Position numbers and translations under genes: made by a program
Shown: piece after piece, positions 1 through 64,000 of the stretch
How the letters are laid out: the number at the start of each line of letters is the position of its first letter
Numbering within the stretch: position 1 is the stretch's first letter
The notes under the pieces: model-generated
What the model was told of the DNA's origin: nothing
The model's database searches: none
Seen by the model: only the letters and a program-made list of their open reading frames with translations
From: Cystobasidiomycetes sp. EMM_F5
Lineage: Eukaryota
Direction of reading: 5' to 3'
Assembly: GCA_051047955.1 (NCBI GenBank)
Contig: JBPGPT010000040.1
Location: forward strand, 1 to 64,000
DNA: 64,000 nt

Positions 1-388
1 ACGAAGGTCCTGGAAGTACGGAAAAAGTCCCTCAGCGCTATAGCCAGGCTCACATCAGACAAAACTTGTAATGCAGGTGATCGAATTTGGTGGCAGTCGC
101 GACAGGTGCAGCCATGACACGCAGACCTTTCTATTCAGTGGACCCTTACTCTGGGAAGGTTGAATTGGAAAGAGTACTGCATGCACAAAGAAAAACCATG
201 TTGATTCACCGAACATCCCAACGAACATATAAATGACCAACTACGAGGTGCTAACAGAAGCAAGAGGTACGGGACGGGGATTGCAAGTACATGCAATGTC
301 CCACACGAAAGATGAACAAAAGAAATGCCAAAAAAAAATGTCCATCCTTTATCGCACTGCATTCCCACAATGATATCCTCTTGCTTCA

Positions 389-3092
389 TCAATGTGCGCA
401 CCCGCAAGAATGCTCGCCAATGACTCGCTTCTTGAGGCTGCGACCATTCCTCAAATGCGGATTGTATGAGCCCCGTGCGACGACAGCATCGCGTTTGAGG
501 GCCGCTTCGGACGTTAAACCTGCAAGCAATGTATCGATGGGTGCACGACGAGATTTTGCACGCTGCCCGGAAGTGAACGCCGTTACAGCCAAATCGGACT
601 GATGAACAACTTGACCTCCCACAACAGTCAGTAGCGCTGTGTTCTGATCAGGAGCGCGCCTTATTTATCAGAATAGAAGACCAAGTTTACTTCGATGGGA
701 CAAGCTTACATTACCAATCAGAGCATCAGGCGTGCTCGCGTCAATCATGTCTCGTTGGAGAATGACAAAGTCTGCCATCTTGCCCATTTCGAGACTGCCG
801 ATATCTTTGTCCATGCCCAGCCAGTGCGCTGAGTTCATTGTCATAGCACGCAGGGCGGCGACACGACTCTCTCCCGGCATTGTATTGAGTTGACCTCCGT
901 ATGCTGTCGGGTTGCTATAAGCTGCAGAGTGCGGATTGAGAGGATCGCCACGTCTCAGTACGGCTGCAAAATATTGCAGGAATGCTGTCAAGACAGTGGT
1001 GTTGAGACTGTGACTCCGTGTTACTAGTTGATTTTCCACTCACGATCGTAAACGTCAACCGGCCAGTCCGAACCGTATGCGTTTCCACGCTGGCCACGTT
1101 TAGCGTGCTCTTGTGCAACAAGTCCGAATGGTTCAGCCAATGCAATACGCTCAGGTCCGACGGCTTGGTATGTGTCGTATGCTGGCCGCATGATCCATGG
1201 TATGAGATTGTGCTTCAGATTCCTGACATTGCCTCACTTACCACCGTCGATACTTTTCCACACAGGGCTTAATGCCGCCCACTGTGGTGACGGGACTGCA
1301 AAAACCTTCTGTCAGCAATTGGATCATTCCGTCATTGAAGCGTGGGTCATGTACTGGTGGTGAGGTTCAGTTCGCCAATTCGTGCGATGTCCTCGGGTTG
1401 CACAATCTCAAAATGGGCCATACCAAAATCTTCCTGATTGATGGTGTAGCCCAGCCCTTCCATAGCATCCAGCACGTCGCGGACAGCGCCATCGCCTGAA
1501 GAGCAGAAACAATGTGAGCTACATCGAATACATGTCTTCGTCAGACTGACCGTCGGCGTGCACTTGCAGTCTGAACCCGTGTCGTTTAGCACTCTCGAAA
1601 ACCTATGGGATCTATCAGTTTGCACGCTCAACCTGGGACAACGACGTACAGATCGGATTGCAGTTGCATTATAGTACTGTTTGACAGTCAGGGCATTGAA
1701 GGAAAGAGAGAAAAGTCATAACATACTGGCGGTACGGGTGCCGCATCCGGTACCAACTTGCCTGTCGAGTCAGGCGTGTAGTACGGCGCGATGAGAGACG
1801 CAGTTTTAGACGGAGGCTCGTAGACCCCGTCGGAAAGCATCTGTAGAAGTGTATTCGTTAGTAGTGTTAGTGAGATCCTCTGACCGTATCACACCTTGAT
1901 CGCACGAAAATTCATGCCGGGAGCTGGAACAGTTGCGCCAGAGTCATAGGCTTGCGAGACAGCTTGAAACTTGGCTAGAGTCTCGTCAACTTGGCCAGGA
2001 TAGAGTTGTGTGACCTCAGGCGTGGTCAAAAAGCAAAAGTTTGCTCGGGCCGTCAGTTGCCCGGCCTGCATAACCTCTTGGAATGGTACGGCCATCCTGA
2101 CTTCCGAAGCAGCATCCATGTATGATGTGATTCCGTAGCTATTGAGCATCTTGTTTGCAGCCATTAGCCAGCGCTTATCTTGTTCATTATCATTGGGGAT
2201 AGCCGCTACTACCAGCAGTTCCGCTCCATCTTCAAGTGCACCGGTTGGACAACCCTTAGCGTCGCGTACAATTCGGCCTATATACCAATATGACCTCAGC
2301 CTCTATTGCTACTGCGCTCTGACTGCATACAATATTCTTACCCCCAACCACATCGGGTGTAGAGCAGGTTATATTGGTAGCTTGAAGTCCCGCTGCGTTG
2401 AGTACAAGCGAATGTTGATCCATTGTTTGAACAACAATGGGCCGAGTCGTTTGGAGGGCCGCCAACATCTGGTATGTGAGATCGGATCCTTGCGTCTGAG
2501 AAAAGCCAGCTCTATCGAATGAAGTGGCAAAAAACCATGCATTGCTCGCGGCGTCTGTCTCTGCGTCGAGGCATGCCTGGATCTTTGACAGCAGGCCATC
2601 AAGATTGTAAACTTTAAAGTCAAGATTACATGCTGTGAGGGTCAGCCCGCCCCTGAAGACATGCAGATGAGAGCTTGAAGTAGGAGAACCATTGTTAGTT
2701 CCACTTGATGGAGGTTTTGGGGTAGCGACCTACTCGATGAAGCCGGGATACATAGGCTTTCCGTTTACAGAAATAATCGTTGCTCCTGATACATCGACGT
2801 GATCTAGAAGTTCGCTGGTTTGGCCTATCCAGGAAATGCGACCACTCTTCACTGCGACCGCACCGTCTTTGTAGACTGTGTCCTGACCATCGACAGTATA
2901 GATGGAAGCGTGTGTGTACACAGAATCGGCTAATGCGCAGGTAGTCTGTCGGTTTGCCAATTTGTGGTGACCTCGTCGTGCGTTGTTGGAGGGTTTGGGG
3001 CTTGGATTCGGGTCATTGCAAGCGGAACCGACGGCAACATGGCTTCGAAGGATGCTGCACAGAGCAAGAGCTGCAATGGTCGGAGCGCGCAT
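389..3092 (-). CDS. Secreted metal-dependent amidohydrolase (amidohydrolase_3 / YtcJ-like), multi-exon
   Basis: Signal-peptide-like N-terminus MRAPTIAALALCSILRSHVAVG; spliced PGFID-SHLH metal motif; YGITSYMDA; AHFEIV; MTMNSAHWLGMDKDIGSLEMGKMADFVIL; LLTVVGGQVVH; final exon ends at the stop at 389. Confidence 0.85.
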
Positions 3093-3382
3093 ATTGGTAT
3101 TCGGCTTGGGTGACAAGGCAGATTCGCGTCAGTGTTTGGTAGCCTGCCTGGATGAAAGTGAAGCAGGCGAATGGTCGTTTTTTCTCGAGATGTAAGAGGC
3201 TGTTGTTGTTTGATCGTCTTTGCTCCAACAGTAAGTTCTTGTTGCGATTGTTGTTTGCCCTGGGATAACTCAAAAAAAAAATAACAACGTGGTCTGCATT
3301 CCTTAGAAGGAGACGCTTCCTTTGTAAATAAGTTATGTTAAGTTAGTCGACTTAAATTAGTTACTGTCGATATGTAGCAGAG

Positions 3383-3480
3383 CCGGTCGGAGCTGTGAGA
3401 GCTGGCTGATCAGTAGTTATAGTACTCATTTATCTCTTCACACGTCTAACGCGTTCAAGTAGAAGAACCGGTCGGAGCTG
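3383..3480. repeat. 13-bp direct repeat CCGGTCGGAGCTG (3383-3395 and 3468-3480) in a divergent intergenic region
   Basis: Exact copies, both preceded by AGA(G/A). Confidence 0.75.
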
Positions 3481-3994
3481 AGATCTGCGCTCGAATATAC
3501 GGACTGTGTGGCATTGACGGCACTGTACTGTAGAGAAAGTGGACATTTTTGCGCACAGCTTGCCGCACATCAACTGCACGCGCGTTCAGTTGAAGGACGG
3601 CAGACTAGGTAATATGGTAGCGGTTTTCGGACGTTTTCAGTGATTACTGAAGCCGCGTGGAGACGTGCTGCTGGACGTTGTACAGTGAGCCCGCCGTTGT
3701 CACATGGCTGAGGTCTTGACGGCATTCTGGCATAGCTGCAAGCCTGTCCGGATCGTGAGCCAAGGGGGTCCAGACAGTACTTCGGTATCGAGTCACTCAG
3801 AGTCCGACCTGAACTTGCACAGCAAGCAAGCCAAGCCGGCGTTCCTAGCATCGGACCGCTAGATGTGTCGCCGTGTCGCAAAGTCCTTGGGAACGTTGAT
3901 TTCGTTCTTGTCGCTGAAGCCTCGATTTGATCGGCCGTTCGCTTGCGCGTTGATGTAAAGCCTGCTTGACCACACCCCATCAGCACGAACGGCG

Positions 3995-5159
3995 ATGTCG
4001 CGGTCATATGATAGAGGTGAGTGACAGATTGTGCTGACATCTACTTGCGGATGCTGACATTTTCGCAGCCCTAACAGTCTTCTCGCCGACTGGTCAACTG
4101 TTTCAGGTATATCAAGCTACAGTACTAGCCATCTTGCTGGACGTTATTTAATGGGAATATCGCGCTCTAGGTCGAATACGCACTAGAGGCAGTCAAGAAG
4201 GGGACATGTGCTGTGCGTTGTACCAAAGGTGGAGCCCGTGTCTTCGATAGCTTTGCTGACGACATCGACACATTACCCATCTTATCTATCTTACGCCGGT
4301 GCTTGAGCAGGTCGGCGTCAAGGGCAGAGATGCAGTGGTACTGGGAGTAGAAAAGAAATCTCTGCTACAGCTTCAAGATCCTAGAACAGTCCGCAAGATT
4401 GCCATGCTCGACGAGCACGTATGCTTGGCGTTTGCGGGTGAGCACGCCCAGCAGAGTCTGTAAGAGTGCATCTGACATTTTGCACGTTGATGTTTGTGAA
4501 CTTCAGGCTTGACCGCTGATGCACGCATCCTCATCGACAAAGCGCGGATACAATGTCAATCTCACCGCTTGACCATGGAAGATCCAGTCACCATCGAGTA
4601 CATTACGCGTCACATCGCTGGTATTCAACAGAAGTACACCCAGAGTGGCGGTGTTAGGCCTTTCGGCATTGCAACGCTGATCATTGGATTCGACGCAAAC
4701 ACTTCGACTCCCCGACTGTATCTCACGGAACCCAGCGGAATTTTCTCGAGTTGGAAGGTAAATGAGAAATTGTGACGTCTACACAACAATCACTGAGTGT
4801 CCGCCTGCCCTTATCCCTTTCCATCGCTGCCTGTCTCATGCTCTCAGGCTAACGCCATCGGCAGATCCAGCAAGACTGTACGTGAATTCCTGGAGAAGAA
4901 TTACAAAGAGAATGCCACGACTGCAGAGACAATCAAACTGGCCGTAAAATCTCTCCTCGAAGTTGTGCAGACCGGGGCGAAAAACATCGATATGGCAGTA
5001 ATGGACGGGCATGGGCAAGTACGCAATTTGTCCCTCAAGGAGATTGAGGATGTCGTTGCCGAGATTGAAAAGGAGAAAGAAGCAGAGGCGGAGAAGAAAC
5101 GTAGCAGGTTGGCAGCTACTCAGGCGAGTCAACAGGCTATGCTGCAAGCACAGGCATGA
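3995..5159 (+). CDS. PRE6: 20S proteasome subunit alpha-4 (PSMA7-like)
   Basis: Spliced [104 protein letters not shown]. Confidence 0.95.
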
Positions 5160-5332
5160 GGATTGCGGTGGCAGAGTAGGGGCTGATATCGAGCAATGTT
5201 GTGTGTATCTCGTTCGGAAGCCTATCAGACTGCGTTCGTTACAGTCTATCAGGGGCCATACGAATTTGCTCCAGACTTGCAAGCGCATTCATGGAATACT
5301 TTCGGAGTTGCATCATAACCAACGAACTCCGG

Positions 5333-6196
5333 ATGTTACTCATGCAGGATCTACGGTCAAGTCTTGCAGTGTGTAGCAGCAGAGCTGCTGTATTGCGATC
5401 TGCTTGTCGCTGCGGTGTACAGCGTTTCGCGAGCAGCAGAAGCCGAGGTCAACAAGAGGCTACTTCGGACTCTGCGGGAGCAACAGGCTGTAAGCAGCGC
5501 CTTCTTGAGCTTACCCATACACGTGCTCTGGCTGATCTGGCGGATGGTCTGCGTCTACAGCATACCCGTTCTCGACGTCTGTGACGTTTCCAAACACATC
5601 CTCATCGTCTGCCCATCTCCTTACCGAGAATAGTCAGCAACGCAGATTACCGCCTTTATCCCTGATGGACCGAGTGAATCGTTCCTTGGTCCTACCGCAA
5701 ACGTCCGCCTTCCGAGCCAAATTTGGTCGACGCGGCAAAGCTCGCATACCCCCAGGATCTGTAATCGCAGTGGAAAGCTACACGGGCACTACTCCTACAG
5801 CTTCAGCGGGTACAGCTGCCTTCTCTGGCGTCCTAATGGCCGTCAAACGGCGCCATCAGGGTGTGGACAATGCCTTCCGACTACGAGCAAGTCTGGGCAA
5901 GCCCGGTATCGGTACCGAAGTGCGCTTCGACGTCAATTCACCATGGATCAAAACAGTGACGGTGTTGCGACGGGCCGATGATGCACGGTAAGCGGCTTCC
6001 ACACTTTCTGTCAGATGCCCACTTACGATCTCGATGTAGACGAGCAAAATTATACTTTATCCGGAAGAACGGACGATACGTCTCTGGTATACAGGGTGCA
6101 ATTAGAGCCTCGCAAATGAATCAGCATAAGATCTCTGACGCTAGCCCTTCGCCGACAAACATGTCACTAACCAAGAAGGCAAGCAAGAGAAAGTGA
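5333..6196 (+). CDS. IMG1: Mitochondrial large-subunit ribosomal protein bL19m
   Basis: Arg/Ser/Ala-rich presequence; PGSVIAVE...FSGVLMAVKRR..GVDNAFRLR...GTEVRFDVNSPWIKTVTVLRRA / RRAKLYFIR pattern of L19; two introns. Confidence 0.8.
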
Positions 6197-6377
6197 ATTA
6201 CAAGTCTCATGGCGGTTCGTTGTAGATATAGCAGTCAACATCACCATCATCAAGTCGAGATTGCTGGTCTACAGCATTCTATGCTATCCGACAGAGGGCT
6301 TCGTCCCGCGGACCACCGGAAATGCGAAAATTATCTACTGCTGCGTACTGACTGCCTCGGAAGCTACGCAGAGGCTA

Positions 6378-9300
6378 TTACGCGTAAAATCTGTGAAGGA
6401 TGCAGAATGATTACACTGTCAGAGTAACCATGCACATCCCACGCAATGGCTACACTCACTTCTTGTTAATGAAAGACAGGAGCAGATTTAGATTGCACTT
6501 GGCCATCCCTCCGAGCTTGATCGTTTGTTTACCATTGAATTGGGCTTGCAGCTACTCGTGGATGTCAGCTGTATTATAAGCCCAATTGGTGTAGGCGAAC
6601 CCACCAACTCGTCCATGCTCAGCTCCACTTGACCGTCTGGGACAGGTATGCCGTGCGCAAAAGCCTCAACGATAAAGACTCCGACCTCATCGGAGGAAAT
6701 GGTCAAGGAAATGCTGTCGTACTGACGCGGCGACTGCGGAGATATACTCAGAGACCGCTTATACGTCATGCAATAAAGTTAGTCCATACCTGTCCTTCTA
6801 CCGCCAACAGAATACCGCGATCAGAGAGATTTCGAGCAGTGTACTTGTATGATCCAAACTTGGGCAGCTTGCCAGACTTCTCTAGCTCGCGCCGATGGAA
6901 ATACTGCGCAGAGAATGGAATAACAAGGCGTTTCTTGCCTTTCTTCTGTATGGTAGTTTTCGTCGAGTCGACGAAAGACTGGAGGCAGATCATGGCATTT
7001 GGGTCAGCACGCTACGATACCCACCCTGCTACGGACATACCCTGAATGCATCGATTTGCTGCTCTAGATATCTGTGCTTGTCATCGAGATTGGCGATGGT
7101 CCCCTCCATGGTATGTATTTCTCGCTGGCGGACTATACGCTTCCTGTGCTTGTTGCGTATGTCTTGGGCCAAAGCGTTCAAGACTTCCTGAAAATTGCTT
7201 TCGCGCTTTACGCGATTCAAAGCTTCCAGCTTCATCATGTTCTCTAAGCACCGAGCTTTTACCTCCCGAAATGTGATCCTGGTAGCGGCAGATTAGTCTC
7301 ATACGACAACTGAAAATGTTCAGATGACTGACTGAAAGACATCCTCAAAGTTCGGGTTTGGTGATCCTGACACTGTGCCGCGTTGTTGCAATTGACGAAG
7401 TTCCTCGTCAACGACCAGTGCCCATGCCTCCTCGTGGTATTGGCTGACCGGCTCGACCAGGGCTTGCATTAAGTTCTCTGCGGGCTGGACTTTTAAAAGA
7501 TACAGGACGTATCGCTTTGTGTTGGCGAACAGGGCTTTCTCTCCGGCTTGCACATCGTCGAGCGGTTCGACACGTCCCTTCAGCGTCATCGCAATCTCGC
7601 CAGCCCTAGCATTATCCAATTCGGCGGACGCAGGAAGCGGAGCTCCACCAAGCTCGCCCAACAGCACGCGAAGTGGATCGTACGGAGACTCTGCTATTAT
7701 GTCCAGATGCTGCAGGACCAGCTCGTGCATAGAGTAAATCTCGTTTGGCGAAATGTAGATAATAGGCTTGTGAGGCAGAGAATGGTCAAGATACTCATCG
7801 GCGTTGAATTGCGTTTCAGCGTCCGGAACGTCGAGTACAGCATAGAACCACCCTTTGAAGCGGTGCGCGCCATAATTGACGTACTCATTGAGTGGCGAAA
7901 GATATGGGTTCTCGTCGGCGAAATGTCGAGCGACGGAAACCTGATTCAGCATCTTAGCGATCGCGGCGAGGTTCTTACGTTGAGCCGCGCCAATGGTTGC
8001 GTTGACCACGTCAAAGCTCTCTGGAGCGACCACGGCTGGGTTGATGTATCGGTAATACAAGAAGTGCCCAACTTGACGGATCAGAACGTCCTGTTTATCC
8101 TGCCCAAATTTAACTTCCAACGCGCGGAATATCTCGCGCGCAATGTACCTCATGCCGAATGGCATCTTGTGTGTAGTGCTGAATATTGCCTCCAGAAAGG
8201 CATCCGTTTTAGCTCGCAAGAGTTTAAGATCTATGGGGAAATCCTGAGTATCTGAGTCCACACGTCTGTAGATGACTCACGCCTAATGAAAATGGTCCTT
8301 GCCTCAGGATCTTCGAGTGCCTGTTGATGCGTGACTTCGAACTGGCGACGACTCGCCAGACCGGTCTCCATCTCTTCTCGGGCTATACAACCCCGGTATA
8401 TTGCAAGTGGATCGGTCTCAAGATCCAAAGAGGCATCTTGCACGATGTCGTTGATTAATGGAGCTAGCAGATCCTGCAAATACTTCCTCTCTTTGGCGCC
8501 ACGACCATACTGAAGAACGAGTTTGATGAATACAAAGTCCCCTTTGTCAAATTCGCTAAGACTGGAAATTGACATTACTTCTTCGTGGATAGATCGTTGA
8601 AACAGTTTTAGAAGCAGAAACTCCTCTCGACTGTTCTGCGCGTAGCCAAAAAGAGTGAGGACAACCCCTTCGACTGCTTTGCGTTGGCGGTCACCCATCT
8701 CAATGCGAGACATCCTGAAAAATAAGCGAGCAAGATAGTCTGGCTTAGTTTGAAGGAGGTAGAACATCTGCTGGTAAAGTTCGAGTTTGCGAAGGGTCGC
8801 TTTGTCTAGGGATGCCAGAGCAAAGGGGTCCCTAGCTGCAGCCAGAACAGAATTCCGTTGCCGGTGACCTAAAGTGTCTGTGTTACCAAGACGTCTCGCA
8901 CGTTCCACGTCATCGAGTGACATCTTGTTTCTCACAAGCAGAGCGATTCGTATGTCAAGGTCTGCTACATCAGCCTCCAGCTGCTGATTGCCACGAATCT
9001 TGGTGATGACAGTCTTTTTAAGATGCTCCACCTCGACTTCCTCCCGATAATCATTTTCATTGTCGCTCAGAAGATGGATAAAATTCTTGATTGTCATAAG
9101 CGGGACATTGGTCCCTTTAGTGAGTTGACGATAAGACTCAAGCTGCTGCTTCCGCCTGAAAAGGGCTTGAACTTTCACTACTTTGTGTACCTGCTCGTGA
9201 TAATGCAGTAGACGCCCCCAGAACCTCCGTCTGCAGGTTGCACCAAGCAGCAAAGCCTGTAGCAATGATGCCTCGCTCTGCGAATGATGAAGATGTTCGT

Positions 9301-12300
9301 GCCACGTCCAGAAATCTCGCCTAGCCAGAAAGCCTCGGATTTGCGCTTGCACACACACGACATCTGGCATGGCAAAGCCTAGCGCTTTTGACTGTTGCTG
9401 CTTATGTTTCCGAGTGAGTAAACCTCTGGCGAAAGCTTGCATTGTACCGACTGATCGCACGACTTCGATGCGAGTCATCTGCCGTGTAATTTTCTCTTGT
9501 GCTCTGCGTGCCAAAGTTCTGCGAGCGAAAGATTGAAGGCCCGCAACAGCTGTCTGAGTTTCTACCTCGCGTAATCGACGGACGCAGTTGAGCAAGCTCC
9601 GTCTGGCCAAGAATCCCCGGATTTGGCTCTGCAGACCGACTGTCGTCTCGGTACACCTGGCTAGATCATCCAATAGGCTGTAGTAACGATGCCGTATAAG
9701 CTTGCCTCGCCCTTTTGCCTGGAGGCCCACCATCTCGGCATCATGTTGGTCCAGTCGAGCGATGTCGGAATAGAATGCCCTCCTTAAGTGCGTTCCGCGA
9801 ATACGAGCTTGCAATCGAACAACGAAGCGGTTGGCGGTCTCTAGGTTCTGCTGCCGCTCGATGAGTGACTGCGCTAGACGCTGATGTGACAGTTTACCGC
9901 GGCACTGTGCCTGGAACGCGATATAACTTCTTGTAGACCTTTGCAGTCGATTCTGTTTCTCGTCAAAGGCTCTCCGGGCCAGGCAACGCCGTGCTTCACT
10001 TTGCAAGGCCAGAACGTAAGGTCGCGCAGTTTGCAGATCGGATTGCCGTTCCACCTCCTGACGAAGTCGCTCCTCTTGCAGACGCTTCTGTCTTGCTTCT
10101 TCTTGCTGCTGTAAGAGCTGCTGACGACGAGCCTCCTCCTCCTCTTTCAAATGTGCCTGGTAAGCTTCCTCTTCTAAGGCTAGCCGTGCCCGATCTGGGC
10201 ACAAGAATCAATACCGACATTCGAGCCGTGGTATGGCAATTCACGCTACTTACTTGCTTCGTCTGTCTCTGCTGGTTCTCCCTGAATCTCGTACGCTAGC
10301 TGTCTGCCAATGTTGCCAAAGCTAGGCATCGAGACGCCTGCGGCGTCCAGACCCTTTTGCTTCTTCTCTAATTCTTCATCAGTAAAGGAGATCTTATTCA
10401 GATGATCACCTATTCTTTGCGCTAATCCTTGACGAGCTAGAAGGTGCGAAAGTGCGTGAATACAGTAGATGACTTTGGGGAGATTCTTGGCATCGTATAG
10501 ATCTGTCGTCTCGAAGCAGAAAATTTCTGGCAACCCCACATGCCGCGTGAATCCGAAGAAGACGTTGATGTTATCTGTGGCATACATTTTGTGTCGAATA
10601 TTCTGCAATTACCGTCATATCAGTTATGGTCAGAGAATCAGGCACTGTGCATCGTGGCTGTACGAACCTCAATGACGCGGGGCACTGCTCTCCTCCCAAG
10701 GAACACTCTGGCCAATTTAGCGAGGGCAACACCGTCCCTCAGCGCTTCTTCAAGCTCGACTACGCTCTTTGTGGCCAAGCCCGACGCATCATGTTTTTGT
10801 GAAGATGCAGGCGCGTGAAAGCTAGGCGAATGAAATGAAGTACCCACTTGAGGACTGTTTGTTGGGTCATCGGCTTCCGGGCGGAAAAGGCAATCCACGA
10901 GCCACTCTTGTGCCTCCGATACATGGCATAGGTACTCGTACGCTTGCATATTTCGGCGCTGAGTCTCCATAGCTTTAGCGGCACCGTAGCCGTACGCAGT
11001 ATAACCTGAACCGTGCGCACCGGACACAGTATCTGCGCGAGTAAGCCTTCGTCGGCCAGACATGCCCGTGACTGACGCTCCGCCGTCACTGATGCCATGA
11101 ATTATGAGTGCTGCTGTTTCGTCTGGCGTGTTAGCATACGTTGAGGTATACCGGCCGGCACTGCTTTTGGGACGCGCATGTACCACCCTGGGCTCACGTG
11201 TGGTAGTGTGTTGCGTTAGTTGCCTTGAAGGTATACGTTCAACCTCAAGGTTGGTGTAAGATTGATTTTGCTGAGTCCCGTCTCTAGGAGAAGGGAGGGG
11301 TGATGCAGTCAGGTCATCTGTCGTACTGTTATCGCTGCGTTCGGAGACACGGTCCAGCCCATGCAGGCCCATCCGTGTGCGGGGTGGTCGTGCGGACGGC
11401 CCGGTGACATCTAAAATTTCTGGACTAAATGGCCGGTCGGGCGTGTTGCGGTACGACCGTACCGGTTCTGACAGAAGAGTAGCCTGCATGTCCTTCTCTG
11501 GAAGGGTTTTAGTCCGTCGATGCGCTTGACCTCTGTAGCTGTCGTTGCGTATAATGTGCTTGTCGGACCTTCCAGTAGATTGAGAAGATGACGGAAAGTC
11601 GGTATCATTCCGCATCTCAACATAGTCCTTAAAGCTGTGCGGTAATTCGACAGACGTTTTGCTCAGCCCATGCACTCCTCCCAAGGCGATACCATTTTGA
11701 TCAAGGCGATGCGCGCCATGATTAGAATAGGATTTAGACGATGTTATTTGGCCTTCAGTCGGGGTATTGAAGTTCTGATTTGTTGTAGAAGCCGAGAGTG
11801 TCGTAGGTGAGAAAGGCTTGCTGAAAGAGTCGTTGCCGTGCAAGCCATACATTCGCGTGGATGTGGTGGGAGACGTAGGCGCTGACCGTTGTGCATTTCG
11901 CGTACTGCGCCACGTTGGACCTGTTGCGACATTCTCATCACCTGCATGGCTACTCGACGATATAGATGAAGCCGTTCCGCTACGAGATAGCATATTCCGT
12001 CGCCATGTAGGAGTAGAGTCTATGCTAGCAATAGGAGTAGCACGCCCCGAAGATGTGCTGTGTGTGGTGGTAATGTTGATTTGCGTTGTGCTTCCGCCAA
12101 ATCTGCCTACAACATCGTCGATACTTGCAGAAGTGGAGGGACGATGACCCGGTGTCCATGTCGAGCGCTTGGAAGACGTTGTTGCAGCATTACTAGTCGC
12201 ATCGTGTAGCACCGTGCTTGCTCGGGTATCATTGAGAGGTCGCGCAGAGAGACTTCCAGGACCCCTAGGCAGAGTCGTACTGTGCGTCGAAGTTCCGTCG

Positions 12301-12701
12301 GACGCGCTATGCAGATTGTGCAGATTGCTGATGGACTGGACAGACGATGTTCGACTGAGAAGCTTAGCTTGGTATCCAAATACCTTGTCCACAAGTGCCG
12401 AGGGTGGATTGGACGGAGTGTAGCCAGCGCTGGTATGCTGGAGGCTGTACGACGACTGCACCCGTGGCAGGTGCGACGTTTTGAGAGATGAAGATGTACT
12501 GCTATCGTACGGAGTTTGTTGAGATGATGGGCACGGTGTAGTAACACTCCCCTTCGGCTGGGATTGTGCGTCAAATGCACCGCTCGTCGACGAAGCCAGG
12601 TTTGGCGTCTGTGGAGGTGGAGTGGATGCGCCAGACGAGCGCGACATGAGAGACGGGGATCGTTCGAGGTTTATGTCATCAATGTAGGATGTGTACACCA
12701 T
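6378..12701 (-). CDS. IQG1: IQGAP-family cytokinesis scaffold (CH, IQ repeats, RasGAP-related, RasGAP_C)
   Basis: AYEYLCHVSEAQEW, LEEALRDGVALAKLA, TDNINVFF..LYDAKNLPKVIYCIHALSH (CH domain); many LQxxxRGxLxR IQ motifs; FYLLQTKPDYLARL; YYRYINPAVVAPE; KFGSYKYTA; terminal INKK/FYA stop. Confidence 0.93.
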
Positions 12702-13351
12702 AGCGGTCCGTATTGCTGTCGCAGCGTGTTTCGGCGGGCTCGTGCGCCTGGTCGATCGTCCAGCGACTCGAGCTGTGCAACCCTCGATGCCGGTTTGCGA
12801 CGTTGACGGTACTCGCACAGCGTCAGGTGTCGTTACTGATATCGAGCTGGTGAGCTGTTCCTCGTCTCGATGTCGCTAGGGCTCTGCGGCCGAATTGTGC
12901 CGCTGTCGGGTTGGGCGTAAACAACAAAAGTCCGTCGCGCGAAAGGTACAGGGTGCGTGACAGCGACGTGCGAAAACAGACGCAAGAAGCAGGAGATCTG
13001 GAACAGAGCAACCCTTCACGAGATACAGATATATGTTGCGTTTTGTTCCGGTCAGCTGGTCTCGAGCGGGTAAGCCGCACCGCTCCGCTGACGGTCGACC
13101 GTTACCGTATAGTCGTCTGAATCGGTGCGCAGCGGCAGGCAGGCAGGACAGCAAGTTTTGGCCGTTGCTCGGCTCGATGGTGTCGAAATCGCTAGAGGTC
13201 ACAGAGTAGTGTGTTGCTCCAATCTATCTCCGTATGCTCCGGGCTATTCCTGTTGCAGTAAGTGCTCTCAGTGAAGAAATCTGACGAGTGACGTAGATGT
13301 GCAGGAGCGTCTGGCCACTTGACGCTGCTTCGGTCAAATCCTACACGAGGC

Positions 13352-15621
13352 ATGCCAGTTCATGGTCCACGAAGCGATGCAGAGGAGCACGACCAGGGTA
13401 TAGCTGCCGTCATGGTCAAACGAGCGGACGACGAAGAGTCTCAACTGCTTGCAGTCCATGGTCAGAACAGTACAGGCGGCTACGGCACTACACCACCTTC
13501 AAGGCCTTTACTCCCCTCGTCCCGCTCATCATCGTCCAGCACTTCTCTCACTCCCAAGCAGAAGTTGCGGCGTGCAGTGCATACGGCCGCCAGGTCAAAG
13601 CATCGGTACGATATATCCGAAAAGCTTCAACAATTCAACATGAACGATTATAGCAAGTTCTATCGGAGCAAAGAGTACATCAGCGAGTGCAAGGATAAAC
13701 GGATGAAGGAGTTTCACAGACGGCAGAATCACAGAATCGAACAATGGTTTGAAGTGGATGCAGTGGTAAGAGCAATGGCGAACGACGTCCTCGAATCATT
13801 TGAGCCGCAAGGTGAGCATACAGGCTCTTCATGCTCTGGCTTCAGTGCCTTGAGTCCGTTTTCCCTTCCCCTGTGTGCCTAACCGTCTTAAATGTGGTTT
13901 CCTAATTGCTCACGCTGCTCACGCGCCTGTGTAGCTGCGACTGTGCTGCTCATCCTTTACATCCCTTTCCATCTGTACAACACTCAAGGCGCCGCCTTCA
14001 TGCGCGTCAGGCGGTACGCTGTCCCCGACTTGCATACCGCATCAAATCCATACTCTCGCTACGTATCAAAACCACACTTTCGCTCCGCATCTACCATGCC
14101 GTTCAGGAACCTAATGATGACTTGATTAATGTGAACTAACTTCGCTCATGTGCTAGATTTGGATCATGACGGTATTGCGGAAGCAGGGGGAAAATTACAA
14201 CTAAATCGTGAAGAGATAACAGCACTGTTGCCGCAGTCTGAGCAGGAGCGTCGAAGGAAGGAGGCAAGACAGGTAAGTCGACGCTGATTCTCGAGACATA
14301 CATTATCGGTATGCTGAGTGATGTTAACCAAATTTCGCTTTGCTAATTTCCAGGCTCGACTGGCCATCAATGTCAACGTTGCTGCGAATGTCCTTCTTGT
14401 CGTAGCTAAAGCCATCGCTACGTTTTATTCGAGCTCCCTGTCACTCATCGCCTCTTTGACCGATTCGGTCTTGGACCTGCTTAGTCTGTCTATTCTGTGT
14501 TCTAGATTAGTAGTATTGCGATTGCTAAAACCTCAATCGGGTACAGTGACAATTATCATCTTCGGCACGGCTAAAATAGTGGCTCATCAATCGACGAAAC
14601 TGGCGAGAAGGTATCCGGTTGGTCGGAGAAGGTTACAACCTCTGGGAACGCTGGTCTTCAGCGTTATCATGGTTGTTTCCTTCTTACAAATCCTGCAAGA
14701 ATCTGTCGGGCGGTTAATTGCCGATAAGCACTCGGTAGCAAAGCTCTCAGCATTGGCAATAGGGTCAATGGTGAGCATCTCGCTGTCAGATACTTACTGC
14801 AGAATATTGCAGCTGATTCGATTCCTACGCGACAGCTCGGAACGATCAGCATAAAAGGTATTATCTGGTTTGGCTGCGCGTGGCAGCAATCATCCCAGGT
14901 TCAAGCTCTCGCTCAGGATTGCAAGACGGACGTCTTGTTCAACACTGCTTCTTTTCTCTTTCCAATCATAGGGCATTGGCGTGGCATATGGTGGTTGGAG
15001 TGAGGCTCATTCTTTTTCTAAGTACTTCGATCTGTCAACGATGCTAACATACAAAATATAGTCCATTAGGAGCAGGGCTTTTATCAGTATACATCATCTT
15101 TGACTGGGCTGCGACCTGCCTTTCACATGTTAACCATTTGGCGGGTGCTAGTGTTGACCACGCAATGATTAACAAGCTCGTTTTCCTGGCATGGCGCTTC
15201 AGTCCCGTTGTTGACGCTTACAAAAATTTGATTGGTGAGTGCTCCGATCGAGCTGTATGCTGTGAGAGCACTGCTGACATTAGCATCATGTGGAGCAGCG
15301 TATCACGCAGGCGACGGTATTTATGTAGAAGTCGACTGTCTGCTAGAGCCAAATACGGATCTCAGGAGGGCACATGATGTCGCAGAGTGCATGCAGTATT
15401 GTGCGTCTTGAGTGGTGTGTATTTCGAGCTGTGACTGCCATCGCTGATTCTAGAATTAGGTCTAGAAGGTCTGAACGAAGTGGATCGTGCATTCGTTACG
15501 GTGGTAAGCGGCTTTGGCACCTTCACGACACGTCAGCGGTCTAAGCTTTGATATATGCACACAGGATTACGCTGTACAAGGGCCGTCTGGTCATGCTTCG
15601 GTACAAGTTGTTGAAGAATAA
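13352..15621 (+). CDS. Cation diffusion facilitator (Mn-type MTP8/MTP11-like) metal transporter
   Basis: AINVNVAANVLLVVAK, SSLSLIASLTDSVLDLLS, YPVGRRRLQPLGTLVFSVIM, ALAQDCKTDV, AYHAGDGIYVEVD, HDVAECMQY, LEGLNEVDRAFVTVDY. Confidence 0.88.
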
Positions 15622-15929
15622 GTGTGTAGGTGCAGTGCTGTTACAGACATGCCAAGCTCCTTCCTTGTGGTCGGTAAATGTTGCGTGTCAGTTGCGTACT
15701 TCCTCGTCCGTGCCGCAATAGAGCCTAAGGGGACTAAGACGCAGTGGGTCGCGCACGCTGATGTCCTACCATGACACCCGGACGAGCGTGATTGATGACC
15801 ACCGGTTCTGCAACATGTATTGACGTGATTAGCTTTGTGCTTCTGTTTACTGCTGAAATGTAGTTGTCCCCGTATGATGGGTGCCATACACTTAGATGAT
15901 CTTGCACTCGGCTTTTGCCTACTGCGCTC

Positions 15930-17757
15930 ATGCGACGGACGCTCAGGCATGCCTCGATACACAGACATCACCTAGTTCCGTCCCGGCGACATCGCTGTGC
16001 AATTCGCTCATACTCCAATCATCCAGATATCTTGCAGTGCGAAAGTTGCGACCTCTATCCCTTTGGCGAGCCTACTTCGGATCCTTCTAGGGCGCTCTTT
16101 CGGGATCTCACATGGAGAATCCAGGATGAGAAGTTAAGCAGTACTGGCGATTCGAATGGCAATAAAAAGGGATGTGAGGCGTGGGCTGTAATTGGACCTG
16201 GCGCAATCCGCCTTGTTGATGCAGCCCTGCTAGGTAGAGCCCGAGCAGAGCCTCCGCAGTCACGTAGATGGCCTATCATCCCAACGTCTACGCCAATTGA
16301 GTCTGTCATCAAAAAGGTTTCTTTTAACACCCGTCTGAAGTCAAAGTCGCCTTTTGCAACTGTGGGCGAATTCACGGATTACACAGCGCGATACTTTAGT
16401 ATACGTGCCGACGACGAAGCGGCACTCACTTTGAGAGGTCACTTAGAGTCATACCTGCGGACTGAGGCAAACGGCTTGGCGTCCAGTTCAGAAAACGTTT
16501 TCCTGCTAGAAACAGCCAAAGCGCTGAAGCTGGATCACCTTCTTGACATTCCTCTCGTTGCCCTATCAAATGGACAGACTAGGCGGGCAAGGATTGCTCG
16601 AGCACTACTGGCTCATCCGGAAGTCTTGATTCTTGAAGAACCGTTCAGTGAGTAGATGCGTAGAAAGATAGATGCGTAGAGGAGACTCAACACTACGATT
16701 TCATATACTGTCTTACGCAGCCGGCCTCGACCAAGCCTCCCGCGCTCTTATAGCTGACCTGCTGGGCGATATGCACCACAGAAGGTCACCGCGCGTGGTG
16801 TTGGTACTTCGTCCGCAAGACTCTGTACCTCCATGGATTAACAGAATAGCAGCATTTTCAACATCGCACCAGTACCAGCCAAACTACATCGGTGACAAAG
16901 AAGGCTACACTCCTGACCATGCTAGAGCAGTATCGCAAGATTGTAAGCGACGCGTCTCCGTGCCTGGCGCACAGAGCATCGTCGTTCTCAAGAAGGGAAA
17001 CATAAGCTACAAGAATCGGCATGTCCTGAAAAATGTAGATTGGCATATCAAGCAAGGCGATCGCATAACTTTGACTGGAGCAAATGGTTAGTAATACAGC
17101 CGCACCATGCAGAAATAGCATATTGCGGATGAGCGTTTTGCTGATGTTCGGCTGACTGCAGGGTCCGGCAAATCCACTTTGCTCTCTCTTGTGCTGGGTG
17201 ATCACCCAGCTTCTTACTCGCAGGATCTCACCCTCTTTGGCCAAGCACGGACGCACCATTCAACGTACTCGCTGGGCCAAAGAACTGGTCACTTCAGTCC
17301 TGAGCTATACTCGGCTTTCCCAAAACGACATGGCGATGCCGGCATATCTCTGTTTGAAGCGATAGGTACCGGCTTTGATAACGTATTTACATATCGCCGT
17401 CTGAGCGAGGAGCAGAAAAGCCAAGTAAATACTATAGTGACCGCCTTTGATCCCACGGCGGAAATGTTACCTTCGACTGTCCTCCATGGCACTCTCTTTG
17501 CTAAAGCAACTCCCGCTATACAAGCGGTAGTCCTGATTCTTCGTGCAATGGTCAAGATTCCGCAACTGCTGATACTGGACGAGCCATTTGCTGGCATGGA
17601 CGAGGGACTTGTTCAGAAATGCCGCGTGTTTCTGGATTCTGTCCTCACCGACAACCAAGCACTCGTTTTCATCTCCCACTATCCAGAGGAGTGGCCAATG
17701 AGCATTGGAAAGCGATTACACCTGGAAGACGGTCAGGCTGTTGAGACTCTACTATAG
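15930..17757 (+). CDS. Soluble twin-ABC ATPase, ModF / yeast YDR061W-like, probably mitochondrial
   Basis: Arg-rich presequence; LSNGQTRRARIARALLAHPEVLILEEPF; second domain GANG-SGKSTLLS, LLILDEPFAGMD, FISH; no transmembrane segments. Confidence 0.85.
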
Positions 17758-17905
17758 AGCTATCGTTGTATCATAATATCACTGTGCTTTCTCTGGAATC
17801 GCTTATTGGCCACTCTTGCTTCGTGCGTGTTCCTGACCACCTGGCTTCGCCGCGTCAGCTGGTTGGCATTCAGACAACAAACAACACTACTGCCAAAGTC
17901 AAAAC

Positions 17906-19056
17906 ATGGCTGCACCAGGCGGTGGAGGTTCCGCGTATTCTTTTTCATTGACGACTTTCAGCCCTAGTGGTGAGTAGATAACCTCTGCCCAGCGTCATTG
18001 ACGATTGATCAATATAGTCGACACGAAAGCCGCGCTGGCTAGTGCAGCAGTAACTGACATTCTGTATCTTGCTACGTATGCTTCGGTGAACAGGCAAACT
18101 TGGTCAGATTGAACATGCCCTAGCTGCGTGTACGGCTGGTCAGTTCTCGTCATTTTGGAGTTGACGAAATACATGTTGACGTGAGCGACCAACAGGCGCA
18201 GCTTCATTGGGCATTAAAGGTATGTTTGCGCTGAAGGATGGCCTTCGTCAAAATGACTGATCTCATCGGCATGTCTACAACAGCAACCAATGGCATTGTC
18301 ATCGCTACGGAAAAGAAGGCGCCGTCACCATTGATAGACGACAGCATGATTGAGAAGGTCTGTTTAGTATGTCCGAACATTGGAGTCGTATACAGCGGGA
18401 TGGGGCCAGACTATCGCGTCCTCGTCGCCAAAGCACGGAAATCTGCGCAAGCGTACTGGAAGATCTACGGCGAATATCCTCCTACGCGCGTACTTGTGCA
18501 AGAGATCGCGACGGTTATGCAGGAGGCGACTCAAAGCGGGCAAGTTTTGTTGTGACCGGCATACTTGACCAAATACTAAAGGTTCATGCAGAGGTGTAAG
18601 GCCATTCGGTGTATCTCTTCTAGTAGCCGGCTGGGATGAGAAAGCCGGACCTACTCTCTTCCAGATTGATCCATCAGGCAGTTTCTGGGCGTGGAAAGCG
18701 ACTGCCATTGGCAAAAATCATGTTAATGCAAAGACCTTTCTCGAGAAGCGATACAATGACGACATCTCCCTCGAAGATGCGATGTAAGGAGATGCACCGA
18801 ACACTGGCTCAGGACATCGATCCATAGCTGACACTTGTTTTAACACAGTCATACAGCCCTTCTGACACTCAAGGAAGGCTTTGAAGGGCAAATGTCGGAG
18901 AAAACGATTGAATTGGGCGTCATAGGTATAGGCGCTCAGATTGCCACTACTGAGGGACAGCAGACGCCAGCAGCAGCCGCGGAGTCTCATAAAGCTCCAG
19001 GCTTGACGTTTCGCAAGTTGACTGAAGCTGAAGTTCGGGATTATCTTAGTTTGTAG
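17906..19056 (+). CDS. PRE8: 20S proteasome subunit alpha-2 (PSMA2-like)
   Basis: [98 protein letters not shown]; includes a GC-AG intron at 18540-18591. Confidence 0.95.
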
Positions 19057-19399
19057 TGGTCGCAGTTAGACTGGCCTCCCTGTATCAATGAACGCAGCGA
19101 TTGACACGGCAAAGGTATTGTGATGACGAAACGTGATGCAGGCGTTGGGAGACTGCATGAAAGCCACTGCATTTACGCGTCTATACTACTGCGGACAACT
19201 GATCTGATCGAGATCATTTCAAGCCCTGCGTACGGCTGATACAGCGTCTGCTCTTAGGCAACACAACGCATGCATGCAAACGCAGTCTTTGCTGTTTGCA
19301 ACATCAATGATCTGAATGCTGCACCAAATTTACTGGGTCGGCGATAATTACCCGAAATCAGGACTCTAACTCATCCGTCTGCCCCAAGAAGTCTCGGCC

Positions 19400-22300
19400 A
19401 TGCACAACGGAGGCACCAATGGCAACACAAACCAGAAGTCAGGCGACGGATCTCATCCATCAGCACACTACGCTGGCACAGTAAAGGTGGAATCATTGTC
19501 AGTTCCCAACAGGCCATCGGCCATCAAGGCCGCTTCCCCAGCCGTCCGCCCCGGTTCCATGCTCCCAGCCCCGGCAACGCACAAATTGCATTTTGACAGG
19601 TCGGATGGACCTAGACGTTTAATGCAATGGGCACGCAAGGCGGGTGTTCGTTTCACGATGGGTATGGGCTTTGTTCTATTTCACCTTCGGAAGCTTTTGG
19701 ACCTGCGTTGATATCTGTTTCTTTCTGACCTTCAGGCGCGGCGCCTACAACATCGCTAGCATCACCATATGATGACAGCATGTCGGACACAAGTGCAGAC
19801 TGGGCTAACCCTGGCTCTCCGCGAAGCAAGCACCGACCCAGTCCACGTCGGAATGCCAGCAGCAATACATGTCGAGGGGACTCCGCTACAATGTCGCCCG
19901 CTCGAAGTGGTCTAAATGAGATCCGCCGATCTGCATCAAGAGAGAGCTCAAGTGTTGACGATGACGTCGAAGTAGATCAAGTCGTAGTGGACAACGATTG
20001 GTCGTCGTGGGAAGGGGCAGACGCCAAGAGCGAGATCTTGTCCACTACCGGTCTCCGTCGTCAGTCAAGCCATTACAGCAGGCGAAGCGACTCCGTGGCC
20101 AACGACAATATACATGGTTCCGATGATCTCGCTCAAAGCACATCGCCAACCTGGCACACGCTGCGATACCGCGTATACCCAGCAGTGAAGTACTTCTTCG
20201 ACCAAAGCTTTGAGGACCGTGAGCGGGAGGCTCAGTTCCAACGAGAAATATGGTGGAACGGCAAGCTCATGTGTTTTATCGGAGCATTGTACTTTCTTCT
20301 AAATTTCATTCTCTACGCTGCTGATGTGAGTGAAAGCGTATGCAATGCATATTGCCAATGCAATCAAACTAATACAGTCGTGACTTCTGCGTGCTACAAT
20401 GACCATCGTAGGCTCCAAAGCCAGACCTTTACGACAAGATTCTCTTTTTTGGCGTGGCGCCCCTTCTTTCCATCACGCACCTACTTCTCGTCTTGTTCAA
20501 TTGGCCACGGAAGCACAACTATGTCTGGCAGGTGTTTGCCTTCATGAGCGTGTGGTTTTGGCCTCTTGGGACTGTGGCCATTGAATATTCCTGGTGCGTT
20601 TGGCTGTCCTGGCGCAATCCCTAAGATCTCGAAGGCTGATATTGCGCCCGCAAACTTACGGCAGTGGTTACTTCGCTCCTGGACCCAATACGTGCGGTCC
20701 GCATACTTTCACAACCCAAGGCTTGTATGCGACAGGCTACCCTGTCTTGGCTCTCATGGTCATGCGTGCAAGCAGACTATCAGTGCTGCTGGGAACCATC
20801 GTCTATGTAACGCTTGTGTCGGTCATGATCTTACCTGTGGACAAAGGTTACACCAGAACCATGGTGGATTTGTAAGGCACCAGTCGAGCTGGCAACACCC
20901 TTTTATTGATGAATGGTGTTCTTGCGCTCAGCGTGATTTATGTTTGGATCTTCATCCTCATTTCCTTTATTCGCGAGCGGTCTGATCGAGGCTTGTCGAC
21001 GCTGCGTAACCAACTCAAACTGCAATTCAAGGCAACTCAAGAAGCCCAAATAGCGGAACGTAAAGCCCATAGTGCTCGCAAGCGGTTCTCGAATTACATT
21101 TTCCACGAAGTCAGAGGTGAATCGAATTAACCTTTGTGATGTGCATCCCAAAGCCTCGAGGCTCACTTCTGCGGGTAGTGCCACTCAATAATGCCATGCT
21201 AGCGTTGCAAACCTTGGAAGCGGACCAAGTCTTCAAGAAAACTGCCAATTCCGATCACGAAATCGAATACGCTGCATTGAACGGTTCACTGATCATGATG
21301 TCGAAAGTTCTGAATGATGTGTGAGTCGTCCTGCGTGACAGTTTCGGAGCTTCAGCTGACGTTGACGGCATTAGTCTTGTAAGGGTGCTGCTGTGCTGAT
21401 ACGGTTGCAAGCTGAGGGGTCCATACAGGATTTCAATCGTATGGAGTCTGGTAAATTGGAGCGAGTCTCGGCTCCGTTTAAGTAAGCCGCCTGACCAATA
21501 CTGGTGTCGCAGCTGGCTAAAATTAAGCTGTCTTTCAGCCTTCACGACTCCATCATGGGCAATCTAGGCGTGTTGAAAGTTGCAGCAGGCATGAAGAGAA
21601 TAGATCTTTCGGTTCAGCTAGATGATCGGATAGATCAGCTTGCACACGTCGCTGCTAATCAAGCTCGGTACACGTCACGTGATCCAGAGAAGGCTGCATC
21701 ACCACAAAGACCAGGTCTTGTAGTGGGTGACGAGATGCGGTAAATCACGTCTAGAAGACGCAAGCGAATCCGATATTGCTGACACGCGCTACTAGTATCA
21801 AACAGGTTATGAACAATATATGTGCCAACGCTATCAAATTCAGTATGGTCACGATCTGCCAATTATCACCATGATGGAAGGGCTGACACATGTGACTTGG
21901 GTAACAGCGAGCAACGGAGGAAAGGTTCGATGTACGTTGAGTCACAAAGTGAATGCCTAAGCATATCGCTCACTCATGGGAGTTTTGCAGTTGTTACCAA
22001 GTTGGTTCATCCGGCAATGGGCGATGACAAGCTTTCGAGCCAATCAGTTGGCGAGGGTGCTGATGCATCCGCCGCTACCGCACATAATTCTCAGAACGGT
22101 GCATCGTCTATCACAGCGGTCAGCGACACAACTCCACCGGTCACTATGTCAAGAGACGATTATGTGCATCTGGAAAAAGGCTATTCGAGTAGTACCAAGC
22201 AAGACCTCGCATTGATAAGGCATTCTACGCAACCCGTTCACGAAAGCAGTCAGAGGGCGGGTCCCAATTTTTTGGTAATCAGGATTGAAGTGCACGATAC

Positions 22301-24064
22301 AGGACCAGGCTTGCGACTCAACGACGTTGTGGATGGGAAGCTCTTCTCGCCATATGTACAGGTACGTCCTGGTTGCGTAATTGCTCATAATTGACGCGTA
22401 CTTACGTACAAGGCTAGACGACAATTGGTAAATTGCAGGGCGGGAAGGGGACTGGACGTGAGTCATACTTTGTGCACGTCTTTTATATAAGTCTGACTCG
22501 GCTCCATCTAGTTGGTCTGGCCTTAGTCAGGCAAATTGTTCAGCTGAGTAAAGGCCGATTGGTAGGTTTTGCTATATCTTCGGTGTATCACTGCGGGCGA
22601 ACTGATTGCGTGTGTGCAGGGCGTCAAAAGCCGCGTCGGTAGTGGTAGCTGCTTCTGGGTCGAATTTCCCTTGGAGATTGTGGGTTACGTAACAGAGTGA
22701 AAAGGAAACCATTGCTAAGTATGCAATTCAATCAGGGTTGCGATGCGATCGACAGAACCAGCCACACGAAGCAGACATCCCCAACATTCGGGACTGAAAT
22801 AAGTAATCACAGCACTAAACGTCCCGATGGCTCGCTCGGACCGTTGCGACCGGTCCCAAACATGCGTATCAACTTTTCGCACACCGAGTCGACCTTTTCG
22901 CAACATTCGCCCGAGCAGAACTTATTTTCACCTCAGCATGAACAGCATGCGTACTCGTCTGTTGGTATATTCTCGCCAGGTAGCACCAGCAGCAGTTACG
23001 GATGGCCATCGCCGGATACGCCTGTCTCGCCATATTCTCAATTAGTGGGGATGACTCGGCCTTTGCAAACAATCACATCGAGCAAGGAGGACCTCGAGGG
23101 AAACAACCCTGCAAATGGAAGTTGCCACGACGTAACAACAAAGGACAACACAGCCGTTGATCGCGTAGTGAAGCAAGAAAAGGACGAGCACGAGGAGGAC
23201 CATCACAAAATAGAGAGAGATGTTCCCGAGGGGACTGTCCTGGATGGTACCTTCATGTCCTGCATCCGCGACACTTCACAACTGAGCAAACACTTGGAAG
23301 AAACGAGCCGTCCGACGTGCGGCGCCGCTAACGATGCGCCTCCTGCACTCTCCACAAGCCAGTCCAAAGCCGCGCACGAAAACACGTCAGCCGAGCCGCC
23401 TCTCAAGGTGTTGGTGGTTGACGATGATCCTCTCACGCGCACTTTGATGAGCAGGGTACGGTTTGCGGTTGCTGGTTGTGTATCAGCCATAATTAACCGT
23501 GCCTTTCTTTCAGACGGTGACACGGATCTTGAAAGACAGTGGCGGAGTCACCCTCGTGACCGCTGAGCACGGCGGAGCAGCAGTGGAATATCTACTGGGC
23601 TGTGTACCGGCAGGTACACCACAATTTGAATATGCCGAACCGCCTCCTATGGTCCCGAAGGAATCGCATAATGTGGATATCATTTTGCTTGATCATCAGG
23701 TCGGTAGCGAGGCTTGACGTCTTGCGAGTATTTGCTTTAACAGTATTGTGATGCATAGATGCCCGTCCTTACGGGATTGCAAGTCGCTCGCGAGTTGCGT
23801 CGCGTTGGCCGAAATGATCTCATCGTCGGCGTAACTGCCAATGCGTCCAAAGAAGATCAGGATGAATTCATCGTCGCCGGAGCTGATCAGTGAGTAGCGT
23901 CTTATAACTCGAGGCATGGTCTGGCGAATCTGAGTGCTTGCTGCGACAGTGTTCTCACCAAGCCAGTTGCCGCGGCTTCTCTAAAGAAAATGCTCGAAAT
24001 TGCCAAAGAGCAGCGAAGTACGAATCTCAAGCAATCTCTTCTCGACCACACCATCTGGAGGTAG
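19400..24064 (+). CDS. Membrane-anchored hybrid (two-component) histidine kinase: TM region, HisKA, HATPase, receiver
   Basis: Several hydrophobic helices (20270-20980); H-box YIFHEVR-VPLN; LNDV-DFNRMESGK; GDEMR-QVMNNICANAIKF; EVHDTGPG; GKGTG-GLALVRQIV; receiver VLVVDDD, ILLDHQ-MP, GVTANA, LTKP. Confidence 0.9.
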
Positions 24065-24368
24065 CGGCGAGTCTAACGCTCTCTGACAATTAGGACTAAA
24101 CATGCACCTGTAGCCTTTGTATTGCAACACCGAAGCCCTGGACCGCCTGTGCGCGTCGATAGAGGCACCCTTCACAAACATTATTATTACGAACGTCGAC
24201 GACGCATAGAAAAGATGTAGCATAAGCATTTTGTACGGTACACCAATTGCAACCTGCAGTCATTTATCCATCCCATGTTTTGACACGAGAAGGAATGTAT
24301 CAGAGAAGCCCAGAGCCTTTCGCAACCTATGGAAGAGATCTCTGGTGTAGAATGTCGCAGCTTGCCCA

Positions 24369-24447
24369 CCCTCTTCCCCCTCCTGGGTTTCCTGAATTTC
24401 TTCCGTCTTCCCTCAGTTTCTCGATCGCGGAGCAGGGGGAGAGAGGG
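24369..24447 (+). other. Imperfect inverted repeat (13-bp stem, one bulge) ending 41 nt upstream of the RPS1 ATG
   Basis: CCCTCT-TCCCCCT pairs with AGGGGGA-G-AGAGGG. Confidence 0.55.
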
Positions 24448-24488
24448 CTAGCCGCAGAGAACTGCCAGTCCTGCACCACTCTGCAAAC

Positions 24489-25580
24489 ATGGCTGTAGGA
24501 AAGAATGTCAGTAGATGCACACGATATGGTTATCGTTGCAGCCTCGCGCCAGGCTGTCGACGGCATCTCCCGGATCATATGAGCTGATTCGTGCAATCTG
24601 TCCACAATTTCTCGGTATGCAGAAGCGCTTGTCCAAGGGCAAGAAGGGCATCAAGAAGGCCAAGCAGGATCCTTTTGCTCGAAAGGTGGGTGGCATGTTG
24701 AACTTCGCGGTGTCGCGTCGTCGTTGGACTTTGGTATTGACGGGCTTGACCTTTCACAGGACTGGTACAAGATCAAGGCGCCGTCTGTATTTGAGAACCG
24801 GGATTGCGGCAACACCTTGGTCAACCGGTCACAGGGCATGAGTGCGTCAAGACGGCCTGTGCCATATCATGAGCTTTTTGGCTGACTGCGGATGATCTAC
24901 AGAGAATGCTGACGACTCGCTCAAGGGACGTGTAGTTGAATTCTCCCTCGCCGACTTGAACAATAAGGACGAGGAGAACTCCTTCCGAAAGATCAAGTTG
25001 CGCATTGACGGTGTACAAGGAAAGAACTGCCTAACATCCTTCTACGGCATGGATTTCACCACCGATAAACTCAAGTCTCTCGTCCGAAAGTGGCAAACTC
25101 TGATTGAAGCAAACATCGCCGTCAAGACCACCGATGACTATGTTGTTCGTCTATTTGCGATTGGATTCACAAAGAAGCGCCCCAATCAGGTTAAAAAGAC
25201 CACCTACGCCCAATCCGCTCAAGTGAAGGAGATCAGACAAAAGATGTTTGAAATCATTAAGCGGGAAGCGGAGAGCTGTGACATGAAGGAGTTGGTCCAA
25301 GTGAGTCAATTGCCGTTGATGTCATTACCTCATGACTGATGCCGGCGCATAATCACAGAAACTGATTCCGGAAGTTATGGGCAAGGAAATCGAGAAGGCA
25401 GCGCAAGGTATCTACCCATTACAAAATGTCTACATTCGCAAAGTCAAGATCATCAAGGCGCCGCGGTTCGATATCGGCAAATTGTTGGAGTCACACGGAG
25501 ACCAAGGCGTCGATGACAAGGGCGCCAAAGTTGGCACAGCGACAGAATTCAAGGAGCCGACCCCTCAGGCATCAGTATAA
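24489..25580 (+). CDS. RPS1: 40S ribosomal protein eS1 (S3a)
   Basis: [89 protein letters not shown]. Confidence 0.97.
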
Positions 25581-25778
25581 ATGTGCTTTTGGTCTTTGCG
25601 CTGTTGTGCCGTGCTGGCGGAAGCGTTGTATATCACTTAACGCCGATTTCGCATCGTTACCACTGCCTTTGCTTCCAACGTTGACACCAGCGGCCGTCCT
25701 GCTCACGGTTTCTGTGACAATCGACATTGTTTGTCTGGCTGATATGTACCGGCATTCCCATTGCGGGTTTCATCTGAG

Positions 25779-27190
25779 CTACAACAGCTTAATTACAACG
25801 TCTAGACTTCGGCATGTTGTCGCCAGATGCTCGGCTGCTGCTGCGACGGCTGCAAAATGTGATCCTGATGAATCAACACCATCCGCCTCGCATAGACGGT
25901 CCAGCCGTTGCGCGAGGTTTGTGACTGCCTTCTCCAAGCTCGCTTTGGCAGCCCGCAGCGCTGGCTTTTGCATAACCTGACCGTTTTGTACATCACACGC
26001 GTCTTGCGGACTTGATTGTAAAACCGAAGATGTGGGCGCCCCGGTCGACCCAATTACAGATAACGACTGCCTTGGCACTGCTGGTTTTACGGACCGTAAT
26101 GTTGCTCCAGATGCCGGCATGGCAAATCGTCTCTTCTTGGCTGCTGAAGTGTGTACGATATCTTGATCGCCCGCAGGGTCACCCCGCGACAAAGCAGGTT
26201 CCGCTAACGCTGCCGTTGGCGCAACTGTCGAAGATGTAGACGACGATGGTGCCGTAGCTGCAAGGAAAGCGTGGAGCGCTTGTGTATCTTGCTCTCGTAC
26301 GCTATCGCGCTGACAAATCACGCAGTAGCGACGCGGATCAAGTAATCTCTGGGAGTTTGGAACGTGGCTTGCGGGTCTTTTCCCGTTTGCGACAGTGAGG
26401 CCGGATGCACTGTGCGCCTCTACAATCACCTTTGGTCTCCGCATCAAGGGAATGTGATGACACTCGGGGTTAGTGCACTCGTCTCCCAATAACGTCCAGC
26501 CCTTCAATAGCTTTTGACCTATTGCGCTACTCGCTCGGTCTGACTGCTGTCTTGCTTCCGCGACTATTTGCGGATCGACCAGCGCAAAAGCGGTATCAGG
26601 ATTAGGCGACGGCAGGTTGGATGGTTGCGGGGTAGGAGGCGTGTCCGGTACCCAAGTGTGCGCACTTCTTTGCTCTTGTGCGTCAGGGTCAGGCAGCGAT
26701 GAAGTTGATGCAACGAGGAAGTCATCCGTGTCATGCTGACTCGAAGTAGGTGAGCTCGCTCGCGTTTTTGACGATAGTGGCTTAGATAACGGGTCTATGA
26801 GACCTTGTCGAGGAAGACTGACTTTGGCCCCACCGTCGCATCTGTTGTTCACAACCGTCAGAATTTTGTCAAGCGCGTTTTGTGCTCAGCCTTGAAGCTC
26901 ACCGAGCGCAAAAGCTGTCGGATCCGTCTCTTGAAACCATCAACGGACAGCCTATGCAGTCTGGGCGGCGGCATTCTTGGGCAGACATGGTCTAATGAGC
27001 GACTAACTTTAGCGTGCATGCTCTCACGGATGGTGTCTGACTTCAACGTACCCAGCCTGCGATTTGCATTGCGTATTTGGACAGATTTGAATCAGATACG
27101 CCGCACCACGAATGCAAATCAGTCTGCAATATCGAGCTGACCTTGCAACAGCGCAGCGCCGAGGACCGAGGAGACGTAGTCGGAAGTCAT
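25779..27190 (-). CDS. SSSCA1/ZNRD2-like protein with two Auto_anti-p27 zinc-ribbon modules
   Basis: Copy 1 (spliced via a 5-nt exon): SSVLGAALLQGWTMSAQECRRPDCIGCPLMVSRDGSDSFCARC; copy 2: SAIGQKLLKGWTLLGDECTNPECHHIPLMR...YCVIC; helical C-terminus. Confidence 0.8.
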
Positions 27191-27312
27191 GATTGGCAGT
27201 AGTGCAGCTTGATAATCATACACACAAGTGGGCAGCAAGTCAAGAGAGCAGCCTGATCGGCAATGTCACTATATACCTTGCAGTTCTGCCAACGGCCGCA
27301 GTTTGGCCAAGT

Positions 27313-30300
27313 ATGCGATGGCGTCCCAATTCTGTCCACATTGTATGGCTCTCTGCCTGGATATGCAGTCTTGCCGGCGATGGCAGCCGAATGAGCGGAG
27401 TCGCAGCAATGTCGACCAAACGCCGTCTCGAGCTCAGGTCCGCATGGGCAAAGTGGACTTCATGCAATGTAACAAGCTGATTCGGAGCCTGTAGAGATCT
27501 CGTCAAAGAGACATGGTACCATGCTATGAATTCCTGTGCGGGCATATACATTTGCGCCCTTGTAAACAAGCTGATGCTGCCGGCAGACATGGAACACGCC
27601 TATCCAAGCGACGAGCTACGACCGTTGACTTGCGAGGGTCTCAGTCAGTCAATCTAAGATCCTCGATGCAGTGTCAAACTAAGCGAGAGGCTATTTCGCA
27701 GCACGAGATGGCACGACCAACGAACACGAAATCAACGATGTTATGGGAGGTTATTCTCTGACCTTGATAGACGCTCTGGATACTTTCGTCCTAATGGGTG
27801 ACAAGTCGGGCTTCGAGAAAGCCGTAAAGACAGTTATACGCGATGTATCATTCGATTTGGACGCTAAAGTCCAGGTGTTCGAAGTCACCATCCGCGTTTT
27901 GGGCGGACTTCTGTCCGCTCACATATTTGCAAGCACGCCCAAGCATGGATACGGTTTAGACTGGTACCAGGATGAGCTACTCCATATGGCTCACGATCTT
28001 GGGAGGCGATTACTGCCCGCGTTCGAACACAGTCTGACAGGCATACCTTGGCCACGGGTCAATCTAAGGCATGGTTTGGGCAGGTCCGATAGCATGGAAA
28101 CATGCTCTGCTGCCGCAGGCAGTCTCCTGCTCGAGTTTGCAACTCTGAGTCGCTTGACCGGGGATCCTGTCTTCGAGGTATGCGCTAAACATCTTTCCCC
28201 TCAGACTGGCACTCACACTGTCCTTCCTCAGAGAGTAGCACGCAAGGCGTTGTTTCAAGTATGGAACAGGCGTTCGTCCCTGTCCTTACTTGGCAATACG
28301 CTCAACATGGTAAAGACTGCCGCCGCTTACACTTAGCATCTTTGGGATATGACTAACACGTCTGAACACTTCAGCAAACTGGACAGTGGATGTCTACAAC
28401 ATCTACTACTGGAGCGGGTGTAGATTCCTTTTTTGAATATCTAGCTAAAGCCTACATCCTTCTTGGCGATGACGAGTATTACCGCATCTGGACCGAAGCC
28501 TATGCCGCGGTAATGAAATGGAGTCGCTCAAAAGACGGCTTCTGGGTGAGATTGATCTAGAATTTTCTTGTGGAACTCCCGTTTGATCACACTGTACAGT
28601 ATCGATCCGTTCATATGGACAATGGTAACCTCGTCAGCGCAAACGTCGACTCACTGGCTGCCTTTTTCCCTGGTCTGCAGGTCCTAATGGGAGACATAGA
28701 AGCGTACGTAGACTTCGAGCGCGATGACATTGTGCGACGAAGCTGATGGATATGCCGGGTACAGGGCAATCAAGGCTCAGAGCGTGTACGTTAGAAATGT
28801 GCGCATGCAATGTCCTGCTTATACATAACTCCCAGCTTTGCAATGCTTTGGGAACGATTCTCAGGCTCGCCAGAAGTCTTCAATACGCAGGCTAGACGTG
28901 CTGAAGGCTTAGCTTGGCCGCTCCGGCCTGAGTTGATGGAATCGACACTCTTTCTTTACCAAGCGACTAAAGATGACTCTTACTTGCGTTTTGGAGAGCG
29001 AGTGATACTAGATGTCGTTAACCGCACAAAGGTCCCGTGTGGATTAGCGGCGTTAGAAAACGTTGAAACGGGAGAGCAGCAAAACAGAATGCACAGCTTT
29101 GTTGTGTCGGAAACATTGCCGGTACGTACAAAGGTAACGTACCCAAATCAAGCTATATCCGCTAAGCCTTTGCAGTATCTCTACCTTCTTTTCGACAATG
29201 ATAACCCCGTCAATCAAGGACAATCGAATGCAATTTTTACAACAGAGGGCCACTACCTTATCCTCGACAAAAAGTACCACATACCGCCTCCCAAGTCCCG
29301 AAAAGGCGAAGCATCCAATTGCCCAAAGTACAGATCAGGGCGGAATGCGAACGATGCGACTCAGAGCCTGCTGGGCACTATTGCTGTTCGCTCGGATATG
29401 GAGTACGCACGAAGCCTCGTTGGCCTAAATCTAAACGAGACCGAAGCGTTACGGACGGGCGTATGGTCCCCGAGTGGATTTTGTGAATCTCCGTCGGTAG
29501 AAGACTACGTTATGACTCTACTATTCTCGCATGACGGCAAAGAGGATCATTCGCCTGCTCTCACAAAACTACAGCCTCTGCAGGATGGACGCAACGGCTA
29601 CATGATACGGTCCATCCAAAACATTCGCCTGGAAATCACCCGTCGGCTTGGCGAGCGTGGTGGCTACGATGTCACTAAAGTGGGACCCTATCGTGTTTCG
29701 TCAAGTGCAACAGTTTTCATAGCCGATCCGGCTGTGGTCCTCACACTACTGGCAACATCGAATGCAGCAAAGACTCGACCAGATGCAGCCCCTTCGCAAC
29801 TGGGACAGATTACTCTACGTTTCTTATCGCAAGACGGTAGCGAACAGTCTTTGCCAGCCATTAAAGCCGGATTTGGCCCTGATATGAGCATGGATCCGCA
29901 GTATTCACAGCCTATGCATCTGTATTTTCTGCCGAATGGCAGCGCATACGGCTGCCATCATTATGCTTTCCCTCCGTTCGCTGCGTCGCAGGGTAACCAG
30001 AGTGGACGCATCGTCGTGGTCGCGCAGCGTGGAGAATGTACCTTTGCGAGCAAGATGAAATGTGCGATCGATGCTGGAGCGGCAGCGGTCGTCGTCCTGA
30101 GTGACGAAGAAGATGCTCTCGTTCCAAGCGCCAGTAGAGATGAGCTCACTCAGATGACGAGACTTATACCGCTGGTATTGATGCCGAGGAGTTCAGCTAG
30201 TCAGCTGCGGGATCTAGCTGAATTGTCTGCAGAACGCATCACTATGGAAGTCTCGCGGACGCCAGATTGGGCGAAACTCGAGCCTCCGCCAGAGAACGAT

Positions 30301-30363
30301 TTGGCTCGTACTCCGGTTATAGTCAATGGATATTGGCTGGCAAATTGCAAATTATCAAGGTAA
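27313..30363 (+). CDS. MNL1: ER degradation-enhancing alpha-1,2-mannosidase-like protein (GH47 plus PA domain; EDEM3/Mnl1-like)
   Basis: Signal peptide; DELRPLTC; MGGYSLTLIDALDT; VQVFEVTIRVLGGLLSAH; TGIPWPRVNL; GAGVDSFFEYLAK; LRPELMEST; SETL-YLYLLFD; FTTEGH; PA domain QRGECTFASKMKCAIDAGAAAVVV. Confidence 0.88.
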
Positions 30364-30490
30364 ACCATCGAACAGATCGGTTGGCGCGTGCAGAGATGGG
30401 ACACAGCAGGCGTTTGTTCGAATGATCTCACAACAACAAGAAGGCCAGGCGTAAGGCAGGCAAAAGTCCAGATTGTGCGCTTGCTGTTGA

Positions 30491-31344
30491 TCACACTGCC
30501 TTGGCCGCCTCCTGAGGGACAGATGAGGGCGCTTCGACCAGGTCCGGCAGAGGCTCATCCTTGAGGTCGTCGCGTAGATACGAAGGAATGGCGTCAGATT
30601 CGCCGGAAATCGACTCGAATGCGAGGTCGTCCTCGAGCGCATCCAGTTCTGGTTTGACGCATGCAATCAGTACTTGTCAGCGACGACTGCCCTTGAATAA
30701 TTCGCTGGAACATGGAGCATACCTGCTTGGAGATCAGCCTCGTCGAGCTCCTCGGGGACGCCGTACGTCCTCGACATGCTTTCCTGTATCTCGTTTGCCG
30801 ACTCGATGAGATCCTCCATCTCATACTGAAGATCCTCAATCTTGTTGATGTCAATCTTGCCGTACTGTTTCTTCATTTCCTTGTTGGCTACTTTCATTGC
30901 ATCTACTGTCGCCATTGTATTGCGAAGGTTCTCTGTCGTCATGGCCGCTTGTTCCATGTTCCAGGTCTGGGTTTCAGCGTTTCAGTAAACGAGCAACTTC
31001 ATTTGACAATCGCGATGCCATCCCACCTGTTGCTGTAGCTGCTGAATTTGAGACTCGTAGCTGTTGACGCGGTCGAGTTGCGTCAGCTTAATAGCGAGCT
31101 TGACCAAGCGACAGACAACCAACAGTTTGCGCTGTTTGAGCACTCGAAGCGCTCTTTGCTGTACAGCCTGCTTTCCTGGCCCGTCCTTCATACGCTTCAT
31201 TTGGTCTCTGTACCGCGTAAGCTCTCCATCCAGCTTCTTAACCTTGACCTGCACAGAGTCTATCCGGCTGTCCGTCGAGGCGATTGCATCAGTGAGGCTC
31301 GGCTTTGGCTTGGACGACGAGGATGCTCCAAAGATGCGGTTCAT
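30491..31344 (-). CDS. VPS60: ESCRT-III subunit Vps60 / CHMP5
   Basis: MNRIFGASSSSKPKPSLTDAI..., QRALRVLKQRK-YESQ, MEQAAMTTENLRNTMATVDAMK, EIQESMSRTYGVPEELDEADLQAELDAL. Confidence 0.93.
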
Positions 31345-31552
31345 GCTTTAGTCACTTCAGTGAGCCGCGGTCGGTTACTATCTGCATGTCGAGTTGGCGT
31401 CGTGTCGCGTTGTCGACCGTCCGAAACATTGCGATTTCGGCACATATGGATTTTCAGGAAGCCTGACTCTGTTCTTGTCACGACTGTATCTAGCTGGGCT
31501 CCTAATTATGCTCGTAGCCTCACCAGCGACTGCCTCGCCGAACCTGCTTTCC

Positions 31553-33181
31553 ATGTCCCCCCACAATCCGCCACCCGTCCACCTCGATATGCTCCTATAC
31601 GTACTTCAGAACACTCTCCTATCGCCATTCTTTGCGTGCGGTGCACTGCTGTTTGCTCATCATGCACAGGTACGCGCCGTGTCTTTCAGACGTGATTGAC
31701 CCAAACCCCCTTGAGCCTTCGCGAACATACGAAAATAGACGTCGTTTCGTTCCTATGTCACAGCGGACCTCTGTTTCTTGCATTCGGCGATATCTGCTAA
31801 TGCACTGTTTGGTTCCCGGCAGAAATATTCCATTCAAGCTGCAGCTGAACTGCCGTTCGTCATGGCATATTTTGGACTTTGCTGGCTGTGGTGGTTCTTG
31901 CAATGGTCCAGTCGCACCTGGGAGAATGCAACGTGGCAGTATGGCTGGCGAGGCCTTTGTGGACTCCACCGAGTTGACTGGAGCAACGAGATAGTACTCG
32001 TCACCGGAGGTATAACCCTATTGAAAGTGACTTTCGTTTTACATATCAAGCTGACCACGGCTTGTATAGGCTGTCGTGGCGTGGGAAAGGCTGTAGTTGA
32101 CATTCTCGACATGAAAAAGGTTACTGTGGTCGTACTCGACCGCGATGACCCGGATCTAGCGGTGACGACCGGCTATAACGACGTATGTTTCTACAAGTGT
32201 GACATTGCTGATAAGGCGGAGATAAGACACGTCGCCAAACGCGTCCGGAATGAGGTTTGTTCTATGTAGGTTCTATATGACCTGCTCTGAGCGAAATTTA
32301 CTGCAGATTGGCAGTCCAACAATGCTCATCAACAATGCTGGAATTGTAGCTGGTCGATCCCTCTTGGAGCTTTCCGAAGACGAGATTGAGAGGTTGGTTC
32401 CTCATCTTGATTGTTGAAGAACGATGCGCTGATGGTGATGCTCAACGTAGAACATTCAATGTAAATGTACTTGCCGCTTTCTGGCTTATAAAGGCATTTT
32501 TGCCAAAAATGGTGGAGAAGAAGCACGGTCATATCGTCAACGTTTCGTCTTTGGCGGGCAACATCGGGTGTGCCGGACTCAGTCAGTCTTTGTGCACAAA
32601 CGAGCTACGGTCAAATACAGTTGACACGGTTGATCTCATCGATCTCAGCCGACTATTGTGCTTCCAAGTTTGCGCTCGTTGGGCTGCATGATGCGCTGAG
32701 GGGAGAATTACGAAATGCGTGAGCTACACCACCAGGATGCGCACGCTGACGAGTCGAGCTGAACACGCTACTCTGACTCAAATAGCTCCGCAAGCCGCGT
32801 CAGGCTAACGTTGATCCAGCCAGCTCACATTCGAACGGGATTATTCCAGACACTACGACCGCTCAACGCATTCTCTCGCTTCCTGATTCCCCTGCTGGAA
32901 CCGCATGATGTCGCAAAGGCAATTGTGGCACAGCTCGATCGCGAAGAGGGTGCTACAGTATGTTTGCCTCGCATCATAGGTATCACCTGGCTGTACCGAG
33001 GCATGCCTAGCTGGATGCAAGACATCGCGAAACATGTGAGTGTCCCGTGTTGAACATCAATCGACAAGTCATTCTGAGACGTTATCTTTAGTTTACTGGT
33101 GCCGATCTTGCCATGCAGGGTTTTCGAGACAACGCTGGTCACATCGATAGGATCCCAGGCCATGACAAAGGACGCGATTGA
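31553..33181 (+). CDS. Membrane-anchored short-chain dehydrogenase/reductase (RDH10/17beta-HSD11-like)
   Basis: N-terminal TM segments; VLVTGG-CRGVG; LINNAG; GHIVNVSS; DYCASKF (YxxxK). Confidence 0.88.
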
Positions 33182-33793
33182 GCAGTCCGGAAGCCTTTCC
33201 ACACCTCATTTCCAGAAGATTTCCTATTCTTGACGAAGGCGGTCAGTTCGCTGGGGTCGAATGAAACGCAAGACCGCGAAAATGATGTTGCCGTGTAATT
33301 GAAAGTCCAGGCTATTATCTCGCGATTTAGGAAATTGCAAGGTGAGACTATGTTTCAGAAGCTGTATTGCGCGCAATCAAGGCTAGCGGATCAAGAAATG
33401 CATGGAACGGCTAGGTGACCATGATGCGCCTCACACGGACTTCCAAAACTCATAAGGCCCCTCAACTTCTACAAGACTTGTCCGGATCCGCAATAAAGAG
33501 CAAAAGAAGAGCCGTCTCGCAAAACAGTAAACGTCTTCAAATTAGATTGGATTCGTCAAAGCAGTTGCATGCTGTAGCGTAGTCGTTGAAGTTCACGTAG
33601 TACGGTGGCTGCGCAGGCCTCTGCATAGCTTGTGTGCAATTTGTAACTTTGACCAATGCATTTGCCCTGGGCAGCCCAAAATCCAATCTTCCCGTACAAC
33701 GTTTGTTCCAGCTAGCTGACGTGAAGCCGAATACCACTAGCGTCTCTGATTGCCTCTGTCTTGACTTCCTATTGAGACCCGCTACATCCAATA

Positions 33794-34967
33794 TCACGCG
33801 TCCATGTGTAGCTTCTCCTCCACAGTATGTGCAGTATGGGCGGAATGTGCGGAAGACAGAAGCGCCATTGGTACCCGCTCCTGCGGCAGGGCCACAGTAT
33901 TAGATCGTGCAGGTTTGTCGCTCGGTCCCGAGTGCAGCAGTGAGAAACTGGCTTTCTCTCCACGACCATCGGTGATTACAGCCAAAGCCAGGGAGTTTAC
34001 GACCACGTCAATCCCACAGCAAAGCAAGCACTCTGCTGCAAACGAAGGAGAGCAAGTCAGTGTTGACCGAAGAAAACTTGAGTAGTAAGCTTACCGGCAT
34101 GTTCGCCTTTGAGAAGTAGCAGGACCGTCAGGTTGATGACAGTGGACACTCCCGAGATTACTAGGGAGAAGATTGTAGACCGGACTAGTGTGCGCGACTC
34201 TGATGACTGCTGAAGTTGACGTTTGACAAGTAGCCAAGTGTACGAAATTATCAGATAGACATTAATAAGGAAGGCCCAGATAATGACGGGTGCAGCCAAA
34301 CCCCAACGGAGAAATACATGACCTAGGAAAATCACTGGTCAGATTGCACAAAGAAATCTTTCGATGTTCGTCGTTCGCTTACATCCCACTGCGTGAGTCA
34401 TTGCTGGGTCGCTTGACATGTAGATCAAAGCCCAGTCCTTACTGAGCCCTAGCAGAATAGCGCAAGGCACACCAAGCGCAAAGATGGCGCCTCCAATCAT
34501 GTAAGGTAAGCATCGCAGGCGGTTCAGAAAGACAGGCTCGCCAGTATTGACTGGGTTCTTCAGATACGACACAAGATAGAGCCGCTCCAGATAGTATAGA
34601 TAGAGGAGGACCTTTGTGAGGACAAAGACAGACACACACATGATGATAGACGCATCGCAGGTCTCCGAGTGCGCTGTGCCGATGCCAAAAGTGAGAACAC
34701 CGCTGATAGCCACAAACACGAAGCTGGCAAATGCGGAAGGGTAAGCCAAACGATAGATTGGTCAGACACTCGGACGTACGACACGAGGAACACAAGTAAA
34801 GCCAACAGGTCACACAACCAAAAACTCGACAGCGGCTTGAATGTCGTCAATGTGCGCTTGTATTGTGATGCGCGTCGTGCGATGATGCCAGTATTGACGA
34901 CGATGCAGATCAGAAAGCAAAAGTACGTCTGGACCCGTACATTGCAAGGTTCGATTAGCCGCGACAT
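33794..34967 (-). CDS. Fungal multi-pass (about 7 TM) membrane protein, GPCR-like, function unknown
   Basis: Four exons with successive hydrophobic helices; CDASIIMC..TKVLLYLYYLERLYLV, INVYL, CLLCCGIDVVVN; short polar tail. Confidence 0.7.
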
Positions 34968-35777
34968 ACCAAAGTCAGACTGTGCTGCCTCCACTCACCA
35001 CGACTTGCCAACCTCGGTTGGGGAAAGTGCTGCGAGACGGGAGGGACGCTGTCTGAGTGAAATACCTCCTTGAGCAGCGAGCCATACACCTACACAATAG
35101 CATCGTATGGCGCATCGACGACTGGCATGTTTGCTGTGTCTGTACTGTGTTGGTGACAGCGAAGACGAGCGCAAATGATTGAAAGCGGACAGGCGCCAGG
35201 CTACACGGTCCCGCAGATCCGGGCACTGTGCGACAGGAGGCGGAAAGGAGTGAGACTTTTGCGAAAGGGAAGATTTAGTGCAACACCAAGCCAACGCTGA
35301 GGGGTAGTCGTGAGAGCTTGACGGAATTTGCGCCTCCGAGACAAATGGTTCTGCGACGGAACAACCCTGTCAGACCCGCAAATGCTTGTGCCATGTCACT
35401 TGAAACCTGAAATATTACTCGTAGCATGCTCCTGCCTTGATATCAATATTAAATTCACATCTCCATGCGTAGCATCTTGTGCTGTACACAGCTGCCTTTG
35501 AACGATGCATTTGGAATGCGCCGGTCTCGGCAAGACCCAATGGTGATGGGTTTAGGGCATGCCTTGGCTTTCCAGTACCGAGCAGGCAACCGCTTCGACG
35601 TCGTATCACGCATCATATTTGTACAGCACCCCATACGATTGCGAATCGAAGCATTAGCGTATACTATGTAGCCCTCGATCGCATAGGCCTCTTTGCCCAG
35701 GTCCCAGCTCAGTGACGCGGTTCAGTAGTTGCCAGCTGCCTGTGTCGAGACGCATTTGCTGCATCCCTGCAACCAAC

Positions 35778-37246
35778 ATGTTTCGCAACAGTATGTCTCC
35801 ATCGCAGCCGGTCATGCTGGACGAGAAGCTGACGGAAGGAGGTTTCGACATTGATTGCGTGTCGCTGGTGAAATGCAACAGCTTACGATGGAGAGTGAGG
35901 GTCTCAGCACAATTACGATGATAACATACGTCTCTGACAATGCTTGTCGTCACGGTCTGACCTTCTTCCGTTCTGAATCTTCCGCTACCCAGCAATTCCA
36001 CATTCTCGCCTCAGGGACGGTTGCATCAGGTCGAATACGCTCTGGAGGCCGTAAAGCAAGGTTCAGCTGCCGTTGGATTGAGGAGCAAGACACATGTAAT
36101 CTTATTAGCGTTGAAGGTGGGCAATTCATAGATGCGATGCTCTCCTGGGGTCAGACTCATAGGCTCTTGGAATATATGACAGCGCTCCGCAGGGGAGCTA
36201 GCATCGTATCAAAAGAAGCTCATCAGAATAGATGACCACATCGGAGTTGCAATCGCTGGTCTCACGAGCGATGCGCGTGTGTTATCGTGAGTAATCAGCT
36301 GGTTGTGCAGAAGCGCAGCTGAGCGGTGCGCACGTCAACAGCGACTTCATGCGACAACAAGCCCTTTCCTCAAAGATGATGTATGCACGACCGATTCCCG
36401 TCAACCGAGCCGTCAACGCCATCTCCGACAAAGCACAATACAACACGCAAATGTACGGGAGAAGGCCGTACGGCGTAGGGTTCCTTGTCGGAGGTTATGA
36501 TGTGAGTCGTGGCTTTACACAACATCCCAGCCGAATGTAACTGACATTTCGAGTCCACGATCAGGAGACCGGGCCACATCTCTTTGAATTCTCCCCGTCA
36601 GGCGTGACGTACGAATACAATGCCATGGCAATCGGCGCGCGTTCGCAGAGTGCAAAGACCTATCTGGAGAAGCACTTTGAGCAGTTTCCTGACTGTATGT
36701 AGCGCTCTTGCGGCTCAGGGATCGGCATCTCTGACATTCTGTTCGCACTCGGCTAGGTGATCTGGAAACGCTCATCACACACGGTCTGAATGCTTTGCGA
36801 GATACGTTACAGCAAGACAAGGAATTGACGACGCAGAATACTTCCATTGTATGCATCCTTTGTCCACTGTACTTGACTCTTGGCTTACGGTCGTTCTTTA
36901 GGCGGTGGTTGGGCCGGCATCTATTTCATCCATTCTTTCCATGGCCCTTATCGCTCAAGATCCACCCAAACCATCTATAACCGCCACTCAAGCAACGCGT
37001 GTGGACAACTTTACGCCTCTCACGTCCATCGTCTCTGCGAAGGACCCCGCTCAATTCGAGACCGACAAGTTTCATATCATAGAGGGAGAAAGTTTACAAG
37101 TATATCTCGACCGCTTAGAGTATCTGACTGGCCAGGCGCCGGCCGTCGCCAGCGAGGACAATGCCATGGAAGCTGAAGGTACAGCCGCCACAGACGGTAA
37201 TCAAGCGCCCGCCGCCCCTGCAGCTACTGGGATGGATACAGATTGA
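35778..37246 (+). CDS. PRE5: 20S proteasome subunit alpha-6 (PSMA1-like)
   Basis: [78 protein letters not shown]; two 13-nt first exons. Confidence 0.95.
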
Positions 37247-37510
37247 ACAGCTTGCAGCGCGTGTGTGCGTGACCCTTCCTGTTTTAACGGCATTTGTCAC
37301 CTTTCAGACAACGTCTGTCGTTGTATCATGTATCATGGTAAACCACAGCGCCCGGATACGGCCCACCAAGGCAGGCATCGCTGCACATCTCATTCCATGC
37401 TACATTGCCGAATGCTATCTGCGTTTCTTTGCGAAGTAGACGTACATGTGCTGATAGCCGAACATTTTCGTCACGGAAGTGCATGGAAATAGACTCGATA
37501 TACAATTTTG

Positions 37511-38302
37511 CTATTGCGGAGGCGCTACAGTTCCGCAATCCTTACAGGTCCGCAGATCTGGGCTGCTCTGCCATTCCTGTAAAGTATGTCAACTCGTGCC
37601 ACCGCTCTTAGCCATGATGTGGGTAACTTACGCGTATCGGGCTGACTAGCTGCTTGCCGAGGTCTGTGCAATGGAAGGCCACTTCACGAATGAGATGCGG
37701 CTCTTTGTGAGCACCTGAGCGGCAATACCACCGTAGTCGATCTGAATATACAGTTATGATGAGCTAGCAGTCGGACCGTGATACTCTTGCAAGCGCACCG
37801 ATACTCTCGCCTGGGCGAACGCGTTCCATGACGATCCCGACAGTGTCAGCAAAGCGGACAGGACAATGCGGCGTGTTTGCTGCAGAGATTTGCGGACCCG
37901 TTAGTGAAGGTGAATAGACGCAAGTGCCGTCAACGGAAGCTCACCAGGTAGCAGGAACATTTCCCCTTCTTCGATGCGATACTCTCTGAATTCGGATTCG
38001 TCAATCATGCGCAGCAGCATTCCGCCCTTGTATTGATAGAACCATTCTTCCGTCTCATTTACATGATAGTCTAGGTATGTCGTCGAATTGACGCATCTCA
38101 GCTCGACAAGTTTAGAACGGAAATCGGATTCAAGATGTGATTTCGGAAAACGAAGCGCACCATTTCGTTCGTTTGGGCCGCCAACCACCATCATGGTGTA
38201 GTCTTTCCCGTTGTATAGACAGAAATTATTTACAGGCGGCTTCAGGCGGTCCTTGTTCTCTTCAAGCCACCGCGGAAAGTTAATGGGCGGAGCGATAGGC
38301 AT
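37511..38302 (-). CDS. BNA1: 3-hydroxyanthranilate 3,4-dioxygenase (kynurenine/NAD pathway)
   Basis: [89 protein letters not shown]. Confidence 0.95.
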
Positions 38303-38653
38303 GTTGGGGGAAGATAGCTTGATGAGACGATGTCGCAGAGATGTATGGCCAGAGGAGTGAGTGAGATGCCAGTAGGAACAGGATAAGGTTGGCTTGAAAG
38401 CAAGCTGGTTTACGTAATCTTATACGTAGGAAAGCCAGTTGTAGGAGTTGCCAAACGCTGGTATCATGGGTTGCGTGCAACCGCAGGCAAGTTACGAAGC
38501 TTCTGCCCTGGTCCACCGGATCGGAGCTTGCTTCGTTCAAGTCGTCGTATCCATACACTTTGCACGCCACCGGTTCCCAAAACGTGATTGTACCCGGCTC
38601 ACTACTTTGGCCAGCAACGCACACCTGCCGACAATCTAGATCTGCGAGTCGAC

Positions 38654-39164
38654 ATGGCTGGCGACAAGGTGTTCAGTGAGCAATTCAGGCGACGGCCAAC
38701 ACTTTGCAAGGCCTTCGGCTCATTTCATGCGACAGACCCAAAGGAGGTGGAATCCCACAATACTAACGATTCGGCTTGGCTTATTGTGGACGGAGGGTGC
38801 GTTAGCCTCAATCTGTAATACTCGGCTTGCTTTACCAAGCTGAACTGCGTGCAGCGTATACGATGTGACGGAGTTTCTGCCTGGTACGCTGTGTTCAGCT
38901 CTCCTACTACCAATTGTCGAGACTGATGGACTAGCTTCACGTTTATCCTACAGAACATCCAGGTGGAAAGAAGATACTTCTCAAAGCATGTGGGAAAGAC
39001 TCGTCGGCGGCCTTCTGGCAGTCCGTCGTACCCTGTGCAACATTTAAAGGCACTTTGATTGGCTGATCTATCTCACTCTCCATAGGTTCCACAGCGAAAA
39101 GGTTTTGAAGAAGACAGCTGCACCGATGAAGATTGGTACGGTCGGAGGGGCTGCTAAGCTGTAG
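38654..39164 (+). CDS. Small soluble cytochrome b5 with C-terminal AKL
   Basis: Five exons: EVESHNTNDSAWLIVDGG-VYDVTEFLP-EHPGGKKILLKACGKDSSAAFWQ-FHSEKVL...KIGTVGGAAKL stop; both heme His ligands present; no TM tail. Confidence 0.9.
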
Positions 39165-39656
39165 TCATACACTGCCGGCCAAGCAAAATACCCGGAGCAT
39201 CAACGAACCGTTCGCCAGAGACGTTTGCTGTTACAGCAGAGCACCTCTTATGGACACATATTAACGGTGACCGCAGAGCTGAGAATAGCAGAACTACGTA
39301 GCCGCTTGTTGGCGGCCTTCGTCGTATACCATCTCCAGAAGCCACTATGATCTTGCGAAGCTTGGTCAGAGTTTCAAGGCTTGTTCACACTCGCGGTTCG
39401 ATGAACAGATATGCAAATAAGTTTACCTCATTGTCTGTATCTCTACGGAGCTTTATATGGTGTAGCAGCTTCGCTCTCCGTCTGTTTGCCCGAATGCATG
39501 CTCTCCTATTTTGCCACTTGCCTGTTGCTCACGCTCCGAGCAGTCTCTGCTGTCCAGACTAGGAAGAAGCTTTGCCTGCATGACAACAATCTCGAAATTC
39601 AGCTGACGGGCTGCTCGTCGCTGGTCTGGACGAGGGCAAGGCTGCCGCTGGCTGCG

Positions 39657-42225
39657 ATGCCTCTGCAGGGCATATGGTCGTTTCTGCGACGCTTCCTGCA
39701 CAACCAGAGCTCGGCAACCTTGCTCTTCAACCCGTACGAGTCGACGACCAGAACTGAGGACGGCAAGCTCAAGCGGAAACGGCCCAAGATTGTGAGCTGT
39801 GACCGCATGCTGCCACTTGCCTTTTAACGGAAGCTTTCTCGGACAGCGGGCTGAACGCACATTGTAATATCTCTATTTCTTCTGCAGGCATATCTTCAGA
39901 TCCTGTATGATCTTTTCATCGTAGCCGCCCTCCAAATTTTCTCTCGCGAAGCTGCCCTCGTAACTGGGGATCAAATTGCTTCCTTGATAGCGTTCTTTAC
40001 CATTCTCTGGTCAGTTATTCACGGCGGGGAGCTTCTCACAACGACTGACCATGTAATTCAGGTCAATATGGGCTTCTCAGGCAATATTCGATCTTCACTA
40101 TCGCAGCGGGCACGATATGCTGTCTATGCTATTTGTCCTTATACAGCTGTCGCTTTTTGGAGCCATGGCAGCGATTGGCGCTGGCTTCAACATCGCAACA
40201 GGCATCAAGCACTTCAAGGACGATCTGCCCGCCGGAATCTTTGAGTGGCTACAGCCTTACAAGGCCGAACTCATTGATCATGACGACCGGAAACGCGCAT
40301 TGCAGACCGCGTCTGCAATGTACGCTATATCTCGCGTGGTATTGGCGTGTCAATACGCCATTGTAACATTGCAAGCAAAACGTGCTTCCTGTCCGGTGCG
40401 ACCAACTCTCTACATTATTGGCGGACTATTCGCCAGCTGCGCTTGTTGGATTGCAGCGTTCTGCTGTGATCTACATTCTGGTCCGAGATGGGCAATTGCT
40501 CGTCTTAGCCTTTGGATTTTGGGAGTAATTTTCGAGTATGGCGTCAGTCTGTGGGTGATGCGAGCAGAGTCTCACTTTGAGTCAGACGATCAATTCTTTC
40601 TGGAGCGTTTCAACGCACTCACTATCATTATCATCGGAGAAGGAGGTGTGTAGATTCCACGAACAGCCTTCATGAAAATACTAGGTCTGACCTACGTGTA
40701 GTCTTTGGCCTATTCGAAAGCTTTTCGTCAGTCATCCAGGGTCCTCAAAGTACACCTAGTGTGACTTCAATTGGAGTCTTGTTTGCATCAATTTGCATGT
40801 ACTTGTCCACATATTGTGAGTATCCGCAACTGGAATTCTGACTGTAATTGCTGATTGGAACACTTCTCGCCGCTAAGACCTGTATTTTGGTCATAAAGTG
40901 GACACGTTCCGCATTATGAGAGGCTCGACCCTCATTTGGGGCATTCTCCATTATCCACTTCACCTATGCCTGTTACTGGTATTTCAAGCTGTCAACTATA
41001 ATGTAGAAGCTGTCGCCGTCCTTGAGGCGCTGGAGGGCTTGATAGACACTGGCGGTTCTGCAGTCGGGGAGCTAGCGGCGTTCTATTTTGCGTCTTCTAA
41101 CGTGACGGTTGACCAATTACTGGAGCTCACACTCACATCGACAAACGGCACCTACTTGAATGCATTCGCCCACAATCTGGGTGTCAACAGAACAGCTGCT
41201 CTCGAGCTTGGAGCTTACATGGCTAACGGCAACACCACCAAATTTTTTCAATGGACTGGCGCAAACACCGCACAGTTGTATACCCGTCTTTTTGCCATCG
41301 CGAGGTTCCCGCCCACGGTGAGCTTGCTAAATCCAGCGGCAGTGGTCTCGACTGATCAGATCAAAGGCGGAGATATACATTTTGTTCGACCAACTTGGCG
41401 AGTACGGTTTCGATTTGCCCGAAGACTGGTCCGATGTCTATTTCGAAGGTATTGTTAGTCTGTACAGACTGATGTATGGAGCTTCTTTATTTGGTGAGTA
41501 ATGCAGCCTGATTGTCTGAAACATTGATCGCTGAGTGAGATCGCAGGTTTTGCTGTTTTGGTGAGATCCTGGCTGGTCCCATTATGTTCCCCACCCGGAT
41601 ACCAGCTGATACGACCACAGGGTGGATATTTGATTATTCTGTCCGCTATAAATTGGCTGCAAGCTTTACCGATGAGTACGTCCCTCGCAGTAACGGCTTT
41701 CATGATAATGAAGCTGATTTCTTGCTGTTCCTTCAGCAAAGTACATCAGAATATCTATCGCTTCGAAGGCAATCATAGGCATCGTCATGGTCGGTCTAGT
41801 TGCGCTCAAGTTAGTCGAAGACAGGATACGTTCAGAGGTTTAGGCTGAGGCGTATCCTACCCCAGTATCGGCGGGTTCAATGTTGACTTGGATGATGAAC
41901 TTTCTGAGTCCCTAATGGCGTCACTGGTATATTCTTACTGGCTAGTCCCATCAATGCTCAGTGCCGTTGTCACTGTGCTGATAGTTGACACGGTATGCTC
42001 TTTCCTGCCAGTTGCGCAACAATCTGACACCTTTGGGTTACCCAGATTCTGTTCCTGTGGAAACATGCCGATATGGACATCAAGCACCTTACCGAAGATC
42101 GCGGCGTTACGGAAGGGGAGCAAGATGAGAAATCCGCACATCCTGTCATCACGTCCGGAGATGTCGCACTAAATCCGCTGTTACGTCGAACCATCACCGA
42201 ATCGCTTCGACACAGCGACGTATAG
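39657..42225 (+). CDS. LtrA (low temperature requirement A)-family multi-pass membrane protein
   Basis: LQILYDLFIVAAL, FFTILW-SIWASQAIFDLHY, FLERFNALTIIIIGEG, WGILHYPLHLCLLL motifs; many TM helices. Confidence 0.75.
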
Positions 42226-42778
42226 AGGAACGCCCCGGCTTAAGACACTGCCGAACAGCGTGCCACAATCAGATTTCGATAGACTAGATCTTATACAAGA
42301 CGACCGAAGAATCTCTGGCACAGCTTATACGCTGTACTTCGGTCGCATGTCCGATCCCGGCCAATATGCATCTCAAGGTGTGCGTAATATGATGCTGTCG
42401 CCCATCACAAGCTGTCTCTTCGTGCTTCTCCACCGCAAGAACGACATCAACATTGTTCAAGCCGTTTCACGCTATCATATCACATTTCAGCCTCTTATTA
42501 CATACGCAGGCTACGGTTACATGTACCATAAATTCGGTATAGCTGCCCAACCCAGCTGGTGGGTTCTTGGCTGTCGAACGTAATCCTATTTTGACACGAG
42601 CAGAGATGGTTCTACATTAGTCCACATGCATATATTACATACATGAGTACATCAATCTGAAGTTATAATTAGTACTATTGACGTACCGGATATGGCTGTA
42701 TGGTCATCCTTTCTTGTTGCCCGTAGCTTTTCTCCGCAGAGTAACGCTTAGGAGGTGGACGAATGCAACACCAATATA

Positions 42779-43899
42779 ATGCTGCCAAGCAGAAAGAAGG
42801 TAGCGTGTGGAGGCATTTGGTGCTCCGTCTACGGTCTGCAAGAGTTGGCACAAAAGGAGGTCACTGCTGTCTTTCTACTTCACGGCAGGTGCGTCTGAAG
42901 GTCAATTGGCCATCGTGATGGAGCGAGCCTTGAATGCGATGCATTTACTGACTCGCGCACATGTCAATGCAAAAGGTTTGGCTCCGCCGAGGGACTTGAA
43001 GAGCATGTTCGCCACACGTATCAACTGGCAGAGGCGCAACGGCGTTCTGTGTCGCCAACGAAGAGACCGCTAATCTTTATTGTGCGCCAAACGTTCTCTT
43101 TCAAACTACGGCTGACGCTGTGCTAACGTCGATGATGAACATTGTTTCTAACCTTTACAGACATTTGACCAAGTACGTAAGGCCTTTCTGCACGTCTGAG
43201 ATACCGCTAACACATTGTCGCGCGCAGCGCAACCACGGCACCCGACTGATCTCGAAAAAAGGCCAGCAGTCATGGACTGAAGGGAAGGAGGGACACGCAC
43301 AGGACATGCTTTCAATGCTGGTCGGAACTGCTGCGGATGTCTCTCTTCTAGCCGACCATCTACCCAGTACCCTCTTCCCGCTGGACGAAGTCAATGTTGC
43401 GGAATGGATGGTTGCTGGCATAAGTTTAGGTGCACATTCTGTATGGCACGTACTGAAAAATGGCAGGTGCTGCTTCTCATGGCAAGCTCCGCAAGCTAAC
43501 CAACCAATAGACCAGCGATTCAGAGTGGGCGTGCCAATAATCGGCTGCCCTTCATACAGGAAGCTCATGCAGCAAAGGGCTGTGACTTCTCGAGTGTCGT
43601 TCGGCCCTCCGTACATGCCTAAGCAGTTGATGAAATTGCTTAGCGCTATCGACCCGGATAGCACAGACTACGCATCGACAGAACCCGCTAGGAATCCGTT
43701 CTGGGGAAAGAAAGTCTTGTCACTGCATGGCGCTGACGACGATTTGGTACCCTTCAGCTGTTCCGAGCAATTTTTGACTGGTCTGGAAGTAGGTGGAGAG
43801 GGATATAAGTCCGTCATTGCCGAGCCGGGCCGCAAGCATGAGACGACAGACTTTATGATAAGCCAGATGGCCAATTTTCTCGTAGACCATCAAACGTGA
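42779..43899 (+). CDS. Alpha/beta-hydrolase (esterase-like, uncharacterised fungal family)
   Basis: VFLLHGR; D-QRNHGTR; nucleophile elbow AGISLGAH; LHGADDDLVP; GRKHE. Confidence 0.85.
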
Positions 43900-44077
43900 T
43901 TGGCCATTGCTAAATGTGTCAGTAGGAGGTATCGCGCAGCCACACACATACTCTCATTCGATGTCATGCAAGCGAAGCACAGCATACGGCAGCACGACCT
44001 ACTAAGCCCGCGATACGACCGTCAACAACAACATGCCTACTGTATAAGATGGGGCAGAATTTAGTTCAACGTCTATA

Positions 44078-45626
44078 TCAAACCGCCCGGGGCTCTTTCT
44101 TGGTAGACGATGCATTAGCGGGAGCGGTAGAGCTACCGAGCCAGCTGGAAAAGAACCCTCCATCCGCTGGCTCTGGATCCTCGATTTGTTTTAGTCCAAG
44201 TTCATCTGCCGAGGGTGGCCTTGGAGGAGCGGGAGGAGCGGGCGCGGGTGCGGTAGACACGAATGCCATGATGCATATAGCCAGAGACGCAATCATGACT
44301 GGAAGGGATGCAAGCGAGATACCGGGCTCCTATTAGCCGAAAATCACGGAGATACCAAAAGAGGGTTGTTGCCTTACCGATTGACCGACGAGTCTGTATC
44401 CACTTGTTAGCCTCCAGTACCGCTTTCGTGTCTCCAAGGTTCAGCAGGAATTTATTGTTCAACTCCAAGATTCGTTGCTCAATGTTGGAAATGTCGGTCG
44501 AAGCCTCTTCCTTCCGATTATTGAGATCAATCTGGTTGTTGTGCTTAAGGGTATTGATATCCTCGCGCAGAATCTGCGTGAGACTATCCACCTCTCTCTG
44601 CAAGCGGGAGTTGAGACCCCTTAGAGCGATAGCATCGGTTCTAGCCGTCATCTGAATCTCGGTCCGCAACTCTGACAAAGCAGCAGAGAAGAGGTATGCC
44701 TCATTCTCCAACTCCGTCTTGGCGACCAGATTCCTCACAGACTGATCTTCTGCTGTAATCAGCATGGCTTTGGTTGCGCGCATCAATTCTTCTGCTTGAT
44801 TTCGCGTAAACTCGTTTGTTCTCTCAAGCGATGCCACAAAGCGATTAGTGTTGAAAGGATGGCGTATAGGTGGTATAGACATAGGAGTAGGAATCAACGG
44901 TATTGCGCCAGATGTAGGGGCGACTGTTACTGTCGTTTCAGCTGCATTGTCCTGCGAGAGAACGGGCGTAGGCGGCACTATGGTACTGTTTTCTGTTGTA
45001 TGGGATTGCGAGGACCCAGCAGTAGAGCCAGCAGTTTCGTTTCGCATGCTACTATTATTTGACGGTGAGTTATCCCTTTGTGGCAGATCTCGAGACCCGT
45101 GAGCAGTGTCTGGGACTGCAGCACCTATCGCTTGAGTATTCTGTTGTTCAGTCTGTCGTGACACAGACGTGCTCGGCGTGATAGTATCTGTAGAAGCTTG
45201 CCCTTCGTTCTGGAGGGATGTTCGCAACGATGGATTCGCAGCGCCAGGCGGACGAACATTCTCGAGCAAACCACCATCACTGTTTCCAGTATTGTCCTCT
45301 CCCGATGCTGGTTGCTTGCCCTTCGCCCGCTGCCTTTCCACAAGCACCCTGTGCGCTGGGTTGTCCGATGTGGTGCGGTCAGATGCGGGTGCGGCTGATA
45401 TGGCTATTGTGCTGGCGTTGGCGTGCGTAGGGGGACTAGACTTCGTCAAGAGCTTGTCACCGGATTTGCTGCTACTGGCGCTGCTGGTGAGACTGGGTCC
45501 CTCGATAGCATTCCGCCGAGCGGATGTCGAGAGTGGATACCGGGTCCGTCTTGACAGGATGACTGTGCCGCAACCTGGACATGACCGTCTGGCGCATGCA
45601 GTGACTGTCCGTTTGAGACTGAGCAT
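44078..45626 (-). CDS. Mitochondrial DUF1640 / CCDC90 (MCUR1/FMP32-like) coiled-coil membrane protein
   Basis: Presequence MLSLKRTVTACARR; HPFNTNRFVASLE..FTRNQAEELMRA; LENEAYLFSAALSELRTE; coiled coil followed by a C-terminal TM helix. Confidence 0.85.
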
Positions 45627-45728
45627 GGTGGTTGATAAAAGCAAAGAGAGCAGTGGCGTCCCTGGAAATGGGCTTGGCTGCAACATGACGCGCACAGCTT
45701 AGTCTGCGACCAGCAGACGTCAAACAGG

Positions 45729-47122
45729 ATGAAGAAGTTCTTCAACAAACTCGAGAGCAAGCTGGACAGTAATAGCAACAAGCCGGGCAATACTAGTACT
45801 AATGCTGGACAGCGGTATAGTGCACCGCCAGGACCACCTCCCCAGGCAACCGGGCAGCAGCAGCAGCACTCGAACGCTGGGCAGTAAGGCCAGTCGCCAG
45901 CTTACTCTAGCCAACAGCAACAAGTTCCCATTGGCACGTTCAGTGCCCCAGGCGGTCCTCCACCCGGTTCTTCCACTGCACACGCTCGAACAGCTCCCGG
46001 CATAGAGGATCCGTTTGCTGCGCTGAGACGATATGACACAGGTATGAGAGTTGCTCCGATATACGCCATGCATACTGAAACATTCCACAGTCTTCATCAT
46101 TGACGACAGCGAGTCCAGTCAGTCCAGTCATGCTTGACACACGTGACCCAGTGAACTGATGACGACGAAATGTTATCCCTGATACTGTACACCGCGATGC
46201 GCATACCCTTCGCACTGCCTAGTGGAGATGCACTGGGACCAGACGAGAGATGCGGTCGTCGGGGTGGTCGAGAAGGCAACAAAGTACGACGACGATGGCG
46301 TTGACATTTCGTTCTTTAACGTATGTCATTGCACCGCATTCGATTACACGCAACACATAATCTAACTGCGTATAATACTACGCAGAACCCTACAGTTGTG
46401 GAGAATATGCGCACAGCTACCCAAATTCGCTCCCTCTTCAATCGAATCGATCCCCGCAAATCTACCCCAACAGCAAAGGCATTGACCAGGATACTCGAGC
46501 CATATCTACAGAAGCTCGAAGCTGCTCACCGAGCAAAAGAGCAGGGTAACGCTTCCATCCAGCCCATTAAGCCGATGAATGTGGTCGTTCTCACGGGTAA
46601 GCGAACAGACAGAGACTGATGAAGCTGAATTGACGTCTCACTCTTTAGATGGCGCTCCTGATCGTAACGAATCACCTGAGGGTGTCATTGTTGTATGCGC
46701 TGTCCGGATGTCATTGCAAGAATGAACCGACTGACAATTCCGATGGCAGAATGCTGGCAAGCGCTTGGATGCCATACGCGCGCCGCCTTACCAGCTTGGA
46801 TTCAGTTTTATCCAGATTGGACAGGACGACGAAGTGGGCAAACAGATTGCATTTGGTTACAATCCGTCCCGAACTGATGATCCGGTTTCAACAATGCAGG
46901 CTCAGCAAGCTCTGCAGTATTTAGATGATCACCTCAAGACTGAGTATGGTATTCGCGACATGGTGAGTCTGTGTAAATTCGCGTAGTTATGTCCGCTCTA
47001 ATTCTCTTGTGCGTATGCAGGTCGACACGACTCTCTTCCCCTCGGAAGGCGGTCATATCGATAGCGAGTATCTCCTTAAAGGTCTGCTTGGAGGCATCAA
47101 CCGCAAGTATGATAGAACGTAA
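45729..47122 (+). CDS. Fungal vWA-domain protein with Pro/Gln-rich N-terminus; frame interrupted by TAA at 45885 (mini-intron or nonsense allele)
   Basis: DPFAALRRYDT-VFIIDDSESM (MIDAS DxSxS), YDDDGVDISFFN, STPT, VVLT-DGAP, FIQIGQD, LDDHL..RDM-VDTT, LLGGINR. Confidence 0.8.
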
Positions 47123-47472
47123 GAGAGAGTGGTAGCATGCTGTTCCCTCGCGTATTCTTCCCCGCATGCAGAGGTGCTATACTGTAAGTAGTCGAACGAA
47201 TTTTGAACTTTTCGTGCTACTGTAGGATGATTCGCATCAAATGAATACATCCTTGTAGCACGTCATATAAAAAAAGTAGCAGCGTAACTTAGGAGTGATA
47301 TTCGAGGTTGGCTGGACGCGGCCGGCCGATCACTGCCCGCGAGCACGCCACGGCCTGCACGTTTGCCTGGGCGAAAAAAGTTGCCAGCGGCTTTCAACTC
47401 AGCTCAACAGCAAACGACATAGTTACCTGCGCATTCTGCGACTATACTCATCATCTCACTGCACATCCTATC

Positions 47473-49060
47473 ATGTCTGCACACCTCAACCAGACCAAGG
47501 CTCTGCCTGCTGGACATTTTCTTTTCACCAGTGGTGGGCAGCGTCCGAATGTTGAGCCGAAATCCAAACTCGAGCTAAAAATCACGTTTGCTCTGCAGAA
47601 TCCGTTGGAAGAGGACATCCAGGTCAGTGATGACGCTGGCGCAGCTACCGTTTCATCTGCTGAGCGCTGTAACCGAATTTATACGGTATTGTGACATTTT
47701 GTTGGATTCGCAGACAAGATTGCCGACCAGGTATGCAAACCTACCATCAAAGCTGCACGTCGATAACTAATAGCATGTTGACTTTGTAGATTTCTGACGC
47801 TATTCTGGATGCATGCCTGAAAGATGACCCATGGTCGAAAGTCGCCTGCGAGACTGCCACAAAAACCGGAATGGTAGGCTTGAGATTGCTTTTAGACCGT
47901 CAGAATAGAGTCTGATGGCCCTCAAGGTGATGGTCTTTGGCGAAATCACCACCAAGTCTCCTCTGGACTACCAAAAGATTATCCGCGATACCGTCAAGGA
48001 TATTGGGTACGACCACTCTGACAAGGGTTTCGATTACAAAAGTATGCTCTTTTGGCATGACAGCTATATATCTTGACGAGCTCTAATATATTCGATGTTT
48101 GCAGCTCTTAACGTACTTGTTGCTATCGAGCAACAGTCGCCTGATATTGCACAAGGTCTTGACCACGGCGACCTCGAGAACCACGGTGCCGGTGATCAAG
48201 GCATCATGTTCGGCTACGCTACGGACGAGACCCAAGAACTCATGCCACTCACGCTCGTCTTGGCTCACAACCTCAACCGCAAGATGGAAGAGGAAATGAA
48301 GAATGGCAACCTTGCATGGTTGAGGCCAGACGTGAGCATTTGGAGCCTACTTCCGCTGGGTTCCCCGTAATCTGATATATGGTCTCCCTCGGTGCAGTCC
48401 AAGACCCAGGTCACAATTCAGTACGAGAAGGATCCTAACGGTTCTGGTGCAGTCAAGCCAATTCGCGTGGATACTGTTGTCGTCTCGACGCAGCATGCCG
48501 AAGAAATCTCTACGGAAGATCTCCGCACTGCCATCCTCGACAAGGTGGTCAAGGCCGTTATTCCCGCAAACCTGCTGGATGACCAGACCATCTACCACAT
48601 CCAGCCTTCTGGGCGATTCGTCATTGGAGGGCCGCAAGGTGATGCAGGTTTGACTGGTCGCAAGATCATTGTCGACTCTTACGGTGGATGGGGTGCACAC
48701 GGTGGAGGAGCCTTCTCCGGCAAGGATTGGTCAAAGGTCGACCGATCGGGAGCTTACGCTGCACGATGGATTGCTAAGTCCATCATTGCTGCTGGACTCG
48801 CGCGCCGCGTATTGGTACAACTTTCATATGCTATTGGCGTCGCTGAGCCACTTTCCATCTATGTCGATTCATACGGCACATCGAAAGGCAAGAGTGATAC
48901 AGAATTGGTCGATATCATCCGCAAAAACTGGGACTTACGTCCAGGCGCGCTGGTCAAGGAACTCAACTTGCAGCGCCCCATCTACAGGCAAACCGCGGCA
49001 TATGGTCACTTTGGGCCGGCCTCATACCCATGGGAGCAGCCGAAGAAGCTGCAATTATAA
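47473..49060 (+). CDS. SAM2: S-adenosylmethionine synthetase
   Basis: [83 protein letters not shown]. Confidence 0.97.
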
Positions 49061-49610
49061 AAGGCTTGCATTGTCGTCTACTCGTGATCGGCTTCAACAT
49101 TCGCCGCTGATGCGAGTTGGCGCTACGAAAAAGGACGATTGTCGAAAGTCTTTGACAGTCATCTCAACGCATTCAGTGACACTGTAACAACGGCATCCCC
49201 AAATCAACCTTGACCGCGCCAGGGAATAGTCCGTCTCCTGGCAGCCCGACTAGCTAGAAGGCTAATCTACCAAGTTCGGCTTCCATCTGCAAGCAAAATC
49301 AGTAATGGGTGTGCAGTATAGACTGTACTGAGACGGTTTACTTTAGATGTTTGCGCAATTCCCTAGAAGGTCGGCACATGTATCGATAGAACTTATTCAA
49401 TGAAACCGGCGTCAACCGTCCAACCCTATGGCTTGAACATGACGTATTTTGCGCCAACGATGCGGCAGTCGAACGAACTGGCAAAGCGTTCGCATTAGGC
49501 CGAGACTTTCGCTGGCTGGTGAGATTGCCGAAGGCCTCGCTAGATGCGCTTAGGTGGAGTAGTCAACCATGTTGCTATACAAACTGGACGGTAGGGATGT
49601 CCGATTGTAT

Positions 49611-51327
49611 TTAGCGTCGAGTTGACGGCAAGCCGATGTCGGCGACGTGACTCCCGACAGCGGCAAGATTCCGCTCGTCGAGCTCGAACTCGTCCAGATC
49701 TACGTCACCGGGCGTGAACATCTCATCATCATCAGAATCTGGGTCGTCAAGGGCCCAGTCCGTACTGCTGGCCAAGTACTGCTCGAGGTACTGAGTGCCA
49801 TCGCGGTGCAGCCCTCCACCAACGGTGGACTCGCTGTCGGTAGCCAAAACATCGACTCTTGCCTCGAGGATGTCCAATTTACGCTTCAGTGCACTCGCTT
49901 CATCTTCTATGTCGAATTCATCCTCCTTTTCTTGATACTCCAAATTCTCTTCGAGTTCCTCAAAGCCTGGCGCATAAGCCGACCATCGGTCAATGACATT
50001 AGTCGTCCAGATGTGGAGGAACCCCTGATCTGAGGCGGTAATGACGATAGACCTAAGCGGATGCCACTTTGGTGTGTTTCAGTGCTTCGTATCTTTGTGT
50101 CATGATAGTACGCACGTCCATGTCATCCAGACAGTCCTTCGGACCTTCCAGGATCTTTACTAGACTGCCATTATTGCGGTCCCACAAGTATATCTGATGG
50201 GCCGTCTTGTGACCAGCTCCGCCGACAACATAATCGCCATCGTTACTGAAGCGTACGGCGTTCCACGGCGTTCGGTTGACCAGATCTTGGAACTTGTGTT
50301 GTAGAGTCAAGAGTCCATTAAGCTGCATCGCGCTTGACGGGGTCTCTGCTCTCGGTGGACTAGGCGCATACGTCGAGTTTGCAATAGACAGGAATGCGAG
50401 CTGGTCCACTGCGTATACCCTTATGCATCGATCGTTGGAATTAATCACTATCGCGTCCCCAACACCGTTGAATTCGAAAGACTTGATGGATGATCCAGAA
50501 GACACGACTTCAGTGTACAAATGCTGGGAAGTTGTGACGACGGTATCACTTGTCAGACTTCGAATTCGCAGCATGCTCTTGCGATTCGTGTGCTTACATT
50601 TTTTGTTTGTGTGTCGAAGACGTGAAGTCTGCCGAGAGACGATCCAACGTAGATGAGATCTCCACGAGGGTTGAAGGCGGCCATAGTTGCAACCTCCCTG
50701 TTGTAATCGTCAGGATTGCTACTGCTTTTGTTAGCCATGCCCTATATCATACTCACTTGCGCTTTTTGGCATTGACATCCGTACCGCCGTCTTCACCTTG
50801 ATCAAATTGATAAATGTTCAAGTCCCAGCGCCCTTCGTACGCCCTACGTAGATCAATTAAGGTGGCTTCAGCTTGTCCCGCTATAGTGGCCAAAAGCAGC
50901 TTGGAATTCTGAGGGTGGAAGCTGGCAGCCACGACGGGACCATCGAAGCGTACAGTGTCGCGCCTGTCGCCAGTCGAAATGTCCCATACTATGACGTTCC
51001 AGTCTCTTGAGCCGCTAAGCAGATATCTCGCATTGCGTGACCAGCTGCCGAGCCGGAAACGTCAGTGCCAGACCTTTCGGTGTCCGCTATGATAACACAC
51101 CACAGCGAAGTAATTGCCTTGACATGACCCTCCAAGTACCGAACGTAGCTTCTCGTCTCGAGATCAAGAACAGCTACCGAGCCATCTGTTCGACCTATGC
51201 CAATCATACTTCCTGCAAAGCGGCTCGTACGACTGCCATTGAACTTGAGACATTGTACAGAAGCGTCGATGCTGCAGTCTACCCTTTCCGGAAAGGTCGC
51301 GCCGAATGGATTGACCAATGGATTCAT
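49611..51327 (-). CDS. SWD1: COMPASS/Set1 complex WD40 subunit (RBBP5-like)
   Basis: LEGHVKAITSL-WSRNARYLLSGSRDW, FQDLVNRTPW, HQIYLWDRNNGSLVKILEGP, WSAYAPGFEELEENLEYQEKEDEFD. Confidence 0.92.
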
Positions 51328-51481
51328 GGACAAGCACTCATCTTTAAATGGGAAACGGCTAGCGGGGAAGCAGTCAAGACAGATCTCGCCAGATGAAGAA
51401 CAGTAGTTTGATTGCAAGCAGGAAGGTCGATACAGTGTAAGCTACATCTACTTTAAGTTGACATGATCGTCCCTTTCATCA

Positions 51482-52793
51482 TCACCAACCGAGTCTATCC
51501 AGACTCGGTCTGTCGTAAGCTGTCTGGAATGGCATGAGAGGTCCGCCGCGAGGGCTGGCGTAGGGTGAAGACGCGATAAGATTCGGTGCCGCAGCTGGTG
51601 CCAGTAGACTCGGAAGCGGTGAGCGAGTGCTTAACCACGGATCTACCTGTGACTGGCCGCCGAACGATTGCCTCCGACTTCTACGACCGCTGTCTATGCC
51701 AAACGCACTCAGAGGTGAATGCATGTTGTTCAATGATTCATGCGACGAGAAAGTGGGGGCTGGATTTGGCTCGCGGGCACTGACTCCAGCCATGAAGGCT
51801 TGCATCATATCGCGGGATGCGCCGCCGAAAGATCCGGAGACTGACGTCGACTGGAACATCATACCGCCACCTTGTGTCATACGCAGACTCTGATGTGATT
51901 TCTCGAACTTCAAATTGCCGTTCCTGCTGAGATGAGCCTGTTGATGATTGTGCTCCAAATTGAAGGGCTTCTGCTTTACTGACGATCTCGAGGGTCCATG
52001 CTCAGACGGTCCGAACAGTGGATGACGGTGGTCATCAACCAGCACGTCATTCGTTGACGTGTAGGCTGGTGGTGGAATGTCCGTTTCGCCAAAGATGCGC
52101 TGAAAGAGATACATTGGGTCTAGGTTACGCAAGTCATCGGGCCCAAATGCAGTAGGACCTCGACGAGATTCTCTCGGCTCGTTCACGAAGCTTGATCTGA
52201 AGTTGGCTGTGAAGTGAGGACGACTGCTTGATCTGCTGGCCTTCTTGTGACGGCCTTGACGGAGGGTTTCATCGTACTCTGCACGTCTTTTAGCTGAGCC
52301 CACATATCAGCAGAGAGAATCTACAAGGGTGCTACAATTGCAACTACTAACGGTCAAATAGGATGGCGAAAGCTTCTCCGACGCGCTGAAAGCGGTGTTT
52401 GGCCGACACCTGGCCGCTGCCCTCACTACGATGCCGATCTGGGTGCCAACGCAGTGCCTGTTTCTTGTATGCGCGCTTGATCTCATCTTGCGAAGCATCC
52501 TCCGAAACCTTAAGTGTTTCGTAAGCAGTGGCAGTGTCAGCAAGCGACAAGTCGGCCTGAAGAGACTCCAGCGAGGGGAGCCTTGGAGTCCCAACATGCA
52601 CGGATAGCGATGTTGACGGTGAGGCAGGAGGCAGTAATCCTAGTGTGCGCTGCACAGCGAGGTCATTGACGACGTCGTCATCGTCAGACCCAGTTTCACG
52701 ACGAGTACGCCAGCCGAGCTGCTTGGAGGTGCGGAACATTTGCTCGTCGTCTGATCCATCATCGTAGTCTCCGTAGAATGAGCGCCTCGACAT
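51482..52793 (-). CDS. J-domain (DnaJ/Hsp40-type) protein with low-complexity flanks
   Basis: AYETLKVSEDASQDEIKRAYKKQALRWHPDRH...FQRVGEAFAILFD...KRRAEYD; HPD intact. Confidence 0.85.
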
Positions 52794-53113
52794 TGTACTG
52801 CAGGCTGCGAGTGGCGTGAAAAAGAGAGCTGCGCGAAGCCATTCGTCAGTCCCGTTGAACCGCGAGTGAAAGCGTTTGTTTGGGCAGCTCGAAACATCAG
52901 ATTGCCAGAGTGGCGGTAAATGGATAGCTCATATTCATATAGGTCTTCTACAGTCGGTCATACGCCAAAGCAAAAAAGCGCATCGTTCGTTTGTGCGATG
53001 CTTCGTTGAAGGCTTCCGTATGCTGAAGTCTGCGATTTTTGAAACAAAGTCGGGCAGAACCAGCTTGGCGTCTTGCTGTGCAGGACTGTTCGATACCAAA
53101 TGCATGGCTTCTC

Positions 53114-55875
53114 ATGAGCTCCTCGTCAGCGCCAAAGAAGCGCGTTGCCGCCTGCGCAGGATGTAACCGTCTCAAGGTCAAGCTGACTGGCAATTGCAGA
53201 TTGATTGCTTCGAAAGCTGATCTGCCTTATCGCTAGATCAAATGCGTTCGGGCTTCCACGACAGATGTCTGCAGACGTTGCGATGCAGTAAGGGAAGAAT
53301 GTGTGACTCCGGCTCGTCATTTTGGTCGGACTTGGGGAAGTAAAAACAAGAAGACGCTGTTGCGACTTGCCAACGATCTAGATGCTTCAGCAGCATCAAC
53401 ATCCGGGCAACATTATCCAGTAGAAATCGAGCATGGGACAATTGAAAGCAGCGCACAACCTTATCAATCATTTCCGACACAACAAGCACAGTGGCCCTTG
53501 CCCAATAATGCTGAATCCTACATACGTGCTCCGGGTCCATCGCGTATCTCACAATATCCGCATGTGGGCGGGACGGGTTTGCAAGATTCGCTTGAACCTC
53601 TACAGATGCTCAACATTACAGTCCCTCAGTCGTCTAGTCGGTGCGTTCATTTATCGCCGGCTCTGAAACCCTGCCCTCTCATTCCATCACCTTAGAAACG
53701 ATTGTGTCAATTATGCATCCATTCTTGAAAGTTTCGACGGATGCGCCCGCCAGCTGGACCCTATTTATGGAGGTAGGCTCTTCATGCTAGTCCTATGCTA
53801 GTCCTATAGGTCAGCGAAGTGACTCTTGCTCTTTGCAGTGGAACTTGTCCGAGAAGGCTTGGAAGCGCTCTTTGCGCCTAATCTAGACGATCAATCTATC
53901 TTGAAGGAGGTGGACCGCGCAGACCTGCCGCTCTCCGATGCGGGTATATCGGAGTATGATCCACTATCCTTGGGCTTGGTCACCTGGCGGGAGGCGGAAC
54001 ACCTCTTTCGAACGTGAGCAAGTCTGGATCAATCACGAATGCAGTCAAGCGCTAACCAGGGGGCATCAAGCTTCTTTGCCGAAGTACAGCCTAGCCTTCG
54101 TATTCTTGATCCGTCATTACATTCCATCACCTTCGTCCGCTCTCGCTCTAGCTTTCTATTTTCAGTCATGTTGGAGGTGTCTCAGACGAGCGTTTCAGAT
54201 GGCACGCAAGAGAAACGCGAGACCCTGCGCAAGCATACGGACTGGCTCATATCTGAAATCCATGGAAAAGGTTGGCTCGTCATTGTCCACTACGCGTATA
54301 AGCTCTGTCCGTTGACACGAGACTCTTTTGCTTGGCAGGGTTCAAGAGTATAGAGATCTGTCAAGCTTTCCAGATCCGCTCTGCCTGGCAGATGCCGTCG
54401 TCACTGAGCGAACAACGGTATGTCGTAATTGTCTGCTGAACGAATTCGCCGTTTAATCTCAATATAGCATCTGGCAACAACTGGGATCTGCCCTGACAAT
54501 GGCAATTGAGCTGAGGTTAGAAGTTGAACACCCTTACTGTGTTTCATGCGACAGCGATTGGAAACAACTGGACAAGATACAGCAAGAACGTCGGCTCCGA
54601 AACGCACAACGGGCTTGGTTATGCCTCTTCAACAGGGATCGAGCGTAAGTGTCTACTCTCACGCTTCCGATAGAGTAACACAATCTAAAAGACGAAGACC
54701 AGTATCGCATCAATATGCGGTAGATCTGCCGTTTTGCCCGAAGGTCCCTTACTTGCGCCAGACTTTCTGCGGAGATGGTTCCGATCGCCTGTAAGTGGAC
54801 CGAGGCTTCCATGTATAGATTCTATTTGTTGAGTGTCGCCCAGTTCGCCATTCTTGATGACGTCACAACCGTCGCGGCCGTCGACTTGCGTCGTATGATA
54901 GTGAGCCTTTTCATTATGCAAAATTATGAACTGCCTGACTAGTGAAGGGGCTTGTCAGCCTAGCACACAAACCATGGTCACAGCCCAGCATGGCAGGGAT
55001 CCTCTGAACTTCGAAGCCATCAAAGCGATTGTCGATTCTGCCATCGCGAAATGGAGGCAAGATTGGCATTCTCAGATGGACGATTCTGCCTTTGCGTATT
55101 TCAACCTGACAGCAACTTTCACTCGCTTCTTCCTGATTGCTACACCATACGATATGGCTATGCGCACTAAGACACTGCCTGAAGAAGCTCGCGATCAGTG
55201 AGTCGGATGTCTGTGTACAATCAACGCCAAGTTGATCGCAATACGCTGGCTCGCAGATGCCTATTGGCGGCACTCGAAGCCTGTCAGGCAGCAGTGCAGC
55301 ATTTGTCGGCCCGAAAACGACAATATGAAGCAGCCGGGCGAAAGCAATTTGCGCCTACATTGAGGTTTGCGCTCGTGAGGGCGATTTTTACCGTGGTTTT
55401 GAAGCTGCTAATGCGTCCAGTAGATTATGTATGCGGCATCAGCATCCATCAAGCTCCTGGAAAGTTGCGAGGGTGCTAGCGCAGGCATGGGACCTGCTGC
55501 CGATCTATACCACCTTGCGATCTTGGCACAGCTCGCTAAGCAGATTCAAGCGATTGGGTCTCCAAACGCTCGTTATGCTTCCGCCGCATACACTTTCGGT
55601 GTTGTCAGTCCCCTCAGTCAAGTCTGTTGACGTCTGCTGAGTACTTGCCATTGCAGCGTCTTATGGCCCTGGCACGTCGTCTAGCTGCTGAGAAAATATC
55701 GAGCTTTGCTATCGAAGCGGCATCCAGTGAAGGCAATGAGTCGGAAGCGGATACTGGATTGGCACAATCTTCCTTCTACGATTATTTCGTCAACGACAAC
55801 TACCTCTCTGACGTACTCGTAGATTCCCTCTGGTGCGGAGCTGAATCGCCGACCCACTTCAAGTTTAATACATAG
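53114..55875 (+). CDS. Zn(II)2Cys6 transcription factor with fungal middle-homology region
   Basis: Spliced C-AG-C-NRLKIK-C-VRASTTDV-C-RR-C-DAVREE-C; DPLSLGLVTWREAEHLF, ILDPSLHSITFVRSRSSFLF, KSIEICQAF. Confidence 0.88.
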
Positions 55876-55902
55876 ATTACTCAAACCACACGCGAAAATG
55901 CC

Positions 55903-57983
55903 CTAGTGAAACCCATTCGCTTGGACCACTTTTGAGCGTTGTAATGCAGGCAGTCCCGCCTTAGCTAGATCCGCGTTCACTCTGTCCAAATGCTTGAAAA
56001 AGTCTCCCTTGAAGCGCCAGCCTTCTCGATCATCCACTACAAGAAGGCATCTCTCAGCTTTGACGCGACGACCGCCAAGACGACTCACCTTCATACTTGC
56101 CGCTGCGGTACATCGCGTAATCTGTCACCGTACATGTACGACCGATGTGGAATTGGAAGCCTTCGGACGTATGGCTATGTTAGCAGCTCGCAACGCCCCA
56201 AACGTCGCACACTTCGCTCACCCAGCATTCCTTCGCCGATGCGTTCAGCATTTCCTGCATCCTCGATTGCCCGTGTAAATTCCGCTTCGCTCACTGCGTA
56301 TTTACGTACGTCGTGTCAGCTACTTACTCCCTGGTGTGCTGTAGACGACTCACAACCGTGCGGACCGAAAGGCGGCTGATATGTTAATCCGCCCTGACTA
56401 CAATAAGAGTTGCAGTCAGCAGCGCTCCTGGCACTTCTGCTGATTTGCTTACTCCGAATGCGATATTCCGCGGGATGGCCCATAAATCAGTCCACCGATT
56501 TCAGTGAAGAGGTGCCGATGGTAATACTGGCGACCTTCGTGAGCCCGTGCTTAGTGAGCAACAGCAAGAAAATAGTACTCACGGGCGGGCGGAAGGTGTT
56601 TGTAGACACCTGCCACTTCGGAATGAAAGCGTTGAACTCAGCGACAGCTACTCCGGTCATCTTGGACTTGGCCATCAGCACGCAATAGATCGTAGGATCA
56701 ACTTGATCTTTATCGAGTACGCCCATCGTGACGAAACGGTGGATGTCGTATTTATACGGGCCTGATCCGATTCAATTGTCAGCTCGCTTCGCATCATCGT
56801 GAACCTTGTGTATGCTTGCAGTAAGTGCCGTGCCATGCGACGACATCGTAAGGGGTGTGATCTTGGTAGCAGTGGAACATATTTCCGCCCATCCTGGGAA
56901 AGTCTGTCAGGACGAATTATGCCTTTGCTGGACTTCGCGCTCACTTGTAGATGATTTCCCATGTCGATTGATCCAGATCAAATGAGGCGACAGGCGTCTC
57001 AAAGTCTCGAGGTAAAGCGAGACCATTCGTTCCTATTACGCCGAGCTCCGGCAGCTCGTACGAAACGCCATACACTTCCTGAATGTCTAAATACGTCGAG
57101 AGGTAAGCCCACAGGCTCGTGATTCGGTTATTACCCATACTTACATCCGCGAGATGTACCATCTGGTAGCCGGACAGTGAAGCGATGGCCCTTAGGAATG
57201 ACTGCGAACTCGCCGGGTTTGATCATCATGCTGCGTACGCAATTCCCGCACTGTTAGACATTTGGCGAAAGACCAAAAGCAAAGTCGTATAACCTACTGC
57301 CCAAGTTCTGTCTGTATATCCAGCCGACCCTCACACGGAAGAATCATCATTTCACCGTCAATGCTAGAGAAGGATCGTTTGTCCATATCCTTTGAGCAAG
57401 TGTAGATATGAATTGCGAGTCCTTCGTTCTCCGTGGGTTCGCCGCTACCGCAGATGCTCTTGATACCCTCGACGAAGTCAACAGGAGCTGCGGAATCCAC
57501 TTCGAAGGGTAGCCATGTGATCCGAATCGGTGTCGTGTGTACACGCGGATTTGATGGAGAATAGTTTGCTTCCACATCCGGCGTAGGTGCCATTGGCTCG
57601 AGAAGATCGTGAGCAACCGTAGGATAAATACGGTAGAGCCATACGTTTTTCGTCGTAGCCCTGGAGCCGATAAAGCCAGTACCATTGAGGGACTCGGAAA
57701 CTAAATCGTACTTTATCTTCTGCGGCGTATTTTGACCAACGGGCAGCACTCCAGGTCTAGGAGCGAGGAAAGGCTCAGCTTCCGTTGACGAGCATGCTCG
57801 CGCCGTACTCACATGGCCTCAGAAACAAAGCGATTGCCAAATCCTGGCATCTGCGGTGAATGATTACATGAGCTCATGTCCCATGCGCCAAAGATGGTCT
57901 TCAACGAACATAGCTAAGAAGTCATGAGATTAGCTTCGGACAAGCGTACGGAGCTGCTGCATTGCACACCTGTATGGGTCCAT
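55903..57983 (-). CDS. Divergent homogentisate 1,2-dioxygenase-like enzyme (start codon uncertain)
   Basis: [94 protein letters not shown] (His/Glu/His Fe ligands retained). Confidence 0.88.
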
Positions 57984-58320
57984 CTTGGTGGCCGGGCTGG
58001 CATACGGAGCACGCGCGGTGGACACGATTGTATCAGCTTGCTTTCGTAGACAGTGAGTACAGTATGGAGCTCTGCAGAGGATTTCATCTTCTTCTATCAG
58101 CGGCAACTTGCACCGGAAGTTCGGCCTCGAAATCGGTCTACAGATCCACCAGGCACGGCCAAGAGGATGTGCCGGCATACAAGCCGCCGCTGTCGGGCAA
58201 ATTCTTGTTATCGAGCCAGTCACGAGCAGTGCGGAAGATGCCAAAACATCGAGCGTAGACTATGCGTGTGCCGGCTGGGATCCAGGTATACTGTTGCGTT
58301 AGCGGAGGGTGCAGCTTGTC
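57984..58320. promoter_or_regulatory. Bidirectional promoter between the dioxygenase and the hydrolase
   Basis: Head-to-head genes about 340 bp apart; several CGG/CCG triplets and GATA-like sites. Confidence 0.55.
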
Positions 58321-59435
58321 ATGACCGTCAAAGCCTATCAGCCGCTGCACGAACAAGTCCGCAAGACGCTTGATCCGCAATACGTTGCCATCCACGACAG
58401 GTACCTCCAGTACATTCAGCCTGTCAACGAACTGCCATGGACGCCAGCACTTCGCTATCGCTCAATGGGCTTTGCCAGCCAAACGCCTCCAGCTGCCGTC
58501 GGAAGCGTGGTGGACCGGACACTGAAGTCATTTCGAATGCGAGTGTACACTCCAGCGTCTGAGAGGCCTGCGCAAGGCTGGCCAGTTCTTGTCTGGTATC
58601 ACGGAGGCGGCTGGGTGACCGGTGGTATCGAAAGCGACTCTTCATTCTGCAGTCAATTCTGCGCGACTTGCGAATCTGTGGTCGTAGCAGTCGATTATCG
58701 CTTGGCTCCAGAGAACGTCTTTCCGGCTGCTTATGACGATGCAGTTGCAGCACTGCGCTTCGTTTACGAGGATGGTCAAGCAGAACTTGGCATCAACCAA
58801 GAACAAATTGGCATTGGAGGGTTATCTGCGTGAGCCTTTCTCCGTACTACACAAATGGTATCCTATAGATTGCTGAAACATGCTTTGCATGCAGCGGTGG
58901 GGGTTTGGCTGCAAGTGCTGTGTTGGCTGCATCAGACTTGAAGATTGCTCTTCGATTCCAACTGCTCATTGTTCCAGTTCTGGACAATACCGCAACCAGC
59001 TCGCCGGGCGGACGGTGGTCGAGCAAACCGTTCGCACCGTATCTTGGTGCGGAGCGTATGCTATGGTTCCGTCAGCAGTATCTGCCTCGGCAGGCAGACT
59101 GGTCTGACTGGAGATGCAGCCCTGCTCTGGCAGACGAGGATCGATTGCGCCGTCTTTCCACAATACCTACCTGGATAGCTGTAGCAGATCACGACATCCT
59201 AGCAGAAGAGGCGACGATCTATGCAGAGGTATTACGATCAGCTGGCGTGAAGGTGCATTTGGAGACTGTACGTGGAGCTACCCACTCCATCTTGTTGCTC
59301 GACGCGTGAGTTTTAGCTGGTCTGTCTAGCTACATGAGAAGGCACTAAAATTAGGCTGCATCCTAAAGAGTGATAGATTCAGCGCGACGATTAAGGCTTG
59401 ATGCCATCTTCTGGGCTAAAAGCCTATTGTTGTAA
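58321..59435 (+). CDS. HSL-family alpha/beta hydrolase (abhydrolase_3)
   Basis: VWYHGGGWVTG, VDYRLAPENVFPAAYDD, GGLSA-GG nucleophile, DILAEE, GATH. Confidence 0.9.
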
Positions 59436-59558
59436 CGAGACGTGCGAAGCTGTTTCGCTGTGACACAAATGCAACGGAGAGCAATGTCGCAACAGTTCTG
59501 ATGGTGTAGCCTGCATTTTGATCAATGTTGGCGAATTTACAAAGAAGGCATCCGAACA

Positions 59559-61421
59559 CTAAGTCGTAGCATTACGAAGCAGCCTCTCCGCTTCTGCAGA
59601 ACGGTATCGGACCTTCGCGATTGCAAAGGTCTTGTCTGCATCAACGCGGCCTCGGAACCCTTCCTCCCTGAAAGTTGCGAGTCAGCTCTGTCTGATTATC
59701 ATGTCGCGACTGCTTACCAGACGAGTTTTGGCACACCCGGTAAGCCAGTACTGGCGTCGATAGCAGGCTCAATGTGCAACGTAGCGATGAAGGTTGCAAG
59801 TATCTGATAGATGGTGGAAGTAGCAAGATGCTGGCCGACGCACACGCGTCGTCCGAAGCCCCATTGTCCAACCGGATACGGTTCTCCTCGCAGGTAGCGG
59901 TCCGGGTCGAAGACGTCTGGGTTAGAATAGATTTTCGGATCGTGTGTCATTGCGCTGCGAAATCATGTCACAAACGGTCCCCAACACAGAATGAGCGTAT
60001 GCCTACAGTGCATTGGCGAATATCGTAGTGCCTTTCGGGACTGTCAAAAAGAGAGCAATTCAGCGGGCGGCTTAGGCATATGGATTATGGAATAATCGCA
60101 CTAAAGTAGCCGCGGAACATGTCGTCTTGCATTGACTTGTGGGGAAGGCCAAGCGGAGTAGCCGGAAACCACCGTAAAGTCTGCCCAGATCGTCAGCAAC
60201 GGAAATGTAGGTGTCCGAAGCAACGTCTTACCTCGGCTATGAGTCGCTGTAAGTACGGGAGGCTTTCTCTGTCGGCCATTTCTGGCAATCTATCACTACC
60301 GACTACGGCATCCATTTCTGCTTGAGCCTTGCGCTGAATCTCCGCATTCAGATACAAGTTTGTAATGGTGCTGATGATGGTGTTTGTCGTAGTGTCCTGA
60401 CCAGCTGAGTACATCGTGACAGCTGCGCCAGCGGCATCTTCGGTCTTCATCTGACTTTCGGGCTCATCCGCCACGACCTGCAGAAGCTGCAGTAGGAGTG
60501 ATGGCTGGGCTGTTCCAGATTTCTGCGACCACATTGAGCCATAGACACCTTACATGTCGACCTTTCTCACCATCTGTTCACGGACCCTCGCGCATGGAAC
60601 CTCGTGTATATTCTTGCAGGAAATGATGTGCTTTCGAGCCGACCTCAGCGGTGCGGAAGCCAAGAAGTTTGGCATGTATTTCAAGAATGGAGCAAAATCA
60701 AGAACAGTGACACCTCCGAAGCCTCCAACGCCGTCCAATCCTTCGCTGGCTTTGACTGCAATTTGAATGAATGGGTCATCGTCCTTTTGTATTGTCTGGC
60801 CAAACGCTGCGTTGAGAACTATGGAAGTCGCAGTCCGACGGATATTTAGACTGATATTGTTCTGTCGTTCTACGAATCTTTGAGCCAGCAATCGGGCTTC
60901 TCGCTCTTGAACGGATGCATATTGACTGATTGCGGATTTGGAAAGGAATCTTTGCAGGATCTTACGATGCGCTTGGACTAAACGGGCGTATCAGTAGGCT
61001 AACATTGCGCACATTCGTGTCACTGACATCTCTTCCCCCAGCGCATGAATGAAATAGTATGACGGAAGCCTTGGATCAACGCATAATGAAATGTAGGGCG
61101 GTCGGAGTTGTTCGCTCCTCGCTTGTCTAGCAGTTCGGTCGCCATTTCTGCATTGTTGATAACCAGGGTTGGCATTACCAGTACCCTGAAGAAGATAAGG
61201 TCGCCATATTGCTTTCCCCACACATCTTTGTAGAACCTGGCTGGAAAGATGGTAGGAGTATGACGAAGGCAGCCCAGGATAGGATCGCCTTTTGGTCCCG
61301 GCGGAAACGGCTTGTTGACGAGCGACGGTTGCACGATCCGATACACGATGTACAGAATGTACGTTGCGATGAACGCTGCCACAGCGGTTGCGGCCGGACC
61401 TAGTTCCACTTTGAAGGCCAT
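59559..61421 (-). CDS. Cytochrome P450 monooxygenase (CYP64-clan-like)
   Basis: TM anchor plus PPGPKG; ELLDKRGANNSDRP; I-helix AGQDTT; E-TLRW K-helix; FDPDRY; heme motif WGFGRRVCVG. Confidence 0.93.
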
Positions 61422-61667
61422 CTTGTACGTCTTGCTTCGCACAGAGCAGAAGAGTGGTTCATTTCAGCAGCAGGTGTGTATAGCTAGCATGCGACGCGGC
61501 TGTAGAATCTGGTTGCCGGTGCCGATGTGCCTGAAATGATAAGAGCGGCTGGGAGGTGGAGGTGGGCTGGGAATTGACCGGTGAGGTACTGGAAGCTCGA
61601 CCCAGACCGCTGTCGAGTTGAGCGCTGTCGAGATTCACTATTCGCAAAGCAAAATCTGCTATACGTA
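61422..61667. promoter_or_regulatory. Bidirectional promoter between the P450 and the amidohydrolase
   Basis: Head-to-head genes 246 bp apart; TGATAA site and CCGG elements. Confidence 0.55.
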
Positions 61668-62473
61668 ATGGCGACAAATGGACATGTCCACAAGATGGGC
61701 TGGGGCACCAATGTGGCCTTACTCATGGTAGATGTCTGTACTGCATGTCAGTTTGCTGATATCAACATACATATGTATGCGCGATGAAGACTAACCTGCT
61801 CTTCTCGACCAGACTGGGCTGATGGCTCGCCGAACGACTTAAGAGCCAATGCGGAAGCAGTCAAGGTTCCTGATGTGATGCGTCGACTTCTATCAGCAGC
61901 AAGGAAAGGCCGTGTGCCGGTCATTTGGACGGCTGTAAAATTTACTCATCCGGACATGTTGGACGCTGGCATCTTCTACTTGAAACATCCGCACTTGTCC
62001 ATATGGCAAGCCGGCGACAAGCGTGGGTACGACCAATGGATGCCAGGACTAGAGCCAGAGCCGGAGGATCTCGTCATCTACAAGCAATATCCCAGTCCAT
62101 TCTTCGGCACCACTCTTGCTACGTCGTTGCGACACATGGGTGTGGATACGTTAGTGCTCTGTGGAGTTTCGACGAGCGGTTGTGTGCGAGCTGCGGTGGG
62201 GCACGAACAGATAACATCGAAGACAATACTGAAGCTGTCGCTCATTCTTTTAGACATTGGATGCAATGTGCCATGGCTTCAGACCAATGGTGAGCAGGGT
62301 TGGAGCAGAGTCCCAGGCTGAGCTGATAGAACGGCCAGGTTTGCCGACCAGCATGCGGTGACAAGTCTCAGGAGGTTCAGGAAGCGAATCTGTACGATAT
62401 GAACCGTAAATATTGTGATGTGATAACAGAGCTCGACGCAATCGAGCATCTGCAGAAACCTTGGAGCCGATGA
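61668..62473 (+). CDS. Isochorismatase-family cysteine amidohydrolase (NicF / N-carbamoylsarcosine amidase-like)
   Basis: GWGTNVALLMVD (catalytic Asp), KQYPSPFFGT (Lys), CGVSTSGCVRA (Cys), LDAMCHGFRP, ACGDKSQEVQEANLYDMNRKYCDV. Confidence 0.9.
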
Positions 62474-62571
62474 AGCTTTGTCCCTTAAGTATCCGTTCAA
62501 GTTGTCGTAAACAACATCCTCTCTCCACGCCTGAATTCGTGCCGTGATACTGCTGCTTTTTGGATCTGAAT

Positions 62572-64000
62572 TTACAACGCCTGCTCCGCTATTGGCATCG
62601 CCCTTCTCCTCCTTCGAGCTCGAAATCGCGGGCCAAACGTCACCTCGATGTACCACAACGGCGCGCACACTACAGCGATCAATGCCATGGTCGTGTACAT
62701 CCAGCCTGGGCCCAGTGCCTGGAGCAGCGGATCGACTATGGCAGTACCCCCAGCTCCGAGCAAACAGCGGGAGAGATTCATTGATGCAATGGCCGATGCT
62801 GAGGCTTTTGGGAAGAGGTCGACCCTGTCACATGGACGTTAGGAGATCAAATCCGCGAAAACAGCGTTTCTTGCTCACAAAAGCGTGGAGTGACTGTTCG
62901 TTATCGTTGTGCTCGTGATACCTACGATAAATTGGAGAATGAGCGGGACTGCCAGATGAGCTCTGCACTGTACCGCCCATCCATATCCGATGACTGAACC
63001 AGCAAGTAAAACGAAATAGTACGCTATGAACGGCCGTCAGCAGTGCGCTATACTCTGGCATTTACGATCGCAGCGATATTCTCACGTATAGTGCGCAGTC
63101 TTGCATGCTCTATTGGGAAGTCGTCGCCGTCTGTGCGTGCGACTTGCATATCTTTATGCTGCTTCCTGAACTTCTCGACGGTCAAGCGGTAGTCTCGGTC
63201 TAGCCTACGAGTGTTGAGCAGAGCCGCTGCAATGCAGCCGGCACCGAAAGCGAGGAAACACAGGCCGATCTCGCTTTCGTTCAATCCATAAGGTGCCTGT
63301 AATACAACGGCAACCGAAGTAATGACACTGTAGAAAAGTGTATCTATAAGGACATGCAATCATCAGACCGCATAATCTTGACATTGAGATAATTTACTGA
63401 CAGCATATAGCGTTGAAACCGAGAATGAGACAAACATCGGGTTGCCCGAAGTTTTTGACTGAAGCAAGCCAGTCAATATCCTTCCAGCTTTTCGCCGTTG
63501 GACGTTGTTCCTGTATTTGTTCGACTTTACTCGAAGTTGTGTTTCCGTCTGAGCGTTGCCTGAGCCAGTATAGCAGCGACGTGTTGACGGGCTTAGGAGG
63601 AATACTTCCGTTGCCAACGAGAGAGCGCAGAGTCTGTGACAGATGTCAACGAAAATTCTGGCATCCAAAGGCGTCATTACCTCTGGAAGAACGGCTGCCA
63701 TGATAAGGAAGACCACACCAGAAAAAGCTGCCAGAAATGCAAAGATTCTGCATGGGGCGTAAATCAGGACGGAGCGCAAAGAGACTGCCGTCCAGGCTCA
63801 GCTTACGATTGCCAGCCAAAAGCTTGCGTCATGAGCCCGCCGATTACCGGTCTGCAGAAAAGATGTCAGCCTGGAGACTGAAGAAGAAGCCAAAGAGAGT
63901 CAACTGACCCGATGGTCGGACCGAGCTGAGGTCCCAACTGGTATATTCCCATAAATCCGCCTCGTTCTGATCTATCAGCAATATCCCCGATGAATCCGCC
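62572..64000 (-). CDS. MFS transporter, DHA1/QDR-like; 5' part lies outside the window
   Basis: GFIGDIADRSERG, GPTIG-PVIGGL, WQSLFAPS...LPE-TLR, YGLNESEIGLCFL, DFPIEHARLR, NLSRCLLGAGG. Confidence 0.85.

Follow-up and report, generated by a model that had tools for sequence, protein, structure and literature searches.

The closest described counterpart of the locus analysed here is a module of Aspergillus niger in which the HGD-like gene mhdA (NRRL3_10111) adjoins the carboxylesterase gene omeA (NRRL3_10110). According to PMC8336404, guaiacyl aromatics induce both genes, and the pathway is blocked when they are deleted; ring opening of methoxyhydroquinone by MhdA yields a methyl ester, from which the esterase then detaches the ester-bound substituent, and the adjoining MFS gene, NRRL3_10109, is upregulated 3.6–4.0 log2-fold (Table S2 therein). 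In Phanerochaete chrysosporium, PcMHQD1 and PcMHQD2 are methoxy-/dimethoxyhydroquinone 1,2-dioxygenases of the HGD family that keep the iron ligands and prefer hydroquinones over homogentisate; the same source reports that the lid Tyr of the family touches the carboxylate of homogentisate and that PcMHQD2, with Phe at the lid position, does not convert this compound (PMC11634970). Compact clusters for a nitrogen-bearing aromatic are represented by FDB1 and FDB2 of Fusarium, which serve benzoxazolinone detoxification and encode amidase-signature enzymes, a dienelactone hydrolase, a metallo-beta-lactamase and a salicylate hydroxylase (Table 2 of PMC4726666).

Within the window, by which we mean the whole 64-kb stretch of DNA analysed, we confirmed six genes at 53114–64000: a Zn2Cys6 regulator (+), an HGD-family dioxygenase (-), an HSL-family hydrolase (+), a cytochrome P450 (-), an isochorismatase-family amidohydrolase (+) and an MFS transporter (-) (Table 1). 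Their frames stay open across GT-AG introns, with one GC-AG exception in the HGD-like gene. The gene content, the strands and the two head-to-head pairs described in the first-pass annotation are upheld by Pfam domains and spliced models, and its convergent gaps of 27–123 bp were recovered as stop-to-stop distances of 27 bp (regulator/dioxygenase), 98 bp (amidohydrolase/transporter) and 123 bp (hydrolase/P450), the last only if the hydrolase ends with a small third exon, the distance otherwise being 158–249 bp. Pfam was searched with stop-to-stop open reading frames (ORFs), namely a chosen set at 52–64 kb and the 62 ORFs of at least 130 aa at 1–53 kb; the latter identify the 53 kb 5' of the cluster as housekeeping genes. 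FAA_hydrolase, GST and glyoxalase-type domains, the marks of fahA, maiA and hppD, had no match among these 62 ORFs or among the chosen ORFs at 53–64 kb, in agreement with the earlier statement that none of the three genes is in the window. Domains of polyketide synthases (PKS), nonribosomal peptide synthetases (NRPS) and terpene synthases were likewise absent from the 1–53 kb ORFs and the chosen 52–64 kb set, and neither a maleate isomerase nor a fumarate-forming enzyme was seen among the 1–53 kb ORFs.

Table 1. Genes, exons and intergenic promoters of the six-gene cluster (positions in the window)
Feature	Position	Strand	Details
Zn2Cys6 transcription factor gene	53114..55875	+	ATG 53114; stop codon 55873-55875; ORF ending 55875
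Zn2Cys6 gene, 5' structure	exon 1 53114-53176; intron 53177-53236; exon 2 from 53237	+	
HGD-family dioxygenase paralog	55903..57850	-	457 aa, 11 exons; Pfam and spliced model
HGD-like gene, exons	57813-57850, 57298-57756, 57145-57230, 56945-57086, 56820-56893, 56583-56761, 56453-56526, 56354-56397, 56222-56293, 56089-56160, 55903-56036	-	
Dioxygenase/hydrolase bidirectional promoter	57851..58320	.	head-to-head spacer, 470 bp; 8-mers at 58273 and 58188
HSL-family alpha/beta hydrolase (Abhydrolase_3)	58321..59435	+	Pfam PF07859, both exons
Hydrolase, exons	58321-58829, 58895-59305, probably 59396-59435	+	319 aa with last small exon
Cytochrome P450	59559..61421	-	516 aa, 7 exons, 6 introns; Pfam p450 and spliced model
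P450, exons	61028-61421, 60571-60977, 60232-60522, 60102-60180, 60007-60040, 59718-59954, 59559-59667	-	
P450/amidohydrolase bidirectional promoter	61422..61667	.	head-to-head spacer, 246 bp; direct repeats: one 8-mer 61547/61565, another 61608/61623
Isochorismatase-family cysteine hydrolase	61668..62473	+	210 aa, 3 introns; Pfam PF00857
Amidohydrolase, exons	61668-61746, 61813-62195, 62254-62289, 62339-62473	+	checked against 8 fungal homologs
MFS transporter (DHA1-like)	62572..64000	-	stop codon 62572-62574; exons read one by one

The dioxygenase gene contains 10 introns of 51–67 nt, the GC-AG one at 56762–56819. Three of its exon ORFs (56.5–57.8 kb, minus strand) have Pfam matches, to HgmA_N (E = 8.6e-44), to HgmA_C (1.2e-13) and, for the third, at 1.8e-12, and alignment with relatives and human HGD shows that the iron ligands, His-x5-Glu and the His of the downstream PHG, are kept. 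Two positions differ: the enzyme reads HRH where all 28 compared relatives read HRN, and it has Ser at the lid position that is occupied by Tyr in human HGD and in 18 of the 28. The lid Tyr is absent from the other 10 and its loss is thus common among divergent paralogs, so that the loss alone does not name a substrate. Identity to any full-length relative is at most 52.5%. In a maximum-likelihood tree, the enzyme belongs to a five-row clade with P0001, P0002, P0136 and P0157 (support 100/97); the three clade mates that were scored reach 471, 444 and 388 bits against TIGR01015, all below the 510.75 bits set by NCBI as the hmgA equivalog threshold, and a local proxy profile (r = 0.98 over 15 non-training rows), distinct from TIGR01015 itself, places the predicted score of the window enzyme at about 429 bits. 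Among solved structures, 9pz4_A comes closest (exon 2 scores 157.7 bits with it and 117 with human HGD), and in the alignment it too lacks the lid Tyr. In their annotation, the nearest named relatives of the window enzyme are homogentisate 1,2-dioxygenases, and those from Rhizoctonia pass the cut-off at 546 bits. Nevertheless, because the lid Tyr is lost, the HRH is unique and the clade falls below the hmgA cut-off, the dioxygenase is probably not a homogentisate enzyme, as the initial reading of it as an HGD paralog unlikely to act on homogentisate had anticipated.

The exons of the neighbouring hydrolase (58.3–59.3 kb, plus strand) match PF07859 with E values of 1.2e-26 and 1.8e-23. The 3' end of the gene is uncertain, the alternatives to the last small exon being a stop at 59307–59309 or an acceptor at 59355 or 59377. 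The model contains the HGGG oxyanion motif, a G-L-S-A-G nucleophile elbow and candidate Asp and His residues in the expected order; its fragments match LipP1 and HSL subfamilies in NCBIfam, all below cut-off, and its PDB relatives are esterases (e.g., Est8, 4ypv, E = 1.3e-22). Judged by motifs and relatives, the hydrolase is of the HSL-family carboxylesterase type. The NicD-type enzyme proposed at first is not borne out by this family assignment, NicD itself presumably belonging to a family other than PF07859.

Three exons of the P450 gene match Pfam p450 (E = 4.5e-19 and 9.7e-13, at 59.7–61.5 kb on the minus strand), and the spliced model displays a hydrophobic N-terminal anchor, the PPGP hinge, the I-helix AGxDTT, ExxR and the haem loop FGxGRRxCxG. 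With a 97-aa exon as query, the nearest solved chains are of the CYP1A1, CYP17 and CYP2 types (E ~1e-10); a search with the variable exon returned no ortholog, and sequence searches did not assign the enzyme to the phenylacetate hydroxylase family.

The amidohydrolase matches the Isochorismatase domain (E = 1.6e-17, 61.8–62.3 kb, plus strand) and keeps the Asp-Lys-Cys triad in the alignment with the 8 fungal homologs. Among solved structures, N-carbamoylsarcosine amidase ranks first, Bordetella bronchiseptica 3ot4/3uao second and Pseudomonas putida 4l07/4l08 third to fifth; we take 3ot4/3uao to be NicF and 4l07/4l08 to be Ami, both maleamate amidases. Of 754 relatives, the best named one is 66% identical, and several fungal relatives carry the source label 'maleamate amidohydrolase', which is automatic. 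On these affinities, the enzyme is placed in the N-carbamoylsarcosine amidase/maleamate amidase subgroup. The NicF-like amidase of the first-pass annotation therefore stands at the level of the subgroup, with N-carbamoylsarcosine amidase as the top solved relative.

The regulator carries the six-cysteine motif CX2CX6CX8CX2CX6C near its N-terminus, read across the 60-nt first intron; because this intron splits the motif, no Pfam Zn_clus match was obtained on fragments of the gene, and fragments of the remainder had no Pfam match either, the fungal-specific transcription factor domain included. The automatic model of this gene is unreliable as to internal exons. At the other end of the cluster, MFS_1 matches are weak (E = 0.0034 and 0.011), with consistent profile positions; the gene has at least 6 introns inside the window, and the 5' end of the coding region, with about the first four helices, falls past 64000. 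As for the two bidirectional promoters, the one between P450 and amidase has just two repeated 8-mer families, each of which occurs once in the dioxygenase/hydrolase promoter. This two-family sharing was equalled in 4 of 5000 Markov simulations and in 1 of 264 window tiles, in a test devised after the pattern was seen, which is the sole statistical support for co-location.

Comparison with the described systems places the A. niger mhdA-omeA-MFS module, absent from the earlier reading, as the closest precedent. The likeness, drawn by gene type and position, is that in both an HGD paralog not belonging to the HmgA group adjoins a hydrolase of the carboxylesterase type and an MFS gene lies nearby. 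The window differs in having a P450 and a cysteine amidohydrolase between hydrolase and MFS, plus a Zn2Cys6 gene, and its dioxygenase has its own Ser lid and HRH; by eye, the lid motif also differs from that of the A. nidulans sequence given under the MhdA heading in Table S5 of PMC8336404. Of the two P. chrysosporium enzymes, compared here by description, PcMHQD2 shares with the window dioxygenase the lack of the lid Tyr, but the published description, in its available part, links neither to an amidase or a P450, both of which are present here (PMC11634970). A canonical fungal hmgA cluster has the dioxygenase fold, domains and iron ligands in common with this locus, yet it includes fahA, maiA and hppD, none of which was found among the ORFs scanned, and the window enzyme lacks the lid Tyr and belongs to a clade below the equivalog cut-off. 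The bacterial maleamate branch (NicX/NicD/NicF, and Ami of P. putida S16) shares the Asp-Lys-Cys isochorismatase-family amidase subgroup and a logic whereby a diol is made, the ring opened, a hydrolysis performed and ammonia released, whereas its ring-opening and first hydrolytic enzymes presumably come from other families, and no isomerase was seen among the window ORFs scanned. Finally, FDB1 and FDB2 resemble the locus in being compact xenobiotic clusters with Zn2Cys6, MFS, hydrolase and amidase genes, directed at a nitrogen-bearing aromatic, but Table 2 of PMC4726666 gives them no HGD-family, P450 or isochorismatase-family member.

The locus was originally interpreted as a fungal counterpart of the bacterial nic-type route, in which the P450 would yield a 2,5-dihydroxypyridine-like diol, the HGD-like enzyme would open it, the hydrolase would take off a formyl or acyl group and the amidase would free ammonia. 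This scenario draws on the subgroup that the amidohydrolase shares with two solved maleamate amidases (PDB ranks second and third/fourth), on the automatic names of its fungal relatives, on the loss of the homogentisate-binding lid Tyr and on the amidase being superfluous in the methoxyhydroquinone precedent, which makes cleavage of a C-N bond at some step probable. The amidase subgroup and the HGD paralog are the parts of the maleamate reading that stood, whereas no support was found for the NicX and NicD families or for the N-heteroaromatic ring. Indeed, the sole dioxygenase of the cluster is HGD-family by Pfam, which does not bear out a NicX-like ring cleavage; NicX belongs to a dioxygenase family other than HGD, and no HGD-family enzyme is known to cleave a pyridine diol. 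The HGD-family substrates reported in the available portions of PMC11634970 and PMC8336404 are only homogentisate and methoxy-/dimethoxyhydroquinone. Furthermore, the top solved amidase relative is N-carbamoylsarcosine amidase, the hydrolase is presumably of a family other than that of NicD, no maleate isomerase or fumarate-forming enzyme was seen among the ORFs scanned, and none of 80 bacterial hmgA neighbourhoods contains an isochorismatase-family homolog, leaving the pairing of the two genes without a bacterial model. Nothing found points to a pyridine substrate, and we regard the nic-type route as unlikely. An ordinary or auxiliary homogentisate route appears highly improbable. Here the P450 would make homogentisate from phenylacetate or hydroxyphenylacetates, as do PhacA and PhacB of A. 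nidulans, and the HGD-like enzyme would cleave it; both HgmA domains, the three iron ligands, the annotations of the closest named relatives and a P450 two genes from the dioxygenase speak for such a route. Against it stand the Tyr-to-Ser and HRN-to-HRH changes, the sub-threshold scores of the clade, the lack of fahA, maiA and hppD among the ORFs scanned in the 64 kb, a P450 that is not assignable to the phenylacetate hydroxylases, and an esterase and an amidase for which this route has no role.

Alternatively, the genes could serve tailoring or self-protection for a secondary metabolite, the core synthase of the cluster being encoded past the window end. P450, hydrolases, MFS and Zn2Cys6 form a typical accessory set, and the MFS gene crosses the window end, beyond which up to ~19.6 kb of the 83,606-nt contig follows. 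We nonetheless consider this very unlikely: no core synthase domain was found among the ORFs scanned in the 64 kb, the 53 kb upstream are housekeeping, and a ring-cleaving dioxygenase with a small-amide hydrolase suits degradation better than biosynthesis. It is also conceivable, albeit unlikely, that six common gene types are adjacent by chance and do not form one pathway. Filamentous fungi have P450, MFS, Zn2Cys6 and alpha/beta-hydrolase genes in great numbers; a metagenome scan matched 2 short contigs without gene context; and the top named relatives point to different fungi, Lachnellula and Rhizoctonia for the dioxygenase and Saccharata and Geosmithia for the amidase, so there is no sign of the set travelling together. 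However, two rare gene types, the HGD paralog and the isochorismatase-family amidase, are separated by only ~3.8 kb, the intergenic spaces are very short, with two divergent pairs, the two bidirectional promoters have two 8-mers in common (post hoc), and the linkage of dioxygenase, esterase and MFS is already on record (PMC8336404).

Thus, we tentatively favour, at a little under even confidence, a compact fungal cluster that degrades or detoxifies a hydroquinone-type aromatic, a substituted para-diol other than homogentisate, resembles the methoxyhydroquinone module of A. niger with a P450 and an amidase added, and is probably co-regulated. The mhdA-omeA precedent accounts for the pairing of dioxygenase and hydrolase without nitrogen chemistry, and nothing indicates that methoxyhydroquinone is the substrate here. 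The methoxyhydroquinone route needs no amidase and so leaves that of the window unexplained; a nitrogen-bearing substrate is accordingly possible but unproven. As to substrate and order of steps, we infer the following. The transporter would carry the compound or its product through the membrane, and the membrane-anchored P450 would hydroxylate or dealkylate a phenolic precursor to the para-diol. With Fe(II) and O2, the HGD paralog would then open the ring between a hydroxyl-bearing carbon and the adjacent substituted carbon, a site proposed because HGD-family enzymes act in this way on homogentisate and methoxyhydroquinone. The product would be a maleylacetate-type acid, the other end of which is still an acyl derivative of the substituent (ester, amide or ketone). 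Removal of this substituent, or of a side group that the starting compound carries, would fall to the two hydrolases: of the HSL-type serine enzyme and the cysteine amidohydrolase, one would cut a C-O (or aryl-amide) bond and the other a small amide or carbamoyl group beside a carboxylate. The Zn2Cys6 factor would turn the cluster genes on.

The DNA of the window is of fungal type, with short introns, and the long open reading frames (ORFs) between 1 and 53 kb are housekeeping genes; the content of the cluster begins at 53114. Pfam was run on stop-to-stop ORFs, and spliced gene models were then made by hand and by coordinate. In the cluster, the Pfam matches comprise HgmA_N and HgmA_C on the minus strand, Abhydrolase_3 in 2 exons on the plus strand, p450 in 3 exons on the minus strand, and Isochorismatase on the plus strand, and 2 fragments of the MFS gene match MFS_1 weakly, at sensible profile positions. 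The genes form 2 divergent pairs, with promoters of 470 bp and 246 bp, and the convergent gaps measure 27, 123 (a model-dependent value) and 98 bp. Pfam, the spliced models, the promoters and the gaps thus confirm the gene content and layout observed in the first-pass annotation. The final-exon model of the hydrolase extends 20 residues beyond the catalytic His, and 3 shorter alternatives exist; comparison with 8 fungal homologs fixed the first donor in the isochorismatase gene. One dioxygenase intron (56762–56819, minus strand, 58 nt) is apparently of the GC-AG type, with donor GCAAGC. With the alternative, a GT donor 15 nt further downstream, the intron would shrink to 43 nt and 4 residues would be added inside the motif WHGxYxPYKYD, and we prefer the GC-AG reading because it keeps the strongly conserved spacing of this motif.

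Genes and promoters of the window, with predicted models
Feature	Position	Strand	Model or basis
IQGAP-type RasGAP, ribosomal proteins, GH47 mannosidase, S-adenosylmethionine synthetase	1-53 kb		Pfam on long ORFs
DnaJ protein	52350-52928		Pfam on long ORFs
Zn2Cys6 gene	starts 53114	+	six-cysteine motif interrupted by a 60-nt intron
HGD-like dioxygenase	55903-57850	-	predicted, 457 aa, 10 introns of 51-67 nt, 1 of them GC-AG
Dioxygenase/hydrolase promoter	57851-58320		bidirectional
Hydrolase	58321 to 59435, if the final 40-nt exon is accepted	+	predicted
P450	59559-61421	-	predicted, 516 aa, 6 introns
P450/amidase promoter	61422-61667		bidirectional
Isochorismatase-family protein	61668-62473	+	predicted, 210 aa, 3 introns
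MFS gene	ends 62572-62574, cut by the window end at 64000	-	exons read as typical DHA1-type helices

Several further observations concern the window and its contig. A prokaryote-style database gene call of 147 aa (P0013, at 61.8–62.3 kb) is identical to the amidohydrolase exon, and its record gives the contig a length of 83,606 nt, so that about 19.6 kb of the contig fall outside the window. Some 15 kb upstream of the cluster, beyond intervening housekeeping genes, lies a gene for another enzyme that opens aromatic rings, the 3-hydroxyanthranilate 3,4-dioxygenase of the kynurenine route (37904–38419, minus strand; Pfam 3-HAO, E 1.4e-28). At the opposite end of the window from the cluster (1892–2729, minus strand), 2 neighbouring ORFs match Amidohydro_3 at successive profile positions and therefore belong to one spliced gene for a metal-dependent amidohydrolase. 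Finally, an ORF at 40057–40650 (plus strand) matches the bacterial LtrA (low temperature requirement A) family, with E 3.4e-10.

By sequence comparison, the dioxygenase is distant from every database sequence. The best identity in full-length comparison is 52.5%; a word-indexed search returned 12 longer relatives, from Lachnellula and Rhizoctonia, the best of them 55% identical over the exon, and when 1.84 billion cluster representatives were searched exhaustively with HMMER, only 5 matches reached E <= 1e-30. P0133, a 172-aa database fragment, is 77% identical to exon 2, the next HMMER match reaching 48%, and since this fragment is in a public protein collection, a close copy of the unusual paralog must exist in at least one further organism. 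A metagenome scan with the dioxygenase exon yielded 2 short loci, of 1851 nt (37% identity) and 1618 nt (54% identity), both with flanks too short for a reading of the gene neighbourhood. Among solved structures, 9pz4_A, a chain deposited under the name homogentisate 1,2-dioxygenase, comes closest, scoring 157.7 bits with exon 2, compared with 117 bits for the human and 93 bits for the P. putida enzyme; a 24-aa exon gave only a chance match to the PDB. In a maximum-likelihood tree of 29 rows, the dioxygenase groups with 4 database proteins (P0001, P0002, P0136 and P0157; support 100/97), and this clade is nested in a larger group that includes the Rhizoctonia type; sequences with the canonical 'YDAK' lid form a separate group.

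The iron ligands, His-x5-Glu and a downstream His, are kept in the dioxygenase, and the residues around them bear on the possibility that the cluster simply serves a homogentisate or phenylacetate route. In all 28 relatives compared, the first ligand is followed by HRN, whereas the window dioxygenase has HRH. The lid position, 15 residues past the first ligand His, is occupied by Ser; Tyr is found there in 18 of the 28 relatives and in human HGD, and 9pz4_A likewise lacks it. As presented in a review of white-rot aromatic metabolism (PMC11634970), the lid Tyr contacts the carboxylate of homogentisate, PcMHQD2, with Phe at this position, does not convert homogentisate, and both PcMHQD1 and PcMHQD2 prefer methoxyhydroquinone. 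With the NCBI hmgA equivalog model (TIGR01015), the scored members of the clade reach 471, 444 and 388 bits, against a cut-off of 510.75. For the window dioxygenase, about 429 bits are predicted by a local proxy profile, built from 6 high-scoring sequences and correlated with the NCBI score at r = 0.98 on 15 other sequences, the spliced protein itself having been scored by this proxy only. We regard a homogentisate or phenylacetate route as highly improbable. Two other divergent representatives of the HGD family, the database proteins P0182 and P0262, are also without the lid Tyr, although placed elsewhere in the tree, and their lids begin with Gly-Pro ('GPM...' and 'GPS...'), like that of the window dioxygenase; this shared start may reflect recurrent lid remodelling.

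A closer precedent comes from Aspergillus niger, where, as reported in PMC8336404, the HGD-like gene mhdA (NRRL3_10111) adjoins the carboxylesterase gene omeA (NRRL3_10110), both of which rank with the most strongly induced genes on coniferyl alcohol, ferulate, vanillate and veratrate. Purified MhdA converts methoxyhydroquinone to 4-hydroxy-6-methoxy-6-oxohexa-2,4-dienoate, 4-oxo-monomethyl adipate builds up in the omeA mutant (PMC8336404), and the next gene, encoding the MFS protein NRRL3_10109, is up 3.6–4.0 log2-fold in all 4 conditions (PMC8336404 Table S2). The dioxygenase–hydrolase–MFS trio is common to both loci; beyond it, the window locus has a P450, an amidase and a regulator. The first-pass annotation missed this precedent. 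Enzymes of the HGD family cut between the hydroxyl-bearing carbon and the adjoining substituted carbon, leaving the latter as an acyl derivative, that is, a ketone in the case of homogentisate and a methyl ester in that of methoxyhydroquinone, so that a neighbouring hydrolase would make sense; an amino substituent would, by the same chemistry, become an amide. We lean, with a little less than even confidence, towards a cluster that degrades or detoxifies a substituted para-diol distinct from homogentisate and that works like mhdA-omeA-MFS with 2 extra enzymes. Among other systems, the Fusarium FDB-type benzoxazolinone clusters were set aside as a model, being built from other enzyme families. 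Within 8 kb of the best 80 bacterial HGD loci (40–46% identical to the fungal clade), homologs of the amidase and the P450 were each found at 0 loci and an HSL hydrolase at 1, and bacteria thus offer no model of the cluster; a literature search found no fungal cluster uniting an HGD with an isochorismatase-family enzyme.

The first-pass annotation had proposed a maleamate-type pathway for an N-heterocycle, as in the bacterial nic system, and of this proposal the amidase subgroup stands. The isochorismatase-family protein has the Asp-Lys-Cys triad. Its group is widespread in fungi, with 754 relatives (66% identity for the best named one), among which the automatic names include N-carbamoylsarcosine amidase, maleamate amidohydrolase and nicotinamidase-related protein. 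When the PDB was queried with the exon and with a full-length fungal homolog, to which the bit scores refer, the N-carbamoylsarcosine amidase 26st ranked first (121 bits), followed by the isochorismatase-family chains 3ot4/3uao (105 bits), which we take to be Bordetella NicF, the N-carbamoylsarcosine amidase 1nba (95 bits), and the isochorismatase-family chains 4l07 (91 bits) and 4l08 (87 bits), presumably both the maleamate amidase of P. putida S16; ureidoacrylate, biuret and nicotinamide hydrolases fell far below. This ranking points to a small-amide or carbamoyl hydrolase of the NicF/N-carbamoylsarcosine amidase subgroup, though not to one substrate within it. The dioxygenase, however, is not of a nic-type family, and the first hydrolase is probably not. 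Judged by its HGGG motif, G-L-S-A-G elbow, and correctly ordered Asp and His, the latter is a typical hormone-sensitive-lipase (HSL)-family alpha/beta hydrolase. It matches Pfam PF07859, NCBIfam HSL subfamilies and, in the PDB, numerous carboxylesterases of bacteria and archaea; NicD is probably of another family. A maleamate-type pathway, its support coming almost wholly from the amidase subgroup, thus becomes a weaker special case of the para-diol reading, and an unlikely one. The oxygen-only precedent leaves the amidase idle, which makes a nitrogen-bearing hydroquinone the most interesting possibility, unlikely as we consider it. Here, the dioxygenase would open an N-substituted para-diol, such as a dihydroxypyridine, or an amino- or amido-hydroquinone into which the P450 would convert an aminophenol or aryl-amide; cleavage beside the N-bearing carbon would directly give a maleamate-like amide, from which the NicF/N-carbamoylsarcosine-amidase-type enzyme would free ammonia.

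The P450 has the N-terminal anchor, PPGP, AGxDTT, ExxR and haem-loop motifs; among solved structures it comes nearest to microsomal CYP1A1, CYP17 and CYP2 types, all generic PDB matches, an Atlas look-up returned unnamed clusters only, and, in a word-indexed search of longer proteins with the variable exon, none of 358 candidates reached E <= 0.001, yielding no ortholog. A role of the cluster in secondary-metabolite tailoring strikes us as distinctly unlikely. The P450/amidase promoter contains exactly 2 families of repeated 8-mers, and the dioxygenase/hydrolase promoter carries each of them once, in the same orientation. Among 5000 first-order Markov simulations of the latter promoter, both families turn up in only 4, and among 264 window tiles of equal length, in only 1. 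This test was devised post hoc, on words already seen, and a plain test for the longest word shared by the two promoters was not significant against shuffles, so the shared 8-mers are only suggestive of co-regulation. Chance adjacency of the 6 genes seems unlikely to us.

Methoxyhydroquinone joined the fungal ring-opening intermediates only in 2021–2024, through HGD paralogs. HGD copies of Pezizomycotina fall into several old clades, which suggests functional divergence, as described in PMC12420386. The locus analyzed here connects one such clade, through a member whose active-site lid is visibly changed, with a definite set of partner enzymes, including an amidase superfluous to the methoxyhydroquinone route. 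If the N-substituted para-diol reading is true, this would be, to our knowledge, the first nitrogen-releasing route on the HGD fold. It would also bring to nine the central ring-opening intermediates of fungi, of which 8, homogentisate and methoxyhydroquinone among them, are listed in PMC13094099. If the genes do not act together, the locus is simply a run of common fungal gene types, nothing out of the ordinary; if they do, the locus would represent a further substituted-hydroquinone route, possibly for an N-bearing plant or xenobiotic aromatic, and would provide a short list of proteins for expression and assay.

Follow-up and report, generated by a model that had tools for sequence, protein, structure and literature searches.

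We found that the window, the 64,000-nucleotide stretch of DNA analyzed here, carries a homogentisate 1,2-dioxygenase (HGD) family gene whose product is predicted to be an active Fe(II)-dependent ring-cleaving dioxygenase with the HGD fold, acting on another para-diol (hydroquinone-type) ring and not on homogentisate. We put the probability of this reading at about 0.6. The residues that bind iron are kept and those that recognize homogentisate are swapped, which points to a different ring as the substrate. HGD-family enzymes with non-homogentisate substrates are already published, and the central substitution, Gln at position 292, is not new to this gene. What is new here is the company that the dioxygenase gene keeps, namely a cytochrome P450, an HSL-type esterase, a cysteine amidohydrolase, an MFS-like gene and a Zn2Cys6 regulator.

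Gene model and active-site residues

From the minus-strand sequence of the window, we derived a spliced model of the HGD-like gene in 11 exons (Table 1). The gene is intact, with a frame open over all 11 exons and 10 well-formed introns of 51-67 nt each; nine of the predicted introns are GT-AG and intron 5 is GC-AG. Another possible donor (GT) for intron 5 would add five residues, and we kept the GC donor because in homologues a single residue separates WHG.Y from PYKY. The N-terminus is uncertain, with a possible upstream mini-exon (ATG-GAC-CCA-TAC-AG, 57983-57970, donor GT at 57969) joining at 57872. Both HgmA_N (PF20510) and HgmA_C (PF04209) exceeded their gathering scores, placing the protein in the HGD superfamily. 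Exon 2 is 77% identical to P0018, a 172-aa fragment from a related organism, and both ORFs end at the same point; as a query in a metagenome scan, the same exon returned no relative. Exon 11 encodes a C-terminal extension that fungal HGD-like clades share and canonical HGDs lack. We found no second HGD-like locus in the window, where tblastn with 7 canonical-pattern sequences matched only 56479-57850.

Table 1. Positions of the HGD-like gene, its exons and the neighboring genes in the window.
Feature	Position	Strand	Description
Putative Zn2Cys6 transcription factor	53114..55875	+	Convergent with dioxygenase gene; CX2CX6CX8CX2CX6C across a 59-nt GT-AG intron
HGD-like gene	55903..57877	-	Spliced model; 1401-nt CDS, 466 aa
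Exon 11	55903..56036	-	C-terminal extension; stop TAG 55905-03
Exon 10	56089..56160	-	His at human Glu401 position, 56149-47
Exon 9	56222..56293	-	Spliced model
Exon 8	56354..56397	-	Gln at His365 position 56378-76; His371 equivalent 56360-58
Exon 7	56453..56526	-	His335 equivalent 56520-18; Arg336; Asn337 to His 56514-12; Glu341 equivalent 56502-00; Ser at Tyr350 position 56475-73
Exon 6	56583..56761	-	Gln at human His292 position, codon 56705-56703; Pfam HgmA_C E 7.9e-14, 52.2 bits
Exon 5	56820..56893	-	GC donor at 56819; with the GT donor after 56805, KHTQG would be inserted
Exon 4	56945..57086	-	Pfam HgmA_N E 8.4e-13, 48.7 bits
Exon 3	57145..57230	-	Spliced model
Exon 2	57298..57756	-	N-terminal domain; Pfam HgmA_N E 4.8e-43, 147.9 bits
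Exon 1	57813..57877	-	ATG 57877-75; encodes 21 residues; GFGN.F.SEA motif conserved in alignments
Alpha/beta-hydrolase fold-3 (HSL-type) esterase	58303..59306	+	Two ORF pieces, divergent from dioxygenase; Pfam Abhydrolase_3 1.2e-26, 1.8e-23
Cytochrome P450	59717..61463	-	Several exons; Pfam p450 on three ORF pieces
Isochorismatase-family cysteine hydrolase	61788..62318	+	Pfam Isochorismatase 1.6e-17; motifs K..F..T, G.....C
MFS-like transporter pieces	62572..63797	-	Named after homologues in L001 and L005 that match MFS_1

Residues are numbered as in human HGD (the 1ey2 chain index is the human number plus 26). The initial annotation had singled out three peptides within 56357..56726 as counterparts of HGD active-site stretches. 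We found all three in the model (16 residues in exon 6, 20 in exon 7 and 13 in exon 8), the coordinates are about right, and the canonical sequences that it cited agree with the human HGD chain. The change of His292 to Gln can be read directly from phmmer alignments of exon 6 with the PDB HGDs 1ey2 and 3zds (E values 1.8e-09 and 4.4e-09). The equivalents of His335, Glu341, Tyr350, His365 and His371 were located using multiple alignments with fungal homologues that had in turn been aligned to human 1ey2 and P. putida 3zds. As lone queries against the PDB, the two short exons gave chance matches or nothing, so the positions that they encode rest on the family alignment. In that alignment, the 2-His-1-carboxylate iron triad is kept (H338, E344 and H373 in the model for human His335, Glu341 and His371), Tyr350 is Ser and His365 is Gln; of these assignments that of Tyr350 is the least certain, since the lid has one residue fewer than that of human HGD. 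Aligned with human and Pseudomonas HGD, the second-sphere residues His292 and His365 are not conserved, as had been predicted from the letters alone.

None of the signature residues of HGD proper (EC 1.13.11.5), His292, His365 and, in its less certain column, lid Tyr350, is present. In the available text of two sources (bioRxiv 10.64898/2026.06.02.729205, PMC4019311), His292 hydrogen-bonds the distal hydroxyl, and His365, in a hydrogen bond with Glu341, acts as a proton shuttle. According to the accessible part of PMC11634970, the lid Tyr is the residue that binds the carboxylate of homogentisate; in PcMHQD2 it has become Phe, a change that accompanies loss of homogentisate turnover. Two further substitutions, absent from the initial annotation, are Glu401 to His, seen in the alignment, and Asn337 to His, at a position that is Asn in 161 of the 162 other family sequences. 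Our literature search found nothing relevant on the role of Glu401. Across the 83 near-invariant columns (at least 95% conserved in the 162 other family members), the protein keeps 78, the five misses being F>Y, T>S, L>M, N337>H and one N-terminal gap.

A fungal clade with Gln292

The substitution pattern described in the initial annotation is real, yet our phylogeny of fungal relatives indicates that it is not peculiar to this gene. Among 163 sequences, the residues at positions 292 and 401 were Q,H in 88, H,E in 63, Q,Q in 10 and another pair in 2. We define the Gln292-type clade by Gln292, His or Gln at 401 and a C-terminal extension of the form F..H...VN.DL..AGLP, and the HGD-like protein carries all three features in the alignment. 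Judged from these sequences, Gln292 with His/Gln401 is the fixed state of a large fungal clade and not a one-off. The HGD-like protein grouped with 87 other Q-type sequences in FastTree (SH-like support 0.70) and with all Q-type sequences in IQ-TREE (UFBoot 99). Its branch is long (0.77-0.88 substitutions per site) and its placement inside the clade is unstable, being basal in two trees and with the Gln365 subclade in another (aLRT 90.6). By name, 68 of 69 ascomycete matches have Gln292, and 33 of 35 basidiomycete matches have His292 with Glu401. The association between positions 292 and 401 amounts to one clade-level event, and we make no case for coevolution from it. Wherever a named relative bears a functional name, that name is homogentisate 1,2-dioxygenase. 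One metagenomic relative, L004, is broken: a stop interrupts its frame, and Trp takes the place of His371.

Within its own clade the HGD-like protein is divergent, keeping 122 of 140 clade-conserved columns, the second-lowest count of 98 sequences (median of the others 139, minimum 114). Asn337>His, Tyr350>Ser and PHGE>PHGL are departures near the metal site, and these could mean relaxed constraint instead of new function. We nevertheless consider it highly unlikely that the gene is a decaying or catalytically dead copy: its long branch, its 18 departures, the replacement of a near-universal Asn337 and the existence of a broken relative would fit such decay, but the frame is open across 11 exons and 10 well-formed introns, the protein retains its triad and 78 of 83 family-invariant columns, and exon 2 is 77% conserved in another organism with its ORF ending at the same point.

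Neighboring genes and a candidate pathway

Next to the dioxygenase gene we identified five further genes (Table 1). The Zn2Cys6 candidate gave no Pfam match on its separate ORF pieces, and neither did the MFS-like pieces in the window itself. The HSL-type esterase had carboxylesterases and lipases as its best PDB matches and a partial COesterase match (E value 9.6e-08). The cysteine hydrolase gene likely has a further exon upstream; its best PDB matches were N-carbamoylsarcosine amidohydrolase (E value 5e-13) and 3ot4/3uao (E value 4.8e-12), with low scores that are informative at the family level only. The window end at 64000 falls inside the cluster.

Parts of this gene set recur on three independent metagenomic fungal contigs, L001, L003 and L005. 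P450 homologues with 36-55% identity stand beside Gln292-type genes on all three; where the flanks allow, amidohydrolase homologues (57% identity in L001, 50% in L005) and an MFS-like gene are seen as well. L005 also has an esterase homologue (52% and 45% identity), and the HSL-type esterase occurs twice, in the window and in L005. Among 68 His292-type loci, by comparison, we found no comparable neighbor match, and the best P450 matches there had 26-34% identity. The set is not universal, however, as two further distinct Gln292-type contexts (L006/L008 and L035/L037) have housekeeping neighbors. Individual contigs add genes of their own, with a purine/cytosine-type permease in L001 and a tannase/feruloyl esterase in L005, and the P450 of L003 matched only generic animal and plant P450s in the PDB. 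Our literature search for a published cluster of HGD, isochorismatase and P450 found nothing relevant.

A possible route for a non-homogentisate para-diol would run as follows. The P450 would make the diol by ring hydroxylation or unmask it; the dioxygenase would bind it through a ring oxygen at Fe and cut the ring beside that oxygen, as HGD and MhdA do. Gln295, the residue of the model at the His292 position, could still hydrogen-bond the distal hydroxyl and would be unable to act as a base, and loss of the lid Tyr would remove the contact with the acetate carboxylate of homogentisate. Next, the two hydrolases might split an ester or amide function of the open-chain product, and with the Zn2Cys6 factor and the transporter the set would be an inducible unit for catabolism or detoxification.

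The hydrolases invite a narrower proposal, which we regard as unlikely, that the substrate is a nitrogen-containing para-diol ring (2,5-dihydroxypyridine-like or aminohydroquinone-like). Fission would give an N-formyl or amide product to be deformylated by the alpha/beta hydrolase and deamidated by the cysteine amidohydrolase, a fungal analogue of NicX-NicD-NicF built on the HGD fold. The bacterial NicX-NicD-NicF lower nicotinate pathway follows the same logic, para-diol cleavage and then an alpha/beta hydrolase and a cysteine amidohydrolase, and serves as an analogy only; to our knowledge NicX is not an HGD-fold enzyme, nor does the fungal nicotinate route, as far as we know, use an HGD-type enzyme. 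After the P450, the isochorismatase-family gene is the most conserved partner (window, L001 and L005), its Cys motif is present, and its best-matching relatives of solved structure are N-carbamoylsarcosine amidohydrolase and 3ot4/3uao. The last of these is NicF, a maleamate amidohydrolase, in an enzyme group that acts on amides from opened N-heterocycles (PMC5806882, in the portion available). The purine/cytosine-type permease of L001 would also suit a nitrogen ring, and pyridinediols had been put forward in the initial annotation. Set against this, the match of the window amidohydrolase to NicF is low-scoring and holds at the family level only, the best matches of the esterase are ordinary carboxylesterases, the tannase/feruloyl esterase in L005 points to plant phenolics, and the sole characterized relatives act on methoxyhydroquinones. 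The fungal nicotinate route, moreover, runs through the hydroxylase HnxS in the part of the FAMeDB text available.

We would offer only as a long shot a wider version, in which an ancient and as yet undescribed fungal cluster is built around the Gln292/His401 enzymes (P450, dioxygenase, NicF/CSHase-like cysteine amidohydrolase, transporter, with or without the HSL-type esterase and Zn2Cys6 factor). Such a cluster might break down a para-diol aromatic that carries nitrogen or an ester, such as a ring of the hydroxypyridone/2,5-dihydroxypyridine type, with His401 taking over the acid-base role of the lost His292 and His365.

P450s, hydrolases, MFS transporters and Zn2Cys6 factors are the usual accessories of fungal biosynthetic clusters, and all are found at this locus, the last as a pathway-type regulator. 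The dioxygenase might therefore be a tailoring enzyme that opens the ring of a hydroquinone intermediate in secondary metabolism and is not catabolic, which we judge quite improbable. We saw no PKS, NRPS, terpene synthase or prenyltransferase either in the Pfam-scanned ORFs of the window, which ends inside the cluster, or in L001, L003 and L005; the tannase/feruloyl esterase of L005 and the catabolic nature of the characterized relatives also speak against such a role.

Known relatives and implications for the HGD family

By sequence, canonical HGDs (human 1EY2/1EYB; P. putida 3ZDS/4AQ2/4AQ6) and the window protein share the two-domain HgmA fold, the Fe triad and the core motifs AWHG, FRPPYYHR and PHG. 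The window protein differs in its replaced His292, Tyr350, His365, Asn337 and Glu401 and in its added C-terminal extension, and it is 37-44% identical to canonical-pattern sequences. PDB 9PZ4, a fungal non-canonical structure titled "homogentisate 1,2-dioxygenase," resembles it in having Gln at the His365 position and lacking Tyr350, but keeps His292 and Glu401; its chain matches P0008 of Gelatoporia subvermispora over the stretches compared, in a Polyporales group outside the Gln292 clade. Our literature search found no paper on 9PZ4.

In the fungal literature available, only six HGD-family members have a stated function or evidence (FAMeDB supplement). MhdA (A. niger NRRL3_10111) is annotated as HGD, cleaves methoxyhydroquinone and has its gene next to that of an esterase acting on the ring-fission product (available text of PMC8336404; FAMeDB supplement). 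Likened by description, MhdA and the window gene have in common the HGD family, the HGD label and an esterase neighbor, MhdA being an ascomycete enzyme for a hydroquinone without the acetate side chain. The partner of MhdA, OmeA, is a type-B carboxylesterase (IPR002018), whereas the window esterase belongs to Abhydrolase_3, a difference of family that led us to reject orthology between the two (FAMeDB supplement). The window gene has both a P450 and an amidohydrolase partner, neither of which is reported for MhdA in the accessible text of PMC8336404. MhdA orthologues occur in Hypocreales, Venturia and Pleosporales, and the sampled proteomes of Xylariales and of three Colletotrichum have none (FAMeDB supplement); this absence suggests that at most one Gln292 subclade is MhdA-like. 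From taxon overlap (FAMeDB supplement, Fig. S4 text), we infer that MhdA may lie inside the Gln292 clade. The 120 best matches of two Q-type queries included no A. niger or A. nidulans names, and among the matches listed for an Aspergillus Q-type query none was named A. niger, A. nidulans, A. fumigatus or A. oryzae; a close kinship of MhdA with the Trp350 subclade was accordingly abandoned as a hypothesis.

In Phanerochaete chrysosporium, the HGD-like PcMHQD1 and PcMHQD2 (PcHGD1/2) prefer methoxyhydroquinone, and PcMHQD2, like the window protein, has a changed lid Tyr, in its case with homogentisate activity lost (PMC11634970, available part). These are basidiomycete enzymes, and basidiomycete-named relatives mostly keep His292 and Glu401, unlike the window protein. 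PcMHQD1, although non-canonical, still turns over some homogentisate in the same account, and the fold and metal site of the window protein are those of HGD. It is nonetheless very unlikely, in our view, that this is an ordinary homogentisate dioxygenase of tyrosine/phenylalanine breakdown working despite its substitutions: it has lost His292, Tyr350 and His365, its clade stands apart from the canonical-pattern sequences (at 36-49% identity), and the usual tyrosine-degradation partners are missing among the window ORFs scanned with Pfam. Most fungi studied, moreover, have 2-3 HGD-family genes, one of them in the HmgA clade (PMC8336404, in the text available).

The initial annotation had proposed an active dioxygenase with another substrate that automated pipelines would mislabel as hmgA. 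The intact gene, the large clade, the published non-homogentisate relatives and the HGD labels all favor this, with activity and substrate standing as predictions. The published HGD-family methoxyhydroquinone cleavers are likewise annotated as HGD and receive KEGG K00451 (available text of PMC8336404 and PMC11634970; FAMeDB supplement). Automatic naming of all HGD-family members as homogentisate 1,2-dioxygenase/K00451 inflates the apparent capacity for tyrosine degradation, and the blanket label hides other fungal ring-cleavage routes. As a fast-evolving member of the Gln292 clade, the window gene alone carries moderate weight. The signature of Gln292 with His/Gln401, without His365, would aid annotation by separating a whole ascomycete clade from true HGD, and the recurring set of neighbors would give concrete candidates for a further fungal pathway of aromatic or heteroaromatic catabolism.

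Gene model and surroundings in the window

The HGD-like gene lies on the minus strand and has several exons; we built an 11-exon model for it from the reverse-complement sequence using tblastn guides and a reading of the splice sites. The stop-free translation of this model is 466 aa long, and individual exons match Pfam HgmA_N and HgmA_C. The ten introns measure 51-67 nt; nine begin with GT, and intron 5 (56762-56819, minus) begins with GC. This GC donor (GCAAGC) is required for the family spacing WHG.Y-x-PYKY: the nearest GT, 15 nt further, would shorten the intron to 43 nt and insert five residues (KHTQG) at a place where homologues have exactly one residue. The start of the gene is uncertain. 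Because a candidate upstream mini-exon, ATG GAC CCA TAC AG (57970-57983, minus; followed by GTGTGC), would supply the family-conserved N-terminal "DPY" and can join in frame at 57872 across an intron of 97 nt, the start as annotated may be wrong.

Most of the window carries housekeeping genes, and the part from 53 kb to the window end holds a different kind of set (see table). The best solved relatives of its isochorismatase-family hydrolase are N-carbamoylsarcosine amidohydrolase and 3ot4/3uao, of which 3uao is NicF, a maleamate amidohydrolase (PMC5806882). A second ring-cleaver, a 3-hydroxyanthranilate 3,4-dioxygenase, lies amid the housekeeping genes, about 18 kb from the HGD-like gene.

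Features of the window and of metagenomic loci (L numbers) carrying HGD-like genes; percentages refer to matches with window-derived neighbor queries
Feature	Position	Strand	Remarks
HGD-like exon 1	57877-57813	minus
HGD-like exon 2	57756-57298	minus
HGD-like exon 3	57230-57145	minus
HGD-like exon 4	57086-56945	minus
HGD-like exon 5	56893-56820	minus
HGD-like exon 6	56761-56583	minus
HGD-like exon 7	56526-56453	minus
HGD-like exon 8	56397-56354	minus
HGD-like exon 9	56293-56222	minus
HGD-like exon 10	56160-56089	minus
HGD-like exon 11	56036-55903	minus
Zn2Cys6 factor	within 53 kb-window end		CX2CX6CX8CX2CX6C completed across 59-nt intron
Abhydrolase_3 esterase			within 53 kb-window end; divergent from dioxygenase gene
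P450	within 53 kb-window end
Isochorismatase-family hydrolase	within 53 kb-window end		catalytic-Cys motif present
MFS-like ORFs	within 53 kb-window end
3-hydroxyanthranilate 3,4-dioxygenase ORF	37904-38419	minus	Pfam 3-HAO, E 1.4e-28
L001 neighbors			P450 41-54%, amidohydrolase 57%, MFS-like gene
L001 P450 reductase	L001:2708-4648	plus	Flavodoxin_1 + FAD_binding_1 + NAD_binding_1; adjoins cluster P450
L001 purine/cytosine-type permease	L001:10438-11223	minus	after HGD-like gene
L003 neighbors			P450 39-55%
L003 P450	L003:482-2092	minus	single uninterrupted ORF, 537 codons
L003 HGD-like gene	L003:2789-4375	plus	single uninterrupted ORF, 529 codons
L004 Gln292-type copy	L004:1019-1442		in-frame stop in WHG..PYKY motif, frame change, Trp at His371 position; probably a pseudogene
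L005 neighbors			P450 36-52%, esterase 52%/45%, amidohydrolase 50%, MFS-like gene
L005 tannase/feruloyl esterase	L005:14628-15653	minus	just beyond HGD-like gene
L005 Fungal_trans transcription factor	L005:11021-13213	plus	just beyond HGD-like gene

Active-site residues and the Gln292 clade

The initial annotation had read Gln in place of His292. When exon 6 was compared with all PDB chains using phmmer, Gln stood opposite His in all three matches, namely the HGDs of P. putida (3zds), human (1ey2), and a fungus (9pz4). Since the 1ey2 chain index equals human numbering plus 26, the position is indeed that of His292. Exons 7 and 8 are too short to be searched alone, so their residues were read from an alignment of the model with fungal relatives recovered using exon 2, one of which (P0003) was tied by HMMER alignment to human and bacterial HGD chains. 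In these family alignments the Fe ligands His335, Glu341, and His371 are kept, as is Arg336; His365 is Gln; and Tyr350 is Ser, a column less secure than all the others since the lid of the window protein is shorter by one residue. These alignments confirm the ligands and losses that had been proposed from the sequence, and the canonical HGD strings given there match the human chain in the PDB comparison. Two further replacements had escaped that reading: Asn337 to His (Asn in 161 of 162 other sequences) and Glu401 to His. The window protein keeps 78 of 83 family-wide near-invariant columns. Of the 140 columns that the Gln-type clade conserves, it retains only 122, which ranks second from the bottom among 98 sequences. 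The gene is intact and of the HGD fold; its product has every ligand of the Fe site and has lost the carboxylate-binding Tyr. Roles of His292 and His365 are treated in passages of a 2026 preprint (bioRxiv 10.64898/2026.06.02.729205) and a 2013 review (PMC4019311).

In an exhaustive search without a profile, exon 2 matched a single close relative, the 172-aa fragment P0018 (77% identity); all full-length representatives had at most 48% identity. Word-indexed searches with two relatives, from which the best 120 of thousands of matches each were taken, extended the sample. In the 163 aligned sequences whose triad is intact, positions 292 and 401 held Gln and His in 88, His and Glu in 63, Gln and Gln in 10, and another pair in 2; none paired Gln292 with Glu401 or His292 with His401. 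The change at 292/401 maps to one clade and therefore reflects a single historical event, not repeated covariation. Gln292 occurred in 68 of 69 ascomycete-named sequences (Leu in one) and His292 in 33 of 35 basidiomycete-named ones among the best matches listed, a sample biased because it consists of best matches to Gln-type queries and the window. The loss of two second-sphere histidines is fixed across the clade, whose subclades carry Trp/Glu, Tyr/Glu, or Tyr/Gln at 350/365.

FastTree placed the window protein outside the 87 other Gln-type sequences, as the sister of them all (0.70). In an IQ-TREE run with 45 taxa, the group that unites the window protein with all Gln-type sequences had UFBoot 99 and the remaining Gln-type sequences without it had 88, while a fast IQ-TREE run with 79 taxa grouped it with the Gln365 subclade (Coleophoma, Colletotrichum, Xylariales; aLRT 90.6). 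The window protein has a long branch (0.77-0.88). As the trees agree on the clade and differ within it, these sequences argue solidly for membership in the Gln292 clade and not solidly for any one place inside it.

Recurrence of the neighbor set

For a second scan of the metagenome, an alignment of Gln-type proteins served as query; it returned 80 loci, 12 of which carry Gln292. Strong matches to the window-derived neighbor queries occurred solely in L001, L003, and L005; no comparable match was found in any of 68 His292-type loci, where the best P450 matches were 26-34%. L001 and L003 are of the Tyr350/Glu365 type and L005 is of the Trp350/Glu365 type, so the association spans subclades. Five other Gln-type loci (L002, L004, L020, L052, L078) each measure 1.6 to 3 kb from end to end, and four form two pairs of overlapping or syntenic contigs (L006/L008, L035/L037) in which a GRIP-domain gene and a WD40 gene flank the HGD-like gene. 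Counting the window, four of the six distinct contexts whose flanks could be used have a P450 beside the dioxygenase; its linkage to a P450 and to hydrolases recurs. A literature search in a limited library returned nothing relevant on a published cluster of this kind.

RTA1-like genes lie at the edge of L001 and of L005. In L003 the HGD-like gene is uninterrupted, in contrast to the intron-rich window gene, and a 999-codon HET-domain ORF comes next.

Relation to MhdA and possible function

A. niger NRRL3_10111 (mhdA), annotated as HGD, was established by deletion and recombinant-enzyme assay as a methoxyhydroquinone 1,2-dioxygenase; the esterase gene omeA adjoins it and works later in the pathway, and the majority of the fungi examined carry two or three genes of the HGD family, spread over several clades (Lubbers et al. 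2021, PMC8336404). According to a white-rot review, methoxyhydroquinone is preferred by P. chrysosporium PcMHQD1/2, and PcMHQD2, in which Phe replaces the lid Tyr responsible for binding the homogentisate carboxylate, does not convert homogentisate (PMC11634970; see also PMC12420386). In the FAMeDB supplement the HGD family has six entries, and MhdA is shown there to receive K00451 from KEGG tools. The initial annotation's reading, an active dioxygenase with another substrate, is reasonable; its general idea is already established for the HGD family, and the MhdA and PcMHQD work largely anticipates it. The window gene is a divergent member of this known HGD-like group.

The best 120 matches to a Talaromyces or an Aspergillus Gln-type query include nothing named A. 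niger, A. nidulans, A. fumigatus, or A. oryzae. The published MhdA clade includes F. graminearum and C. lunatus members (PMC8336404); FAMeDB lists orthologues of MhdA for Ophiocordyceps, Purpureocillium, Venturia, and three Pleosporales, and none in the three Colletotrichum or the Xylariales proteomes sampled. By taxon, the fungi with an orthologue match the Tyr350/Glu365 subclade (Ilyonectria, Cordyceps, Venturia, Clohesyomyces) and not the Gln365 or Trp350 subclades. From this indirect taxon overlap we infer that MhdA probably belongs to the Gln292-type enzymes, within a single subclade.

PDB 9PZ4 (a 2025-26 entry, "homogentisate 1,2-dioxygenase", 496 aa) matches the Gelatoporia subvermispora protein P0008 over the stretches compared. 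Its residues opposite His365 and Tyr350 are Gln and Gly, so there is a solved structure for one non-canonical member from a fungus; our literature search found no paper on it.

We propose that the P450 would supply a para-diol lacking the acetate side chain, which the enzyme would cleave, with Gln295 (human position 292) holding the distal hydroxyl but not serving as a base. His403 (human position 401) may stand in for a lost base, and the hydrolases would split an ester or amide of the product. The substituent might be O-methyl, the MhdA case, or might contain nitrogen, a possibility at which the NicF-like partner hints. Of these results, the recurring neighbor set and the 292/401 signature deserve follow-up.
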